Assembly (NCBI GenBank): GCA_020343455.1
Contig: CP070795.1
Coordinates: forward strand, 1,402,900 to 1,435,344
Reading direction: 5' to 3'
DNA length: 32,445 nucleotides
Source of the DNA: a candidate division WOR-3 bacterium
Lineage (GTDB): Bacteria > Hydrothermota > Tepidihabitantia > SM23-42
Within the stretch, counting starts at the first letter, position 1, and every line of letters starts with the position of its first letter. A program made the translations under genes and the position numbers. Under the pieces are notes generated by a model. It did not search any database and was not told the origin of the DNA. It saw only the letters and a program-made list of their open reading frames with translations. This document shows, piece by piece, positions 1-32,445 of this stretch.

Positions 1-181
1 GGGTAAGGGGCAGAACCTGCCAGTAGCGCTGCTTTGATTTGATCAAGAAATCCGCGAACCTGTACGCTCCAGGCCCAAGATCTCCGATCCCGAATCTGGA
101 AGGCAGTGATGTCACATGAAGCAATATACCGCTGCCCCTCTTTCCGATAGCATCGTGCCCGTACTCTTTATTATTTCTCAT
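1..181 (-). CDS. malQ: 4-alpha-glucanotransferase (amylomaltase, GH77), N-terminal part only; runs off the window edge
   Basis: Not in the ORF track. Manual translation from ATG at 181 gives MRNNKEYGHDAIGKRGSGILLHVTSLPSRFGIGDLGPGAYRFADFLIKSKQRYWQVLPLT. This matches the MalQ N-terminal signature (R.SGILLH.TSLP..GIGDLG..A..F.DFL....Q..WQ.LPL). It overlaps the glgB stop codon. Confidence 0.93.
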   Translation of the reverse strand, partial: MRNNKEYGHDAIGKRGSGILLHVTSLPSRFGIGDLGPGAYRFADFLIKSKQRYWQVLPLT

Positions 182-2081
182 CGTTCTGCTTCTTTAAGTA
201 GACGACCGAAAGTGGGGGAAGCGTGACCGCTATCGAATACCGGAGGCCGTGTCTCGATTCCTCCCTCGCCTCAACCCCGCCGAGATTACCAAGGCCGCTT
301 CCGCCATATTCCTTTGCGTCGCTATTGAGTAATTCCCTCCAATATCCGCGCGATGGTACGCCGATCCGGTAGTTATGCCGCGGAACCGGCGTGAAGTTCC
401 CGGCGACGAGTAGATTATCTGCCGGATCATGCGCCTTACGAAGAAAGGTAATCACACTCTCTTCCCAATTCCCCACATCTATCCACTCGAACCCGACGCC
501 TTCGAAATCAACTGCGTGCAGGGCAGATTCTTCTCTGTATACTTTGTGCAGGTCCGTGACCAAATTCTGAATACCTTTATGCGGAGCGTGTTCGAGCAGG
601 TCCCAATCGAGGCTGCGATCGTGCCCCCATTCACGCCACTGACCAAACTCACTCCCCATAAAGAGAAGTTTCTTACCCGGATGTGCGTACATATATGCCA
701 GTAGCAGCCGCATAGTAGCGAACTTTTGCCAATCGTCACCCGGCATCTTGCTAATCAACGAACCTTTGCCATGAGTTACCTCATCATGAGAAAGCGCCAG
801 AATGAAATTCTCATAGAACGCATACCATATGCTGAAAGTCAACTGCTCGTGGTGGTATTTTCTATGGATCGGATTTCTCGAAAGATAATCGAGTGTATCA
901 TGCATCCATCCCATATTCCACTTCATGCCGAATCCGAGGCCGCCGATATAGGTCGGACGTGAGACCATTGGCCACGTAGTGGACTCTTCGGCAATCGTCT
1001 GAACATCCGGATATTCCTTATATACGGTTTCATTCAACTTTCGCAAGAAATCAATGGCCTCAAGATCCTCACGCCCTCCATACCGGTTCGGAATCCATTC
1101 CCCATCCCTTCGTGAGTAATCAAGGTACAACATCGAAGCAACAGCATCGACCCGCAGACCGTCGATGTGGTATTTGTCGAACCAGAATATCGCGCTGCTT
1201 ATCAGAAAATTCCGGACTTCGTTACGGCCGTAATTGAATATATAACTGTTCCAGTCGGGGTGCAATCCCTTTCTCGGATCAGCATGTTCATACAAATGCG
1301 TGCCATCATAGTAGGCCAGTCCGTAATCATCGGACGGAAAGTGGGACGGAACCCAATCGAGTATCACACCAATGTTGTTCGCATGAAGATGTTCAACGAA
1401 AAACATGAAGTCCTGCGGCGTACCGTATCGGCTCGTCGGAGCAAAATATCCAAGCACTTGATATCCCCAGGATCCGTAGAATGGATGTTCCATCACCGGA
1501 AGGAGTTCGACGTGAGTAAAACCTGTCTTCTTTATGTATTTTACCAGTTTTCGGGCGACATCGCGGTAATTGAGAAACGCTTCGCCGTCGCGCATCCATG
1601 AACCGATGTGCATCTCGTAAACCGAACAGGGTCTGTCAAGTGCATTATGTTCTTTTCTGTTTTTCATCCACGCATCGTCCTTCCATTCATGCTTGAGATC
1701 CCAGACAATACTCGCGGTTCTTGGAGGCTGTTCCCAAAAGAAAGCAAAGGGATCCCCCTTGTCTCTCCTGTAATCGTAATATTTTGAAACGATATGGTAT
1801 TTGTACAGAGCACCTTGACCCACACCGGGTAAGAATCCTTCCCATATGCCTGAACCATCCCACCGGACACTCAGAGGATGTGCCTTAGGATCCCAGCCGT
1901 TGAAATCTCCAACGACCGACACAGACCCCGCGCTCGGCGCCCACACCGCAAAGTACGTTCCCTCCTTCTGTCCGCTCTCTGTAATATGTGCGCCCAGTTT
2001 CTCATATATCCTGAAATGGTAGCCTTCCTTGAATAAGTAAATATCGTGATCCGTGATCGGAGTCTTCCCAATAGCCGTCAT
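171..2081 (-). CDS. glgB: 1,4-alpha-glucan branching enzyme (GH13_9)
   Basis: Motifs FAVWAP, YEMHIGSW, ELLPVMEHPFYGSWGYQ, DWVPSHF, GLRVDAVASMLYLDYSR, IAEEST, LSHDEV. This is the short 636-aa form, and it is adjacent to malQ. Confidence 0.97.
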   Translation of the reverse strand: MTAIGKTPITDHDIYLFKEGYHFRIYEKLGAHITESGQKEGTYFAVWAPSAGSVSVVGDFNGWDPKAHPLSVRWDGSGIWEGFLPGVGQGALYKYHIVSKYYDYRRDKGDPFAFFWEQPPRTASIVWDLKHEWKDDAWMKNRKEHNALDRPCSVYEMHIGSWMRDGEAFLNYRDVARKLVKYIKKTGFTHVELLPVMEHPFYGSWGYQVLGYFAPTSRYGTPQDFMFFVEHLHANNIGVILDWVPSHFPSDDYGLAYYDGTHLYEHADPRKGLHPDWNSYIFNYGRNEVRNFLISSAIFWFDKYHIDGLRVDAVASMLYLDYSRRDGEWIPNRYGGREDLEAIDFLRKLNETVYKEYPDVQTIAEESTTWPMVSRPTYIGGLGFGMKWNMGWMHDTLDYLSRNPIHRKYHHEQLTFSIWYAFYENFILALSHDEVTHGKGSLISKMPGDDWQKFATMRLLLAYMYAHPGKKLLFMGSEFGQWREWGHDRSLDWDLLEHAPHKGIQNLVTDLHKVYREESALHAVDFEGVGFEWIDVGNWEESVITFLRKAHDPADNLLVAGNFTPVPRHNYRIGVPSRGYWRELLNSDAKEYGGSGLGNLGGVEAREESRHGLRYSIAVTLPPLSVVYLKKQNDEK

Positions 2082-2857
2082 ATCCTTCCCATTACCTTAC
2101 GCCTCTGTTGGGGTGTGAACCGCTCAATGGCATATCTGAGTGCCCTTCTGGGCATCTCACGCTTATGCCTTTCCACGTAGCGTAGTACCTGTGACGGAAA
2201 GCGTATGCTCGCGTCCTTCAACATCCAACCGTAGCCATTCTGCACCAGGTAATCTTCATCCTTCATAAGCGCATCGGCTATATTGAAGGCAAAATCCAAT
2301 TGCTCGCCCATTCGCAGTGAATATATCATGATAACCGCAGCACCCCTCCTGAGCCATCTATTCTTGGAACCCGTCCATGCACGAACGTCCGGCAGGAATT
2401 CCGGAAATCTGTGCAAGAAAACCCCAAATGCATGGCGGCAAAAATCGTCACATGAACCCCAATTTGCGACATACCTCTTAAGCCAGAGTTCAAACAATCG
2501 AAAATCCCGGGGAGCATACTGCCTTTGCATACGATAAGCCCAGGCAAACGCAATTGTCTTCTCTTCACTGTATCTGGACCGCAACAGCTCTTCGCAAATG
2601 CCAAAAATCGTCTTCTTGTTCTCCTTTCTTATCTTCTTGAAGAAATCGGCAGCGATCTTGCGTACCCTCTTAGCCCTGACGCCGTATAACAGAATACCTT
2701 CCTTGAAATACGCCTCTGCACCTCTGCGATATTTCTCGTCAACATGCTTTTTCAACTCGCGTGCTATTGCATCCCGGATTCCTTTACTGTCGAAGCGGCC
2801 GCAAGACTCGTTATCTCTGCTCTTCACCGATCCCATTATACGGATAAAATGAGCCAA
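2078..2857 (-). CDS. DNA alkylation repair protein (AlkD-like, HEAT-like repeats)
   Basis: Motifs YGVR, NWGSCDDFC, WLRRGA, EDYLVQNGYGWMLK, ALRYAIERF. ATGA overlap with the glgB start. The start is uncertain (TTG 2857 or ATG 2836). Confidence 0.85.
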   Translation of the reverse strand: MAHFIRIMGSVKSRDNESCGRFDSKGIRDAIARELKKHVDEKYRRGAEAYFKEGILLYGVRAKRVRKIAADFFKKIRKENKKTIFGICEELLRSRYSEEKTIAFAWAYRMQRQYAPRDFRLFELWLKRYVANWGSCDDFCRHAFGVFLHRFPEFLPDVRAWTGSKNRWLRRGAAVIMIYSLRMGEQLDFAFNIADALMKDEDYLVQNGYGWMLKDASIRFPSQVLRYVERHKREMPRRALRYAIERFTPQQRRKVMGRI

Positions 2858-2858
2858 C

Positions 2859-3617
2859 TCAATGGGCTTCTCGAAGATCAGGTTTCTTCAATGCCTCAAT
2901 GATTAACACATTCCCCCCTTCTGCATAGTCAGAGGAATCGTATCCCCCATATTCGTGAACTATTTGAAAACCAGCTTCATGTAACATAATCCTGATTCCC
3001 CTCTGACTTACAAAACCTACAAGACCCATCTCTTCGACACGCTTACGCATCTTTCCAGAGTCGTGAACTTCGTACAAAATTGTCACTCGGTAGCGGTCTT
3101 TGCCGTATGACTGAGTGCTAACGAACCTGCGAATAGATCTCTTCACCGACCGACGTTCACCTGCAACGGAGTTCTGATGCACTTTCGGTCGAGCGCCTGC
3201 GAGGTCAAAAATGAAACGTCCGCCGGGCTCCAGGTGACGGGAAATGTTTCTGAGCGCGGCAAGCCGGTAACCATCATCAAGAAAATGATCGAATACGCCC
3301 GACATCAAGGCGAAGCCGAACGTCCGGTCGAATCTGAATGATCGTGCCTCGCCTGCATTGAGTATGATACGATCAGCAATGTCCTTCTGCTTTCTTAGCT
3401 TTTTTCTGAATTCTCTCCGCATGGCAGGCGACGGCTCTACGCAGAAAACGCGACATCCCTTCTCTGCTAGAGGAAGAGCGATGCGCCCCGTGCCAGCGCC
3501 AATATCAAGTATTTCCTTGATGCCAGATGCGCACCTTAAGAAAAACCCGATGTTGGGCTTCTTGTCAAAAAGATCATAGAGATACGCCGATCTCTCGTAA
3601 CTGCTACGGTATTTCAC
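2859..3617 (-). CDS. class I SAM-dependent methyltransferase
   Basis: Motif I ILDIGAGTGR, then VEPS and HLEPGGRFIFD. GGGAG lies just upstream of the GTG start. Confidence 0.88.
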   Translation of the reverse strand: MKYRSSYERSAYLYDLFDKKPNIGFFLRCASGIKEILDIGAGTGRIALPLAEKGCRVFCVEPSPAMRREFRKKLRKQKDIADRIILNAGEARSFRFDRTFGFALMSGVFDHFLDDGYRLAALRNISRHLEPGGRFIFDLAGARPKVHQNSVAGERRSVKRSIRRFVSTQSYGKDRYRVTILYEVHDSGKMRKRVEEMGLVGFVSQRGIRIMLHEAGFQIVHEYGGYDSSDYAEGGNVLIIEALKKPDLREAH

Positions 3618-3695
3618 GGCTCCCAGATGAATCTATGTTTCTGCCCCACGCGTCCACCCTCATGACCGTAGGATATACCCCGGGAAATCCCTTCG

Positions 3696-4148
3696 TTAAC
3701 CTTTCAGCTCGGATGTACAGAACGGACAGCGCACGGCTTTGATCGATACTGAGGACTGGCAGAACGGGCAGGTCTTCGTCGTCGGTTCAGCAGCCGGTTC
3801 CTCCTTCTTTCTCTTCATTTTATTGATACCGCGGATGACAAGAAAGACGGCAAAGGCAACGATAATGAAGCTGATGATGGTATTGATGAAGGTGCCGTAG
3901 TTAATCGATACTGCGCCCGCTGCTTGCGCTTCAGTCAGCGAGGCATAGGGACCAGCAGCAGGCCCCTCCTTGAGTACCACGAACAGGTTGGAGAAATCAA
4001 CATTACCCAATAGCAAACCGATGGGCGGCATGATAACATCTGACACAAGCGATTTTACGATCGTTCCAAACGCCGCACCAATGATAATCCCCACTGCCAT
4101 GTCGACCACGTTGCCCCGCATGGCGAATTCCTTGAATTCCTTGAACAT
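3696..4148 (-). CDS. mscL: large-conductance mechanosensitive channel with C-terminal zinc ribbon
   Basis: [42 protein letters not shown] and [16 protein letters not shown]. The tail reads CPFC-x10-RCPFC. Confidence 0.97.
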
Positions 4149-4159
4149 AAAACACCCCC

Positions 4160-4867
4160 TTAGTTATCCAATGCCAGAAGTTCATGTATTCCGTCTATCT
4201 GAAGATCGGCATATTGACCCGCCCTCGCAATGCGTTCGGGCCAGAAATTCTTGATGACATGAACCGTCATCACAGTCGTCATCCCAACCTCTTTTGCACC
4301 ACGCAATTCATCGCTGCCCCCATCACCCACATATAAACAATCACCGGGGCGCACATTCAACGCCTTCACGCACGCCTCATATATTTCCCGTTCAGGCTTG
4401 AAATACCCGACCCGACACGAGAAGATCACGGCGTCGAAAAACGGTTTCAGCGGCGAAATCTCCCAACCGTCTATCTCGGTCATATCGGCATTGCTGATGA
4501 GTCCGAGCCTCTTTCCTGAAGTCTTCAAAGTGCGCAGCGTATTCAATGTCGGTTCTTCGATATTGGTCAGTGCATAGCGAAAACGTTCAATGCGGTTTTT
4601 CACGGCAATCTCGATCGTCCGGGTAAGTATCGCAGGATCGATGGCGTGAGCCATCTTCTCGATGATCTTGAAGGGATCGGTCATTTCTCCGCGCAGCCGC
4701 TCTGCGGAATGATGCAGGAGTTGCTCGTTCCAATCTCGTCGCGAGACACCAAGGATCTCACTCGTACTCCTGCCCGGCACGCGCATGATATCGGCCGATG
4801 TCAAGGTATGGAACAGATCGAATATGACGGCCCGGAATTTATTGAGATCTATTCTCACAGTGACCAT
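4160..4867 (-). CDS. HAD-superfamily hydrolase (subfamily IA)
   Basis: Motif I IFDLFHTL, motif II LISN, motif III KP, motif [17 protein letters not shown]. Confidence 0.88.
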
Positions 4868-4977
4868 GACGAAAGCCTCAGATCAAACATGCCTCACTAC
4901 CGGGCAGAAAGATCACCGACACCTGAAATAGCGTAGTTAAGAGTCATTCCCTTGCCTAATCTGCAGACAAATCTGCT

Positions 4978-5766
4978 TCATGCCCGAACCGTCTTCTTAC
5001 AGGTGACCATACGTACGGAGTTGAATGGAACATAGTAGCCGCTGTCACGCAATTGCCTTTCCATTTCACTTTTCATCCTGGTATACACCTCATCATAAAT
5101 CCGTACCCTTTCCTCTTCATCAATGGTACGTTTCTGTTTCACATATCCTCGCGCGTACAGTGTGATGGCTTTTTCGGCGGCAACGCGATCCCACCGTACG
5201 TCAAGGGCACGTTCACAACGCTTCATCACTCGCAGAGACATCCCTTGTAGGAACGCATCAAACTCCTCGAAGGGGATTTCATCGAGGAGGACCAACACAC
5301 CTTCCTCACGCAGGACGCGCGACGCTTCCCTGAGGGCTTCACATATACCACTGTCACCGAACCCGATCCTTATATCCTGCAGGCCGAGAAAACAACTCAC
5401 CGAAGAGAATACACCACCGGCAAAGGGCATGTTCCTTGCATCCGCTTGCACCAAGGATGCCTTGACTCCAGCCTCGGCTAGCAACGATCTTATCATACGG
5501 TGCGGACCTGTATAGTCTATGTTCAAGCCGAACAATTCTTTGTCCGGAAAGCGCCAGCCGAGCTGCGCCAGAAACGTTCCATAACCGCAGCAGAAATCAA
5601 GATGCGGGCCTGCCGGTGATACGGGCATATTTGCCGTCGCCCATCTTTGCGTCCCACCCCAGCCAATGTCCAAGCCGTCTATGATCTTCGGCGTCGGGTC
5701 ACAATCTTCCGTGAACCAATCCCGCAATTTCCTCTCTTTTTCAATGACGATCGATTCTGGGATCAT
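4978..5766 (-). CDS. class I SAM-dependent methyltransferase
   Basis: Motifs HLDFCCGYG, ADARNMPF, EASRVLREEG. Confidence 0.82.
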   Translation of the reverse strand: MIPESIVIEKERKLRDWFTEDCDPTPKIIDGLDIGWGGTQRWATANMPVSPAGPHLDFCCGYGTFLAQLGWRFPDKELFGLNIDYTGPHRMIRSLLAEAGVKASLVQADARNMPFAGGVFSSVSCFLGLQDIRIGFGDSGICEALREASRVLREEGVLVLLDEIPFEEFDAFLQGMSLRVMKRCERALDVRWDRVAAEKAITLYARGYVKQKRTIDEEERVRIYDEVYTRMKSEMERQLRDSGYYVPFNSVRMVTCKKTVRA

Positions 5767-5826
5767 GTTATTCGATTCACGTCTGATATGTGGACCGCCG
5801 TGCGCGCGTTGGAGATCCGCTGACGT

Positions 5827-6792
5827 CTAAGGAGACCAGTCGGCCGGCATCCGTAACCGCTCATTCGATTCATACGTTGATCTGATCTCTGTGAATGCCT
5901 GATCTCCATTCGTTATCAATTCCGCGATCTTGTCGAGAAGTTTATAATCCTCCCTGGCGACCTCAACATCTGGTCCTGCCATGAGTGCGTTGCAGTCCCA
6001 CGGCAAGACCTCCAGGTTGTTCAATGCCATGAAGTCGCGTACCAGGTCACCCTGCACAAACCACAGACCTTTCATATCGAATATGCCGCACAGATCCGGA
6101 TCGATCGCCCCGGTGCGACACTGCTGCCAGGCTTGCCCTCCACTCAAGAACTTCCCCGGCGGCACATCGCACGGGGCGAAGTCGATCTTAAGAGTCGCCA
6201 CCTGGAGGCTGTCGAGCTGGGCGTCGACCTGTACCCAGCGCCTCTCCTGGTCGCTCCAGTACTCGCAAATCCAATGATCCATGTACTTTCCAGGCGTAAA
6301 ATACGTACCGAACCCGCAACGCGCCCGTGCAGGAATGCCTTTATATTTCAATAAAGCACAGAGTAAGACCGAGTGGTCCCGGCAATTTCCAACGACACGC
6401 ATTTCCGGTTCACGTGCCGCCGTTAGCGGCCGGCCATCCAATTCAACGATCCGAGCCAGGATCCTTTCAACTTTGCGTAGATTGACCTCCTTTTTTCTAT
6501 CTTCTGATAGCTTAACCCCATATGCCTCCGCCCAAAAAACATGGAGCATTACTCCTTGCACTACCTTGCATAGACCGGCGATATCATCTGGCAGATCCTC
6601 CAGCAGATACGAATACTCACCAAGGGCCGTAATTGTCCCAGGCTGCCTGTAGTAATCAAGCATCTTGGAAAGACCCTCTTCCCTTCCAGTCTTCGAAGTC
6701 ATGGTCTGAGCGAAGGCGCTCGTACCAAAAACGAAAACCAGAACGAGCGACATGGTGCGCAGAAGATCGATACACTGTATACGCATAAGCAT
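5827..6792 (-). CDS. transglutaminase-like cysteine protease domain protein, probably secreted
   Basis: Cys-His-Asp triad in GNCRDHS, DHWICEYW and VQVDAQ, plus ARARCGFGTYF. The N-terminus has a hydrophobic segment ending in AFA-Q. GGGAGGG upstream. Confidence 0.85.
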   Translation of the reverse strand: MLMRIQCIDLLRTMSLVLVFVFGTSAFAQTMTSKTGREEGLSKMLDYYRQPGTITALGEYSYLLEDLPDDIAGLCKVVQGVMLHVFWAEAYGVKLSEDRKKEVNLRKVERILARIVELDGRPLTAAREPEMRVVGNCRDHSVLLCALLKYKGIPARARCGFGTYFTPGKYMDHWICEYWSDQERRWVQVDAQLDSLQVATLKIDFAPCDVPPGKFLSGGQAWQQCRTGAIDPDLCGIFDMKGLWFVQGDLVRDFMALNNLEVLPWDCNALMAGPDVEVAREDYKLLDKIAELITNGDQAFTEIRSTYESNERLRMPADWSP

Positions 6793-6807
6793 CTCACCCT
6801 CCCTTCC

Positions 6808-7872
6808 TTACAGTCCATCTGTCAAACCCCGATCTTTGGACCGCAATCTTTCCCACGCGCTGAAATCCTCGGGTGGGTCGACAAATTCCGCTTCAGGTCT
6901 GCGGTCCAATTGCACTGCACTGCTTGAGCAACCTCTAACGCATAGCCCGCAGCCAATACACTTTTCGCGCCGGACAGCGACCGCACCATCCACTTCAGCA
7001 ATCGCCTTTACCTGACAGCGCTCGATGCAAATACCACAACTATTACACACTTCTGGATCGATCACGGCGTAATAGTTCGCACGTGCCACTGAATTTTCGA
7101 TGCCCCAATCTGTAATCCCCCTCAATATTCCACAACAGCAGCCGCAGCAGTTGCAGACATAGAAGACCCCCTCGATGACGTTACTCACGCAGTGAACCAG
7201 ACCGATCTCCTCTGCCCTTTCCAGCAGCGCAAGCGCTTCGTCCTTCGAAATATCGTGGGGGCTGGGCTTACGCTCTGCCGGCGAGAAATTAAGACACAAC
7301 CTGACCGGAAAATCGCACCTCCTGTGGCCCCACATGTCCTGCTGCACGCGGCAGATGCAATCCTCGGCCCGAAATGATTTTGAGTTCTCCAACATCGATC
7401 TGATATCGTCATACGGAAGGATCCACTCCGGCCGGACCGCGCGGCCGCCCGGCACAACACGATGTAATGCCGGATAAGGCTTAATGATCCCCTCGGCGCC
7501 ACCCGCTGCCATGTATTCTTCGATGAGGTGAGCGTACTCGTGGTCCATCTTCTCGATTTGAGATTCGTACATGCCTACGATGAACGGTGCGAGACGGAAT
7601 CTCATCTGCCCATCCTTACGGGACAACTTCAAAAGGCCGCGCCTTGCCATGTCCACGAGACGCGTTTTCATCTCCTCTTCAGGTACACCAAAGCGCCGGG
7701 CGATCTCGCTGATCGGCTCAGGTACTGCAGAAAAACCACTTGCCAATGCTGCTTCCTCTTCGGTAAAGATCTTCTTCAGTATCCGTATCTCAACATTTGC
7801 CGCGGTTCTCGGAAATCCGTTGGGCAAACGATCCAGCGCATCGGCAAGTCTTTCGAATACTGTATCGGTCAT
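6808..7872 (-). CDS. Cys-rich 4Fe-4S dicluster protein with N-terminal HTH-like region
   Basis: Two ferredoxin motifs (CNSCGICIERC, CIGCGLCVRGC) plus CICR, a further C-x5-C and CNCCGCCC. Start moved to ATG 7872, which follows the RBS GGAGGAG. Confidence 0.88.
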   Translation of the reverse strand: MTDTVFERLADALDRLPNGFPRTAANVEIRILKKIFTEEEAALASGFSAVPEPISEIARRFGVPEEEMKTRLVDMARRGLLKLSRKDGQMRFRLAPFIVGMYESQIEKMDHEYAHLIEEYMAAGGAEGIIKPYPALHRVVPGGRAVRPEWILPYDDIRSMLENSKSFRAEDCICRVQQDMWGHRRCDFPVRLCLNFSPAERKPSPHDISKDEALALLERAEEIGLVHCVSNVIEGVFYVCNCCGCCCGILRGITDWGIENSVARANYYAVIDPEVCNSCGICIERCQVKAIAEVDGAVAVRREKCIGCGLCVRGCSSSAVQLDRRPEAEFVDPPEDFSAWERLRSKDRGLTDGL

Positions 7873-7906
7873 ATGCCGCTCCTCCAATGCTCGTCAATCA
7901 CCTGCA

Positions 7907-7934
7907 ATTATATAGCATCATCGACCGGGGTCAA
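7907..7934 (-). promoter_or_regulatory. sigma70-type promoter TTGACC-N16-TATAAT
   Basis: The plus strand shows attata at 7907-7912 and ggtcaa at 7929-7934. It lies upstream of the 4Fe-4S gene. Confidence 0.7.
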
Positions 7935-7981
7935 CGTTTCAATGTGGTGCATCAGGAGAGAAGGCCTTTCGGAATATCGTA

Positions 7982-9232
7982 TCAGGACGTGCGGCACGCG
8001 TTGCAAGCACTTTCACCGGCCAGGTAACCGGTGGAGAAGGCAGCCTGCAAATTATAGCCGCCCGTATCGCCTGCAATATCGATCACCTCGCCACAAAAGA
8101 ACAAACCTTTGATTATCCGTGACTCCATTGTATACGGATCGATCTCATCAAGCGCAATTCCGCCTTCAGTGACGATTGCTTCATCGATGGGCCGGGGTCC
8201 TTTCACGGTCATCCTGAAATCGGTGAGCAACTGGATTAGTCGATGGCGCTCTTCACGGGTGACCTCGCTGGCGCGCTTGCCGGGAAGCAAACCGGAACGC
8301 GTAATGAAAACACCGATCGCCGCGGCGGGTAAGAGGTGTTTGAGAACATTTCTGCAGGTCATCTTTCCGTGCTCATCGAACTCACGCAGCAACCTCTTTT
8401 CCACGGTCTCTTTCGACAAAGCCGGCTTGAAGTTTACTGACACCACCACTTTGCCCTTTCGCAGTTTCTTCACGATTTCATGACTCATCGTCAGTACGAT
8501 CGGTCCGGAGATTCCATAATGCGTGAAAATCATCTCACCGAAGAGGCGGGCGAAGATCTTCCCATCTGCAAAGGCACTCAGCTCAATATTCTTCAGACAC
8601 ACGCCCTGCAACGTTCTCACAAAATCATCTTCGATTTCGATCGGAACGAGACCGGCCTCGGGCTTTCGAAGTCGATGACCCAGATCCTGGGCAAACCGGT
8701 ATCCATCACCGGTCGAACCGGTCAGCGGATAAGAAAGACCTCCAGTTGCCACGATTACTGCTTTGCAAGGTATATCTTCACCCTCACCCTGAATGCCGGT
8801 CATGTGCCCGTTCGCCGCAAGTATACTATCGACTCTGAAATGAGGTCTGACATCGACACCAGCATCACCGAGAAATCTCTCCATGCACCGGATTATGTCA
8901 TCTGCATCGCTCGATTCCGGGAAGACGCGCCTACCCCTCTCAACGGCCATCTTCACACCCTTCGTCTCAAAGAAACGTATCAAGTCCTGGTTGAAGAACC
9001 GCGCAAAGCAGTTGTTCAGGAATTTACCACACTCTCCGTAGTGTTCGAGGAATGAATCTACCTCCTCCATGTTGGTGATGTTACAGCGCCCCTTTCCCGT
9101 GATCGATAGTTTCGAACCGAGACGGGACATTCTTTCGAGCAGCAATGTCCTGCAGCTCATTTCTGCGGCCCTTCCGGCCGCCATCATGCCACTTGGACCG
9201 CCACCGATGACCACAATATGAGGATTCTTCAT
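7982..9232 (-). CDS. HI0933/BaiN/YhiN-family NAD(P)/FAD-dependent oxidoreductase
   Basis: Motifs IGGGPSGMMAA, KLSITGKGRCNITN, GRRVFP, ATGGLSYP.TGSTGDGY, FTHYGISGP, GEVIDIAGDTGGYNLQAAFSTG. Confidence 0.93.
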   Translation of the reverse strand: MKNPHIVVIGGGPSGMMAAGRAAEMSCRTLLLERMSRLGSKLSITGKGRCNITNMEEVDSFLEHYGECGKFLNNCFARFFNQDLIRFFETKGVKMAVERGRRVFPESSDADDIIRCMERFLGDAGVDVRPHFRVDSILAANGHMTGIQGEGEDIPCKAVIVATGGLSYPLTGSTGDGYRFAQDLGHRLRKPEAGLVPIEIEDDFVRTLQGVCLKNIELSAFADGKIFARLFGEMIFTHYGISGPIVLTMSHEIVKKLRKGKVVVSVNFKPALSKETVEKRLLREFDEHGKMTCRNVLKHLLPAAAIGVFITRSGLLPGKRASEVTREERHRLIQLLTDFRMTVKGPRPIDEAIVTEGGIALDEIDPYTMESRIIKGLFFCGEVIDIAGDTGGYNLQAAFSTGYLAGESACNACRTS

Positions 9233-9840
9233 GTGAGTATTTGGGACAGCGCGGCAGTCAGTTCATCTATGGGTAGCCCGACAATGTTCGAGTAACTTCC
9301 ATCGTATTTCGCAATCAGTTTCCTGCCTTCTCCCTGGATCCCATAAGCACCAGCCTTGTCAAGCGGTTCTCCTGTCGCCACGTATTCCCTGATCATTTCC
9401 AGGTCAAGTTCTTCCATCCAGACCACACTCTTAACACTGAAAGCGACGACGTTGCCCGACTTCTGGTCTATCAGGGCAACACCGGTCATTACCTCGTGAC
9501 GACGGCCAGCCAATGTCTTAAGGATTGACATTGCATCATCTTCATCGCGCGGTTGCCCGATGATCTCGCCGTCCAGAAGGACAACGGTATCGGCCCCGAC
9601 GACGACCGCTATATCGCTTCGCTCACCGTCATACTTATCCCAGGCAGCGAGCGCCTTCTTCTCTGCGATCCTGAGACAATAAGCCTCTGCTGTCTCTCCG
9701 TGAGCGATTGCTTCATCGACATCACTCTCAATGACAATGATCCGGTCCGCGGGCACGATCGTCGACAACAATGCCAGTCTCCTCGGTGACTTCGAGGCTA
9801 AAATCAATTTCTTTGCGCCACCGTCATCCGCGCCGGACAC
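9229..9840 (-). CDS. maf: Maf-family nucleoside triphosphate pyrophosphatase (YhdE-type motifs)
   Basis: Motifs LILASKSPRR, GADTVV, HEVMTGV, DKAGAYGIQG, NIVGLP. AGGAG precedes the GTG. ATGA overlap with the HI0933 gene. Confidence 0.93.
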   Translation of the reverse strand: MSGADDGGAKKLILASKSPRRLALLSTIVPADRIIVIESDVDEAIAHGETAEAYCLRIAEKKALAAWDKYDGERSDIAVVVGADTVVLLDGEIIGQPRDEDDAMSILKTLAGRRHEVMTGVALIDQKSGNVVAFSVKSVVWMEELDLEMIREYVATGEPLDKAGAYGIQGEGRKLIAKYDGSYSNIVGLPIDELTAALSQILT

Positions 9841-9875
9841 CGAATACTCCTGTTCTTTTCACCATCATGGATTTG

Positions 9876-9903
9876 ATTTTAACCGCCAACCTTACGGAGT
9901 CAA
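9876..9903 (-). promoter_or_regulatory. sigma70-type promoter TTGACT-N16-TAAAAT for maf operon
   Basis: The plus strand shows atttta at 9876-9881 and agtcaa at 9898-9903. Confidence 0.65.
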
Positions 9904-9931
9904 GCCGATCATCTCATAACACAATCGACTG

Positions 9932-9959
9932 TTGACATTTTTCTGAAAAGGAATAGAAT
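9932..9959 (+). promoter_or_regulatory. sigma70-type promoter TTGACA-N16-TAGAAT (divergent from maf promoter)
   Basis: TTGACA at 9932-9937 and TAGAAT at 9954-9959, followed by the RBS AAGGAG at 9966-9971. Confidence 0.72.
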
Positions 9960-9978
9960 GCAAATAAGGAGACTCTAC

Positions 9979-10167
9979 TTGGTCAAGTTCATACTTTGGC
10001 TCATTCTCTTTGCACTATGTTGGCCGTTGGCAATTCTTGCTTTGCTGCTTTACCCGCTGATCTGGCTTGTCCTGCTTCCTTTCCGGATTCTCGGTATTGC
10101 AGTGAACGGAGTGCTGGCCATTTTCAGAGCCGTCATCATGATGCCTGCGCGGATCCTGGGCGGCTGA
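9979..10167 (+). CDS. small hydrophobic membrane protein (62 aa), unknown function
   Basis: The TTG start lies 7 nt after AAGGAG. The sequence MVKFILWLILFALCWPLAILALLLYPLIWLVLLPFRILG... is very hydrophobic. It has its own promoter, and the track ATG at 9958 lies inside the -10 box. Confidence 0.75.
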   Translation: MVKFILWLILFALCWPLAILALLLYPLIWLVLLPFRILGIAVNGVLAIFRAVIMMPARILGG

Positions 10168-10200
10168 ACACTTGGATAAAAAACACCCGCGTAACACCCT

Positions 10201-10701
10201 CTACCCGGACTTCTTCAGGAGACGGGCAGCTATAGCCTTCGATGCCTCGATCTCCTCCGTTATCGTATCGTGCGAGATCCGGATCTCCCAATAGGCAAAA
10301 CCAACTCCAGCAAATACAAAGAACATACCGACCATGAAAGCAATGAGTGTCATCGTCACCAAATGTAATCCAGAAACGTGTGAGAAGCCAATGAACGCCG
10401 ACGTGATAACAAAGAAGAGAATAGCCAAAAGTGTTGCACCGCTCGACCTCTTCAGGAGCTGTGCACGCGATACGAGCATCTCTATTTGATGCTCGATGCT
10501 GTGGAGGCGTTCGGTATCGATTTCGGCCAGCGTCGTCTTCTTGGCAAGACCTGTCTTCTCCTGGTTCAAAAGACGGATCCTATCTATCACCCTGCCAAGT
10601 TTTGGCGTCAAGGCGAGGAGCAACAGACCTGAACACGAAATCATCACTGCCGGCGACAACATCGCCTGAATGACAGAAAAAACTCTCGATTCAATATCCA
10701 T
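10201..10701 (-). CDS. DUF2721-like membrane protein
   Basis: IQAMLSPAVMISCSGLLL...LGRVIDRIR.L pattern with about 3 TM segments. GGAGG precedes ATG 10701. Confidence 0.8.
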   Translation of the reverse strand: MDIESRVFSVIQAMLSPAVMISCSGLLLLALTPKLGRVIDRIRLLNQEKTGLAKKTTLAEIDTERLHSIEHQIEMLVSRAQLLKRSSGATLLAILFFVITSAFIGFSHVSGLHLVTMTLIAFMVGMFFVFAGVGFAYWEIRISHDTITEEIEASKAIAARLLKKSG

Positions 10702-10760
10702 GGAACCTCCGGAAGCAAACAACGACTGGATCGCCTACCATGGTGAAGCACAAACAGACG

Positions 10761-11225
10761 TCATCTTGCCAACTGCGCGCCAAGGTGGTCTGCCCATGCG
10801 CGCACCTTGTCCTGATCACACGTGTCTGCCCGGACTTTGCCGAATATCTTCATTCGGCCACCAAATGCCGCAGTCGCCACGGGCTTCACATTCGGGTATT
10901 TAGATAGAATTTCGTTCAGGTATTTGCCGACTGCTTCATCATGACTCTTCGGGTCACCTGCCGAGCATGCCGATACAAAAATGACCACCTTCTTGCCTTC
11001 GAAGTCACTTCCAAGAAGTCTCTTCGCCCTTCCGTACCATCTCCCCATACGAATGCCGCTTCCGATGAATACAATCTGGTATGGAGAAATGTCGGGCTTC
11101 GGATTTTCTTTCAGATTCACCACGTCGACATTGAATCCGTACTTCTCACGCAAAACGCTGGCGATGATGTTCGATGATTCGCCGGTGACCCCGCTTTTCG
11201 TTTCATATGCTACTATTGCCTTCAT
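10761..11225 (-). CDS. flavodoxin-domain protein (Flavodoxin_5/HemG-like)
   Basis: Motifs MKAIVAYETKSGVT, FIGSGIRMGRW, AAFGGRM, VRAWA. Start moved to ATG 11225 because the longer ORF overlaps the upstream gene. Confidence 0.85.
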   Translation of the reverse strand: MKAIVAYETKSGVTGESSNIIASVLREKYGFNVDVVNLKENPKPDISPYQIVFIGSGIRMGRWYGRAKRLLGSDFEGKKVVIFVSACSAGDPKSHDEAVGKYLNEILSKYPNVKPVATAAFGGRMKIFGKVRADTCDQDKVRAWADHLGAQLAR

Positions 11226-11230
11226 GCTGA

Positions 11231-11515
11231 TTATTTCTCCTTGTCCATGAGTTCCCGTAACTTCCTCTCTTCCCAATCTTTGCCAAGTATCTTCTGCATC
11301 CCGAATACACTCAGCCAGTGAATGCTCAATCCGATGCCCCAACCAATGAGCGGCCAGTAAAACCAGAGGTCCTCTGGCGAGGTCAATATGTCCAGAAGAA
11401 AAAGACCAGCATTCACTGCCAGGTATACTGATAGATGGGAGTAGAATGATTTCAACTCTTCCACGCGCTTCTTCGCACTATCATATCTTTCCTGCTTTTT
11501 CTTTTGTCCCTTCAT
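11231..11515 (-). CDS. 2TM domain-containing protein
   Basis: AKKRVEELKSFYSHLSVYLAVN...WFYWPLIGWGIGLSIH...WEERKLRELM. GGAGG upstream. Confidence 0.88.
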   Translation of the reverse strand: MKGQKKKQERYDSAKKRVEELKSFYSHLSVYLAVNAGLFLLDILTSPEDLWFYWPLIGWGIGLSIHWLSVFGMQKILGKDWEERKLRELMDKEK

Positions 11516-11533
11516 CTTTGCCTCCTTGCATCT

Positions 11534-12460
11534 TCATCTACGCTCATCTTTCATTGGCTTGAATTCGTCAAACCAATCGAATCCGAAATCTTTCATTATC
11601 TGGATGAACTCTCTATTACCTTCAGGCATGATATCGGCCGCATAGTGAAGCCCGAAATAGCGCTGAGCAACATTGATATATCCTTTCTTCTCGATATCGG
11701 CAAGACATTCTTCGGCGAAGGTTTTCCCGTGCACTTCCTCGCAGACTTCGCGAATCCGCTCGAGCCTCTCGTCGGTCTTCTCTATCTTTGCATGGTGGTA
11801 TTTCTCATCGTACGCATCCTTCAAATCACGGTCACTGATCTCACGGTATTTCTCCGCGTGCACGACGATCTCGCGTGTCAGTTTTCTGCGCACCATCAAT
11901 TCGGATTTCGGATAGCCCAAGCAAAGCAAGACAACCGGCAACACTCCTTTAGGCAACCCGAACATACTATAGACGTCGCGCATGAGGTCCATCACAGTAC
12001 CTATATACACCGAACCTATGCCGAATGAATCCGCTGCCGTGCAGATATTCTGTGCACAGATCAATGTATCCTGGAACGATATCCAGAAATGGCGGAAACT
12101 ACTTGTCGCACTGAAGGGTGCGGTCTCCAGACGCGCCCACCTCTCCAAACGGTGCCAGTCGATACAGAACAGCAAGTTTATCTTCGCTTTGGCTATGAAT
12201 TCCTGACCGCACATCTCGGCAAGCTTGCTACTCGCCTCTCTCGATTGGATCTTGACTATCGAATACGGCTGCAGGTTACCACCGGTCGCGGCATGGACGC
12301 CCGCCTCCAGGATTTGATCCATGATCTCCCCGGGGATTTCCCTATCCGAGAAGTTGCGGCAGCTCGCCCTTTCCATCAGCAGTTTCATCGTTTCGTTCGG
12401 ATATGCTCCGGATCTTTTCTCTTTGTATCCGTGATGCGACGGCATCTTTTCTCTTTTCAT
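11534..12460 (-). CDS. nitroreductase family protein (NfsA/FRP-like) with C-terminal extension
   Basis: Motifs RASCRNF, AATGGNLQPYSIV, DTLICAQNICTAADSFGIGSVYIG, LCLGYP. Confidence 0.88.
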   Translation of the reverse strand: MKREKMPSHHGYKEKRSGAYPNETMKLLMERASCRNFSDREIPGEIMDQILEAGVHAATGGNLQPYSIVKIQSREASSKLAEMCGQEFIAKAKINLLFCIDWHRLERWARLETAPFSATSSFRHFWISFQDTLICAQNICTAADSFGIGSVYIGTVMDLMRDVYSMFGLPKGVLPVVLLCLGYPKSELMVRRKLTREIVVHAEKYREISDRDLKDAYDEKYHHAKIEKTDERLERIREVCEEVHGKTFAEECLADIEKKGYINVAQRYFGLHYAADIMPEGNREFIQIMKDFGFDWFDEFKPMKDERR

Positions 12461-12493
12461 TTCCCTTCCTCCCTATCCAACCTATTCGCTGCC

Positions 12494-13267
12494 CTACCCT
12501 TTTTGGAATACTACATTCAGTCTGCTATCCGGTTTAACCGCGTCGAGTGTTGCCATACTGTCATAAGCCTCGACGAATTTCAGACCGGCCTTCTCGCCCA
12601 TCTCGACGATTTCAGAAAGCGAATATATCCTCAATTTCATATTGAATTCGTCGATATAGGCTAGGTCTTTGCCTTTCTTTTCATAGAATACCCACTTCAC
12701 TTTGTTAATCGACTGCGAGTGATCGAACGTGTTACAAGGATGGAGGATGACGTATTTATCTGTTTCATCAAAGAGATTCGTACAAAAATGCTGTAACAGA
12801 TATTCCTGCGACATCGTGTTGACGACGAAGAACAGTGCTCCCTTCTTCATGCGCCGCGCTATCGTTTTGAACAACCTTTCATCAGTCTTCTTGTCGTAGT
12901 AGCCGATCGATGTCCAAACGCTCAAAACAACATCGAACTTTCCGCGCACCAGCACGTCGAGTCTTCTCATATCGCCACAGACGAATTCCGCACTCACCCG
13001 GCTCCTGGCTGCCCTTTTCTTCGCATCATCGATATAAGCGGAGCCGACGTCGATGCCGGTAACGCTGAAACCTTTCCTCGCCAGCGGAATACATATCCGG
13101 CCATTCCCGCAGGCAATATCGAGCAGGCGTCCCTTCTTGATGCCGTGCTTCCTTAGGATTTTGACGATCGCCGCCACAGTAATTTTGTTACGCCGCCAGC
13201 CTCGATCGAGGAAATGCAACCATAACTTCGCTTGCCTTACGAAGAACTTTTCTGTCCAATGTTTCAT
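12494..13267 (-). CDS. class I SAM-dependent methyltransferase
   Basis: Motifs LLDIACGNGR, VTGID, GDMR, FDVVLSVWTSIGY, LRIYS. GGGAGG upstream. Confidence 0.9.
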   Translation of the reverse strand: MKHWTEKFFVRQAKLWLHFLDRGWRRNKITVAAIVKILRKHGIKKGRLLDIACGNGRICIPLARKGFSVTGIDVGSAYIDDAKKRAARSRVSAEFVCGDMRRLDVLVRGKFDVVLSVWTSIGYYDKKTDERLFKTIARRMKKGALFFVVNTMSQEYLLQHFCTNLFDETDKYVILHPCNTFDHSQSINKVKWVFYEKKGKDLAYIDEFNMKLRIYSLSEIVEMGEKAGLKFVEAYDSMATLDAVKPDSRLNVVFQKG

Positions 13268-13298
13268 TCAACCTCCCTCACGAGCAACATGGCACAAC

Positions 13299-14081
13299 CT
13301 ACCTTTTGATCTTACGGATCGAGAACTTCAAACCCGACCACTTATCATCGATCGCGCACACTTTGTAGTCAACGAGGCCATGATTCAAACCGGCGGCCCG
13401 CACAGAACGTTGCGTAAGATCAGATGAAATATGCGAACCCCTTTTCGGCCAGACGATCCACAATCCAGGATCACCCACCTTTTTCGATATCGCATCGATT
13501 CGATTCTGCAAAACTCTCTTCGATGCAACAAACCAGATGATGAGGTTCTTTTGTGTGCCGAACCGTCTTCGAATTGCTACACCCCTTGCCATCGAAATCA
13601 GCATTTTCTCAAAATCATGTGGTGCGCCAATAAGAGTAATCGCTGCTCGCGGCTTTATACCTAATTTCCTCACCAGTGGCGTATCACTATACCCGGCGAG
13701 CAGAGAACCAGGAGCCGTTGGTGCCGCCGGCGGATTCAGTATGGCGCGCTTCAGATCACGCTTGAGCATGCGCCAATCGGTATACATCGCATCGGGTAAG
13801 TGCTTTTTGACATCGACAACCTTTTCCGGCGCGCCGCCAACGAATACGATGGGTACACCCCGGGTCGATTTGTAATGGCGGAAATAAATACCCACATCGC
13901 GACCTCTGGACGGTGCGTGCGTCAAATCGATAATGACGGCAAAAGGAGGATTCTCCTTCATACCACGCAGGGCAGACGGACTGACATCTGCATGCACGAT
14001 ACGGTATCCTGCCTTGTTTAGCTCACGGATCGTTTCGTCGACTTCACCCGGATCCTTGTGGAAAAGCAGCACTCTTTTCAT
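13299..14081 (-). CDS. receiver-like domain fused to DUF3052-like domain
   Basis: The N-terminus has a CheY-like pattern (RVLL, GYRIV, PPFAVIIDL, TRGVPIVFV). The C-terminus reads AGYSDTPLVRKLGIKP, LWIVWPK, GLVDYKVCAIDDKWSGLKF. Confidence 0.75.
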   Translation of the reverse strand: MKRVLLFHKDPGEVDETIRELNKAGYRIVHADVSPSALRGMKENPPFAVIIDLTHAPSRGRDVGIYFRHYKSTRGVPIVFVGGAPEKVVDVKKHLPDAMYTDWRMLKRDLKRAILNPPAAPTAPGSLLAGYSDTPLVRKLGIKPRAAITLIGAPHDFEKMLISMARGVAIRRRFGTQKNLIIWFVASKRVLQNRIDAISKKVGDPGLWIVWPKRGSHISSDLTQRSVRAAGLNHGLVDYKVCAIDDKWSGLKFSIRKIKR

Positions 14082-14118
14082 GTGCACTCATACAGCATCA
14101 CTACTGAACATCTCGCAC

Positions 14119-14550
14119 TCACACAACTGAGAACCGTTCCACCTGCATTGCGCCGGGTTTAAGATACTCAATATCACGCGGGTGTATACGAAGCAGCGCA
14201 TATCCTGGATCATTTGCGTCTTTCCAGAATTCCTTGAAAAAGGGGGTATTCTCCGCGATCAACGTCCGCGTCTCCACATCGGTGATGACTTCAGCAGTGC
14301 CCGTTCCTCTGATATAACCGCTCGTATCTTCCGCCTTCAGTAACAGGCAAAACTCGATCTTGTTGTTGGCCTTGATCTGTTTGATCTTGTTGTTATCTGA
14401 GCCGGTTATGACCCACATCTTCTTATCATAGTGGATGAGTGTAACCGGTCTCACCCTCGGCACATCACCATCCACCGTTGCTAAGTAAATGACCTGCATA
14501 TCCTTGAAGCATGACCATACTTCCTTCTTGATATCTTCGATGCCACCCAT
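14119..14550 (-). CDS. pyridoxamine 5'-phosphate oxidase-like FMN-binding protein
   Basis: Motifs YLATVDGDVPRVRPV, T...NKIKQIKANNKIEFC, IRGTGTAE. AGGAG upstream. Confidence 0.85.
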   Translation of the reverse strand: MGGIEDIKKEVWSCFKDMQVIYLATVDGDVPRVRPVTLIHYDKKMWVITGSDNNKIKQIKANNKIEFCLLLKAEDTSGYIRGTGTAEVITDVETRTLIAENTPFFKEFWKDANDPGYALLRIHPRDIEYLKPGAMQVERFSVV

Positions 14551-14572
14551 ATCACTCCTCCCTTTCTATTTG

Positions 14573-15361
14573 TTAAACCTTTCGTTCACCAACTATAATA
14601 TTGCGTATTGCGCCTCTCGGCACTGGTTTCGGCGGCACCTCGAGATACCGGCTAGAATAAGACGCCGAGTATTCAAGACCGGCCTTCGTAAACATCATGC
14701 GCATTTCGGGTATCGTATAACAGCGAATCCGCTCATTTGCGTGATACCCGGGCTCTTTCTTGGGGACGATCATTGTGCCATCTTTTCTTATGATTGCACT
14801 CGTGCCGCAATGGACGCATGCCTCGTAATCAAACCAAGTTTCTTCGAGTCCCCACCCGTATTCAAGATCTCTCCATGTTCGCGTATGATCGACATGTTCA
14901 TTGGCCGAAATGAACATGATGAAAACCTTACCACCCACCTCAAGCGCTTTTCGAATCGATACTAATAGTTTCTGATCTTCGGCATCGCCGAAAAATCCGA
15001 AAGAACCGCTCAAAATGACACAGGCATCAAATTCTTCCTTGTACCCAATATCCCGCATGTCACCAACGATGAAATGACCTTTCAGTTTTTCCTTTGAGAA
15101 TTGCGCCTGTGCAAACTCGATGAGCGAAGGTGCAATATCAATTCCGACTACTTCATAGCCCTTCCGGGCAAAAACATTTGCCTGATCACCGCCGCCGCAT
15201 GCAAGATCCAGAATGTGTGCCGGTGGTTTGAGCCCACATACGTACTCGATGAAATCGACAATCTTCTTATCCCATTCAAAGATACCCGGGATACGGTGGC
15301 GGTCTTCAACGCGCCAGTAGTATGCCCAGAATTCATTCCACGATTTTTCTACTACCTTCAA
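14573..15361 (-). CDS. class I SAM-dependent methyltransferase
   Basis: Motifs ILDLACGGG, VVGID, GDMR, FDACVILSGSFGFF, RCYT. The likely start is TTG 15361 after GGAGG. Confidence 0.88.
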   Translation of the reverse strand: MKVVEKSWNEFWAYYWRVEDRHRIPGIFEWDKKIVDFIEYVCGLKPPAHILDLACGGGDQANVFARKGYEVVGIDIAPSLIEFAQAQFSKEKLKGHFIVGDMRDIGYKEEFDACVILSGSFGFFGDAEDQKLLVSIRKALEVGGKVFIMFISANEHVDHTRTWRDLEYGWGLEETWFDYEACVHCGTSAIIRKDGTMIVPKKEPGYHANERIRCYTIPEMRMMFTKAGLEYSASYSSRYLEVPPKPVPRGAIRNIIVGERKV

Positions 15362-15383
15362 CCCGCCTCCCTTCACTGTCAGT

Positions 15384-15875
15384 TTACTTGCCTATGGGTC
15401 TCTGGCAGCTCACACCGACAAAATCCTTTACTGCCTCGGCATGGCCAGCGACCTTGACCTTCTCCCATTTTTGTGCTATTTTACCTTTCGGGTCTACCAC
15501 GAATGTCGTACGTACCACACCGTAGTATTCCCGACCGTACATACTTTTCTTCTGCCAAACCCCGTATTCTTTCAGGACCTTATGTTCGTGATCGCTCAAT
15601 AACATTACCTCCAGGGCGTGCTTGTTGATGAAATTGGTGTGACTTGTGACCGAGTCAGGGCTGACCCCGACGACGGTCGCGTTCATTTTCTTGAAGTCTT
15701 TGACATTTGCAGTGAAATCAACCGCCTCCCTCGTGCACCCGCTCGTATTGTCCTTCGGATAGAAATAGAGGACAAGCCACTTGCCTCTAAAATCCTTCAG
15801 ACAGACTTTTCTGTCATTGGCATCCGGCAAGCAGAATTCGGGTGCCTTATTTCCAATTCTCAATTTTTTTGGCAT
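15384..15875 (-). CDS. bcp: peroxiredoxin, BCP/PrxQ subfamily
   Basis: Motifs LYFYPKDNTSGCTREA, GVSPDS, YGVWQKKSMYG, VRTTFVVD, VKVAGHAE. Confidence 0.92.
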   Translation of the reverse strand: MPKKLRIGNKAPEFCLPDANDRKVCLKDFRGKWLVLYFYPKDNTSGCTREAVDFTANVKDFKKMNATVVGVSPDSVTSHTNFINKHALEVMLLSDHEHKVLKEYGVWQKKSMYGREYYGVVRTTFVVDPKGKIAQKWEKVKVAGHAEAVKDFVGVSCQRPIGK

Positions 15876-15908
15876 ACAACATCCCTCTCAACGGAGGCAC
15901 AGACATAT

Positions 15909-17954
15909 TCATGACCCATTCTCAACCCTTCTCCTCGATCTTTGCATCAAATATGCCGTACCATAAATTGCGAATCCGATAAAATACATGTAGTATCTCA
16001 AGTCGTGGCTCAGATTGAATAGATTCGTCAGCAGACCAGGATAGAAGAATATTGCAGAAGCGATGAGGAATAGCGGCATTTCATATATCCTGTTCCTGGT
16101 TATGAACCAACCCTGAACGGCATTGGCAAAGGCAAAGGCGCCGAAGATCGCCATCACGAAGATCAACATCGCTTGGGCAAAACTGTGGATGCCAAACAGT
16201 ATGAGTTCGGCGTTGAATACGAACATGAACGGTATCACCGCAGTCCTCAAATCATACATGAAGCCCTTGATACCGGTAGGGATAGGGTCTGATCTGGCAA
16301 TGGCAGCGGCGCTGTAAGCAGCGAGGCCGACCGGCGGGGTGTCATCGGCAAGTATCCCGAAATAGAAGCAAAACAAATGTGCCGCCATCGCCGGCACAAA
16401 ATCGACGACGCCGCGTGCACTCAACTTGATGATCACCGGTACGGTGATCGATGCCATGACAATGTATGTTGCCGTAGTGGGCAAACCCATGCCGATCAGC
16501 AAACTGGCAATCGCCGTGATCACAAGCAGCAGAAAAAGATTGCCGGCCGATAGAATTTCGACGACCTGCACGATCATGCTTCCGATGCCCATCGTCACAA
16601 TGCCCACGACAATTCCGGCGCATGCCGTGGCTAAAGCAACGGTAAGCATATTACGTGAGCCTGCGATCAACCCCCTGCCGATGGTCTTCACTGCGGTCAC
16701 CAGTGCTTGCGTCACGCTGCTTTTCTCTAACCGTGCTCTATTCATTTCTCTGAGCACGATGATGACCATCAGAACCACGATCGCATTGAATGCAGCGAGC
16801 TTCGGAGTATGTCGCACGACCATTAATTCGTAGATCAAGAGAAACAACGGGATCAAATAGTAGAAACCGCTCTTCATCACTGCGCCGAAACGCGGGATAT
16901 CAGGCTTTGGTAACCCTCTCATCCCTAATTTCGAAGCCTCAAGATGTGTCAAATAGAACAGTGCAAAATAAGACACGAACGCCGGTATTGCGGCCGCCTT
17001 TACGACCGTAAGATAGGGTACGCTCAAATACTCGGCGATGATGAAGGCCGCGGCGCCCATAATCGGCGGCATCAACTGACCGTTGGTGCTTGCGGCAACC
17101 TCGGTCGCTGCCGCGATCTTGCCTGGATAACCCACTTTCTTCATCAATGGTATCGTGAATGTGCCGGTCGTTACAACATTGGCAATGCTCGAACCCGATA
17201 CCAGGCCCGTAAATCCGCTCGCCACGACTGCCGCCTTTGCCGGGCCACCCTTGAATTTACCAAGCAGCGAAATCGCCAGGTCATTGAAGAAATGGACCGC
17301 GCCCGCGCGCTCGAGCATTGCGCCGAGAAGCACGAAGAGAAACACGGTATTTGCAGAAACGTCGAGAGGAATCCCATATATGCCTTCGGTCGACAGAGCG
17401 ACCTGGCTCAGATACTTTTCCAGCGACACACCACGCAAGGCAAAGACCGATGGCATGTAAGGGGCGAAGAAAGAATAGAACGTAAAAAGAATGGCAATCA
17501 CTACTAGCGGCAATCCGATGACCCGCCTCGAAGCCTCGAAAACGACGATAATCAAACAAATGCTCATCACGATATCTCTTTGACTGGGCACGCCGGCACG
17601 CATCGCAATCCCTGTCCAATCAAAGACGATATACAACACGGCCAGACAGGCAACTGCAGCAAGAACGAAGTCGATCGGCGGAATGGAATATGTCGCGCTC
17701 AAAGATTTGATACGGGTCTTTCGTTTGAACATCGGGATCGTGAGGAAAACGAGCACAACCGCAAATGCAAGATGGATCGCCCTGATTGTCACGCTATCCA
17801 GTATGATGAATCGCGGCAGCGCAAGTTGAAAGAGAGCCCAGCATACCGCGACCGAGGAAATGATAATTCTGTCCACAGGCCTCTTATTCCTTATCCGCCC
17901 TGTCTCCTCCCTTAGGATTTCCTCGGCTCTCTTGTATTCCTTGCTTTTGCGCAT
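15909..17954 (-). CDS. TRAP transporter 4TM/12TM fused permease (TAXI-type)
   Basis: Motifs EGIYGIPL, GGPAKAAVVASG, SGSSIANVVTTGTFTIPLMK, ASTNGQLMPPIMGAAAF, GMGLPTTATY, DDTPPV. Confidence 0.95.
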   Translation of the reverse strand: MRKSKEYKRAEEILREETGRIRNKRPVDRIIISSVAVCWALFQLALPRFIILDSVTIRAIHLAFAVVLVFLTIPMFKRKTRIKSLSATYSIPPIDFVLAAVACLAVLYIVFDWTGIAMRAGVPSQRDIVMSICLIIVVFEASRRVIGLPLVVIAILFTFYSFFAPYMPSVFALRGVSLEKYLSQVALSTEGIYGIPLDVSANTVFLFVLLGAMLERAGAVHFFNDLAISLLGKFKGGPAKAAVVASGFTGLVSGSSIANVVTTGTFTIPLMKKVGYPGKIAAATEVAASTNGQLMPPIMGAAAFIIAEYLSVPYLTVVKAAAIPAFVSYFALFYLTHLEASKLGMRGLPKPDIPRFGAVMKSGFYYLIPLFLLIYELMVVRHTPKLAAFNAIVVLMVIIVLREMNRARLEKSSVTQALVTAVKTIGRGLIAGSRNMLTVALATACAGIVVGIVTMGIGSMIVQVVEILSAGNLFLLLVITAIASLLIGMGLPTTATYIVMASITVPVIIKLSARGVVDFVPAMAAHLFCFYFGILADDTPPVGLAAYSAAAIARSDPIPTGIKGFMYDLRTAVIPFMFVFNAELILFGIHSFAQAMLIFVMAIFGAFAFANAVQGWFITRNRIYEMPLFLIASAIFFYPGLLTNLFNLSHDLRYYMYFIGFAIYGTAYLMQRSRRRVENGS

Positions 17955-17972
17955 GGCTGGTTACAAAACGAT

Positions 17973-18000
17973 AAAAAAGGTGGGCGCTGAAATCCCACCT
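17973..18000 (-). terminator. intrinsic terminator-like hairpin between TAXI receptor and permease genes
   Basis: The minus strand reads AGGTGGG-ATTTCAGCG-CCCACCT followed by TTTTT. Confidence 0.65.
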
Positions 18001-18041
18001 ATTATTTGACAAACTCTTGTCTGCATATCAACCATACATGA

Positions 18042-19052
18042 CTATAGTTCCTGCTCTAAGATAAGAGTCTTATTGATCAATTCAACAAGACCCGATTCTC
18101 TGTAGTATTTCAAAGCACCGCGATGTACTGGTGCAGTAAGTCCCTGAAGCATATTCTCCTTGGTAAGAGATGCGTATGCAGGGTGTAGCGATTTGAATTC
18201 TTCGAGATTTTCAAAAACCATCTTTGCCAGGGCATAAACCAGGTCCTCGTCGACGTTTGTCGAGGTCACAAATGTCGCCTTAACACCGACCGTCTGGATA
18301 TCTTCTGCATTGAGGGCACGCTCGTAAAATTCGTGCGGGATGATCGCCTTGGCATAGTAAGGATGGTCATCGACCATTTTGTCAATATTTTCGCCTTCGA
18401 TGTCGACAAGGTAAACCTTGATCCGGCCCGACGTCGCCTCTTTGATGTTTCCATTGGGATGGCCAACCGTATAGAAAAAACCATCGAGCCGCTCGTCCTG
18501 CAAGAGACCAGGTGCCTCAACCGCCTTTACGTACTCCGCAAGCAAGTCCCCTTCCGAGAAACCTGCAGCTGCCAGTACATCCCTGGAATTCTGAAGTTGG
18601 CCAGACCCGGGATTGCCAAGGTTGATCCTCTTTCCCCTCAGGTCTGTTATCTTCTCTATTCCGCTCTGCTCTGACACGACGAGCGTAATGGGCTCCGCGT
18701 GGAGAGCAAATACAGACCTCAATTCTGGCTGAGGACCGGTCTCCTTCCATTCAGCGAGACCCTTGTATGCTTGATACTGCCTATCTGATTGAGCGATCCC
18801 GAATTCCATATCACCTTTCAGAACGGCGTTGATATTGAACACCGACCCACTCGTCGATTCGACCGTCGCCTTGATTTTAAACTCCTTGAATCTCTTGTTC
18901 AGAAGCCTGGAGATCGCACCGCCTGTAGGATAATACAAACCCGTCACGCCACCGGTGCCGATCGTCACAAATCGAGTCTCTTTTGACTGACAACCAATAA
19001 AAAGAATGACTGCCGTGAAAGAAGAGATTAGAATACTGCTCAAATGTCGCAT
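18042..19052 (-). CDS. TAXI-family TRAP solute-binding protein (probable lipoprotein)
   Basis: Motifs TIGTGGVTGLYYPTGGAI, ESTSGSVFNI, IAQSD, GNPGSG, PVHRGALKYY. Lipobox-like FIGC. GAGGAGG upstream. Confidence 0.95.
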   Translation of the reverse strand: MRHLSSILISSFTAVILFIGCQSKETRFVTIGTGGVTGLYYPTGGAISRLLNKRFKEFKIKATVESTSGSVFNINAVLKGDMEFGIAQSDRQYQAYKGLAEWKETGPQPELRSVFALHAEPITLVVSEQSGIEKITDLRGKRINLGNPGSGQLQNSRDVLAAAGFSEGDLLAEYVKAVEAPGLLQDERLDGFFYTVGHPNGNIKEATSGRIKVYLVDIEGENIDKMVDDHPYYAKAIIPHEFYERALNAEDIQTVGVKATFVTSTNVDEDLVYALAKMVFENLEEFKSLHPAYASLTKENMLQGLTAPVHRGALKYYRESGLVELINKTLILEQEL

Positions 19053-19094
19053 GAATTTCCTCCTCGGGTAAGCATGATTAAATACACAGATAAT

Positions 19095-19122
19095 ATTCTA
19101 GCCACATATCGCGCTAAGTCAA
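19095..19122 (-). promoter_or_regulatory. sigma70-type promoter TTGACT-N16-TAGAAT for TAXI-TRAP operon
   Basis: The plus strand shows attcta at 19095-19100 and agtcaa at 19117-19122. Confidence 0.68.
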
Positions 19123-19198
19123 GGAGCTCAGCATGACCGGTTTTTCCATATCGCCAGGTACTCCAGCGATGGCGCGATGTACTGTCTGTTACAGCTGA

Positions 19199-19756
19199 TT
19201 ATGCCGGTGGTTTTCTGAAAACGGAAAGGTAGTTCGGGTTCAGTCCATAATACATTCCGGAATATACGGGTGTAAGGTTCAGTTCACTTTGTCTGACAAT
19301 GGACATCAGGCCCTTCGGATTCAGAGTCCTCAGGTGAATGTTGCCCTTCTTGCTCAACGACCAAAAGGGAAGGCACGTAATCCCGGCGACCGGCTCATAT
19401 GGGTAGACGAGAATCAACGTGCCGCCCGGCCTCAGCACCCTACAGAATTCCCGAACTGCCTTCGGCAAATCGGGTATGTGCTCTATGGTGTGTATCGAAA
19501 AAACCGCATCGAATTTGCGATCAGGAAATGCCAGATTTTCAGCGTTACATACAAACACCCGATGCCCTTTGTGCCGTGCTGCCGCCACGACATCTTCATC
19601 GATGTCCACTCCATAGACGCAACCCGAGATTTTACCGAGTTCAGACATCATGAAGCCCCTGTTACAGCCCACCTCGAGCACGGTACCGCTTTTGCCCCCA
19701 TGGTAGTGGTCAATGATATTGTTGATGTGCAACCTCGTCGATAGCTCTCTTAGCAT
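19199..19756 (-). CDS. class I SAM-dependent methyltransferase (Methyltransf_11-like)
   Basis: Motifs VLEVGCNRG, GVDID, FDAVFSIHTIEHI, RVLRPGG. GGAG upstream. Confidence 0.88.
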   Translation of the reverse strand: MLRELSTRLHINNIIDHYHGGKSGTVLEVGCNRGFMMSELGKISGCVYGVDIDEDVVAAARHKGHRVFVCNAENLAFPDRKFDAVFSIHTIEHIPDLPKAVREFCRVLRPGGTLILVYPYEPVAGITCLPFWSLSKKGNIHLRTLNPKGLMSIVRQSELNLTPVYSGMYYGLNPNYLSVFRKPPA

Positions 19757-19799
19757 TATTTTCTCCGGTGCTGAACAATCGTGTTATCTTGCCTTCAAC

Positions 19800-19827
19800 A
19801 TTCTACCGATTTACCCAAAATTGTCAA
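19800..19827 (-). promoter_or_regulatory. sigma70-type promoter TTGACA-N16-TAGAAT
   Basis: The plus strand shows attcta at 19800-19805 and tgtcaa at 19822-19827. Confidence 0.72.
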
Positions 19828-19844
19828 CCCACACTCCGGGAATG

Positions 19845-21773
19845 TCACATGTTTTCGATCTTCACGGGTTCGACATCTTCGCTCAATTCAAATCCGAATA
19901 TGCGTGAATAGAAATACAATTCGGCTTCGAGAGCACGCCTGATATTGTCGGCATTGCGGAAACCGTGCTGTTCACCCTCAAACGTAATGTAGGCAACCGG
20001 TACGCCCCTGCGGCGCAGTGCCCCCACCATCTTCCGGGCCTGGTCAGGAGGTACTACCTCATCCTCAAGTCCCTGGAAGAATATTACGGGCGCTGACAGG
20101 CGCTCACTGTGATATAGTGGTGACCGTTCCCGATAAATATGTTTCGTGTTTGGATAAGGACCGACGAGACTATCCAGATAATATGACTCGAACTTGTGGG
20201 TTTCCTTTGCCAGCGCTTCGAGATCAGTCACACCATAATAACTCGCACCGGCCTTGAAATAGTCGCGGAACGTCAGGGCGGCAAGTGTGGTATAACCGCC
20301 GGCACTACTACCGCGGATAATGACGCGATTGCCATCGGCCAATCCCTTACTCACCAGGTGTTTGGCACCGTTGACACAATCATCGACGTCGACGACGCCC
20401 CAGTTACCTTTCAGGCGTTCGCGGTATGTACGGCCGTATCCTGTGCTGCCCCCATAATTGACATCGAGCACGGCAAAACCCCGGCTTGTCCAGTATTGGA
20501 TCTTCATTTCAAGAGAAGTGTAGCTACACGAAGTCGGCCCGCCGTGTGTGATTACGATCAGCGGCGGCATCTCGTTGGGGGCGGGATCATAATCTCGATT
20601 CTGGGGAGGATAGTAGAAACCGTGTGCTATCATACCATTTGCAGTCGTGAACTCAACCGATTGGGGTATTGAAATATCGCCAGGGTCTATGGACATATCC
20701 GCAGAATCTCTGATTACTGTCTCCTCCAGTGTCGTTATGTTGTGCTTGACGACCGTGAGGCCTCTCGTGGGTGAACCGCCATGGAATACAAGCCAATCGC
20801 CGACCGTCTTCAAGTTCGCAATGCGGGTATATTGACTTTCAATTCGCTTCAGTTCTTTCGTCCTGAGGTCGACGGTCGCTACATACCAGATACCCCTCCG
20901 ATTGTAAGCACACGCCAGCATGTCTCTGCTGATAAACCCGTACGTGGTCAAGCTGAAATTCCATTGAGGCAAGCCAAATTCCGCATTCAAATCAGTCACG
21001 CTCTCGACCCTACCATCCACGCTTCTTTTGATGTTCCACCAGCCGTTTCTATCTGACACGAAATATAGAATACCATCGGGCGACCATTCGGGTTGGAATA
21101 TGGACTCTGAATGCCCACCGCAAACAATGAACGGATCCGAAAAAGAGCCGTCGTCACTGACCTTGGCGACCCACAACTCAGTACCGTCCCACGGCATATC
21201 CGGGTGATTCCATGTCAACCATGCGATCTTTGAACCATCGGGGCTAAGCCGCGGTGATGAGTAGAAGTCATTCCCTGATACCAGGGTTCGGGATTTCCGG
21301 ACCCCGTCGATGTCGATATCGGCGATGACATTGGCGGGCTCTCCTTCATGAGCATGGTCTTCTTCCACACATACCAAGCGGCCGCGATGCGCATCAAAAG
21401 CGAAATCTGCAAACCGCTTGTCCTTTTCCCGTGTCAGGCAAATCGGCACTCCATCCGGACCCTGGCGGTAGATTTGCTGATCCGAGAAATTAGTGAAGAA
21501 AACGACGCCTTTATGAACAATGAACGCCGCCCCACCGTATTCATGGACACGACTGCGTGCACTGTACGGAGGAACGATTACGTCAGAAATCTCTCCCCGA
21601 GTATCAAAGCGCACAATGACGCTCCGCCCTTTTTCCACAGGACGGCTCTCGACCCAGTATACAACATCGCCGTCGACGACTATTTCGCCGAATCTTACGC
21701 TCTGACGGGCAACGCTATCCGCCGTGATCGGCGAAGACCACGAACCATAGCGTGCTCTACTCTTCTTGGGCAT
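19845..21773 (-). CDS. S9 family (prolyl oligopeptidase/acylaminoacyl-peptidase-like) serine peptidase
   Basis: Motifs YGSWSSPIT, VHEYGG, HGGPT, DVNYGGSTGYGR. Catalytic triad in GSSAGG, QGLED and EQHGF. Confidence 0.95.
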   Translation of the reverse strand: MPKKSRARYGSWSSPITADSVARQSVRFGEIVVDGDVVYWVESRPVEKGRSVIVRFDTRGEISDVIVPPYSARSRVHEYGGAAFIVHKGVVFFTNFSDQQIYRQGPDGVPICLTREKDKRFADFAFDAHRGRLVCVEEDHAHEGEPANVIADIDIDGVRKSRTLVSGNDFYSSPRLSPDGSKIAWLTWNHPDMPWDGTELWVAKVSDDGSFSDPFIVCGGHSESIFQPEWSPDGILYFVSDRNGWWNIKRSVDGRVESVTDLNAEFGLPQWNFSLTTYGFISRDMLACAYNRRGIWYVATVDLRTKELKRIESQYTRIANLKTVGDWLVFHGGSPTRGLTVVKHNITTLEETVIRDSADMSIDPGDISIPQSVEFTTANGMIAHGFYYPPQNRDYDPAPNEMPPLIVITHGGPTSCSYTSLEMKIQYWTSRGFAVLDVNYGGSTGYGRTYRERLKGNWGVVDVDDCVNGAKHLVSKGLADGNRVIIRGSSAGGYTTLAALTFRDYFKAGASYYGVTDLEALAKETHKFESYYLDSLVGPYPNTKHIYRERSPLYHSERLSAPVIFFQGLEDEVVPPDQARKMVGALRRRGVPVAYITFEGEQHGFRNADNIRRALEAELYFYSRIFGFELSEDVEPVKIENM

Positions 21774-23513
21774 CTATTCGAATTCGATGATGCCGAAGTT
21801 GGCAGGTGAATGGCCGAAGGGCAGTGTCCAGTATGCAGCACTCGCGCTGCCCGTCTGCAGCCTCCTGAAGTTCAACCCCCATCGTTCGTCATTTCGCTCT
21901 GCAAATGCATCTTTGGGAATCTTAATTTCAAGGACCCAAGAGTCTTGCTCACGACCATTCTCGATCTCCCACGGTCCATTCCATGCTACATCTGTATTGA
22001 TACGACCTTCATCTACGCTGCAGGCTCGATCGAACGCAAAACCGTTGGGATTCACGATCAGTTGGTAGTAGGTTCTTTCGTCATGATTCACGTCAAAGAA
22101 AAACCAGATATTGTCGTCGGTGTATGTCGGGCCATCGCGCTGTGCGACCCTGGCGCGGACATTGCTAAGATCTCTTTCATGGCTACGTACCCCGATATAG
22201 ACATTCATCCGATCGTGCCCGAGATACAAGTCAGTACCTTCCATTGAAGACGGCATGCCGAAATCATCTCCGAGATATTTAATCGGCGTCAATCTTTGCC
22301 AGGCTGAGTCTGCCAGGCTGCCGTCGATTTCCGGAGGTTCATCCATGAGTTCCACCGCTTTCACCCGCTTGATGCTCAACATGGTGTTCAACGTACAAAC
22401 CTTGTCAAAAGCATAGGGATACTCCAACGCACATCTTGGCAGCGGGAACAAGTGTGATCCATCGAAAATCTGGACCTTGATATCGCACGTACTCGACTCT
22501 TCTGCACCCAAAGCCAGTGGTATGATTGCCGGAATGATACTGTATCTCGTCGAATCGAACTGCCAGGCAATTGGCCCAGATATCGAATCAGTGCTGGTAT
22601 TGCTCACTGTCATCCGGCAGCTACTCGAAACATTCTTCTCCCCTTCCCTGACCATTGTGCCGATCATGGATACGACCTCCTGCTGTGCCCGTTGAACAGA
22701 GTAGTAATCACTGCCCGTGAATACATTACGGTAGAAAACACTCCCGTGCTTGATGACGGCAACATTGTATTCATCTTCTTTGACAGTCACAAACAAGTAG
22801 TGATAGAAATTACCTTTCCCCATATCATGATCTCGCATTGCAGCACCAGAACTGCCAACTGCTATATAGTCGATGCCGTCTTCATTGAGATACATATAGC
22901 TGCCAATTCCGCCGTTAAAGACGGCACGTACCCGGTACTCGAGGCACAGGTCAACAAAGGCACTGGGTTGGCCACTCGAGAGAGCGGTGAGGTAGAATGG
23001 CGTATTGAAGAAAATGAATATGTGGTCTACATGCTTGTTCCGTTCGAGATCACTAACCAACCAGGCGTACTGTAGTGTGTCAACCTCTGGCATGGGAGCC
23101 CAGGCATTCATAGAATTGTCCAGAACAACGAAATGACAATTCCCTTTGTCGAAGGAGTAGTATCTTTTGCGGCCAGTTTCCTTCTCGAAGATTGTGCGTG
23201 TGATGTCATCGCTGATATCGTTGCTGCCCGGCACGAAATACTTCGCGCAATTGAGTATCGCCAATGTATTCTTAACATCGAACCATTGCGCATGTATATT
23301 ACTACTATCCGCGCCTTGTACCTCAATCAAATTCCCAACATTAATCACAAAATCGGGCTGCAGGAGTGATATTTCGTCAACGACCGCGTCGAAAATGCCC
23401 TCAACGGGATCACTGGTTCGAGCTCCCATCACCACGAATCTTGTTTCTTCGCCGCCGACCGGCGACGCCGTGCCAAGAGCTAGGACAATTAAGCAAACGA
23501 CATGCAATTTCAT
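21774..23513 (-). CDS. secreted calcineurin-like metallophosphoesterase-fold protein (degenerate active site) with C-terminal CBM9-like domain
   Basis: Signal peptide, then an MPP fold pattern (RFVVMG, PDFVINVG, YFVPG, YYSFD.GNCHFVVLDN, Q..WL..DL). The C-terminus reads PEIDGSL.D..W, FFD...D..TYYQLIVNP.G, WVLEIKIP, WGLNFRR. Confidence 0.8.
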   Translation of the reverse strand: MKLHVVCLIVLALGTASPVGGEETRFVVMGARTSDPVEGIFDAVVDEISLLQPDFVINVGNLIEVQGADSSNIHAQWFDVKNTLAILNCAKYFVPGSNDISDDITRTIFEKETGRKRYYSFDKGNCHFVVLDNSMNAWAPMPEVDTLQYAWLVSDLERNKHVDHIFIFFNTPFYLTALSSGQPSAFVDLCLEYRVRAVFNGGIGSYMYLNEDGIDYIAVGSSGAAMRDHDMGKGNFYHYLFVTVKEDEYNVAVIKHGSVFYRNVFTGSDYYSVQRAQQEVVSMIGTMVREGEKNVSSSCRMTVSNTSTDSISGPIAWQFDSTRYSIIPAIIPLALGAEESSTCDIKVQIFDGSHLFPLPRCALEYPYAFDKVCTLNTMLSIKRVKAVELMDEPPEIDGSLADSAWQRLTPIKYLGDDFGMPSSMEGTDLYLGHDRMNVYIGVRSHERDLSNVRARVAQRDGPTYTDDNIWFFFDVNHDERTYYQLIVNPNGFAFDRACSVDEGRINTDVAWNGPWEIENGREQDSWVLEIKIPKDAFAERNDERWGLNFRRLQTGSASAAYWTLPFGHSPANFGIIEFE

Positions 23514-23523
23514 CGTACCTCCA

Positions 23524-24387
23524 TTATTTCCTCAACACACTATCTATGAAAGCATCCTCCTTAGGCTTGAGGAGCTTAAGAAGATCGTCATGCAATTTCT
23601 GCGCTCTCAGTCCAATCCAATTATCTGGCAAGAGTTCCAGCGGAAGCATGGGATCCTTCAACCTGAGTGAGACATACTCGACAGTCATGAAAAACCTTCG
23701 GGCAAAACACTCGGCTAAAGTCAATTCCTTGCAGCTCTGCTGTGCCTTCCGGCACAAAGCATAAAGGGCTTCGTGGCTGCGAACGAAGACCCCATAATTC
23801 TTGGCGAGAGCCTTTACGTTCCATGTGAGCGCTGCGAATTCCCTTAGGCTTTGCCTCCCCGCATACTCAGCAACGAATGTCTGGACGAAACCTGACATCC
23901 CGCTATCTTTGACATACTGGTCGACTTCAGTACGAACACCGTGCGGTGCAATCCAGACCGAACCGCATAACCTTGCAAAACCAAGGCTCATTAGTTTAGT
24001 TCTAAACTTGTCACGCAAACTCCTATATTTCTCTGGTATACAGTAAACAACGAGCCGCCATTTGCCGTCCCACTGCTTATGTTCCGTCTCAAATGCCCGT
24101 ACCCTACCCTGCTCCATCCATTTCATACCCTGCTCACTCAAGGAATAATAACTGTTCCTGCCCGACCGCCTGATATTGAAAACACCTTGTCTGGACATCC
24201 GCGACAGCCCGAGACGTACAGCATTGGCAGAGTACCCGAGCGGAACGACAAGTTCAAGCAGATCAGCAACGTGTACTTCTCCTCCGCGCGGAACAACATA
24301 GGCTCCGAAAAGTGTATAGACAACGGTGGCAAGCGGAGCCTGTATCTTCTTATGTCTACTTGCGGCAATACGTTTTTCTACTGACAT
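23524..24387 (-). CDS. PaaX-family transcriptional regulator
   Basis: N-terminal wHTH (TLFGAYV, NAVRLGLSRM, YYSLSEQG), central WDGKWRLVVY.IPE..R.LRD, and C-terminal LKDPMLPLELLPDNWIG. Confidence 0.88.
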   Translation of the reverse strand: MSVEKRIAASRHKKIQAPLATVVYTLFGAYVVPRGGEVHVADLLELVVPLGYSANAVRLGLSRMSRQGVFNIRRSGRNSYYSLSEQGMKWMEQGRVRAFETEHKQWDGKWRLVVYCIPEKYRSLRDKFRTKLMSLGFARLCGSVWIAPHGVRTEVDQYVKDSGMSGFVQTFVAEYAGRQSLREFAALTWNVKALAKNYGVFVRSHEALYALCRKAQQSCKELTLAECFARRFFMTVEYVSLRLKDPMLPLELLPDNWIGLRAQKLHDDLLKLLKPKEDAFIDSVLRK

Positions 24388-24392
24388 ATATC

Positions 24393-24420
24393 ATTATACC
24401 GGTAGCCTGGCCGTTGTCAA
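24393..24420 (-). promoter_or_regulatory. consensus sigma70 promoter TTGACA-N16-TATAAT, probably giving a leaderless mRNA
   Basis: The plus strand shows attata at 24393-24398 and tgtcaa at 24415-24420. Only 5 nt separate the -10 box from the ATG at 24387. Confidence 0.75.
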
Positions 24421-24442
24421 GGCGTGAGAGTGTGACGCGTGA

Positions 24443-25111
24443 CTATTGCCAGGTCGACCTAAGTAACAGGTTACTCAGCTCGCCGACGCAGTGCACCATG
24501 TAAGTTGGATCCAGCTCGGCGAGTTCTTGTTCTGATCCATAGCCGTAGGTAACTGCTACCGAGTCGATCCCATTTTCTCTTGCTCCGGTGACATCATCCC
24601 GGTGATCACCGATCATTAAACAGAAATCTTTCGAATAGGGCGATATCTCTTCGAGGATATCTGCCAAGATCTCGGTTTTTGAGGCACGCGTCAGGTCGAA
24701 ATTACTCCCAAATACAGAGTCAAAGTAACCATCTATGCTGAAATGTTCGAGTATCCTGAGCGCGTAGATCGAAGCCTTCGACGTTGCGAGAATCAAGCGG
24801 CATCCCTTTGCATCGAGAATCGCCAGCAGATCCGAAATGCCTCCACAGAGTTTGCTCTCATAGATGCCCCGCGTTCCATAGTACTCGCGATATTGAGCCA
24901 CTGCCTCTCGTGCTCTGCTCTCATCGAGGCCGTAGTATTTCATGAATGAATCAAGTAACGGAGGACCTATGAATTTGTCCAGGCTTGTTTTGTTTTCTTC
25001 CTCAATACCCAGTTTTGATAATGCGTAGAGAATGGAATTGGTAATGCCGGGTTTGGAGTCGGTCAGCGTGCCGTCAAGGTCAAAGAGATAAGTAGTGTAG
25101 TGTTTCACCAA
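24443..25111 (-). CDS. HAD-superfamily phosphatase (phosphoglycolate phosphatase/5'-nucleotidase-like)
   Basis: Motifs LFDLDGTLTDSKPGI, FIGPPL, ATSK, MIGDHRDD..GA, VTYGYG. Confidence 0.92.
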   Translation of the reverse strand: MVKHYTTYLFDLDGTLTDSKPGITNSILYALSKLGIEEENKTSLDKFIGPPLLDSFMKYYGLDESRAREAVAQYREYYGTRGIYESKLCGGISDLLAILDAKGCRLILATSKASIYALRILEHFSIDGYFDSVFGSNFDLTRASKTEILADILEEISPYSKDFCLMIGDHRDDVTGARENGIDSVAVTYGYGSEQELAELDPTYMVHCVGELSNLLLRSTWQ

Positions 25112-25138
25112 GGAAAACCGACCGCCGTGAATGCACCT

Positions 25139-25798
25139 CTAATCGATTGGATAGCCCACTGTTTGCGCCAGTATGATCTTCTGTCCGAGCCCCAATTTCA
25201 TTTTTCTTGCCAACTCGACTCGGTCGAGAGCGCCGCGCACGACCGTTGCAAGACCCACGGACGCACAGTACAGATAGACATTCTGACTTATGAAGCCGGC
25301 ATCTGCCGCCGAGTAGAAATCTTTGTCCTTTTGCGACGCCCTACCCATCCGTGAATAATCGGCGACAAAGACGAGGTTGACCGGCGCCTCTTTCACGAAT
25401 TCCTGCGTACCGGTTGCCTCACGCACATCATCAGCCGATACATGCACCAGCACGTGCCTGAATGCATCATATCTATAGAGTCCGTTTGCCGTTGCAACAT
25501 ATATGTCTATTTCCTGCCAGTTAACTGCAGAGGGTGCGGTGCGCTTCCCTGACTCTGGTCGGTTCACGCCCCATGCTGCCCAGAGCATATCTGATAGGAC
25601 CTGTAGCGGAATTTCTTTGCGGCTGAATTGCCGTGACGATCTTCTATCGGCCAAGACTTCCATGAGGGGACGGCCACCCGTTGTCCTCGGCTTTGGCAGC
25701 TCCAGAACCAGAGAACCATCTGCCACAACTGAACCGCAGAAACAGAGGATAACGAGCAGGAAACGCAGCGTATGCGTCAACTGTCTTATATTCACCAT
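25139..25798 (-). CDS. SagB/ThcOx-like nitroreductase-fold protein with signal peptide
   Basis: Motifs RRSSRQF, LWAAWGVNR, RTAPSA.NWQEID, DAGFISQNVYLYCAS, QTVGYP. Start moved to ATG 25798 because the longer ORF overlaps the upstream gene. Confidence 0.85.
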   Translation of the reverse strand: MVNIRQLTHTLRFLLVILCFCGSVVADGSLVLELPKPRTTGGRPLMEVLADRRSSRQFSRKEIPLQVLSDMLWAAWGVNRPESGKRTAPSAVNWQEIDIYVATANGLYRYDAFRHVLVHVSADDVREATGTQEFVKEAPVNLVFVADYSRMGRASQKDKDFYSAADAGFISQNVYLYCASVGLATVVRGALDRVELARKMKLGLGQKIILAQTVGYPID

Positions 25799-25836
25799 TC
25801 CTCGCTTTCGAAAACCGGAATTCTCATTAACCTCTT

Positions 25837-27324
25837 TCACGGCAGGAATACGCACTTCGTATTCCGCTCTGATCCACCGGCAACGAGACGGATGAAATAT
25901 GTACCGGCGCTCAACTCCCCGGGATGCCACCTAACACTATGAACACCCGGTGCCATCAATCCGTCGGCGAGCACGGATATTCTCTCTCCGGTACTGTTGT
26001 ACACCCCAAGCGTCACACGACCGTAACATGAGATGCTGTAGGTTATCTCCGTCAATGTCTGAAAAGGATTTGGACAACTCTTCAAAATGGTCGCTGCGTG
26101 CGGGCACCCGGTTGGATACCTGAATCCCTCGTCTACTGACAGCGCGCCGCTGCTCTTCACATGATAGATGTCATACAGACCCGTATTCCCTCCAGTGTGA
26201 CAGGCAACATGGCCGTATCCCTCTCCGTCGATCCCGAAAGAGGGCGTGAAATGGTCGGTACCGATGACAGAACTCACCTGCCAATTACCGACCGTGTTCT
26301 TACGGGAGTAGTATACGTTCCCCGTATACATGTTGCCGCTCGTTTCCATCCACACGACATGCGGCCGTCCGTTGGGATCGATGTCCATCGATGGATTCGC
26401 GGCGCTGTTGCTCAGTGACGCCAATTCGTACTGCTGCCACGCCTGACCTGACGGCTTGTACAGGTAATAGATACGACCAGGAAACCCCCAGCCATCGTTC
26501 CCGGCGGCGGCAAGGTGACAGTCACCGTCGTCTTCAATGACCAGCGAAGCACTAAAATCATTCAAATTGCCGCTGTATAATACTTCATAGTCCCAGACCG
26601 TAGGGCCTTGTACACTGTTCCAGGCATGGTGTATATGGTAATTGCCGTAATCGCCGCCGCGGTAAACGATGTGCGCAACGCCTTCGGCCGTGACCGCGAT
26701 GAACGGCGATGCACCTGTGCCAAACGGGCCGAGATCACTCGCCGTCAGTGTCTGAACGTCCCAGCCGAGATAGGGGCCGGCAAAGTAACTCGAAGCATAC
26801 GCGATCTTGTACTGCCCGGTATTGGGATCATCGGTAATCCATGCTGCATGTGGCATACCCCAGCCGTCGATGGCAATGGTCGGCGAGCAGTCGAGCTGTG
26901 CGTTGGCGACAATGGGCTCAACCTGCCACGACCCACCCCAACCGTGAGCTGCGTAGATATCCGAATTCTGCTCGTACACGACAAAAACTTCCCCGACGAC
27001 CGACGACCAGGCCATTGCGGGATCAAAGGCCACCTCCATTGTATCACCAACATGCTGTGGCGTGCCCCATATCCCAGCCGGGCTGTTCGTACAGTAGAAG
27101 ACGCGCCATCCCCCGGTAATCTGATCTTTCCATACTAGATGCACCATGTCAGAGTCGTCGAGACACAACGATTGGATCGTCGTCTCTTTCCGGATCTGCG
27201 TATTGGTGATCGTATCGATAGCTGGATTTTGCCACTGTCCCCACAACAGCGAGGTTGCGCCAAATGCGATCGCTAAGGCACAAACATACATCAATGATCC
27301 ACGTACCTCGCTTATACGATTCAT
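25837..27324 (-). CDS. secreted beta-propeller protein with T9SS type-A/FlgD-Ig-like C-terminal sorting domain
   Basis: Signal peptide and about 7 repeats of P-x-phi-x-phi-D-x-x-G-x-x-H-phi-x-W/Y. The C-terminus reads CPNPF..TEITY..VTLGVYNSTGERI..L...G.H...W...LSAGTYFIRL. GGAGGT precedes ATG 27324. Confidence 0.85.
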   Translation of the reverse strand: MNRISEVRGSLMYVCALAIAFGATSLLWGQWQNPAIDTITNTQIRKETTIQSLCLDDSDMVHLVWKDQITGGWRVFYCTNSPAGIWGTPQHVGDTMEVAFDPAMAWSSVVGEVFVVYEQNSDIYAAHGWGGSWQVEPIVANAQLDCSPTIAIDGWGMPHAAWITDDPNTGQYKIAYASSYFAGPYLGWDVQTLTASDLGPFGTGASPFIAVTAEGVAHIVYRGGDYGNYHIHHAWNSVQGPTVWDYEVLYSGNLNDFSASLVIEDDGDCHLAAAGNDGWGFPGRIYYLYKPSGQAWQQYELASLSNSAANPSMDIDPNGRPHVVWMETSGNMYTGNVYYSRKNTVGNWQVSSVIGTDHFTPSFGIDGEGYGHVACHTGGNTGLYDIYHVKSSGALSVDEGFRYPTGCPHAATILKSCPNPFQTLTEITYSISCYGRVTLGVYNSTGERISVLADGLMAPGVHSVRWHPGELSAGTYFIRLVAGGSERNTKCVFLP

Positions 27325-27335
27325 AAATACCTCCA

Positions 27336-27662
27336 TTACTGCTGACTCAGTGTCGAATAGAGCCACCATCTCTTCATTGCCTGCCCTTTCGACATTGACT
27401 TCCGTTCAAAATAGACTTTCATGGTCAAGCCATTCGTGGTGACTATTTTGTACCAATGTTTGCGTACGTATTTTTCTCTGCCGCCGCTCTTGCACGGCGT
27501 TGTCTCTTTCCACTTCTCGGCAACCTCTGCGACAACATATTCTTTTTTTCGCCACCTGAATTTCGATGGAAAACCCGGCTCACCACGGGACATCGCTTTT
27601 GTGTCGAACGTTCCCTTCACAGGGGTGATGATCTCGCTGACAAAGATCTCGTTTGTCGTCAT
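27336..27662 (-). CDS. DUF6504-like small protein
   Basis: Motifs GEPGFPSKFRWR, YVRKHWY, VYFER, WWLYS. ATGA overlap with the O-methyltransferase stop. Confidence 0.7.
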   Translation of the reverse strand: MTTNEIFVSEIITPVKGTFDTKAMSRGEPGFPSKFRWRKKEYVVAEVAEKWKETTPCKSGGREKYVRKHWYKIVTTNGLTMKVYFERKSMSKGQAMKRWWLYSTLSQQ

Positions 27663-28255
27663 CTTCTTACGCACAATAGCAAGCCACTGCCGATCGGCAA
27701 GACCATGGCATATACTCGTTGATCGCTCAACGCGTCGTCGACCATCTCCTTCAGGATTTCCTTATGACTGAGAACATTGTCGGCAACGAGGATACCCCGC
27801 TGCACCATGTTGGGTACGATCTTATCGTAACATTCGGCGTAGCATTCCTTCTCGGCATCGAGGAAACAGAATGATACGTCCTTGTATGCCTGGAGATGAA
27901 GCAGGGCATCTCCCGGAACGAGATCGACGACATCGTCCACTCCGGCGACACGAAAAGTCTCACGGGCGAGTTCGATCTTCTTCGGCAGCACTTCGAAGGT
28001 GATCAATTTCCTGCCGAGTTCCCTGCATGCAACGGATATCCAGAGCGCCGAATAGCCGCCGCTCGTACCGATCTCAAGATATGTTCCCGCCGGTGCCATC
28101 ATCGCCATACAGGCGAGGAACTTCCCCGTATCCGGCGGAACCTGCCTGAGCCTCACGTCCGGCGGAACGTCACCAGAACGGTGTCTCCTATCGAGCTCCT
28201 CGAGAAACGCCATCCGCTTCTTCATCGGCACCGGTACATTGTCCAACAATCCCAT
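27659..28255 (-). CDS. O-methyltransferase (caffeoyl-CoA/Methyltransf_3-like)
   Basis: Motifs TGKFL, LEIGTSGGYSALW, TFE, GDA, FLDAEKECY, LVADNVLSH, PIGSGL. Confidence 0.9.
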   Translation of the reverse strand: MGLLDNVPVPMKKRMAFLEELDRRHRSGDVPPDVRLRQVPPDTGKFLACMAMMAPAGTYLEIGTSGGYSALWISVACRELGRKLITFEVLPKKIELARETFRVAGVDDVVDLVPGDALLHLQAYKDVSFCFLDAEKECYAECYDKIVPNMVQRGILVADNVLSHKEILKEMVDDALSDQRVYAMVLPIGSGLLLCVRR

Positions 28256-28279
28256 GGGGTCAAATCTCTACTTTGAACA
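28253..28279 (+). repeat. left inverted repeat (27 bp, perfect)
   Basis: CATGGGGTCAAATCTCTACTTTGAACA is the exact reverse complement of 29295-29321. Confidence 0.95.
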
Positions 28280-29318
28280 CAATTCGCTTATCATCTCATC
28301 AATATCCTGGAACTTATCTCTCAGTTGTTTGTCCGCGTTCATACGTAACTTCAGCCGGCGCCTGAGTTGATGAACACCACCATAATCGATACCGCCCACA
28401 TATCGCCCGATAGAGGCCTCGGTCATACCACAATAGCGGTGAAGAAACTCGGCGAGCAACCCCCGATGAGTCCCACCACCACCCCGTTTCACCATATTCT
28501 CCCGCGAAACACCGCAGGCTCTGCTAACACACGATAGAATCTCGTCCGGTGGCAGATACTCGGTTTGCATACCGCGATATGCAGGCTGATCACGTGATGA
28601 CCCTTTCTCGAGATATTCCGTCTTCACATACGCCACAAAATCATCGTCACCCAAAATTGTTTGGTGTCTGACATCCTGAAACAGATCACCAATACCATCA
28701 CTTATTCCGGCAGTGATGAAGCGCCTGTAACTTGCCCGACCTCCGATTGTCCCCAGAATCAGATCATACGAGACCAATTCGTTAACCTTCTGCTTGTCCA
28801 AATACCCGTGCAGACTGCTCCACAAATACTTCTGTAAGTACGCAAACCGGTCGTGGAAATTTGCGTCCTTGAATTTACTTCCGCCGATCGGATTCAGATG
28901 GACGTACCTTGACAATTCCAATAGATAGCTATCGGCATCGACCAAACAGGACTTATAACGCCCTTGGTATAGATGACCACAAGTACCGTAACGATAATGG
29001 AACCATCCCGTGTAGCATATGTTGAATCGCCGCATGAACTCACTTAGGTTACCCCTTTTCGTTTGCACAACGAGATGAAAGTGACTGCTCATCATTGCGT
29101 AAGCGTAGAGAACCACCTTGTATATCCTCATCGATTCACCCAGCAACGTCAAGAAATGGTGGCGATCGCCATCATCAACAAAGATGTTTCTGCGTGCGTT
29201 ACCACGGCACATGATGTGGTAATAGGCCCCCGGATATTGAATTCTCAAAGGTCTTGCCATCGCGATCTACGCCCCGGTCATCCATGGGTGTTGATGTTCA
29301 AAGTAGAGATTTGACCCC
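28256..29318 (-). mobile_element. about 1.06-kb IS-like element: RAYT/Y1 transposase gene bounded by inverted repeats
   Basis: The ends are GGGGTC...GACCCC with a 24-bp perfect core repeat, and AT flanks both sides. A single transposase ORF fills the element. Confidence 0.75.
28268..29260 (-). CDS. REP-associated-type tyrosine (HUH/Y1) transposase with C-terminal DnaA_C-like HTH
   Basis: Motifs MARPLRIQYPGAYYHIMCRGN, HUH in MSSHFHL, GHLYQGRYKS, catalytic Tyr in SRYVHLNP, YLWSS, ILGDDDF. The C-terminal helical HTH reads GMTEASIGRYVGG.DYGGV. Confidence 0.92.
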   Translation of the reverse strand: MARPLRIQYPGAYYHIMCRGNARRNIFVDDGDRHHFLTLLGESMRIYKVVLYAYAMMSSHFHLVVQTKRGNLSEFMRRFNICYTGWFHYRYGTCGHLYQGRYKSCLVDADSYLLELSRYVHLNPIGGSKFKDANFHDRFAYLQKYLWSSLHGYLDKQKVNELVSYDLILGTIGGRASYRRFITAGISDGIGDLFQDVRHQTILGDDDFVAYVKTEYLEKGSSRDQPAYRGMQTEYLPPDEILSCVSRACGVSRENMVKRGGGGTHRGLLAEFLHRYCGMTEASIGRYVGGIDYGGVHQLRRRLKLRMNADKQLRDKFQDIDEMISELCSK

Positions 29319-29321
29319 ATG
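29295..29321 (-). repeat. right inverted repeat (27 bp, perfect)
   Basis: The plus strand reads TGTTCAAAGTAGAGATTTGACCCCATG. Confidence 0.95.
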
Positions 29322-29324
29322 ATG

Positions 29325-30005
29325 TTACATAGCCAGAATCCGCTGCAGCAGCATACGGCGACGCGTGGCAATCTTATTCTTTGCCCGGTAACGGCCCAGA
29401 AGGCGCTCGCACCGCGGCGCTACATAGTGCAATTCATCGAGCGCCTGTTTACCATCGATCTCACTGAGCGCCAGCAATGTATAGTAAAACGGAAACCGCC
29501 TCCATTTCCCGGTGCCATCACGGTACTTCTTCAGGACTTTGAGCCCGGCACTGAGCCGCTCTCTCGACCTGTTCAACCCCCCCACCGCCAGGTGCCGCCA
29601 TAAGGCAGCCGTGCAGATACCGCAGCAATAAAAACCTCTCACTCGTGAACGTGTTTCGCAACTCGCCAACGCTTTGATCATTCCCCTGTTCGACCTTTTC
29701 AGGGCCTCGCGCGCCACTGGACTCCCATTCAAAAGAATCAAGGCACGGCTCGCTTCCTCGCCAAGGATGTGGCCTATGGCGGCACCGGACACCACCTTCT
29801 CGCCAGTGAAGAGCCTGATCCCTCTCCTGTAATCAAGGGAGGTTGGTGCGAACATGCCGCGATAAGAATCCTTCGAACCCTGCCGGCTCGAGATCCATCG
29901 AACTGCTTCAGTTCGCTCCCCTCTGGACAGCGATCTCCCCATGAAGAAGGCATCATTTAACGCATCGATGGTTGCGGAGAGGCTATTCGCGTGAATTACC
30001 TTCAT
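29325..30005 (-). CDS. hypothetical basic alpha-helical protein with CCxxC motif
   Basis: A 226-codon ORF with GGAGGT before ATG 30005. It contains GFYCCGIC and RDGTGKWRRFPFYYTLLALSE. Confidence 0.75.
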   Translation of the reverse strand: MKVIHANSLSATIDALNDAFFMGRSLSRGERTEAVRWISSRQGSKDSYRGMFAPTSLDYRRGIRLFTGEKVVSGAAIGHILGEEASRALILLNGSPVAREALKRSNRGMIKALASCETRSRVRGFYCCGICTAALWRHLAVGGLNRSRERLSAGLKVLKKYRDGTGKWRRFPFYYTLLALSEIDGKQALDELHYVAPRCERLLGRYRAKNKIATRRRMLLQRILAM

Positions 30006-30056
30006 CCTTACCTCCAATTTGTGTGATCGATGACTGGCCTTCAGTCGACCGGTACA

Positions 30057-30479
30057 CTACCCGAACAGTCTAACGAACGATTGCGGGATGTTGACGACTT
30101 TCCTTTCGTGATAGTCGAAAAACACGACGCCGGTCTTTGCATGTGCTACATCCTTGTTCGTAGCCTTGTTCGTCTCGCGGTACACGAAGTTACAACCTAC
30201 TCTGCTCACGTCTTGCACGGCAACCTGAAAAGTCAGCACATCTCCATGAAAACTCTCGGATTTGTACAGAACAACGGTGTCGACCATTATGATCCCGGCA
30301 CCGCCAATATCTCTTTCGGTAAAGCCGTGCGCTTCGAGAAACCTTATCCGCGCTTCATGTATCAATGAAAGCAGCGAATCATTGCCGAGATGGCCGCCGT
30401 AATTTATGTTTGCTATCTGCACTTGAATATCAGTTGCGAAATCGAATTTTTTAGGAAAGTCTAATTTCATTCTCGCCAT
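30057..30479 (-). CDS. hotdog-fold thioesterase (4HBT/YbgC-like)
   Basis: Motifs INYGGHLGNDSLLSLIHEARIRF, YKSESFHGD, AKTGVVFFDY. Confidence 0.88.
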   Translation of the reverse strand: MARMKLDFPKKFDFATDIQVQIANINYGGHLGNDSLLSLIHEARIRFLEAHGFTERDIGGAGIIMVDTVVLYKSESFHGDVLTFQVAVQDVSRVGCNFVYRETNKATNKDVAHAKTGVVFFDYHERKVVNIPQSFVRLFG

Positions 30480-30551
30480 GTCACACTTCTCAATGTACGT
30501 GCAAGAGCGGTTCCCGCAATTGAAGGGCAGCCCGTTCTTGCCACCAGGAGG

Positions 30552-30579
30552 ATTCTACTCACCCATCAATGTATGTCAA
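30552..30579 (-). promoter_or_regulatory. sigma70-type promoter TTGACA-N16-TAGAAT
   Basis: The plus strand shows attcta at 30552-30557 and tgtcaa at 30574-30579. Confidence 0.72.
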
Positions 30580-30604
30580 TGCTCCACCCGCCCATTGTTA
30601 TTCA

Positions 30605-32445
30605 TCATTTCACCACATTGCATAACACGGCATTCCACGGGTTAGCTTCGATCGTTTTCGGTTCCTTTGGCAAATGGAACTGCTTACCGATCGCGGCATT
30701 TCCTTTAACGGTCAAATGCACGACAGCATGCCCGTCGTCAAAATTCACCACAAACGGAACCGGCATCTCGAACGAAGGCGAAACATTGGACTGCTGAATG
30801 TAAAGCGTCAGGATGTACCCATCATCTCCTTCTTTAGTTTCGTAGTTGAATTTGTACACCGGGACATCGATACCGTATACCCACTGGTCAAAAAACCAAT
30901 CCATCTCTCTCCCGAAATGCTTTTCCACGATCCGCTTGAAGTCATCCGTCGTCACGATCTTCCCCGCATACATACGCACGTAATCTTTCATCATCCCGAT
31001 AAAACGCTGGTCGCTCTTCTTGTCGTAATCAAAAAGCATCATCCTTAACATGTGAAGAACATACGCACCCTTGGCGTACATGAGTCGCCTGCCCTCGGGA
31101 AAGTCAAGCGAACTCAAACGTAATCCCAACCAGATCGGGCCAAGATCATTGTAGGTAAGGTCTCCGTACGACCTGGACAGGATCAATCGCCTCTGTATGT
31201 TCATATAATCCTTGAATCTATCCGTTCCGTTCGTAGCCTGCAGATAGAGTGCCGAAGAGTAAGTGGCGAACCCTTCCATCAGCCATTCATCGTGATACGA
31301 ATCTCTCATCACTGTATTTCCCCACCATTGGTGCGCCAGTTCATGTGATGCCACGGTCTCATATCCGATCACCGAAGCATCACCACGAATCAACCCGAGT
31401 CTGTCTCTCACCGATTCGTCCCAGAATGCGGTAAAAGGCAGGTAGATAAGGGCCGGCCAACTCTGAGCAAACGATATATCCGGCTGCTGCGATACCCTGA
31501 TCTCACGGATAGGGATTTCACCGAAAAAATGACTGTATGTTTCGTACGCGTTCCGACTATCTATAGCCGCGTTTCTGCCGATCCGATCGGTCGTCAATTC
31601 GTGCGGTAATATCATCAGTATACTCTGCAGGTCCTTATATTCCTCAAGCAATCTCCTGACCCTCAGCAAACCGTCTGAGAGCTTCATGTTCGTATAGCAC
31701 TCGATCCTGCATTTGTCGCTCGTTTCCGTCACTGCAGAGAATTTACCGTAATTGAAACCGGCGAAGTCGTAGTCCTCTTCGCTGTCCCATCTCGTGTAGT
31801 TAACATCTCCTTCGGTCCACGAATCGACCAATTTTCCGGAAGCGAGTAATGTCATCTTCGATGACACCGCAAATGTCATGGTGAAACGGCGCGGATCAAA
31901 GGCGTTCGTATAGAAACTGGGAAACCACGACGTCCTCGCCATGACCGCGAAATTGTCTCCGCCCAGGTCTTCGACAATACCGCCGCCCGCGTATACGATC
32001 GATAACCTGTATTCTCTGTCTTTCGCTATCGTCTGCGGGAAAACGAGCCAGATCTGGCCATCGGCCTTGGCGTCTTCCTGTATTACAAAGCAGGTATCCA
32101 TGTCATCCAGAACAGCACTCTCAACACGCATCAGCGGTACCAATTCCAGGGCGGTAATTCTAACTCCTTCAACCGAGCAGATAAACTCGATATCTGCATG
32201 CACAGATATCTCATTCCGTCCATTTATGGCAATGTCCATATCCGTACTTTTGATATCGAAAGAAGGACTCTCCGCAGAAAAAGGAGGCGATGCCCGGGAT
32301 GAATACCAGTACTCGAAGTACGCACGGTTCGAGCGTCTTATCTTCTCGTAATTCAGCAGAGTCACCCCTTCATCATCGAAGGGGTCGACTATGTAGAGCA
32401 TGTCTTTACCGTCTGAACACTCTATTGCCGAGCAGAAAAATCCGC
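30605..32445 (-). CDS. M1-family (gluzincin) aminopeptidase-like protein, 5'-truncated by window edge
   Basis: HELAHQWWG-...-WLMEGFATY (HEXXH-x18-E), YAKGA and WFFDQWVYG. The frame stays open from 32401 to the window end. Confidence 0.9.
   Translation of the reverse strand, partial: GFFCSAIECSDGKDMLYIVDPFDDEGVTLLNYEKIRRSNRAYFEYWYSSRASPPFSAESPSFDIKSTDMDIAINGRNEISVHADIEFICSVEGVRITALELVPLMRVESAVLDDMDTCFVIQEDAKADGQIWLVFPQTIAKDREYRLSIVYAGGGIVEDLGGDNFAVMARTSWFPSFYTNAFDPRRFTMTFAVSSKMTLLASGKLVDSWTEGDVNYTRWDSEEDYDFAGFNYGKFSAVTETSDKCRIECYTNMKLSDGLLRVRRLLEEYKDLQSILMILPHELTTDRIGRNAAIDSRNAYETYSHFFGEIPIREIRVSQQPDISFAQSWPALIYLPFTAFWDESVRDRLGLIRGDASVIGYETVASHELAHQWWGNTVMRDSYHDEWLMEGFATYSSALYLQATNGTDRFKDYMNIQRRLILSRSYGDLTYNDLGPIWLGLRLSSLDFPEGRRLMYAKGAYVLHMLRMMLFDYDKKSDQRFIGMMKDYVRMYAGKIVTTDDFKRIVEKHFGREMDWFFDQWVYGIDVPVYKFNYETKEGDDGYILTLYIQQSNVSPSFEMPVPFVVNFDDGHAVVHLTVKGNAAIGKQFHLPKEPKTIEANPWNAVLCNVVK

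Follow-up and report, generated by a model that had tools for sequence, protein, structure and literature searches.

The feature is a TIRtron encoding a TIRYT, i.e. a RAYT-like Y1 HUH nuclease that is connected by a helical linker to a DnaA-domain-IV-like domain. It was found in a stretch of 32,445 nt (hereafter the window) from a candidate division WOR-3 bacterium, whose genome is referred to as G000. The TIRtron is an insertion in the source lineage and absent from close relatives, its terminal inverted repeats (TIRs) consist of two parts, and its design, including the 12-nt outer end, is found again in several phyla. Taken together, the TIRYT gene unit was inserted at this site and is probably mobile by docking on and nicking at its repeats, with short gene-less doublets of the same arms as non-autonomous partners. 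Such units are of an already described and little studied kind; new here are the empty sites, the doublets, the cross-phylum design, the co-variation of the C-terminal domain and the lack of target duplication.

The unit and its encoded protein

Two arms of 27 nt each (28253-28279 and 29295-29321) are 100% complementary and enclose 1015 nt. The 24-nt core of the arms has two exact matches in the window compared to 0 expected from 100 shuffles, and no further notable palindromes were found in 27800-29800. From GGGG to CCCC the TIRtron comprises 1,063 bp, or 1,065 bp when the adjoining T/A pair is included; this pair either forms the genuine ends of the unit or reflects a target preference. The arms begin with GGGG and carry no GT[AG]G tag. 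A perfect repeat around one gene with HFH and YVHLNP motifs, and AT outside both GGGG ends, had been noticed in a sequence-only reading of this DNA; both were recovered, with a single ORF of 330 aa between the arms (Table 1), the final three codons and stop of which (C, S, K, stop) are encoded by the TIR at the gene 3' end. On the other side of the same arm, the outer CAT at 28253-28255 doubles as the called start codon of a neighbouring O-methyltransferase ORF.

Table 1. Features of the TIRtron (window coordinates).
Feature	Position	Strand	Basis or remark
TIR, gene 5' end	29295..29318	-	24-nt core; perfect repeat extends to 29321
TIR, gene 3' end	28256..28279	+	24-nt core; perfect repeat begins 28253
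Flanking T adjoining GGGG	28255		partner A at 29319
TIRYT gene, 330 aa	28268..29260	-	ORF; Pfam Y1_Tnp
Y1 HUH nuclease domain, residues 12-125	28886..29227	-	Pfam Y1_Tnp and fold match
Helical middle region, about residues 126-237, no assigned family	28550..28885	-	AF2 secondary structure; Pfam match absent
DnaA-domain-IV-like DNA-binding domain, about residues 238-327	28280..28549	-	profile, fold, co-variation

Pfam Y1_Tnp matches residues 12-121 of the protein (E 1.5e-13). HFH corresponds to H60-F61-H62, encoded at 29075-29083, and the putative catalytic Tyr119 (codon 28904-28906) is located within SRYVHLNP; all four residues are invariant in an alignment of 50 sequences. Fold comparison of the nuclease domain led to the E. 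coli RAYT as nearest solved structure (4er8_A; E 9e-5, TMt 0.69), followed by TnpA of IS608 and ISDra2 (2vic, 2a6m, 2xqc). A Pfam search with the C-terminal 200 aa alone gave no family, even at E 10. Residues 239-323 matched DnaA domain IV in a profile search (1j1v, E 0.009), and the fold agrees with 1j1v_A (TMt 0.87, rmsd 1.5 Å) and 3pvp_B (TMt 0.86), so that the C-terminal helix-turn-helix (HTH) suspected from the letters is real and can be assigned to DnaA domain IV by profile and fold.

TIRtron and TIRYT were named by Di Nocera, De Gregorio and Rocco (2013; PMC3733652), who defined the TIRtron as a gene for a RAYT-like protein between long TIRs that have no relation to GTAG REPs. Here, the HUH motif and catalytic tyrosine of such a protein are present, and the 27-nt perfect TIRs starting with GGGG are likewise unrelated to GTAG REPs. 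For some TIRs the outer motif GGGGWSAS was stated (PMC3733652), which the outer end observed here, GGGGTCAA, fits at seven of eight positions, the last base being A instead of S. Copies of TIRtron TIRs were described elsewhere in genomes as singles, dimers or groups, and G000 has four more pairs of the 24-mer in inverted orientation. The same kind of unit constitutes TnpAY1 subclass 2.1 of Quentin et al. (2018; PMC6006769), which has a C-terminal HTH extension (Bac_DnaA_C, HTH_23 or HTH_28-like) and no REP nearby; the DnaA domain IV found here agrees with this, although Pfam gave no match for it. Measured against the available text of both papers, nothing essential differs, and the earlier caveat that the architecture may not be wholly new was correct. 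In the literature searched, the two terms led only to these papers, and in their accessible parts the protein is tested nowhere.

Insertion site, flanks and family design

In four genomes of the same genus (G007, G001, G010 and G006) the two neighbouring genes are adjacent and the unit is absent from the syntenic site, indicating that it entered as one block. The gene and both arms are missing together, and the edges of the indel coincide with the arms. Flanks in G007 are 87-91% identical, with 41 bp there versus 1,099 bp in the window, and the insertion point is a spacer of about 14 nt between two co-directional genes. The proposal of a mobile TIR-bounded HUH element thus gains support from the empty sites, and neither filled nor empty sites are reported in the accessible text of Di Nocera et al. 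(2013) or Quentin et al. (2018). Only one copy of the unit is present in the G000 assembly, which is 67.5% complete, in 206 pieces and of 1.9 Mb. Public runs were analysed as Logan contigs, which cannot reveal rare forms. Two of these runs (records 2 and 11) confirmed the left junction with 0 differences. The empty form was detected in a 2,061-nt contig, and its differences at 11/134 and 36/574 letters identify it as sequence of a relative and not as an excision product. No circle junction or back-joint was found in the Logan contigs, the remaining 'joints' being the doublets A1 and A4 described below. Alignment of the unit, A2 and A4 with G007 showed diverged junction bases, with stop codons changed from TAG to TGA small indels and a remodelled N-terminus of the methyltransferase. 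Because of this divergence the exact ends and the target cannot be read from any empty site.

The ~1.05-kb design beginning with GGGGTCAAATCT is shared by 33 of 36 related loci. These 33 units and the one in the window measure 1,031-1,081 bp, and in 32 of the 34 the ORF stops 4-26 nt from the unit end, the exceptions being L024 (stop at the element end) and L090 (truncated ORF). Both arms and the same design were also found at 58 of 80 loci from other phyla. The 12-mer itself reaches up to 42 copies per genome in 37 of 41 genomes, compared to 0-1 for the reversed control. Identity between homologues of the same genus is only about 54%, a single genome can contain up to six different lineages, each with its own inner repeat, and decayed copies exist. 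The assemblies of the homologue genomes are fragmented, and repeats collapse in them. As a side observation, and as a hint only, the contigs that carry 9 of 120 homologues among the matches listed measure 1,052-1,114 bp, close to the length of one element.

A T precedes GGGG in 30/34 units and an A follows CCCC in 31/34. The 2-bp duplication that the sequence-only reading had considered possible was not supported: matching flanks are restricted to AT/AT (12/34), none of the 19 units with a non-AT 5' flank has another dinucleotide duplicated, and no duplication longer than 2 nt was found across the 34 units. Target duplication was therefore rejected. Among 271 arms, T is found at position -1 in 186 and A at -2 in 123, symmetrically on both strands, and the flanks read either as a target preference or as a repeat extended by T...A (often AT...AT). 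The unit resembles classical TIR-bounded insertion sequences and MITEs in its size of ~1 kb, in its one ORF ending inside one TIR and in the short gene-less derivatives with the same TIRs, but differs from the former by an HUH tyrosine nuclease instead of a DDE enzyme and by the lack of target duplication. IS200/IS605 elements insert on the 3' side of a defined tetra- or pentanucleotide and create no duplication. With IS608 and ISDra2 of this group the unit has in common the Y1 HUH fold and the absence of target duplication; however, IS200/IS605 elements have no TIRs but subterminal hairpins that differ between both ends of a strand, in contrast to the symmetric perfect TIRs here, and their transposases of about 130-150 aa lack the DNA-binding extension that is present here.

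The two-part repeat and its possible readout

The repeat is bipartite, with GGGGTCAAATCT as the constant outer part and an inner part that is specific to the lineage and made up of two direct sub-repeats of 7 nt (3.96/6 matches at period 7 versus 2.2 in the null); in the TIR at the gene 5' end of the window's unit, each part spans 12 nt. Comparison of inner-TIR identity with protein identity in 29 full-length units led to a rho of 0.15 for residues 1-130, 0.16 for residues 131-235 and 0.40 for residues 236-315, the last segment excluding the TIR-encoded tail (Mantel, 0 of 2000). For the C-terminal domain, 0.36 was retained after regressing out the N-terminal domain. These values show that the inner repeat half co-varies with the DnaA-like domain, in a relation that is correlational and among related sequences. 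Recognition-helix residues of this domain are nearly invariant in the alignment and would equally suit the constant repeat half. As to the earlier idea that the HTH binds the double-stranded TIRs, its fold is of the DnaA-type that binds duplex DNA and its divergence tracks the inner TIR half; the binding itself we infer. Quentin et al. (2018; PMC6006769), in the part of their paper available, described the non-IS200 subclasses as lacking the usual traits of an IS and were sceptical of repeat recognition by the C-terminal domain. The empty sites and the co-variation point against both views.

Hairpin formation within a single arm, as in IS200 or REP sequences, was considered and rejected. A stem of at least 5 bp is possible in 62/92 arms versus 13.5 expected, mostly as GTCAA/TTGAC; it is not universal, with only 62 arms capable of it as a further difference from IS200/IS605, and is inseparable from the conservation of TTGACA, which the family consensus has at positions 19-24 of the arm that precedes the gene.

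To our knowledge, every HUH Y1 enzyme examined to date recognises hairpins in single-stranded DNA, so that the handling of symmetric TIRs with the aid of a DnaA-like domain that binds duplexes is of mechanistic interest. In the preferred reading, the DnaA-like domain would dock on the inner repeat half as duplex DNA, be it a normal double strand or the stem that results when both arms of one displaced single strand pair. Docking would bring the active site with HUH and Tyr119 to the constant outer end, and the nick would adjoin GGGG, either between T and GGGG on each strand or between T and G and between C and A at the base of the stem. The TIRtron would exit and re-enter without target duplication, like IS200/IS605 elements, and the short doublets would be non-autonomous partners that depend on the same protein for their movement or at least for their maintenance. 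A more far-reaching version is conceivable, though we lean slightly against it: TIRtrons would be a true autonomous IS family across many phyla, and the first in which a DnaA-type domain that binds duplexes directs a single-strand-specific Y1 HUH nuclease to a terminal repeat of two parts, a constant 12-nt cleavage module and a 'programmable' pair of 7-nt sub-repeats; up to six lineages would thereby coexist in one genome without cross-talk, and doublets would have been long kept as the host uses their hairpins at gene ends. If the two-part repeat code is true, it would explain the coexistence of many lineages in one genome and provide a small programmable module for single-strand DNA nicking and joining. 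The locus offers a clean test set for this, comprising an undamaged gene with perfect arms, congeners in which the site is empty, and four natural mini-substrates of 86-93 bp, and the family represents a natural 'swap experiment' of inner repeat halves versus DNA-binding domains.

Gene-less doublets and alternative explanations

The four mini-substrates are gene-less doublets elsewhere in G000 (A1 to A4) that are bounded by the arms of the TIRtron. Dispersed repeats unrelated to the element ends would have spoken against the sequence-only reading; the dispersed copies found are paired arms identical to these ends. Nine of the ten core arms in G000 are letter-identical, more than drift alone would keep. 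A1, A2 and A4 each lie precisely between the two stop codons of a convergent gene pair. G000 and G007 carry A1 as an orthologous doublet, with arms identical at 45/48 positions, an interior identical at only about 24/42 and the same T>A change in both arms; G007 has kept a perfect A1 doublet, and the cognate gene was not found there. A2 is common to G000 and the more distant G006 and absent from G007 and G004, and in G007 the place of A3 is taken by a terminator-like hairpin. As A1 is shared with G007 and A2 with G006, these two doublets appear as long-kept residents and not as products of recent transposition; both pre-date the split from the respective genome, and the unit itself is younger. 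The four interiors are unrelated to one another (z <= 2.1) and show no similarity to other sites of the genome. In other genomes, elements of 83-333 bp were observed, some having homologous interiors in either orientation.

Such doublets could also belong to a domesticated system of the REPIN/RAYT type, with an immobile gene and flanking repeats that are members of a dispersed family maintained in trans for host benefit, e.g. as hairpins at gene ends. REPtrons, i.e. RAYT/TnpAREP with REP, BIME or REPIN (Nunvar, 2010; Bertels and Rainey, 2011; Ton-Hoang, 2012; structure 4ER8), indeed resemble the unit in the nuclease domain closest to 4er8_A, in a repeat that brackets the gene in inverted orientation and recurs elsewhere as inverted doublets, and in doublets at gene ends that persist across species. 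The single gene copy in G000, the placement of A1, A2 and A4, the conserved arms of A1 with their shared change, the hairpin replacing A3 and the JGI name 'REP element-mobilizing transposase RayT' of some homologues fit this explanation as well. Nevertheless, we regard it as unlikely, since the gene is not syntenic among congeners and is missing together with its arms as a block in four of them, homologues within the genus are strongly diverged, up to six lineages per genome have their own inner repeats, and decayed copies occur. In addition, the tag of REPtrons is lacking, the genome contains 10 arms where REPtrons have hundreds, the DnaA-like domain is additional, and the protein scores 41.2 bits with the NCBIfam equivalog REP_Tyr_transpos (NF047646), below the cut-off of 80.

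Alternatively, the unit may have arrived once, by transfer or transposition, and now be stranded as an inactive relic, with the doublets as older fossils from an earlier invasion whose perfect hairpins were kept only as useful or harmless. The unrelated doublet interiors, the greater age of A1 and A2, and the lack of a second copy in G000 or of a junction in the public-run contigs would agree with this. We consider it quite improbable, as the ORF is unbroken and has kept every invariant catalytic residue, complementarity between the two 27-nt arms is still perfect and the core arms are nearly uniform. Least credible, and disfavoured, is an operator or terminator pair that regulates the enclosed gene and has no part in DNA movement: TTGACA in the consensus arm upstream of the gene resembles a sigma-70 -35 box, but the same arms form gene-less pairs at four other loci, arm-bounded elements of 83-333 bp are found in other genomes, and the block is an indel ending at the arms.

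Anatomy of the unit and fold of its protein

The feature in the window is a real and intact TIRtron, the name given to RAYT-like genes lying between long terminal inverted repeats (TIRs), with TIRYT for their proteins and GGGGWSAS as shared TIR motif (Di Nocera et al., 2013; PMC3733652). Its architecture is thus already known and not new, and the kind is experimentally untouched; both terms occurred in the literature searched only in Di Nocera et al. (2013) and Quentin et al. (2018; PMC6006769), and a search of work from 2018 on (Y1 transposase, terminal inverted repeats, DnaA, HUH) gave nothing newer on the subject. The 24-nt TIR core has two exact copies in the window where shuffles expect none, and the left arm, i.e. 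one TIR copy, contains the final three codons and the stop of the enclosed ORF. Residues 12-121 of the 330-aa protein matched Pfam Y1_Tnp (E 1.5e-13), H60-F61-H62 and S117-R118-Y119-x-H-L-N did not vary among 50 aligned homologues, and the NCBIfam model for REP-associated tyrosine transposases gave only 41 bits (cut-off 80 bits). The perfect inverted repeat, the single gene and its motifs had all been described correctly in the sequence-only reading. As a side observation, the O-methyltransferase ORF adjoining the insertion begins with MGLLDNVPVP, compared to MFHTIPSS-like starts in all four congeners; as its called ATG abuts the repeat, the true start may be further in.

An AlphaFold2 model built on a 50-sequence alignment was confident (mean pLDDT 85.9). 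In Foldseek, the closest structure to the N-terminal domain was 4er8_A, a REP-associated tyrosine transposase of E. coli (E 9e-5, TMt 0.69), with the TnpA structures of IS608 and ISDra2 next, and the C-terminal ~90 residues matched DnaA domain IV (1j1v_A, TMt 0.87, rmsd 1.5 A over 93 columns; 3pvp_B, TMt 0.86). Profile search against PDB sequences gave DnaA as all top three matches for residues 234-327 (E 0.009-0.023); the C-terminal 200 residues had no Pfam match. Subclass 2.1 of Quentin et al. (2018) takes 20 of 26 TIRYTs, with a Bac_DnaA_C-, HTH_23- or HTH_28-like C-terminus in all. Their abstract describes the non-IS200 subclasses as without typical IS features, and RAYT groups behaving either IS-like or housekeeping-like were reported by Bertels et al. 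(2017; PMC5581495).

Features of the window, the source genome (G000) and related genomes
Feature	Position	Strand	Details
TIR arms, perfect 27-nt inverted repeat	28253-28279 and 29295-29321 (window)		inverted-repeat search
Only ORF between TIR arms, 330 aa	28268..29260 (window)	minus	ORF call
O-methyltransferase ORF adjoining insertion, first codons	28226-28255 (window)
Doublet A1, left arm	G000:C1:339938-339968
Doublet A2, upstream stop codon	G000:C1:540630-540641
Doublet A3	G000:C1:1071332-1071422
Doublet A4, upstream stop codon	G000:C1:1207520-1207527
Gene-less doublet type B, other inner arms	G000:C1:929508-929636		129 bp
Gene-less doublet type C, other inner arms	G000:C1:1762858-1762948		91 bp
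Second, distant Y1 gene, ~308 aa	G000:C1:1382734-1383728		~19 kb upstream of window; own perfect 34-nt inverted repeat
Doublet L117	G017:C240:18183-18299		117 bp
Other extra DNA, L207	G004:C1:1490388-1491572
Other extra DNA, L208	G004:C1:1997265-2000689

Family, arms and the domain that may read them

A protein search led to 3,131 matches at E ≤ 1e-3 among 3,916 candidates, the named ones being putative transposase, RayT or candidate division WOR-3 proteins. Matches at E ≤ 1e-20 were present in 30 of 41 same-order genomes, with up to 12 in one genome and a best same-genus identity of ~54%. The 12-mer GGGGTCAAATCT was detected in 37 of these 41 genomes (≤42 copies each; reversed control 0-1). 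Together with the window's own, 33 of 36 relatives' loci examined are units of 1,031-1,081 bp with identical outer 12 nt. For 28 of the 34 units, the distance from one end to the ORF start is 38-72 nt, and for the remaining six (five with N-truncated ORFs, and L014) it is 100-241 nt; the stop is 4-26 nt from the opposite end in 32. In a wider scan (one genome per species, 556 relatives), the best 80 included Stahlbacteria, Desulfobacterales, Nitrospirota, Brocadia, Chlamydiota, Atribacterota and others, and 58 of these 80 had both arms at a spacing of ~1.04-1.12 kb. The consensus arm from 92 units is GGGGTCAAATCT-T-t-A-c-w-n-TTGACA-a, the conservation of its outer 12 nt being partly by construction as they served as arm finder; the independent result is the proportion of loci with such pairs. 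Within the consensus arm, a direct sub-repeat of period 7 is present (on average 3.96 matches of 6 vs 2.2 for the null).

The repeat is bipartite, with a constant outer and a variable inner half. Six units of a single genome carry six different inner arms, and given inner arm types reappear across different genera. Among 29 full-length units, the correlation of inner arm identity (nt 13-26) with protein identity had a Spearman rho of 0.15 over residues 1-130 and 0.16 over residues 131-235, in comparison to 0.40 for residues 236-315, the arm-encoded tail left out (Mantel 0 of 2,000), and 0.41 for residues 276-315; the value for the C-terminal domain was 0.36 with the N-terminal domain regressed out. 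The inner arm of L012, a unit from another family, is exactly that of the window, and the C-terminal identity of the window's protein peaks with this unit (0.45 vs 0.24-0.40 for others). This correlation between related, non-independent sequences points to the DnaA-like domain as reader of the variable arm half and supports by comparison the earlier proposal that the HTH acts at the TIRs. Previously, only the GGGG end had been compared with the DnaA box TT[AT]TNCACA, and the role of the domain was doubted (Quentin et al., 2018).

Insertion and ends of the unit

A search of all ten other genomes of the genus with 5 kb surrounding the unit showed, in the nearest (G007), flanks of 87-91% identity with the neighbour genes 41 bp apart, compared to 1,099 bp in the window. 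These genes are also adjacent without the unit in G001, G010 and G006, and the edges of the extra DNA are no more than ~26 nt from the repeat end on the left and ~9 nt on the right. As the closest relative and three outgroups are empty, a gain by insertion in the source lineage is the parsimonious explanation, and the proposed mobility as a unit gains support from this comparison. The exact target is not readable from the congener alignment due to divergence of the spacer and the first O-methyltransferase codons. An empty form on a 2,061-nt contig of one public run shows 11 differences in 134 letters and 36 in 574, and thus originates from a relative. G004 has different additional sequence at the unit site (~984 bp with a 308-aa ORF) and at the A1 site (~3.2 kb; A1 to A4 being gene-less doublets, see below). 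Both intergenic positions may be recurrent insertion targets.

Of 34 units, 30 have a T directly before GGGG and 31 an A directly after CCCC; for 271 distinct arms, the base at -1 is T in 186 cases and the base at -2 is A in 123. Both flanks read AT in 12 of the 34 units, while duplication of any other dinucleotide (0 of 19) or of anything longer than 2 nt was absent. Since only AT/AT ever matches, the 2-bp target duplication considered possible from the single copy is not supported; either the element truly ends in the symmetric T...A pair, or it prefers a T^A-type target.

Gene-less doublets and a possible mechanism

Ten copies of the 24-mer in the source assembly (1.9 Mb, 206 pieces, 67.5% complete) form five inverted pairs, one with the gene and four gene-less doublets of 86-93 bp; nine of these copies agree letter for letter. 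TIR families have been described as moderately abundant, in dimers or clusters (Di Nocera et al., 2013). The doublet interiors (38-45 nt) showed no similarity to one another or to the rest of the genome (z ≤ 2.1). Three of the four doublets have an extra AGT on one arm, and three sit precisely where convergent genes meet, between their stop codons. The A4 site is empty in G007 (flank identity 94%), and the A2 site is empty in G007 and G004. The more distant G006 has a doublet at the A2 site, its arms 21/24 and 22/24 identical and its interior of equal length (38 nt) but not alignable. A1 is filled in G007, with flanking genes ~93%, interior ~24/42 and arms 45/48 identical; of the three differences in the arms, two are one and the same T>A change, present in each arm. 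These comparisons indicate that arms stay constant and complementary while interiors drift, and at least some doublets predate insertion of the gene unit. A cognate gene for the G007 doublet was not found in the 97%-complete G007 assembly, yet the doublet is retained. In other genomes, the same arms also bound short elements (83-333 bp), some with homologous interiors in either orientation and therefore true miniature families. The arms of L117 are of two inner types, one being the window's, which could reflect recombination between elements or independent arrival of single arms.

From the observed anatomy, insertion, gene-less partners, bipartite repeat, co-variation and absent duplication, we infer that the DnaA-like domain would dock on the inner arm half as duplex DNA, either ordinary DNA or a stem from pairing of both arms on one displaced strand; such a structure, with 24 bp in the stem and 38-45 nt in the loop, should form readily. 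Docking would bring Tyr119 to the constant outer end, where it would cut beside GGGG, and flank rejoining and insertion might then proceed without target duplication, as in IS200/IS605. The source genome may hold no active element, as the unit is single-copy, the doublets are old with unrelated interiors, and no junction reads were found in public-run contigs.

Further observations concern individual sites. At the A3 site, G007 (L079) has ~80 unrelated bases, among them a G+C-rich stem and a subsequent T run resembling an intrinsic terminator, and A3 may be a terminator stand-in. Compared to G007, 14 nt immediately outside the left A1 arm are absent from the source genome, so that the upstream ORF runs into the arm and stops there with repeat-encoded last residues. 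The upstream stop codon at A2 and A4, both empty in G007, is TGA in the source genome and TAG in G007, possibly by coincidence. Cognate genes for the type B and C doublets were not found in the incomplete source assembly; type B arms are of the type seen in unit L028 of G007. In the repeat that frames the second, distant Y1 gene (29% identical), the outer end is G-rich and TTGACAAT occurs as two tandem sub-repeats.
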